Below, piece by piece: positions 1 to 25,810 of a DNA stretch of 25,810 bases. The notes beneath the pieces were generated by a model. It made no database searches, was not told the DNA's origin, and was given only the letters and a program-made list of their open reading frames with translations. The translations under genes and the position numbers were made by a program. Location: contig JBCDCD010000001.1 of NCBI GenBank assembly GCA_039182445.1, forward strand, positions 1-25,810. Direction: 5' to 3'. Position 1 is the first letter of the stretch; each line of letters begins with the position of its first letter. This DNA comes from Pseudomonadota bacterium (GTDB lineage Bacteria; Pseudomonadota; Alphaproteobacteria; Micavibrionales; Micavibrionaceae).

Positions 1-858
1 CTCGACCAAAGTGGTGGATCAACCCCAAAAGCCTTGGCTGCTTATGGCGTTCAAGAGAGTGAATATAACGGCAAAGACGAAATGTTTGCCAAGATCCATG
101 AAATGCGTAGTCGTATCATTACGTCTCCTGTTTTTAGTGGTGAAAAAATCCTTGGTGCCATTTTGTTTGAAAAAACAATGGATGGTGACATTAACGGTAC
201 ACCAACAGCCAATTATCTTTGGAATGAACTGAATGTTGTTCCTTTCCTTAAAGTTGATAAAGGCTTAGCGGATGAAGAAAACAGCGTTCAACTCATGAAA
301 CCAATGCCTGAACTCGATGATCTCTGTGCTCGCGCGGTTCAAAAAGGCATTTTTGGCACCAAAATGCGTTCTGTCGTCAATAGCGCCAATGAGCAAGGCA
401 TTGAAGAAATCGTCGCACAACAATTCCAAGTTGGCCGTCAGATTATTGGTCATGGCCTTGTCCCTATTATTGAACCTGAAGTAAATATTCACGCAGCAGG
501 TAAAAAAGAGTGCGAAGATATGCTCAAAGCGTCTTTAATGAAGCACGCTGATGCGCTTGAAGATGGACAGCTCGTCATGCTCAAACTCACATTACCCGAG
601 CAAGCCAATCACTATGCTGAATTGATCGCCCATAAAAATGTGATTTCAGTTGTGGCGCTATCAGGAGGGTATGATCTCGAAGAAGCATGCTCTCGCCTCT
701 CACAAAATGATGGCATGATCGCCAGCTTCTCACGCGCTCTTTCGAATGACTTGCGTGCAGGTCAAAGTGATGAAGAGTTTAATAAAGCGCTTGGCACAGC
801 AATCGATAAGATCCACGCCGCTTCAATTGCCAAAGGCCAAACATCGCAAGCAGCATAA
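1..858 (+). CDS. fda: Fructose-bisphosphate aldolase class I (bacterial type), 5' end outside window
   Basis: Frame is open from base 1 ([16 protein letters not shown]...). Typical class I motifs: [56 protein letters not shown]. Confidence 0.93.
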
Positions 859-861
859 TTT

Positions 862-1554
862 ATGAGTTTTCAATTCAAGCTTAGTGATTTTGATGATTAT
901 TCCTTTGATGAAGGACGCTTTAACACACCCTCAGTCAAAAACTTCATCGATCAATCTGGTTTTAAAAACAACGAAAACACTCTGGCTTTAGTGGGATGTG
1001 GCGGCACAATTTCATCTGCTTATTCACCAAGTAATGAAAACATAAGCCCTACACATTTCAGTCCTATCAATGACATTCTAAAGGATTTAGATACAGCTTT
1101 TGGCGTAGCAGAAAATCAAACAAGTTTTATATCGCTACTTAATAAAGATAGTCGCGATATTACAATTGAAGACATTATATTTGTGATGGACTTTTTAAAT
1201 GGAATTCAAAATAATCGCATTGTTTTAACTGTTGGAACTTATGGACTTCCGCTTGTAACGCAAATATTAGACCGTTGTATTGAGAAAGATAGAGCAAAGT
1301 TAATATGTGTTACTGGTAGTATGCTTATTTCATCCATCAAAGAGAATGATGCTGACTTTAATGGTGGCGGAGCCATTACAAGCTTAAACGCCTTATCTCA
1401 TTTATCCTCTTCAATAAATGAATCAATTGTATATACCGCCTTTCATGGCAAAGTTTACAAACCACATGAATGTGAAAACTTAGAATTACATCTTGAAAGC
1501 CACAAAGATGTTGAATTTTATCGCGGCCAAAGATTGGCAAAATCTAACGCATGA
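862..1554 (+). CDS. Asparaginase/glutaminase-like N-terminal domain protein, degenerate second active-site motif
   Basis: GCGGTISS (cf. GTGGTIA), KDSRDIT (cf. DS.DM), VGTYG (cf. HGTDT) and VTGSM occur in asparaginase order. 230 aa, with no C-terminal asparaginase domain. Confidence 0.7.
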   Translation: MSFQFKLSDFDDYSFDEGRFNTPSVKNFIDQSGFKNNENTLALVGCGGTISSAYSPSNENISPTHFSPINDILKDLDTAFGVAENQTSFISLLNKDSRDITIEDIIFVMDFLNGIQNNRIVLTVGTYGLPLVTQILDRCIEKDRAKLICVTGSMLISSIKENDADFNGGGAITSLNALSHLSSSINESIVYTAFHGKVYKPHECENLELHLESHKDVEFYRGQRLAKSNA

Positions 1555-2060
1555 TCGACAAGCGTCTCAATAAAAAAGGTAAGAAAACCATTATAGCGGC
1601 GATTATCGTCGCTATTTTAGGTTGGGCGGGTTTAAATGTCTCTCAAACGGACGTCAGCAAAGCGCTTGATTTAGTGATGAGCGAAGAAGCGCGTGTTGAA
1701 CAAACACCGCAGGTTAAAGAGGATTTTAATGAATCAAACCTCATTTCTGAACAACGCCGTACTCATATTTTATATGGTGACGCGACAGGTGGCGGACATC
1801 TTTACGGCACAGGCAAGCCCTGCAAATCAGAATTTCCCAAGCATTGGAATGAAGATACGATCATTAAAGAAGTAGAACTGATTGCTGCGAACGATAATTT
1901 GAACTGGGAGCAACAGCGCAACGGCTATTATGTGACAGAGCAAAAAGTCGGCAGCTTAAATGTACGCGTCGTAAAAGGACGGAACAATGAACAAGTGATT
2001 ACGGCTTATCCGACCAATGTGCCGCGCAACCCTTGCCCGGCAAATGATAACTCAAGATAA
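1551..2060 (+). CDS. Bacterial EndoU-like nuclease domain protein with N-terminal signal/anchor
   Basis: Basic N-terminus plus hydrophobic TIIAAIIVAILGWAGL. RRTHILYGD..GGGH, KSEFP.HW and C-terminal VITAYP resemble the bacterial EndoU toxin domain. ATGA overlap with the upstream gene. Confidence 0.75.
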   Translation: MIDKRLNKKGKKTIIAAIIVAILGWAGLNVSQTDVSKALDLVMSEEARVEQTPQVKEDFNESNLISEQRRTHILYGDATGGGHLYGTGKPCKSEFPKHWNEDTIIKEVELIAANDNLNWEQQRNGYYVTEQKVGSLNVRVVKGRNNEQVITAYPTNVPRNPCPANDNSR

Positions 2061-2139
2061 AAAGCTTTTTAGCCTTTTATTTTCTTGTTTTTTAACTACC
2101 TTATTGAAATATTATTTTAATCGAACAAAGGATACAAAA

Positions 2140-2439
2140 ATGAAAAAATTAATGATGATCGTCGCTTTGGCAATTTTCGCTGTTGCGGGTTATGGCGTAC
2201 AAACAGCAAGTGCCTGTGATTGCGGCTGTATGGACCACAAACACGACGCTGAAGGGAACCACATCCATGATCACGACTGCGACAATGCAGAAGATTGCGC
2301 AAAAAAAGAAGCGATGATGGAAAAGACTGAAGAGATGGCCGAAGAAGCCACTGAAGAAGCAAAGGATGCTGTTGAAGAGGCAATGTCTGACGCTAAATCT
2401 GAGGCAATTCCAGAGGCTATGAAAGACAAAATGGAATAA
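2140..2439 (+). CDS. Small exported His/Cys-rich, acidic protein (99 aa)
   Basis: AAGGA RBS before ATG 2140. Sec-type signal MKKLMMIVALAIFAVAGYGVQTASA, then CDCGCMDHKHDAEGNHIHDHDCDNAEDC and an Ala/Glu/Met-rich tail. The ORF-track start at 2017 is probably too long. Confidence 0.75.
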   Translation: MKKLMMIVALAIFAVAGYGVQTASACDCGCMDHKHDAEGNHIHDHDCDNAEDCAKKEAMMEKTEEMAEEATEEAKDAVEEAMSDAKSEAIPEAMKDKME

Positions 2440-2440
2440 A

Positions 2441-3469
2441 TTAAACGCTGACAGGCGCCCACAGGACATCATTTATATCCTCGGCGCCTGTTGCAAGCAT
2501 GATCAATCGATCAACCCCTAAAGCAATACCTCCGCTTGGCGGCATCCCTACTCTGAGCGCCTCAATAAACTCTTCATCAAGTGGATAACGCTCGCCATAA
2601 AGCCGTTCTTTTTCATCCATCTCAATGTGATAGCGCCGTAACTGTTCATCAGCATCCGTCAGCTCTGAATAAGCATTGGCGAGCTCTATGCCGCAAATAT
2701 AAAGCTCAAAACGTTCGGCAAAGCGCGGATCATCTGTCTTTGGCTTTGATAGAGACGCCATCGAAATCGGGTACTCACATAGAAATGTTGGCCTCTCTTT
2801 GCCTAAGTTGGGCTCAATCTTTTCATCCATCACACGGAAAAAGAGATCATCCCACCCATCATCTTGTGCTGTATGGAGTCCGAGCTTACTTACCTCTTCT
2901 CGAAACCCTTCCTTATCATCTAAATAAGCTTCAAGATCGATGTCGGCATAACGCTTAAAAGATTCTACAACCGTTAATCGCTCCCATTCAGCAAAAAGAT
3001 CGCAAGAAAGCTCTTTATATCGAAAATGTTTAATATCAGCGGCCTTTGCGCACTCTCGTAACAAAGCAACACAATCGTCCATAATATCGTTGTAGTCTGC
3101 TTGTGTGCGATACCATTCAATCATCGTGAATTCGGGTACGTGACGTTTTGAGCCCTCTGCATTTCGGAAGACATGGCATATTTGGTAAATCTTTGAACAT
3201 CCGGCCACCGTCAGCTTTTTCATATCGAATTCAGGACTAGTGTGCAGATAAGGTTTTGAACGTGTTTTTAAATCAACGCCCTTTAATTCTGTCTGAAAAG
3301 CATGAATATGTGTGTCCATGACAGGACAAACTTGCAAGATTGGTGTTTCGACCTCATCAAAGTCCTGAGCGTCAAAAAAACGGCGTATCGCCTTAATAAT
3401 CGCCCCTCGCACCTTTAAATTGGTCTTTTTTTGAGAAAATTGCTCTGGATGCCACCAGTTTGCTTGCAT
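2441..3469 (-). CDS. epmA: EF-P lysine aminoacylase EpmA (GenX/PoxA)
   Basis: Class II LysRS catalytic-core-only protein: EVETP, YLHTSPEF.MKKL, FRNAE....H.PEFTM.EWY, ERFELY..G.ELANAYSEL, GIALGVDRL. Confidence 0.95.
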   Translation of the reverse strand: MQANWWHPEQFSQKKTNLKVRGAIIKAIRRFFDAQDFDEVETPILQVCPVMDTHIHAFQTELKGVDLKTRSKPYLHTSPEFDMKKLTVAGCSKIYQICHVFRNAEGSKRHVPEFTMIEWYRTQADYNDIMDDCVALLRECAKAADIKHFRYKELSCDLFAEWERLTVVESFKRYADIDLEAYLDDKEGFREEVSKLGLHTAQDDGWDDLFFRVMDEKIEPNLGKERPTFLCEYPISMASLSKPKTDDPRFAERFELYICGIELANAYSELTDADEQLRRYHIEMDEKERLYGERYPLDEEFIEALRVGMPPSGGIALGVDRLIMLATGAEDINDVLWAPVSV

Positions 3470-3561
3470 TTTATAGAATCCTTCGGTAAAAGGTCTCCAG
3501 AATTACTAAAGACCCGCTTAAAAGCGTTTTAATAGAGCAGGCCTAAAAAAGGAATAGGAAA

Positions 3562-3792
3562 ATGAAAGCAGATACGCATCCTGATTACCATGAAATCACA
3601 GTTGTGATGACAGATGGCACAGAATACAAAACGAAATCAACATACGGTAAGCCTGGTGATGTGCTTAAGCTTGATGTTGACCCGCTAACACACCCTGCAT
3701 GGCAAGGTGGTTCCGGTAAAGTGATTGAGAAAGGACAGCTCGACAAGTTTGAGAGCAAGTACGGTTCTTTCCTTTCAGGAGATACCCAGTAA
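3562..3792 (+). CDS. rpmE: 50S ribosomal protein L31 (Cys-free type)
   Basis: MK..THPDYH, KTKST, LDVDP..HPAW.GG, KFESKY. AGGAA RBS upstream. Confidence 0.95.
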   Translation: MKADTHPDYHEITVVMTDGTEYKTKSTYGKPGDVLKLDVDPLTHPAWQGGSGKVIEKGQLDKFESKYGSFLSGDTQ

Positions 3793-3823
3793 CAGATTTT
3801 TCGGAGATGAGCCGATTAAAGAG

Positions 3824-3849
3824 AAACCGCCTTTTAAGGCGGTTTTTTT
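3824..3849 (+). terminator. Rho-independent terminator of rpmE, probably bidirectional
   Basis: AAACCGCC-TTTTAA-GGCGGTTT followed by a T run, with an A-rich left flank. It lies between convergent ORFs. Confidence 0.85.
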
Positions 3850-4156
3850 ATGATGTTAAATCAAAGGTTAAGAAACGTTGTCCCTTAACTGAAATTTGAC
3901 CTGTGCAAACCTGATTGTCATCCAACATAGCTATTCTTTGTAAATTAAAGCGATCTCCTTGATGAGTGCTTATTTTGACTTTAACTGGAAAACTCCCTGA
4001 ATCAAAGTTTTCGTCAACCTTATCTTGGATTTCTCTGGCGGTCAGATCTTTTGCTCTAAAATCTAAGAGGCCTGCAGGATTTTCAACTGAAACCCTCCAA
4101 TCCTTGCCCATAAAGACAATTCTAAATGTTCGCTCTGCTCTTACCCAAAAGTCCAT
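3848..4156 (-). CDS. Hypothetical protein (102 aa)
   Basis: ATG-started ORF filling the gap between valS and the rpmE terminator, with its stop in the terminator T run. No recognisable motif. Confidence 0.5.
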   Translation of the reverse strand: MDFWVRAERTFRIVFMGKDWRVSVENPAGLLDFRAKDLTAREIQDKVDENFDSGSFPVKVKISTHQGDRFNLQRIAMLDDNQVCTGQISVKGQRFLTFDLTS

Positions 4157-4196
4157 TATTGTGTATTAATAGATTTTTAATATTATGTCAATATTT

Positions 4197-6842
4197 CTAA
4201 GCGGCGTTAAGTTGTTCTAAAGCGGTTTGAAGTTTGTTTTTCTTCTCCTCATCATTGGCAACAATAGCGCGTTTTTCTTCAATCACCTCTTCTGGCGCAT
4301 TGTCGACAAACTTCTTGTTATCAAGCTGTTGAGAGATTTTCTTAATGTTATTATCGAGCTTATCAATCTCTTTTTTCAATCTGGCGCGTTCCTGATCAAG
4401 ATCAATAATATCCGCAATCGGCAAAATAAGCGTAATGGGTTCAACAATCGTTTGAATAGAGCCTTTAGGCGCCTCTTCAACATGCTCAATACCATTCACG
4501 CGCGCCATGGCTTTAATCATCGGTTCAAAGCGTTCTAAGCCTGATTGGCTCATCTCACAGGCATCTTTCACCATTAGATCAATCTGCGCTTTAGCCGGTA
4601 CGTTCATATCGGCGCGAACAGAACGGATTTCAGAGATAATGCTCATGAGCCAGCTTATCTGCTTATCGGCGCAATCATCTTTTAGCGCAGCATCATATGT
4701 TTGCCACTCGGAACCAAGGAGCAAGTCGCCCTCTTCTCTTTTTGCAATCGAAGCATAGAGCTCTTCGGTAATATAAGGCATAAACGGGTTGAGCAGACGC
4801 AATATTTGCTCCAAAACCCAGCCTGTTGTGCCGCGAACCTCTGCCTTTACAGCCTCATCATCGCCATTCAGAAGTGGTTTGGTGAATTCAAGGTACCAGT
4901 CACAAAATGTACCCCAAATAAATTGGTAAAGCGCGCTTGCCGATTCATTGAAACGATAGCTCTCTAGCCCTTTATCAATAGCTGTCTGACAATCAAGAAC
5001 ACTGCCGATAATCCATTTATTGAGCGTATGCTGCACTTTTGATGGATCAAAATCCGCTTTCGGAAGCGCGTCGTTCATTTCGCAGTAACGCGTTGCATTC
5101 CAAAGCTTGGTCGCAAAGTTACGATAACCTGCGACACGATCTTCAGAGAGTTTTACATCACGTCCTTGCGCGGCCATTGCCGTCAACGTAAAGCGAAGCG
5201 CATCAGCGCCATATTTGTCACAAAGCTCAAGCGGGCCGATGACGTTACCTTTGGATTTGGACATTTTCTGCCCCTTACCATCACGAACAAGCGCGTGAAT
5301 ATAGACTGTCTTAAACGGCACCTCACCCATGAAGTGAATGCCCATCATCATCATTCGCGCGACCCAGAAGAAGATAATATCAAAGCCAGTAATCAGAACG
5401 TTACCAGGATAGTATTTATCCAGAGCTGGCGTTTCATCAGGCCAGCCTAAGGTTGAAAATGGCCATAAAGCAGAACTAAACCATGTATCCAAAACGTCTT
5501 CATCACGTGTGAGCTTCTTATCTGCACCGGCTTTTTCTTGTGCCTCTTCTTCGCTAGAAGCCACATAGACATTACCGTCTTCATCATACCAAGCTGGGAT
5601 TTGATGCCCCCACCAGAGCTGGCGAGAAATACACCAAGGTTGAATATTTTCCATCCAATGAAAGTACGTATTTTCCCATTGTTTAGGGACAAATTCAGTT
5701 TTTCCTGTTTTAACCGCTTCAAGAGCAGGCTGTGCCATTGTCTTGGCATCAACATACCACTGATCTGTTAAGTATGGCTCAATTATAACGCTTGAGCGAT
5801 CACCGTAAGGTACTTGATGTTTGTGATCTTCGACATCGATGAGGAAATCCCTCTCATCAAGGTCTTTGATAATCTTCTTACGTGCTTCAAAACGATCAAG
5901 CCCCACATAATCCTCAGGGCAGTTTTCGTTCATTGAGCCGTCAGGATTCATCAAATTGATCAGTTGAATGTCTTTATCTTCATGACGTTTTGCAACGTCG
6001 AAGTCGTTATAATCATGTGCCGCAGTGATCTTAACGGCTCCTGAGCCAAATTCACTATCAACATATTCATCGGCGATAATTGGAATGATACGATCCGCAA
6101 TGGGAACAACAGCAAATTTTCCTACAAGATTTTTGTATTTTTCATCATCAGGATGAACGGCAATCGCGCCATCGGCTAGAATTGTTTCTGGGCGCGTTGT
6201 CGCAATACGAATAGAGCCTGAACCATCCTCTAAAGGATAATCCACGTGATACAGCTTGCCTTTGATTTCTTTATATTCCACTTCCAGATCAGAAATCGCT
6301 GTCTGGAATTTTGGATCCCAATTCACAAGACGCTTGTCGCGGTAAATCAGACCTTGCTCATAGAGCTCAACAAAAACTTTCAACACCGCCTTAGAAAGAC
6401 CTTCATCCATTGTGAAGCGTTCACGCGACCAGTCTGGCGTACAGCCTAAGCGCTTTTGTTGGCCAACAATCGTGCCGCCGGATTCTTCTTTCCAATTCCA
6501 AACAGTCTTAATGAAGTCTTCGCGCCCCATATCACGGCGATCTTTGCCTTCTTCGGCCAAGTTACGCTCAACAACCATTTGTGTTGCAATACCGGCATGG
6601 TCCAAGCCTGGCTGCCAGAGTGTATCTTTGCCGTTCATGCGGTTCCAACGCACTAAAATATCATGGAGTGTACAGTTCAGCGCGTGCCCCATATGAAGAG
6701 AGCCTGTTACATTCGGAGGCGGCATGACGACAGCATAAGGATCGTCCTTACTCTCAGGATTACATTCAAAATGTCCTGATTTTTCCCACTGCTGGTAATG
6801 AGATTCTTCAATATCTGCTGGATTAAAAGTCTTGTCGAGCAT
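4197..6842 (-). CDS. valS: Valine--tRNA ligase
   Basis: PPPNVTGSLHMGHA (HIGH motif), WQPGLDHAGIATQ, WCISRQLWWGH, DVLDTWFSS, KMSKS, C-terminal coiled coil. 881 aa. Confidence 0.98.
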   Translation of the reverse strand: MLDKTFNPADIEESHYQQWEKSGHFECNPESKDDPYAVVMPPPNVTGSLHMGHALNCTLHDILVRWNRMNGKDTLWQPGLDHAGIATQMVVERNLAEEGKDRRDMGREDFIKTVWNWKEESGGTIVGQQKRLGCTPDWSRERFTMDEGLSKAVLKVFVELYEQGLIYRDKRLVNWDPKFQTAISDLEVEYKEIKGKLYHVDYPLEDGSGSIRIATTRPETILADGAIAVHPDDEKYKNLVGKFAVVPIADRIIPIIADEYVDSEFGSGAVKITAAHDYNDFDVAKRHEDKDIQLINLMNPDGSMNENCPEDYVGLDRFEARKKIIKDLDERDFLIDVEDHKHQVPYGDRSSVIIEPYLTDQWYVDAKTMAQPALEAVKTGKTEFVPKQWENTYFHWMENIQPWCISRQLWWGHQIPAWYDEDGNVYVASSEEEAQEKAGADKKLTRDEDVLDTWFSSALWPFSTLGWPDETPALDKYYPGNVLITGFDIIFFWVARMMMMGIHFMGEVPFKTVYIHALVRDGKGQKMSKSKGNVIGPLELCDKYGADALRFTLTAMAAQGRDVKLSEDRVAGYRNFATKLWNATRYCEMNDALPKADFDPSKVQHTLNKWIIGSVLDCQTAIDKGLESYRFNESASALYQFIWGTFCDWYLEFTKPLLNGDDEAVKAEVRGTTGWVLEQILRLLNPFMPYITEELYASIAKREEGDLLLGSEWQTYDAALKDDCADKQISWLMSIISEIRSVRADMNVPAKAQIDLMVKDACEMSQSGLERFEPMIKAMARVNGIEHVEEAPKGSIQTIVEPITLILPIADIIDLDQERARLKKEIDKLDNNIKKISQQLDNKKFVDNAPEEVIEEKRAIVANDEEKKNKLQTALEQLNAA

Positions 6843-6919
6843 AGCTTCCCTCTAAAATAAAAACGATCTTTATTTAAAGGGATTTCTGCGGAAAATCAAA
6901 TGTTTATGGTATTTATGGC

Positions 6920-7465
6920 TTAATCGTCCATCGCACGGCGAGCGAGCTTTTCAAGCTCTTTTTGAACGGTACGCTCAACCAATGGCGGCAGATGAACATC
7001 CATCCAATCACGAAGCATAGGATGCAAGAGCTCACGCACAATATCTTCGAGGGTTACGCCATCGTAACCGCGACGATTAAGAGGAACGTTACCAACTAGT
7101 TTAGAAAGGCTGGACATCGTCGCTGCCTGAGCATTATCAGAGAGAATAGATGATGGTGTTGGTTCAAAAGAACGTTCTGGTTCTGGATCAGAAGCAAAAA
7201 CAGGCTCATCTTCTTCGATAGTATCAACAGCGTCCATTTCGCTATCAACAAAATCAACTTCGACCTCATCCTCTACTTCCATCTCCTCAGTGAGATCGAG
7301 AACATCGTCTTCCACCTCAGGTTCTGGAGCAGGTTCTTCCGCTGCTGTCTCGATTGTTTCTGCATCACTGCCCTCTTCATCATCATCGGAAATGATTTGA
7401 CGGATCGAAGCTAAAATCTCTTCGATCGACGGCTCTTCTGCATCAGGTGTATTATTATCAGACAT
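6920..7465 (-). CDS. popZ: Polar organising protein PopZ (DUF2497 family)
   Basis: N-terminal EPSIEEILASIRQII, acidic Pro/Glu linker, C-terminal TLEDIVRELLHPMLRDW....LP.LVE..V..E. Sits between tolC and valS as in Alphaproteobacteria. Confidence 0.93.
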   Translation of the reverse strand: MSDNNTPDAEEPSIEEILASIRQIISDDDEEGSDAETIETAAEEPAPEPEVEDDVLDLTEEMEVEDEVEVDFVDSEMDAVDTIEEDEPVFASDPEPERSFEPTPSSILSDNAQAATMSSLSKLVGNVPLNRRGYDGVTLEDIVRELLHPMLRDWMDVHLPPLVERTVQKELEKLARRAMDD

Positions 7466-7565
7466 TTAACGGACTTTTCTTATGTGGTTTAATTGATTCG
7501 TCTTATAACTCTAGCAAGTTTGTTCTATCGCCATAATCTTGTCAAAGCGATTGTCCCTTATCGCT

Positions 7566-9011
7566 CTATCTGTCCTCATTTAATTCAAACAAATCAAGAT
7601 TTTGCGGCGTTAAGAGCCCTAATGTTTCAGCTAACTCGAAACGCGCAACAACCTCGTCGCGCATGGCAGTAATCAGATCCAATTGAGCATTAAGAAGCTC
7701 TTGATTGGCATCAAGGGCGTCTAAAGTGGTTCGCTCACCAAACTCTGCCTCAAACTGAACCCCTTCTCTGGCCAATGTAGAAGCCGCTACTTGAGCCTTT
7801 CGTGAAGCAATTTCAGCTTGTGCTGTTTGCCAGATAGAGTACTGCGTCGCCGCTGCACTACGCGCCGCGTTCTTGACTTCCATTACTTCCATAAAGCGTT
7901 GATTAGCAATATGCTTGGCTTCTCTCACACGAGAACGTGTCGCACCTGATTGATAAAGTGGAATTGTTGCAGTTACGCCTAAAGCAAAACGATCTTGTTC
8001 ATCTGTGAATGCTGTTGAATCGAAGTTACGGCCAACAGAACTCGACAAATCTAATTGCGGTAACAAAGCACCAAAACGACTATCAACGTCATATTGCGCT
8101 GCAATTTCATTATTTTCAGCGGCAATAACATTTAAGTTTTGAAGCTCTGACAACCTTAAAGCTTCTTCTTTTGTATCAGGAATTTGAAAGGTAAGTTCCG
8201 GTAGAGAGAAATTATCTTCATTCGCCTCTAATCCCGTCACATCTAAATATACAGCCTTTGCCGTATTGAGGTTTCCTTCTGCTTGCGTCAGTCCTGCGTC
8301 GGCCAAAGCCAATCGTGCTTGCGATTGAGAAACGTCCGTTTTGGTGAGCTCGCCAACGTCAAAACGCGCTTCAGCCTGTTCTAACTCTCTGGCAATAAGG
8401 GCGCGGTTATTTTTATTAAGCTCCAGGAAGGCATGAGAGCGCATCACATCCATATAAGCCGTTACGGCGCGGCGCATGATTTCTTGCTCACTTGCATATA
8501 CTGACGCTTTTTGAGCCGCTATCACGGCATTGGCCGCCTTGATATTAGCGAAAGTCGAGCCACCTCGAAACAAAGGCTGATCCAAGCTTACTCCAACCGT
8601 CTTTTCAGTATTGCCACCATCTTCATTACCGAAATTTTCACCTTCCGTTTCGGTGTTTGTGTAATTGATAGAGCCTTGTGCGTTGATATTTGGCTTAAAC
8701 CCACTTTGCGCTTGTGGAAGTTGTTCTTGAATAGATTGATAAGCTGCACGACGCGCTAACAATGTTGGGTTGTTCTGATAAGCATGTGCAAGTACTTCGT
8801 ATAAGTGAAAGCCTTTTTCTTCCCAATCGGAAAGTAAATCTGCGCTCATTTGAACATTTTTATTAAGCTCTTCGGATAGAGCTGAAATCGCAATAGGTTC
8901 TGGCGCTACCTCTTCAGCTTTATTGATATGATGCGCATACGAATAGCCGCCAGAAGTAAAAATTCCAGTAAAAACAGTTAAATACAAAATATTTTTAAAG
9001 CTATTTTTCAT
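7566..9011 (-). CDS. tolC: TolC-family outer membrane channel
   Basis: Signal peptide and two outer-membrane efflux repeats (AY.NNP.L, QPLF.GG, ARFDVGELTKTDV.Q, IPLYQSG, G.RTTLD.LDA.QEL). Confidence 0.92.
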   Translation of the reverse strand: MKNSFKNILYLTVFTGIFTSGGYSYAHHINKAEEVAPEPIAISALSEELNKNVQMSADLLSDWEEKGFHLYEVLAHAYQNNPTLLARRAAYQSIQEQLPQAQSGFKPNINAQGSINYTNTETEGENFGNEDGGNTEKTVGVSLDQPLFRGGSTFANIKAANAVIAAQKASVYASEQEIMRRAVTAYMDVMRSHAFLELNKNNRALIARELEQAEARFDVGELTKTDVSQSQARLALADAGLTQAEGNLNTAKAVYLDVTGLEANEDNFSLPELTFQIPDTKEEALRLSELQNLNVIAAENNEIAAQYDVDSRFGALLPQLDLSSSVGRNFDSTAFTDEQDRFALGVTATIPLYQSGATRSRVREAKHIANQRFMEVMEVKNAARSAAATQYSIWQTAQAEIASRKAQVAASTLAREGVQFEAEFGERTTLDALDANQELLNAQLDLITAMRDEVVARFELAETLGLLTPQNLDLFELNEDR

Positions 9012-9209
9012 GATATATAAGCAGGTATATTTGAATTATTAAGGAAAAAGAACTGTTCTTTTATTTAGTTTTACAGGAAATCAGCACTTCTGACCAGAAG
9101 TTTTCCACAGACTTACGCACAGATTGAAATTTAAACTTTTATCACTAAAAAGCATCGATCAGCGCTGGATTTCAGAATAAAAAGCTGTTACCACACTCCT
9201 TGAAATAAA

Positions 9210-9283
9210 GGCGCGGTGGCAGAGTGGCTATGCAGAGGACTGCAACTCCTTGTACACCGGTTCGATTCCGGTCCGTGCCTCCA
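9210..9283 (+). tRNA. tRNA-Cys (GCA)
   Basis: Acceptor GGCGCGG/CCGTGCC, anticodon arm GAGGA-CTGCAAC-TCCTT, T arm ACCGG-TTCGATT-CCGGT, discriminator T, encoded CCA. 74 nt. Confidence 0.97.
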
Positions 9284-9316
9284 TTTTATCAGTTTTGCTG
9301 ATTGGCAATATGATTG

Positions 9317-9345
9317 TTGACACCGTATGTCGATTCAGCCATAAA
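9317..9345 (+). promoter_or_regulatory. Putative sigma70 promoter of tRNA-Asn
   Basis: TTGACA (9317-9322), 17 bp spacer, CATAAA (9340-9345), 12 bp before the tRNA. Confidence 0.45.
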
Positions 9346-9357
9346 GCTTTTCAGTGT

Positions 9358-10952
<1,595 letters not shown>

Positions 10953-10962
<10 letters not shown>

Positions 10963-11294
10963 GCACCACCTCCAAATTTGAGTTGATAGAGATGGATTTG
11001 TTTGTTTCGCATCAGCTTATTCAGAACGCATCTTGACGGTCTGGCTTTGTAATTTTCACAAAGCTCACTGATAAAGACGGCAATCTTCTCATCTTGCGCT
11101 TTTACAAGCTTGATAAAATCATTGCGCGTACGGAAGTCACCAGCACGATAAACATAGCTTTGCAAGATTTCTAAGTCGTGATCTTTGCAAATATGTTCTA
11201 TTCTTTCTTGCTCTAGGGCGAGGACTGGTGCTTCGGGAGTTTCTAAATCCGGTAAATATAAAATCACAATGGCTTTACGTTGCCTTACGTCCAT
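10953..11294 (-). CDS. Catalytically inactive resolvase-domain-like protein (113 aa)
   Basis: Aligns nearly colinearly by eye with the N-terminal domain of the adjacent recombinase, but Arg/Ser are replaced by Tyr/Pro and DRLxR is absent. Overlaps the recombinase start by 10 nt. Confidence 0.7.
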
Positions 11295-11304
11295 TCACTA
11301 ACTC

Positions 11305-11347
11305 ACGGTTTCAAGTTAGGTTTCGCCGCGCGAAGCAACGAAACCGT
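11305..11347 (-). promoter_or_regulatory. Hairpin directly upstream of the 11294 start codon
   Basis: Perfect 8 bp inverted repeat ACGGTTTC (11305-11312) / GAAACCGT (11340-11347) with inner TTCG/CGAA pairing. Confidence 0.55.
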
Positions 11348-11385
11348 ATTCTTTGACCACCGATGAAAAATGAAAGTAATTCCCC

Positions 11386-11480
11386 TGGTGATCGGGGAGT
11401 TAGTAAAACCGGCTAAAGTCGGCTACATACACCTTTAGGCCGAAGCCCTGGACATACGTGTATGTCTCCCCGACCATAGA
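11386..11480 (-). ncRNA. C4/CI-type phage antisense RNA-like cloverleaf
   Basis: 11 bp closing stem TGGTCGGGGAG/CTCCCCGATCA, inner hairpins GACATAC/GTATGTC and GGC-TTCG-GCC, plus segments complementary to upstream and downstream sites on the same strand. Confidence 0.65.
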
Positions 11481-11517
11481 GGTTCGAGGAGTATCTACTT
11501 TGTGGCCGATACATGCC

Positions 11518-11544
11518 ACTTTAGCCTAGGAGTTACTACACTCC
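11518..11544 (-). promoter_or_regulatory. Upstream antisense target (a1-b1/seqA-like)
   Basis: Hairpin GGAG-TGTAGTAA-CTCC followed by GGCTAAAGT, complementary to TTACTA and ACTTTAGCC in the cloverleaf. Confidence 0.6.
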
Positions 11545-11571
11545 AGAAAAGCCTTAACTTTTCATACTTTC

Positions 11572-11599
11572 ATTCTAGCAACTGGACGACTCCAGTCAA
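11572..11599 (-). promoter_or_regulatory. Sigma70-like promoter with internal palindrome
   Basis: TTGACT, 16 bp spacer, TAGAAT with an extended -10 TGn. ACTGGA-N4-TCCAGT dyad at 11581-11596. Confidence 0.65.
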
Positions 11600-11601
11600 T
11601 G

Positions 11602-11823
11602 TCATTGTGCCTTTTGCTGTTCGTGTACCTCCATTGCTACTTTCGTAAATCCTATTAAATTTCTTGCGGCCTCATGTGCTTCAACATCACTAATGTTGCC
11701 GTCATATCGTTTTTTAACCATTTCAACGATTTCATTATACGTCTCGTCTTGGCTTTTTTTACTTGGCGGGGCTTCAAGTGCCTGCCTATATGTCATAGCT
11801 GTTTCTGTCATTTTCGATCTCAC
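11602..11823 (-). CDS. Small hypothetical protein (73 aa)
   Basis: ORF co-oriented with the integrase cassette, with a helical C-terminal half (ISDVEAHEAARNLIGF). Exact start uncertain. Confidence 0.6.
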   Translation of the reverse strand: MRSKMTETAMTYRQALEAPPSKKSQDETYNEIVEMVKKRYDGNISDVEAHEAARNLIGFTKVAMEVHEQQKAQ

Positions 11824-11918
11824 TTTTTGCGCTGATATTCTGGTAAAGGTGTCAATGATTCAAAAAACAGTGACACTAACGAAATCACGCGGGTTTCCGC
11901 CCCGCATTATTATTTTTG

Positions 11919-13208
11919 CTAGGAAGTACCTTGAGGTATTCGTTCCAATAGCAGGTAGACATCTTCTATTGCCTGTACTTCGTTATAAGGCAGTGTCAGC
12001 GTGTTTGTGGCGAGATCATATGCCGAAGGCTTCCATGCCACTCTAAAGCCATCAGGGATCGTTACACTGTACGGAATAGATATTTTTTCACCGTTGGGTA
12101 CGATTTGTATCCGCTGGTTTCCGTAGTCAGCAACGAGGTATTTGTCAGGTGCAATCGCTATCACATCCCAAATATCTTGAAACGCTCCTATACGATGAAG
12201 CCCTTGTTTGCGGTCATCCCATTCAGAATGCCCGACATGCCATTTGTAATCACGATCATCAGCCCCGATTGTCACCAGCATTTTCGGGCCATTACAAACT
12301 GTCACCAATTCAGTACCATCAAGTGATAGCGTCATACCGCGTGGATATATTGCATCAGTATCAAAGCCCGTGGCCTTGCTATAGGTTTCGATATATTCCC
12401 ACGTTTCAGGATTCCACACGCCCATGTGATGTTTGTTATATGAGCTAACGTAGAGCCTGCCATCTGCGAGTATTCGCGCTCGGGATGGATGCGATGTTTC
12501 ATGCTTCCAACCATTGCCGTTGGTTTTATACATTACGCGGCTTTTAATCAGTGATCCGGTAAGGCCGCTGAACTCTGATACGTGACCGTGGCCTGTGCCT
12601 TCTTCGCCTGTATCGGGATCATAACCATAGCCGTTATAGCCCGTGATCAAGACATTACCATTTGGCAAAAGCTCAATATCCTGCGGATTATAAAGCTGGT
12701 TATCCTTCAAATGGCCTGCGCTTGTGCTGCCGTATTGCCAGAGCAATTCACCGGTTGAAAGCCTAAAGGCGCGAACCATATGCCGCCATTCCATGCAGAT
12801 GAATATGCGATCATTTTCAACATCCACTGCAAAACTGCGGACGTAATTATAGCTATCTGCCTCATTGCGCGGATCTTTATGATGTCCTATCCAGTAGCCT
12901 AGAAATGAAAAATTGCTATCAAACCGTGCGATTGGAAGGCTGTAAGAGCCTATCCAAAACTCACCATTCACAATACGGATGCACGAAGGCCGGTTTATCA
13001 GGCCATCACGATAGCCTGAAATAGCCGTGCCGTAGCCTTTAAGAAGTTCGTTAATTGGTGTGACAGGCATCGCTTTAACCCAGCTTTTGTGGTCGTCAAA
13101 GGATGCTTCTTGTATCAGGTAATTCAGCATTGGTTCACCGAGATTAAGAGCTTTCTTAAGCTGCGAATTCTCTTTGATGCTGTTTAAAAATGCTTGTACT
13201 GCGCTCAT
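11919..13208 (-). CDS. NHL-repeat-like beta-propeller protein (429 aa)
   Basis: Repeated blade signatures: RSFAVDVENDRIFI, LYNPQDIELLPNGNVLIT, HPSRARILADGRLYVS, YPRGMTLSLDGTELVT, WDVIAIAPDKYLVADYGNQRIQI. No signal peptide seen. Confidence 0.75.
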   Translation of the reverse strand: MSAVQAFLNSIKENSQLKKALNLGEPMLNYLIQEASFDDHKSWVKAMPVTPINELLKGYGTAISGYRDGLINRPSCIRIVNGEFWIGSYSLPIARFDSNFSFLGYWIGHHKDPRNEADSYNYVRSFAVDVENDRIFICMEWRHMVRAFRLSTGELLWQYGSTSAGHLKDNQLYNPQDIELLPNGNVLITGYNGYGYDPDTGEEGTGHGHVSEFSGLTGSLIKSRVMYKTNGNGWKHETSHPSRARILADGRLYVSSYNKHHMGVWNPETWEYIETYSKATGFDTDAIYPRGMTLSLDGTELVTVCNGPKMLVTIGADDRDYKWHVGHSEWDDRKQGLHRIGAFQDIWDVIAIAPDKYLVADYGNQRIQIVPNGEKISIPYSVTIPDGFRVAWKPSAYDLATNTLTLPYNEVQAIEDVYLLLERIPQGTS

Positions 13209-13396
13209 GTTAAAACCTTATTTTGGAAATTTCGGAAACGTTCTATGGGTCGCTAAAGCCAATGCTAAAGCGGGTTTTAATAGATCGTAGCTACAAGAAA
13301 ACTACGGAGCGCAATGTTGCGTGGAGTTCCGAATTTGAAGTGCGGATACAGCTATAAGCGTATTTCCGCCATTGTGTCATCAAATATAGCGAAATT

Positions 13397-13427
13397 TGTT
13401 CACGGTGTTCAATGTTCATTTTGTTCA
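13397..13427. repeat. Four TGTTCA direct repeats
   Basis: TGTTCA at 13397, 13406, 13413 and 13422, just beyond the stop of the DUF6362-like gene. Confidence 0.8.
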
Positions 13428-13430
13428 CTC

Positions 13431-13847
13431 TCAATTTTTTTTCGTTTTTTCTTGGTTTAAGCGGTGTGCAAGCGTGGAAAGAACGAATACCCAATCTTGC
13501 CATGCCTTCGTGCGTCCGCATCCACGGTACTTACAGATGAATTTCCACGGCACTTTCCTTGCACGTAACCAAACCAGATTGCGATCATCCGCATTATCGA
13601 TGTGATGAAGCCATGTCAGGGTTTCTTCCATGCGCGTGATGGCGTCAGGCGCAGGCGGACCAAGTCGCAAAGGCGTTTTTTCCATCATTTCGATTTCCCA
13701 CGTCTCGTAAACGATGTCAGGCCAACCACTGAAATAACCACGTGGTTTTAAGCCTGGAACGTATAGGCGTTTCAGTGTGGCAATCGATTCCTCAAATCGA
13801 TCTGCCAATTCGGATGCGGTATATTCTTTTTTCTTCTTTTCGCTCAT
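13431..13847 (-). CDS. DUF6362-like phage transcriptional regulator (C-terminal HTH)
   Basis: ELADRFEE...TL..L, GYFSGWP, P.PDAITRMEETL.W, LVWLRA..VPW..IC...GC.R..AW match my recollection of this prophage family. GGAGG RBS. Confidence 0.75.
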   Translation of the reverse strand: MSEKKKKEYTASELADRFEESIATLKRLYVPGLKPRGYFSGWPDIVYETWEIEMMEKTPLRLGPPAPDAITRMEETLTWLHHIDNADDRNLVWLRARKVPWKFICKYRGCGRTKAWQDWVFVLSTLAHRLNQEKTKKN

Positions 13848-14053
13848 GTGCGGCCTCCATCTCTGTTTCTGTGTCCATAAAGTTTGGTGGCTATCTGTGA
13901 TATGAATTCGCGTTCAGGCCATGACAGGCGCGTGTCGTCCGCGCTTACCACCAAAATTCCGGTTTCACGCCACCCGATCATTTTCGTCCGTTCAGGATCA
14001 GTTTTATTGGGTTGCAGCCTGCCTAAAGCGCATTGATACGGGCGGTGGGTCAT
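13844..14053 (-). CDS. Conserved prophage hypothetical protein (69 aa)
   Basis: ATGA-coupled on both sides. GW...GILVV..DD.RL.W.ERE.I.Q...KLYG pattern typical of this module. Confidence 0.7.
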   Translation of the reverse strand: MTHRPYQCALGRLQPNKTDPERTKMIGWRETGILVVSADDTRLSWPEREFISQIATKLYGHRNRDGGRT

Positions 14054-14559
14054 ATGAACCTCCTTTGGTTTTGGGTTAAAATCAGATCAAGAAGCGCGAT
14101 TGCGTCTGCTTCGTTGTCATCAGTTGGGGTATGGCCTTTGGCTTTGACAGCTTTGACCACCATTGCTTTGTTGGCATTGCCTTTACCGGTGATATGTTTC
14201 TTGATTTTCCCAACCGGCATTGCGGCATATGGGATTTCATGATGTTCACACCATGCCGTAAGCGTTGCCATGAAACCGCCGTAAGCATGGGCTGCATCAA
14301 CATTGAACGTAACGCGCCCGTTCTTGCCTTTGCCTCGGTGCATACGCACCTCTTCAAAGTGGATCTCGTTAAATTGCCCGTGTTTGTTTTTAAGCTCGGT
14401 TAGGAATTGCTTGAATTTGAGATAGCGCATACCGCCGCCTTCAAAGCGATTGGTTTTGAAATGCGCTGTACCTGATACGATTGTTCCGTCCGGTTTGTGC
14501 AAAGCCCAGCCGGTTTTAATTCCAAGGTCGAGTGTGAGAATAAGATTATCGTGGATCAT
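14050..14559 (-). CDS. Phage RuvC-like Holliday junction resolvase
   Basis: ILTLDLG.KTGWA (catalytic Asp), FEEVR (Glu), DDNEADA (Asp pair). Confidence 0.88.
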   Translation of the reverse strand: MIHDNLILTLDLGIKTGWALHKPDGTIVSGTAHFKTNRFEGGGMRYLKFKQFLTELKNKHGQFNEIHFEEVRMHRGKGKNGRVTFNVDAAHAYGGFMATLTAWCEHHEIPYAAMPVGKIKKHITGKGNANKAMVVKAVKAKGHTPTDDNEADAIALLDLILTQNQRRFI

Positions 14560-14984
14560 GACGCACCCCCGACAAAACAGAAGCCGACCAATCCGAACCC
14601 TAGATTATATTTATAGGGGGTATTCGCTAATACCCTCCTATATATATAATATATAGGGTTTTCGGGAACGTAGGAATTTAATAAAATCAATAACTTAAGT
14701 CGGGAATACGTTTCGGGAAGCGGGAACGGAGCAAAAAACGCTAAAGCCTTACTGGATAAGGGTTTGAGTGTATTTTGAGCCTTTGAAAGCTCGGTAACAT
14801 TCCCGGGAATAGAAAAAGGTCGGGAACGTAGAACCCGCAGAAAACCTAGATTTTTATTTCTACGTTCCCGATTGCGTTCCCGACTTCTTACCGGCTTCAA
14901 AGCCGCAGAGAACGTAGGTTTTTGAAAACGGGAAATTTGCATTCCCGCCTGCGTTCCCGATTTATATTGCTGATTATTGGTCAT
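14556..14984 (-). CDS. Hypothetical protein (142 aa) overlapping the putative origin
   Basis: GAGGAG 8 nt before ATG 14984. Overlaps the primase stop, and its TGA overlaps the RuvC-like ATG. The protein sequence is uninformative and repeat-shaped. Confidence 0.45.
   Translation of the reverse strand: MTNNQQYKSGTQAGMQISRFQKPTFSAALKPVRSRERNRERRNKNLGFLRVLRSRPFSIPGNVTELSKAQNTLKPLSSKALAFFAPFPLPETYSRLKLLILLNSYVPENPIYYIYRRVLANTPYKYNLGFGLVGFCFVGGAS
14639..14960. repeat. Iteron-like CGGGAA(CG) repeat cluster with AT-rich flank, candidate replication origin
   Basis: CGGGAA at 14663, 14701, 14714, 14721, 14804, 14821 and 14929; TTCCCG at 14800, 14865, 14877, 14942 and 14954. 13 bp perfect inverted repeat 14820-14832/14859-14871. 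TA-rich run about 14639-14655. Confidence 0.7.
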
Positions 14985-17154
14985 CGTATATCTCCTCTGC
15001 ACCATGTTTGAATTCACCCCGTCCTTCCGCAAACGGACCACCGGTAATATCAAGCCACTTGTCATCGTTTGAGCCGGATGCTTTACCTTTGACGATTTCG
15101 GGAGGTCGCTCATTGAGCAGTTTCTGAATGATATCTTCCAGGCGATTACGGCCTATGTTGTGGAAGACAACGGGGAGTCTGTGACGTTGTTTATGAACAC
15201 CAGATGCACCTGTATGAGTAAATGGGTGTCCATTACGTGCAGCGCGACCAATGGCCTGTACCATCATGCCTTTCAGCGTATCTTCTGGCACTTTGCGCTG
15301 TCTTAATTCTTCATCGATACAATCAAGCAATCCGTGATCATTACGCATGAATGTCCGCATAGCTCTATCGGCTGGGGAATTGGATTTTACCACCGCGCCC
15401 TGAAAAATAGCGTTGCGTACATAAGGTTTGCTTAAGGATTGAAAAACGATCTGTTGATGCTCATATGGCGCAGGCCAAAGCGCGTAAGCCAATCTCACAC
15501 CATCAACAATGGCACTTGTACCTCTGATAGCATCCCGAGCTTGTTCAACCGTTGCAATTGGTTTTCCGGCTGGGGGTTTGCGCATGTGGTGTGCAACAAT
15601 TAATGATGCGTTGGTTTCACTGGCAAGGCTGGCGAGTAATCCAGTTGAAAAACTTCCTGCCGCGGGATCTGCGTTTACATCGGCATGAATGAATGATGAA
15701 AGTGGATCAAAGACGATTAATTTTAAATCATCACCAATGCGTATCAGTTGTTCTTTTATATAATGAAATTGCGGTGTGGCCTCTATGCCATCTTTGGATG
15801 AATGAATAAGAGGAAATGCACCGCCTGCATTTGGTAATGGGATAACCAATAATTTTTCAGGATTGCGTAAGCGATGTCGCTGCGGATCAAGATGCTCTAA
15901 ACGTCTATGCACCTCATTTTGATCATCTTCGGCGGTGAATATAACGGCTGTGCCAAATTCATTAACCGGATTACCAAAAGCATATGCCTGGGGAGATATT
16001 GGATCAGGTCTGCCCGTTGCAACCAACAAAGCCAGATTAAGCAAAAGCATTCCTTTACCGGTATCACCCATCGCCGCGATAATGGACACAACGCCCATAG
16101 GAAATGTGCTTTCAACAAGAAAACGTTGTTCCGGCGCATCGCCTGCATATCGTGTAGCTTGCCAATCAAAGAGGTGTAAGCCAGAGCCGTCATCTGCCTT
16201 GATTTCCTTTTTATCGGCGTTCAATAAAAATGAACGGATATCTAGGCCATCTGAAATAGCGTCAGCTGCATCATATTTATCAGGCCAATTATCATCCGGA
16301 TAAAGAATGGTGATTTTATTTGCGCCTTCTTGCTTAAGGGCTTCACCGACTTTTTCCGCATATTCCCACCCTGATTTATCCTTATCAGGCCAGATCATTA
16401 CATCCTTACCAACCAGCGGCGACCAATCCGTTTTTTCGATTGGTGCTTTGGCGCCATTCATAGCGGTGGTGGCACACATGCCGATATTGATTAAGGATTG
16501 GGCGCATTTCTCACCCTCACATAAGATCACTTCCTTTGAGGCGATCATGCCTGGTTGATTATATAAAGGGCGTGGTGTTGGAGCTTGGTACTTTCGCGCC
16601 TTCACATCCCAAGGGCGGAAAACCTTGCCATCTTCCGTTTCATAGCGATAAACACACGCAATTAAGTGATTTTTGGCATCAAAATAGTCCCATTTGGCGG
16701 TATATGCGCCCAATTCATCTATTGGAGGTGCTTTTTGCGCGGGTTTTTGATCATTTTCTGCGTTTTGCGCGTTATTTTGCGTTTCTGCATACGTGAGCGT
16801 TTTGCCTAACCAGTTTTCGATATCTTCTAGGATTTCGGCAAAATCGGTTTTGATATTCATGCCATAGACAACCGCCCATAGATCGAAAATATCACCACCT
16901 TCACCGGTTGCGTGGTCATGCCAAAGTCCAATATTGCCGCCTTTAACCTCGACTTTTAGACTTTTACCGCGCTCACCACCCGTATTACCAACCTCATACG
17001 TCCCGTGTGAGATCCGGCCTTGCGGCAAAAGATAACGTACAACACTATCAATATTGGCGTGGAGTTGGCGTTTGATTGCTTCAACGTCTTTCTTGTTGCT
17101 TTGACTTGGCTGTTGATCGCCTGCGTTGTTAAAATCGTTCCAGTTATCAGCCAT
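14974..17154 (-). CDS. Primase-helicase: TOPRIM domain plus AAA_25 (RepA-like) helicase
   Basis: ILCEGEK and WPDKD (TOPRIM). AMGDTGKG Walker A, LIVFDP Walker B, VAHHMRK, RGTSA.VDG.R. Likely start MADNW at 17154, overlapping the upstream stop. Confidence 0.88.
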   Translation of the reverse strand: MADNWNDFNNAGDQQPSQSNKKDVEAIKRQLHANIDSVVRYLLPQGRISHGTYEVGNTGGERGKSLKVEVKGGNIGLWHDHATGEGGDIFDLWAVVYGMNIKTDFAEILEDIENWLGKTLTYAETQNNAQNAENDQKPAQKAPPIDELGAYTAKWDYFDAKNHLIACVYRYETEDGKVFRPWDVKARKYQAPTPRPLYNQPGMIASKEVILCEGEKCAQSLINIGMCATTAMNGAKAPIEKTDWSPLVGKDVMIWPDKDKSGWEYAEKVGEALKQEGANKITILYPDDNWPDKYDAADAISDGLDIRSFLLNADKKEIKADDGSGLHLFDWQATRYAGDAPEQRFLVESTFPMGVVSIIAAMGDTGKGMLLLNLALLVATGRPDPISPQAYAFGNPVNEFGTAVIFTAEDDQNEVHRRLEHLDPQRHRLRNPEKLLVIPLPNAGGAFPLIHSSKDGIEATPQFHYIKEQLIRIGDDLKLIVFDPLSSFIHADVNADPAAGSFSTGLLASLASETNASLIVAHHMRKPPAGKPIATVEQARDAIRGTSAIVDGVRLAYALWPAPYEHQQIVFQSLSKPYVRNAIFQGAVVKSNSPADRAMRTFMRNDHGLLDCIDEELRQRKVPEDTLKGMMVQAIGRAARNGHPFTHTGASGVHKQRHRLPVVFHNIGRNRLEDIIQKLLNERPPEIVKGKASGSNDDKWLDITGGPFAEGRGEFKHGAEEIYDDQ

Positions 17155-17908
17155 TCGTTTCCCCCCAGCATCGATCTTGGTAAGGGCAGAATTTGCAGCC
17201 AAAGAATGACGGATCATTTGATATGCGCGGCAACCAATCACCGGCTTCACAGGCTTGTATGACCTGCACACCTTTATCACTCATGCTTTGCGCAAGCGCA
17301 GCGTCAAAGGGTACGAGTTCATGGTAAATTTCAGACGTGTCTTTATTAACCGCCGTGAATAACGCAGGATTTTTTGATATGCCTGGTATTGTGCCTTCCA
17401 TATAGGCTTGGTAAATCGCTACCTGCGCCGCATAGACTGGCTTTGAAATAGCCAGCCCTTTCTTTTCGGTAAGCTTCCAATTTTTATTGTTCATGGATTT
17501 GCATTCCCATAGCGCGGGAAATGTCATGCCTAAAGATTCAGGTGCGTTATTAATAATACCATCGACATGACCGGCAATGCGCCCACCGGCTACACGGAAA
17601 CCAAATTGCTTGCCGTTTTGCTTTTCAGTAAAAAGCTCAAAACCTGCCTTACGCAGCCATTCAATCGCCATATCCTCAAACAAGTGACCGGCTGCAAAAA
17701 TTCTTAAAGATTGACCATCAAAATCTCGGCCTTCATCTTTTGGCGTGTGCGTATATTCATATTGAAGCGCACGTTTGCATTCCACGCCCAAACGAGAGCC
17801 GCCTAAATAATCGCGCTTCCATGCCCCTTGGCGTTCTGCTTCCAGTGCTTCATCGATCAGGTTATTAACTTTATCGTGAAATTTTTCACGGTGATTAAAA
17901 TCCAGCAT
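17147..17908 (-). CDS. Cas4-like PD-(D/E)XK exonuclease
   Basis: GHVDG, WECKS and QVAIYQ motifs. One N-terminal Cys (VECKR) plus C-terminal CKFCPYQDRC. Start taken at MLDFNH (17908); the track start is 17929. Confidence 0.82.
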   Translation of the reverse strand: MLDFNHREKFHDKVNNLIDEALEAERQGAWKRDYLGGSRLGVECKRALQYEYTHTPKDEGRDFDGQSLRIFAAGHLFEDMAIEWLRKAGFELFTEKQNGKQFGFRVAGGRIAGHVDGIINNAPESLGMTFPALWECKSMNNKNWKLTEKKGLAISKPVYAAQVAIYQAYMEGTIPGISKNPALFTAVNKDTSEIYHELVPFDAALAQSMSDKGVQVIQACEAGDWLPRISNDPSFFGCKFCPYQDRCWGETNG

Positions 17909-18296
17909 TAGTTGTTCCTTTGCGTTCAATGGCGCACTCGGCCTCGTAAGCCTTCGCTGCTAATTCTTGGAGTTTGTCGTGATAGGCTGTGACAATGACC
18001 TCAACGAGGGTCAGCACTTCATCTTTGGTGTAATTATCAAGGCCGCGTGTCATGCCAATGGAGGCGACATATTCACCCATTGGTGCAAGCGCGGCTTGAA
18101 TGGCTGCTTTTTCATTTTTGGTAGGATCAATCACGCTCATATCTCCGTTTTGTTTTTTCAAATCGCTGTAAATGCGTTGGCATTGCATCGAACAGAATTT
18201 GCGGTACGAGCTGCGGCCTATCGGTGTGTTGATCCGAAATGGTGGTTGGATGTAACCAAAGCCGCGATGATCTCTTAGGCACACTGCGCATTTCAT
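17895..18296 (-). CDS. DUF6511-like zinc-finger prophage protein
   Basis: CAVC...RGFG and FCSMQCQ, then IDPT..E.AA, GEY...IG. ATGA overlap with the helicase stop. Confidence 0.72.
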   Translation of the reverse strand: MKCAVCLRDHRGFGYIQPPFRINTPIGRSSYRKFCSMQCQRIYSDLKKQNGDMSVIDPTKNEKAAIQAALAPMGEYVASIGMTRGLDNYTKDEVLTLVEVIVTAYHDKLQELAAKAYEAECAIERKGTTNAGF

Positions 18297-20989
18297 GCTG
18301 CCTCCTGCGCCGCAAAGACGGTTTTATGAATGTCTTTTTTATTAAATTTGAAGGTCATCAATGCCGAAGCGTGATAGCGCGTTAGGCCATAATCATGCTT
18401 GTATTCAGTCGGTAGATATTTGCGCTGCGCATTGGTGGCTGGTTGCGATATCCAGCGTTTGGATTTATGTGCGGTATCTGCGCTTTCGTGCTGGTTAATC
18501 CAATCATTGGCAGCAGCTAGGCAAATCAAACGCTCGCCCAACGCCAATAGATGTGTGACCAGATGTTTGCCGCCGCCAATGGCATACCAGCGCCCATCAA
18601 GGAAAAAGACACCGCCCCATGCGTTAAAGCCTTGTGCAACTAATGCTGCGCCATCATTAAAAATATCGCACCAAAGGAAGGATGATTTTTCAAAGATATC
18701 AATTTCAGTCATGGCAAAATCGCCAAAGTCGATATCTTCCTGATCATTAACGCCGGTATTGATTAACCATTCATATCCGCATAGCGAACATTCCCGCGCC
18801 GAAGCTGGAACAATAGCACCACATTCAGGGCAATCCTTTTTCGGTGCATCGCGTTTCGTTTCTTGAACGTCAAGGCTAACGTCTTGTTCCAGCGATCCGT
18901 GTAGAATGGTTGAAGTGCCAAAGTCCAAAACGATACAGTCCGTTTTGATAACGCCTGGGTATTCAGCCGGATCTACTGTACGCAATCCACGGCCAACCAT
19001 TTGTGTCATGGTTGATCTGAAAGACGATGGCCTTAACAAAATCACGCAAGATGTTGGTGTATAATCATAACCTTCCGTTAGAACGGCGACATTCACCACC
19101 ACCTGCGTATCACCATCTTCATATGATTTAAGCGCGTCTCTGCGTTCTTGCTTGCTAAGTTCACCATGAATGAGTGTGGCTTTAACGCCGCCATCAAGAA
19201 ATGCCTCATAAACAGATCTGGCGTGATTGACGGTAGAACAAAAGACAATGGTTTTACGATCACCGGCTTTTTCTTTCCAATGCTTGATCACGGAAGCTGT
19301 TACCGGCAGCTTGTTCATGATCTTATCGACTTCGCCCATATCAAAATCGCTGGCGACTTTCTTCACATTGCGGAGCTGGTCTTGAACGCCAACATCAACA
19401 ACAAAGGTGCGCGGCGGCACCAAATGACCGGCTTTGATAAGTTCTTCGAGCGTGATTTGATCGGAGATATTTGAAAATACTGGCCTTAAGCCTTTGCGAT
19501 CCCCGCGCATCGGTGTAGCTGTAACGCCAAAGATTTTGCATTCTTCATTTCGTGCGAGAACGGATTTAATGATTTTCTGATAACTGCCTGCTATTGCATG
19601 ATGGGCTTCATCAATCACCAGCATGTCTAGCATTGGCATACGCGCGAGATTTTCAGGCCGTGCTAAAGTGGGAACCATCGCAAAGGTGGTGCGCCCATCC
19701 CATGACTTCTGCGCAGCATCATAAATTGATGTGCTAATAGTTGGGTTTACACGACTGAATTTAATAGAGTTTTGTGATGTAAGTTCGTCACGATGGGCTA
19801 AAACACATGCGCGTTTATCGTTGGCTTTAAGGGAATCGCCTACAACGGCAGACAGCATAATGGTTTTGCCGGAATTATGCGTGACGGTGAAATCACCTAA
19901 GAGATAAAGATTGTCACCATTAACGGTGAACCCAAAATATTCACCATATCCTGCTTCATGAACGGTAAAGCCGGTGCGCAACACATTCTTTTTTTGTTTG
20001 CGTGTGCCTGGTATGCGCCGGGCCACACGTAATGGAATTTCTGAGAAATCGCCGCAGATAAAAAACCGGTAATAAGTTTTGCCTTTAACGATCTTTGGTT
20101 TTGGTAATGCCTGAAATCCAAGGCTTCGCGCAATAAAGGCAACATCATCTGCCAGATCCTTTGACGCGGTAGAAAATTCAATATTATTATTATGTAGATA
20201 TCCATCTGTATCGAGCAAACCCGCTAAAATTGCCGCCCGTGCTTTATTTGAAGCGATTTTATAAATATGAGGAATATGCTTATCGGCTGCACCTCTGCCA
20301 TACACATCGATAGAACGTAAGATATCGGATAGCGGGTTTCTTACCGCACCATCTTTCACAAAGTGATAAGTGTTTGCTTCATTGCCTGGGATTTGTTCAA
20401 TGCGTAACCGCAGGCCGATACGTTCAGCTAGATCATGACAGGCTTCGATAATCTCCGGATCAGCCGTAGTAAGATTGGGTGGGCTGGTTTTTAAACCACC
20501 GTCTCCCAGCAATATTCCCAAGAAATATGGGTCGAGGGGTAAACGCTTTCCTCCACCAAAATCGATCCTTGCCCGATAAAGCTTATGTTGATGCTTGAAT
20601 GTAGGACTTTGCGATAAGTAATTTTCAACACTAATATTTTCGATGGTGTCTTGGTCTTTTTCGTCATCTTCAAGTTTCCGTGTGGTGCGGACAAGCGAGA
20701 GAATATGACCGCGATTAACAATGAATGGCTCGCCCTTGATAGGTTTGATTTCAAACATGTCATCAACGCCGTGATGAAGTTCTAAAACCTTTCTAGGCTT
20801 GCTATCTTTACCCATAAGCAAATCGCCCACGCGCACATCTTCAACGTTCTTGATCGTGCCATCGAACATAAGAATGGGTGTGCCGGCAGCGTGGCATCCG
20901 GTAGGTGCAACGCCCAAGGCATTTCCATGTTCATCTAAGGCTTCAAGACTGCGCTCAACGAAGATTTTTTGACGTGGGCGTAATAACAT
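18293..20989 (-). CDS. SF2 DEAD/DEAH-box helicase interrupted by an intein (557 aa after splicing)
   Basis: Walker A APTG|SGKT split by the intein. DEAHH, TATP.RGD, LTEGYD, QMVGRGLR, C-terminal CPEC...CSLC zinc finger. Confidence 0.93.
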   Translation of the reverse strand: MLLRPRQKIFVERSLEALDEHGNALGVAPTGCHAAGTPILMFDGTIKNVEDVRVGDLLMGKDSKPRKVLELHHGVDDMFEIKPIKGEPFIVNRGHILSLVRTTRKLEDDEKDQDTIENISVENYLSQSPTFKHQHKLYRARIDFGGGKRLPLDPYFLGILLGDGGLKTSPPNLTTADPEIIEACHDLAERIGLRLRIEQIPGNEANTYHFVKDGAVRNPLSDILRSIDVYGRGAADKHIPHIYKIASNKARAAILAGLLDTDGYLHNNNIEFSTASKDLADDVAFIARSLGFQALPKPKIVKGKTYYRFFICGDFSEIPLRVARRIPGTRKQKKNVLRTGFTVHEAGYGEYFGFTVNGDNLYLLGDFTVTHNSGKTIMLSAVVGDSLKANDKRACVLAHRDELTSQNSIKFSRVNPTISTSIYDAAQKSWDGRTTFAMVPTLARPENLARMPMLDMLVIDEAHHAIAGSYQKIIKSVLARNEECKIFGVTATPMRGDRKGLRPVFSNISDQITLEELIKAGHLVPPRTFVVDVGVQDQLRNVKKVASDFDMGEVDKIMNKLPVTASVIKHWKEKAGDRKTIVFCSTVNHARSVYEAFLDGGVKATLIHGELSKQERRDALKSYEDGDTQVVVNVAVLTEGYDYTPTSCVILLRPSSFRSTMTQMVGRGLRTVDPAEYPGVIKTDCIVLDFGTSTILHGSLEQDVSLDVQETKRDAPKKDCPECGAIVPASARECSLCGYEWLINTGVNDQEDIDFGDFAMTEIDIFEKSSFLWCDIFNDGAALVAQGFNAWGGVFFLDGRWYAIGGGKHLVTHLLALGERLICLAAANDWINQHESADTAHKSKRWISQPATNAQRKYLPTEYKHDYGLTRYHASALMTFKFNKKDIHKTVFAAQEAA
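19874..20896 (-). mobile_element. Intein with LAGLIDADG homing endonuclease (341 aa, Cys32-Asn372)
   Basis: Block A CHAAGTPILMFDG, block B VNRGH, LAGLIDADG motifs LGILLGDG and LAGLLDTDG, terminal THN, +1 Ser. Confidence 0.95.
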
Positions 20990-21001
20990 CTGCTTTCCCT
21001 G

Positions 21002-21625
21002 TTACTGCGCCCATGACGGCTTACCATTTGATGGTGCTGCCGCTTGGTCTTGTTGAGTTTGTTGTGCTGGGGCTTGGTTTTGGGCGGCTGGTGCTGGTGC
21101 AGTAGTAGATTGTGCAGGCACAGCTTGCCCCATGATGGCAGCGTATTCTTTGTGATCTGGTGTGATCGCAACGCGAATTTCATTTTTATCTTCACCGTTT
21201 TGATCATCGGTGATGCCAACCTTGGCGATAAACTCAATACCATCAAGATCAGCAAAACCTTGGATACGCCGTGCTTCTTGCGCCTGTGGGGATTCATCTT
21301 TGCCCTTAATGCCACGCGCAGAATTAAGAATGCCGCGCACAAAAGAACGTCCCATATTCGCCCATTCAGGGCCATTAGGTGAGTAAAGACCTATAAGCGT
21401 CCAGATTTTACGCTTGGCATATTTGCCTTCCAGCACCACAAATTCACAGTTCAGATAAACAGAACCTTTCGTGTCATTGCGGGTGGCATAACCGCCAGTC
21501 CATCCTTGTTGCTGATCATCATATCCGCCTGGCTTGATGGTCATGCGTACTTTGACCATTGTACCTTTCGGAATAACGTCAAATTCACTTTGCTCTTCGG
21601 CAGAATTAAAATCGCTCCAACTCAT
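21002..21625 (-). CDS. Phage protein, putative single-stranded DNA-binding protein
   Basis: AAGGAG RBS. Beta-rich core (VYLNCEFVVLEGKYAKRKIW), Gln/Ala/Pro-rich tail ending in PSWAQ, position between the AAA_24 ATPase and the helicase. The SSB role is inferred. Confidence 0.65.
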   Translation of the reverse strand: MSWSDFNSAEEQSEFDVIPKGTMVKVRMTIKPGGYDDQQQGWTGGYATRNDTKGSVYLNCEFVVLEGKYAKRKIWTLIGLYSPNGPEWANMGRSFVRGILNSARGIKGKDESPQAQEARRIQGFADLDGIEFIAKVGITDDQNGEDKNEIRVAITPDHKEYAAIMGQAVPAQSTTAPAPAAQNQAPAQQTQQDQAAAPSNGKPSWAQ

Positions 21626-22554
21626 TGGTTTTCTCCTTCTTTGGTTTCGGGTTGTTCATTGGTTTCAGGGGGTGTTTCTGATGGCGAAGTATCCGCAGGC
21701 GCATCTTCGTCTTCATCCGGACGCGGATCTTCATAGACAAGGCGTTCAGAAGCCGGTTTGACTTCGCCTTTGATCTTTTCCATTAATTCGCCAAGATGGG
21801 GTTTTTCCAGAAGCTCCAAGCGGCCTGAACGGTCTTTAGCGTCAAAGCCGTAAGGGTTAATATGATGATTGACGAATGCTCGGTAGCTAGAGCCATCAGT
21901 CGCTTGGATTTCTGCCATTGTGATGACTTGATCAAATATGCCTGGAAGCTCATTTCCAGTTTTTGATCCCTCGATCTGGGGAGAGAAAACCTTACGGTTA
22001 AAGTCATCTAATTTTTCATCGAGAATGCCGACGAACCAGATATTCTTATCGCGGGTATGTTGCAGGTGGGTGAGCCATGCGATCATTTCTTGACCGTGTA
22101 AGCCGTAAGCCCCGCGAGTATCTTCTTTGCCTTGCTGATTGAATGCCGCAGGCTGGCCTTTACACCATTGAAAACAAAGCCTGCCGGCAACGGTGATACT
22201 GTCTATAAAAATGGTATCGTATTTATCCAGCGCAGATGGATCACCGTACTTTTCACATACTGCGTCATAATGCGCCTGGCTGTATGATTGATTTTCACGA
22301 AGAGAAGGATTTGCGCCCCCGATAAACACGGCGAAGTCTCTACACTCCTGCCATGTTTTCGGGCGCAGCGCATCACCCTCCCAGCCTTGGACAGCTAAAT
22401 CCCCAGCTTCTAAATCAAAGAATAAGGTTTTCTGTGCGTTTAGTGTCCAAAGGAGAGACGTTTTACCAATGCCACTTTTCCCAAAGATGACACCTTTTAT
22501 GCCGCGCTTTTCTTTTAAGCGTTCATCGGCTGTAATGATTGGAAATCCTGACAT
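21622..22554 (-). CDS. AAA_24 family ATPase (Sak4-like recombination protein)
   Basis: GKSGIGKTS Walker A, DLEAG, FIDSIT Walker B, LPGIFDQV, AKDRSGRL. Confidence 0.85.
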   Translation of the reverse strand: MSGFPIITADERLKEKRGIKGVIFGKSGIGKTSLLWTLNAQKTLFFDLEAGDLAVQGWEGDALRPKTWQECRDFAVFIGGANPSLRENQSYSQAHYDAVCEKYGDPSALDKYDTIFIDSITVAGRLCFQWCKGQPAAFNQQGKEDTRGAYGLHGQEMIAWLTHLQHTRDKNIWFVGILDEKLDDFNRKVFSPQIEGSKTGNELPGIFDQVITMAEIQATDGSSYRAFVNHHINPYGFDAKDRSGRLELLEKPHLGELMEKIKGEVKPASERLVYEDPRPDEDEDAPADTSPSETPPETNEQPETKEGENQ

Positions 22555-23031
22555 TTACGCGTCCTCCGTTTTTGGAGTAAGCGTGTAAGTCGGCTTACCA
22601 TGTTTAATGGTTCTGGCTGGCTCAAAGACTTTACGAATAAAGCTAGGCCATGATTTGAATTTATGTTCGGAAATCTTATAGGTGACATCGACATATTCAG
22701 CCGGATCATCGCCCTGACTTTTTATTTTATCGATAATTTCAGAAAGCTTTTTCTTGTCCCAATCAGTCTTTTTGGTGATGTCTTGCGCGATCTCATAATC
22801 GCCATCATCAATGCGCATAACGCCGGTTTCTTTTTCTTGGGCGGTACGGTTATGATTAAATGCATCTTGATATTTAAAATTAACGATCCCCTGCAAACGC
22901 TCTTGAATGAGCTTGTAGTGATCAACTTTGATTTTCGCTTCCGCGATCAAGGCCGCGAGTAATTGCGGCTGCATATTTGCTAAATCGCCTTGGGGCGTGT
23001 TCAGCAGGTTTTCTAATGTGATTTCCGGCAT
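22555..23031 (-). CDS. Conserved prophage hypothetical protein (158 aa)
   Basis: GAGG RBS; its stop abuts the next ATG. KK.DWD..KL, YK.SE..F..WP and GKPTY pattern typical of phage recombination modules. Confidence 0.75.
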   Translation of the reverse strand: MPEITLENLLNTPQGDLANMQPQLLAALIAEAKIKVDHYKLIQERLQGIVNFKYQDAFNHNRTAQEKETGVMRIDDGDYEIAQDITKKTDWDKKKLSEIIDKIKSQGDDPAEYVDVTYKISEHKFKSWPSFIRKVFEPARTIKHGKPTYTLTPKTEDA

Positions 23032-23083
23032 GTTGTCCTCGTCTAGTTTTGGTTGACGTGAACATCATCGTTTGCGTTCGGGG

Positions 23084-23225
23084 GGGATGTCGTTGGGCTT
23101 GGTGTGGCCTTGGTGACGGATAACCGTGGGATGGGTGTGGCTATTTAAAACATATGAATGTGTGCCAAAATGAAAAACCACGCATATAGCGTGGCCTTAA
23201 AGTGGGATATTGAGGGGATGGGTGT
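23084..23225. repeat. GGGATGGGTGT direct repeats and a dyad in the early-operon control region
   Basis: Exact 11-mers at 23128-23138 and 23215-23225, partial copies at 23084 and 23204. CCACGC-N5-GCGTGG at 23178-23194. Confidence 0.65.
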
Positions 23226-23250
23226 TGGATAAGGTTGGCTTAAAGCAAGT

Positions 23251-23982
23251 TTATTTCGCTACGTGAACATGCTCGTTATCTTCGTAGTATAATGGCAAGT
23301 TCAATCTGTAAGAGCCGCGCTGATTAGAAACAATCAAATGATTCCATATCTCTTTTTTCTTAAAAATATCGCGCATACGGCTAGAGCGTGAGTTTGTACC
23401 GGCAATTAACGTTTTACCATGCACCCAAGGATTACGGCTTAAAGCAGCATCATGGAGCTGAGAAACGATCCTTGCTTGAACATCGCCAAAATGAAATTCA
23501 TGTTCATCTAAAATCACATGGCGATAGTCGTTTGATGCTTCAAATTGCGGATGATCTTCATTTCCTTTTTTAATATTTTGGAGTTCTTTGATATCAAATT
23601 TGCTTTCAAAATGCTCTTTATGCTCTTTGAGAATGATTAGATCATTTATGCGCACTGCTATATCCGGCTGTGGTGGCTCATAAGCAAGGCGCAAAATGTT
23701 TTCATGTTCATCAATAGATCTAAAGATCCTTAGTTGGGTGCAGCCCTGGCTAAAGATGGTATGACAATCCTGCTGGCGGAGACTTACAAAACCCTCTACA
23801 TGTTCATGGCGTTCATATTGAAAGCGAGTTTCTTTGTATTTCCCTATTTCCATCCACCGTAAAGGAAGCCATATAGATGCCCTTAAAAGGCCATTTTCTA
23901 TGGCATAGTATAAATCTTCTTGCGTTATTCCCCAATTTCGCTTTATATCTTGGAGACGCAAATATTTCTTTTCAAAAAGCAT
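23251..23982 (-). CDS. Putative DNA-binding regulator with C-terminal winged helix
   Basis: GAGGT RBS before ATG 23982. N-terminal KYLRLQDIKRNWG and C-terminal FGDVQARIV..LH, W..GK, RMRDIFK, SNQRGSYRL. Confidence 0.7.
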   Translation of the reverse strand: MLFEKKYLRLQDIKRNWGITQEDLYYAIENGLLRASIWLPLRWMEIGKYKETRFQYERHEHVEGFVSLRQQDCHTIFSQGCTQLRIFRSIDEHENILRLAYEPPQPDIAVRINDLIILKEHKEHFESKFDIKELQNIKKGNEDHPQFEASNDYRHVILDEHEFHFGDVQARIVSQLHDAALSRNPWVHGKTLIAGTNSRSSRMRDIFKKKEIWNHLIVSNQRGSYRLNLPLYYEDNEHVHVAK

Positions 23983-24084
23983 TTGCTTACCTCTCACGCG
24001 GTATTTTTTGTTTGATTATATCCACACGGAACAAACGAAAAATAGAAAAAATCAACCTAAACTTGTAGCAAAACAATTTTCACA

Positions 24085-24106
24085 ACCCATAAAAATATTT
24101 ATGGGT
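24085..24106. promoter_or_regulatory. Perfect 9 bp inverted repeat (operator or terminator)
   Basis: ACCCATAAA-AATA-TTTATGGGT between the lysR 3' end and the regulator start. Confidence 0.45.
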
Positions 24107-24151
24107 CAGAAGAATGTAGGGCTGGTTATGCTCTTATTTTCCAGGCAAAAA

Positions 24152-25036
24152 CTAAGAATATAAGGAGTCTAAAATTGCATCACGTACAAAAATATTTTTT
24201 GGCTTTTGCATAGAAAGCTTGTTCCATGCCAAATACAATCGCATGTTAATTAGGTCTTTATCAGTATTGGCAACGAATATTTCCCCACTTTTTATTTTAT
24301 CTTCAACGAATGATCTTGGAACAATAGAAAATCCTGATTTGCTTAAGAGCATATCCTTAATCATCCTGAAGCTGCTTGTAGTGGTGAAAACTCTTAAGTC
24401 GCTCCGAGATATAGGCAAGCCTGCGATAAATTGTTTTATGCAAGGAAACTCTGGCGCATAAGCGATATATGGAAGATCTAATAGATAATCTAACTTAGCA
24501 CCAGCCTTGATAAAATCAGTATGTGCAACCATTACAAGCTGATCGGCTATCAACTCTTTAAAGTCGATCATGCTGGCATTTATAGGCATCGGTAAAATAG
24601 CCATGTCCAAAGTTTGCTCTTCCAACATTTCAATCCACTGATCAGGACTGTCATATTGAATTATGAAGCGAATGTTTTCAGGCATTAACGCTGATATGGT
24701 ATGAGTAACATGCGTTTCTACAAACTCTGTCAGTCCGCCAATATGAACAGTGCCTTGTGCTTTTTTTGGATGGCCTCGTGTGGAAATATATATTTCTTCA
24801 ATACGATCAATATGAGGTGATAACTCCCTAGCTAAATCGTTTGCTGCTTTAGTAGGCTTATAGCGTTTCCCTAAACTTTGATCTTTGCGAAACAATGTTT
24901 TGCCAAGCTGTTGTTCGAGAGAGGATATATGATTTGAAATAGTTGGCTGTGACATATTGAGAACGTTTGCAGCATTGCCATACGAGCCAGCGCGATAGAC
25001 ATTCATGAAAGTTCTTAGATATAAAAAATACGCCAT
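24152..25036 (-). CDS. LysR-family transcriptional regulator
   Basis: N-terminal HTH (LRTF..V...GSY..AA..L..SQPTIS..I..LE..LG..LF) and substrate-binding domain. 294 aa. Confidence 0.93.
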   Translation of the reverse strand: MAYFLYLRTFMNVYRAGSYGNAANVLNMSQPTISNHISSLEQQLGKTLFRKDQSLGKRYKPTKAANDLARELSPHIDRIEEIYISTRGHPKKAQGTVHIGGLTEFVETHVTHTISALMPENIRFIIQYDSPDQWIEMLEEQTLDMAILPMPINASMIDFKELIADQLVMVAHTDFIKAGAKLDYLLDLPYIAYAPEFPCIKQFIAGLPISRSDLRVFTTTSSFRMIKDMLLSKSGFSIVPRSFVEDKIKSGEIFVANTDKDLINMRLYLAWNKLSMQKPKNIFVRDAILDSLYS

Positions 25037-25127
25037 TTATTAGTTTTTTCCTCATTCAGATAATGGCGTTTTGCATCTGCAAAGATCATTAATTCCGTAC
25101 ATTCTTTTGTTTAAAAATTTGAAACTT

Positions 25128-25604
25128 CTAATCATTATCTCTTAATCCTTTGATTACGCCTTCAAACGCTCCAATCATATCGTTCAAATGTTTCGCTGCT
25201 TGTGTTGCTTCTTGTGATCCATAGCCATTAGCAAGATCAACAACCGCTTCGCCCATGTTTCGGTACATTTCGCCAAGCTCCATAAAGACTTTAGGGGTGG
25301 CTTCAATAAGAATGGCTCGCCGGTCTTCTGGGTGAGATTTGCGCTGAATTAAGCCTTTCTTTTCCAGGCGATCCAGTAAGGCCGTGACGCTACCACTGGT
25401 AAGATCAAGTTTTTCAGCAATGTCTTTTGGCAGAATTGCGCCATGCTCAAGCAGATTGAGGCAGCGTAAATCATTGCGAGAAATACCAACCTTGTCACAG
25501 ATTGTCGCGTCTAGCTGATCAACAACAGCATGTAGAGCACGGCACGCCTTTACGAGGCCGTATTCATCTTGCGGGGGTGGTTTCATATGTTTGTTTTTAG
25601 CCAT
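25128..25604 (-). CDS. MarR-family transcriptional regulator
   Basis: DIAEKLDLTSGSVTALLDRLEKKGLIQR..HPEDRRAILI winged helix. Confidence 0.93.
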   Translation of the reverse strand: MAKNKHMKPPPQDEYGLVKACRALHAVVDQLDATICDKVGISRNDLRCLNLLEHGAILPKDIAEKLDLTSGSVTALLDRLEKKGLIQRKSHPEDRRAILIEATPKVFMELGEMYRNMGEAVVDLANGYGSQEATQAAKHLNDMIGAFEGVIKGLRDND

Positions 25605-25633
25605 AGGAAATATAATACATCATATTTAGTATG

Positions 25634-25664
25634 CTTGACAAGTATCTTGTTAATCAAGTAATAT
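25634..25664 (+). promoter_or_regulatory. Divergent promoter with candidate MarR operator dyads
   Basis: TTGACA at 25635-25640 and TAATAT at 25659-25664. Overlapping dyads CTTG-A-CAAG and CTTG-TTAAT-CAAG. Confidence 0.5.
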
Positions 25665-25693
25665 AGAAGGAGATAAAAATCAAGGAGAGAAAT

Positions 25694-25810
25694 ATGCTTT
25701 TTACAGGAATTGCTATCGGATTGTTTGTAGGGCTGGTCATTGTTGCCATTTCAGTGCCGCGCTAAGTTGAATATGCGGAAATCATCGATATCAAGGGTAC
25801 ACCAGAGAAA
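25694..25810 (+). pseudogene. 5' end of a membrane-anchored SRPBCC-like gene with in-frame TAA at codon 24
   Basis: AAGGAG RBS, then MLFTGIAIGLFVGLVIVAISVPR-stop-VEYAEIIDIKGTPEK. The frame stays open after the stop and reads like an SRPBCC N-terminus. Confidence 0.55.

Follow-up and report, generated by a model that had tools for sequence, protein, structure and literature searches.

The window considered here, that is, the whole stretch of 25,810 nt that was analysed, comes from a marine MAG whose closest named relatives, as judged by a comparison of ValS, are Micavibrio MAGs. It holds an integrated replicative element of ~14.6 kb, which spans positions 9391 to about 24000 and is integrated at a tRNA-Asn gene. 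The cargo of this element consists of replication genes only, namely those coding for a primase-helicase, an intein-bearing SF2 helicase, an AAA_24 protein and a RuvC-like resolvase, and the LysR and MarR genes come after the element. The SF2 helicase gene (18293-20989) encodes Hint and LAGLIDADG homing-endonuclease domains, which constitute the intein. A search for att direct repeats of at least 16 nt found none, as one would expect with a serine integrase. At the integrase end of the element sits a C4-like RNA, followed by orf113, a gene for a 113-aa protein, and by the gene of a large serine integrase (int).

The integrase and its paralog

The int gene (9391..10962, minus strand) encodes a protein of 523 aa with Resolvase and Recombinase domains (phrog_95). 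Its last 13 codons (9391-9432) are antisense to the 3' half of the tRNA-Asn gene (9358-9432), and it looks as if the crossover site falls inside the 3' end of int, such that integration would rewrite the C-terminus of the integrase. The homologous integrases of loci L021, L022, L028, L031 and L073 end at 494 to 644 aa, and their flanking genes differ.

The preceding gene, orf113 (10953..11294, minus strand), encodes what is most likely an inactive paralog of the N-terminal catalytic domain of the integrase, without the DNA-binding part. This assignment follows from a profile match to the N-domains of the cognate integrases over 97 columns (hhalign 96%, E 2e-9), together with the loss of most of the catalytic residues: Arg18 of the integrase corresponds to Tyr13 of orf113, Ser20 to Pro15, and the DRLQR motif to ELCEN, with the position of Pro15 occupied by Ser in most orf113 homologs. 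It agrees with the 'dead resolvase domain' of a preliminary description of this locus that was made from the sequence. The profile-profile comparison is the sole positive identity test for orf113. Searches against Pfam and PHROGs gave no match, BLASTP against the integrase N-domain was not significant, and a Foldseek search of the PDB with an AlphaFold model (pLDDT 70) returned generic alpha/beta folds only, none of them at E <=0.001. Ten close homologs share 74-80% identity with it, a search for related loci in a set of genome contigs found none, and a profile search of 1.84 billion representatives recovered only 5 clusters, none a recognised resolvase, and added just a few distant homologs. 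A complex prediction for orf113 with the integrase N-domain scored 0.00, which is evidence neither way.

The ATG at 11294 is the first possible start of orf113, since in-frame TAG and TGA codons lie ahead of it. The orf113 stop falls 10 nt inside int, and a GGAGG stands 7 nt before the int ATG; this arrangement makes translational coupling possible and allows for independent initiation of int too. Given that int has a good Shine-Dalgarno (SD) sequence of its own, the coupling may be loose.

Promoter, leader and RNA core

The promoter, the leader sites, the RNA core and the downstream site described below all lie on the minus strand. The promoter (11572..11599) combines a -35 element TTGACT (11599-11594), a 16-nt spacer and a TG-extended -10 element TAGAAT (11577-11572). 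It is the sole promoter-like site on both strands within 10900-12000, where the preliminary description had already placed a minus-strand promoter, and it is kept in the syntenic loci. A small ORF of 73 aa (11602-11823) has its stop 3 nt ahead of the -35 element. This ORF is syntenic in all loci, with homologs of 64-91 aa and without a family match, and could encode a regulator of the RNA promoter.

The leader contains a hairpin (11529..11544) with a1, TAGTAA (11538-11533), in its loop, followed by b1, GGCTAAAGT (11518..11526), which is a perfect complement of the segment b' of the RNA. Further along, an anti-P1 segment, CTCCTCGAACC (11481..11491), offers an alternative pairing with the 5' strand of the closing stem of the RNA; a complement of at least 7 nt is found at this place in 61 of 65 family loci, compared with 21% of shuffles.

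The core is a 90-nt RNA of the C4/sRNA-Xcc1 type (11386..11475). Its closing stem, P1, is formed by 11475-11466 with 11399-11390. The first arm consists of the 8-bp stem P2 (11465-11458 with 11432-11425) with a UUCG hairpin (11448-11437) inside it, and the second is the 5-bp hairpin P3, whose loop displays b', ACTTTAGCC (11419-11411). Then follows a', TTACTAACTC (11406-11397), which includes a 7-nt single-stranded junction, and the core ends with an ACCA tail (11389-11386). When the isolated 96 nt (11479-11384) are folded, the MFE structure coincides with the centroid (-37.1 kcal/mol, z -3.1), giving an 11-bp closing stem, an 8-bp stem around a conserved internal loop and the cUUCGg hairpin, and the 5-bp b' hairpin. 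The RNA had earlier been called a cloverleaf; the closing stem and the cUUCGg hairpin of that description stand, and the word itself is loose for a closing stem with two arms.

The core also bears the marks of an RNase P substrate, with a GGUC... start at 11475 and ACCA at 11389-11386. Among 52 relatives, the CC of the tail is invariant and the next A is present in at least 90%. The GG start and the RCCA tail are kept in nearly all members of the family, and this conservation speaks for an RNA that is processed and free. In the long arm, the internal loop (GUAUGUCCA, 11457-11449; UAAAG, 11436-11432) is better conserved than any other part of the family and gave 27-nt matches at 89-96% identity in many genomes; it may serve as a binding motif for a protein or an RNase.

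A spacer of ~90 nt with two hairpins (11355-11393 and 11319-11345) separates the RNA from its putative downstream site, a2, and is peculiar to the integrase-linked lineage; the spacer of L073 has hairpins of different sequence at matching places. In the hairpin at 11355-11393, the region of the ACCA tail (GAUCACC) pairs with GGUGGUC, whereas that at 11319..11345 is a strong 11-bp hairpin. A terminator-like hairpin, UCCCC/GGGGA with a U-rich tract (11363..11398), competes with the 3' strand of P1. It is kept in close syntenic loci and forms in the MFE structure of the full leader, where it is weak and arises from the freed CCCC. The site a2, GAGTTAGTGAA (11294..11304), is complementary to a' over 11 bp (one G-U) and spans the region from an SD-like GAG to the A of the ATG; as first named, it was GAGTTAGTGA (11304-11295), adjoining the ATG at 11294. 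The motif coordinates given in the preliminary description, i.e., those of TAGTAA, b1, b', a', the shorter form of a2 and the ATG at 11294, are all exact.

Family membership and spread

Rfam covariance models had been proposed as a means of verifying the RNA, and none of them reaches its gathering score in the region; at gathering thresholds, a scan of the window yields two tRNAs only. The best match is to C4 (RF01695), which aligns over its full length (model 1-87) to 11481-11384 on the minus strand with 25.4 bits and an E of 0.014, against a gathering score of 45. The window RNA scores 20 bits on sRNA-Xcc1 (RF02221), for which gathering stands at 53, and neither c4-a1b1 (RF03163) nor isrK has a match in 11150-11700 at E up to 10. 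The C4 model, run over the whole of the RNA's own genome, gives nothing at E up to 1, and in phage records, BLAST with the region found no more than a 26-nt match.

BLAST against 320 genomes of the same order, on the other hand, matched the RNA core in 59 of them. Relatives score higher than the window RNA on sRNA-Xcc1, reaching 43.7 bits over the full model in L007, still below the gathering score of 53. A covariance model (R1) built from 52 distant relatives, with the window and its syntenic loci left out, recovers the window RNA at full length with 75.2 bits and an E of about 1e-14. Within a sample of 150 alphaproteobacterial genomes, one per family, R1 matches 28 (27/149 without the unpublished genome G359), often in several copies per genome.

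The structure covaries across the family. In 71 distinct sequences, 94% of the cells are paired, as against 74% in shuffles and 34-44% with slid partners, and double-sided changes occur in 23 of the 27 pairs; the alignment used here had been fitted to the model, a step that works in favour of the structure. RNAalifold applied to a MAFFT alignment, which is independent of the model, yields the same helices. Covariation, which the preliminary description had named as a further means of verification, is thus found in the structure and also between a1 and a' and between b1 and b'. The original assignment to the C4/CI type is upheld by the R1 score and by this covariation; it falls short in that the Rfam gathering scores are missed and in that the full P1 layout is absent, there being no b2. 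Judged by its sequence, the RNA is a genuine C4/sRNA-Xcc1-type antisense RNA module.

Second copies of C4-like RNAs occur in tandem or nearby in several loci, namely L054 (1479-1575 and 1873-1969), L046, L049 and L028 (4442-4532, minus strand), and some of them are much more diverged (33-38 bits). In L002, L011 and L013, the first ORF after the RNA encodes a hydrophobic peptide of 31-40 aa that ends in G-W-(L/I)-I-W-G. Such peptides are candidates for membrane-active, possibly toxic products that the RNA would gate, much as in type I toxin-antitoxin pairs or with kil genes.

Antisense pairing in the window and across the family

In the window, a' and a2 form 11 consecutive pairs, one of them G-U, with an energy of -13.4 kcal/mol; the preliminary description had counted 10/10 (one G-U) for this second target, and the run as determined here ends at the ATG at 11294. 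Shuffled targets give -6.6 +/- 2.0 kcal/mol with a', and 0.45% of them reach -13.4 (p 0.0045). Runs of at least 11 pairs occur in 0.1% of shuffled RBS windows, and across the contig, only two minus-strand sites offer a' a run of at least 10 pairs. The upstream pairings have energies of -15.6 kcal/mol (b'-b1) and -11.8 kcal/mol (a'-a1). The segment b' has nothing in the region of the second target (-6.2 kcal/mol), and a b2 site was rejected, as the contig contains roughly the chance number of 8-nt matches to b', two of them within int. Cofolding of the processed core with an mRNA fragment produced no intermolecular pairs, a result which is uninformative because the junction pairing is pseudoknot-like for the algorithm.

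We then compared, for 65 distinct loci, the b' loop and the a' junction with the flanks of their own locus and with those of all other loci. Upstream, b' finds a cognate run of 7.8 nt versus a non-cognate run of 4.9 nt, and at most 5% of the non-cognates are as good in 52/65 loci; the corresponding runs for a' are 6.8 and 5.0 nt (22/65 loci by run length). Downstream, the cognate and non-cognate runs are 4.9 and 5.0 nt for b' (1/65 by run length) and 5.8 and 5.3 nt for a' (2/65 by run length). Thus, co-variation of a1 and b1 with their partners runs through the whole family, and b2 is nonexistent. The segment b' is hypervariable, yet its partner b1 is present in most loci.

With regard to a2, the family falls into a larger subfamily (subfamily B), with P1 of the form GGCCGGGnGG, an intrinsic terminator at the end and no a2, and that of the window, in which P1 is GGUCGGGGAG/CUCCCCGA and the RBS of the next ORF is complementary to a'. 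RBS sites that match their own a' are, for example, GGAGTTAGAAA in L002, GGAGTAAGA in L047 and GGAGTTGA in L038. The cognate a'-RBS run in the window's subfamily is 6.7 nt versus 5.7 nt, with a permutation p of ~2e-4, which is a rough value because related sequences are non-independent, and the same holds without the integrase group. Further, the end of a2 in this subfamily always lies within a few nt of the start codon. Some of the a2 match is no more than the SD facing the anti-SD-like CUCC within a'. On these comparisons, a2 appears as a feature that is real but softer than a1 and b1.

The integrase-linked lineage

The linkage of the RNA to a recombinase operon, to which it had been proposed to be wired, is borne out by the syntenic loci, all 14 of which (about ten distinct sequences) keep the order RNA-orf113-integrase. 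The recovered loci read DUF6362, NHL propeller, small ORF, a gap of ~310 nt, orf113 and large serine recombinase, and the gap always holds the RNA. The same order is seen in L073 and L074, in which orf113 is 36% identical and two recombinases stand in tandem; those of L073 are large serine recombinases at 3345-4829 and 4854-6348, after the orf113 homolog. Identity among the integrases of the lineage has fallen to 41-71%, whereas the RNA core and orf113 have remained alike. No integrase homologs were found in the 1.5-kb flanks of the other fetched loci of the RNA family; hence, among the loci fetched so far, only this lineage of the RNA stands before a recombinase. A C4-like RNA with an orf113 homolog (103 aa) and without a recombinase occurs at 1005-1490 of L075, where the neighbours are Fer2, transaldolase and PriA; this locus could be a remnant or a sign that the RNA-orf113 pair can stand alone.

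The specificity segments change in concert within this lineage. At least 7 different versions of b1/b' are present among 11 syntenic loci, all of them complementary, and a1 and a' switch together between UAGUAA/UUACUA, UAGAAA/UUUCUA and UUGUAA/UUACAA, the last in L073. The pairing between a' and a2 comprises 11 pairs in the window and in L022 and 7 pairs in L021, L023, L025 and L028; in L031 and L032, as read from the sequences, 8 of 9 pairs form, and a compensatory change from U-A to A-U distinguishes L031 from the window. It is weak in L026 and L027 and, in one tally, in L031 too. In L073 and L075, complementarity of a' to the RBS is kept in other registers.

Comparison with known antisense RNA systems

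RNAs of the C4/CI type gate antirepressor, cell-division-inhibitor and replication genes, and we know of no described member that gates an integrase. A literature search, which was not exhaustive, returned no paper with a C4 antisense RNA among its top matches. The immI region of P1/P7, with the order a1 b1 - c4 - a2 b2 - icd - ant, resembles the present locus in several ways: one promoter serves the RNA and its target; the closing stem has a GG start and an RCCA end, as an RNase P substrate; b' and a', both variable, have their complements upstream in b1 and a1; and the downstream site lies on the RBS of the first, small member of a pair of overlapping genes (PMC5320573). A GGW start and processing by RNase P have been described for C4 (PMC5320573). 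The window RNA differs from C4 in its score of 25.4 bits on the Rfam model, below the gathering 45, in the long first arm with a conserved internal loop, which is sRNA-Xcc1-like, in the lack of b2, in the use of a' rather than b' on the RBS, and in the spacer of ~90 nt with two hairpins before a2; moreover, its predicted targets are a dead recombinase domain and a serine integrase, whereas those of C4 are icd and ant.

The arm layout is that of sRNA-Xcc1, with which the RNA shares the closing stem, the long arm with an inner hairpin, the short hairpin and the junction with CACC; it differs from it in scoring only 20 bits in the window and at most 43.7 bits in relatives (gathering 53). sRNA-Xcc1 is described as an integron-borne trans-acting sRNA, and to our knowledge no a1/b1/a2 logic has been described for it.

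The nearest formal parallel is the layout of P4 CI, with seqA upstream and seqC downstream of the RNA (PMC4825925). Like the RNA described here, for which processing is a prediction, CI is processed from a leader and complementary to one site upstream and one downstream (PMC4825925), and it is the immunity factor of a replicative satellite-like element with a primase-helicase, a role that the window RNA may share. The two also differ. P4 has just one seqB, which serves both of its targets, and relies on premature termination ahead of the replication genes. Here, two segments pair upstream and only one pairs downstream, with an RBS, and it is the integrase unit that is predicted to be controlled.

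Another likeness is to the isrK-orf45-anrP locus of Gifsy-1 (IsrK being an a1b1-type leader; STnc1160), where pairing of the leader with downstream sequence puts the read-through mRNA into a translationally silent fold, and the regulated gene is coupled to a small ORF ahead of it; experiments have demonstrated this fold for the isrK-orf45 mRNA (PMC4825925). The proteins of that locus, AnrP and AntQ, are different ones, and the present leader is without an IsrK-type terminator. The genes that appear to be controlled here, orf113 and the serine integrase, differ from those of P1 immI, P4 and N15, i.e., icd/ant, kil/replication genes and antirepressors. The kind of RNA is known; what is new is its apparent wiring to an integrase operon that starts with a dead paralog of the catalytic domain.

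Proposed mechanism and alternatives

The explanation that we favour, with slightly more confidence than doubt, is that the locus forms a C4-type module whose a' segment covers the SD and the start codon of orf113, such that orf113 and then, via coupling or polarity, int would be lowered. A single strong promoter would give rise to a transcript containing the leader (a1, b1, anti-P1), the folded RNA, the two hairpins, orf113 and int. From this, the core would probably be excised as in C4, since its GG start, acceptor-like stem of 10-11 bp and RCCA are marks of an RNase P substrate. Pairing of a' with a2 over the SD region and the start codon of orf113 would then block translation, and the gene overlap and polarity would lead to less integrase. 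The integrase and its dead-domain paralog would accordingly be made mainly when the RNA is scarce, i.e., just after entry or upon its titration by a1/b1 leaders. As a2 covers the RBS of a two-gene unit ending in the integrase, the RNA switch probably limits the timing of the integrase.

This proposal draws on the sequence features, the fold, the covarying family, the covariation of a1 and b1, the complementarity of a2 and the gene linkage, and the operon on the single promoter and the stop/start overlap with GGAGG. Against it stand the missed Rfam gathering scores, the lack of b2, the decay of a2 in some syntenic loci, the SD of int itself and the existence of a larger, terminator-ended subfamily without a2. 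Processing, repression, premature termination, pairing in trans as opposed to pairing on the same transcript, and any effect on integration or excision are what we infer.

Many of the same elements would also suit a cis-acting leader switch of the IsrK/orf45 type, in which three pairings within the unprocessed read-through transcript (a' to a2, b' to b1, and the 5' strand of P1 to anti-P1) give a translationally silent mRNA, and the fold is shifted by leader RNA or C4-like RNA in free form. Repression would still run via a'-a2, with no trans-acting immunity RNA. The MFE structure of the 281-nt leader (z -5.1) forms exactly these pairings together with the UCCCC/GGGGA hairpin, though MFE folds of long RNAs are weak evidence; the conservation of anti-P1 in 61/65 loci points in the same direction, and inactive and active folds that are opened by a short leader RNA have an experimental precedent in the Gifsy-1 isrK locus (PMC4825925). 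However, the retention of the RNase P marks (GG start, RCCA) in nearly all members favours a processed free RNA, and we hold the cis switch to be unlikely, albeit well worth keeping in mind. It is, moreover, compatible with the C4-type model, in that action in trans and action in cis both predict repression via a'-a2.

Were the RNA real and its partners only its own a1 and b1, for self-recognition, autoregulation or control of termination, the match to the orf113 RBS would be a remnant of ancestral SD/anti-SD complementarity. Several observations are in line with this: b'-b1 is the strongest and most variable pairing, b2 is lacking, a' against downstream sequence is barely above non-cognate family-wide, subfamily B is without a2, and a2 has decayed in L026, L027 and L031. 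They have to be set against the cognate specificity of a2 within the window's subfamily and its end near the start codon, the 11 consecutive a'-a2 pairs in the window, and the fact that three diverged orf113 lineages (the window group, L073 and L075) keep some a'-RBS complementarity in different registers, which together make a purely leader-directed RNA quite improbable in our view. As for chance complementarity in a structured intergenic region with no RNA gene, the want of an Rfam gathering match would be what it predicts, but the R1 match at E ~1e-14, the strong covariation, the cognate-specific complementarity and the conservation of the region in 14 syntenic loci all speak against it. 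We give it next to no credence, and regard it as effectively refuted by the R1 score, the cognate tests and the covariation.

Implications

The C4-type module may be part of something more elaborate, namely an RNA self-recognition timer for recombination, in which the fast-evolving b1/b' and a1/a' pairs form an element-specific barcode, the processed RNA silences the orf113-int unit of its own kind, whether resident or incoming, and the dead paralog, co-regulated with the integrase, serves as its inhibitor or as a directionality factor. We advance this tentatively and with more doubt than belief. If true, RNA immunity would directly decide the integration or excision of the element.

More generally, a large alphaproteobacterial RNA family that is missed by the Rfam models gains a clear functional context. 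If the pairing works as predicted, the synthesis of an integrase would be set by an RNA with fast-evolving specificity segments, which would provide a simple means of confining integration to a short period after entry, and of doing so in an element-specific manner. Finally, an inactive copy of the recombinase catalytic domain would fall under this control as well, and it may be a kind of serine integrase regulator, acting at the protein level, that has not yet been described.
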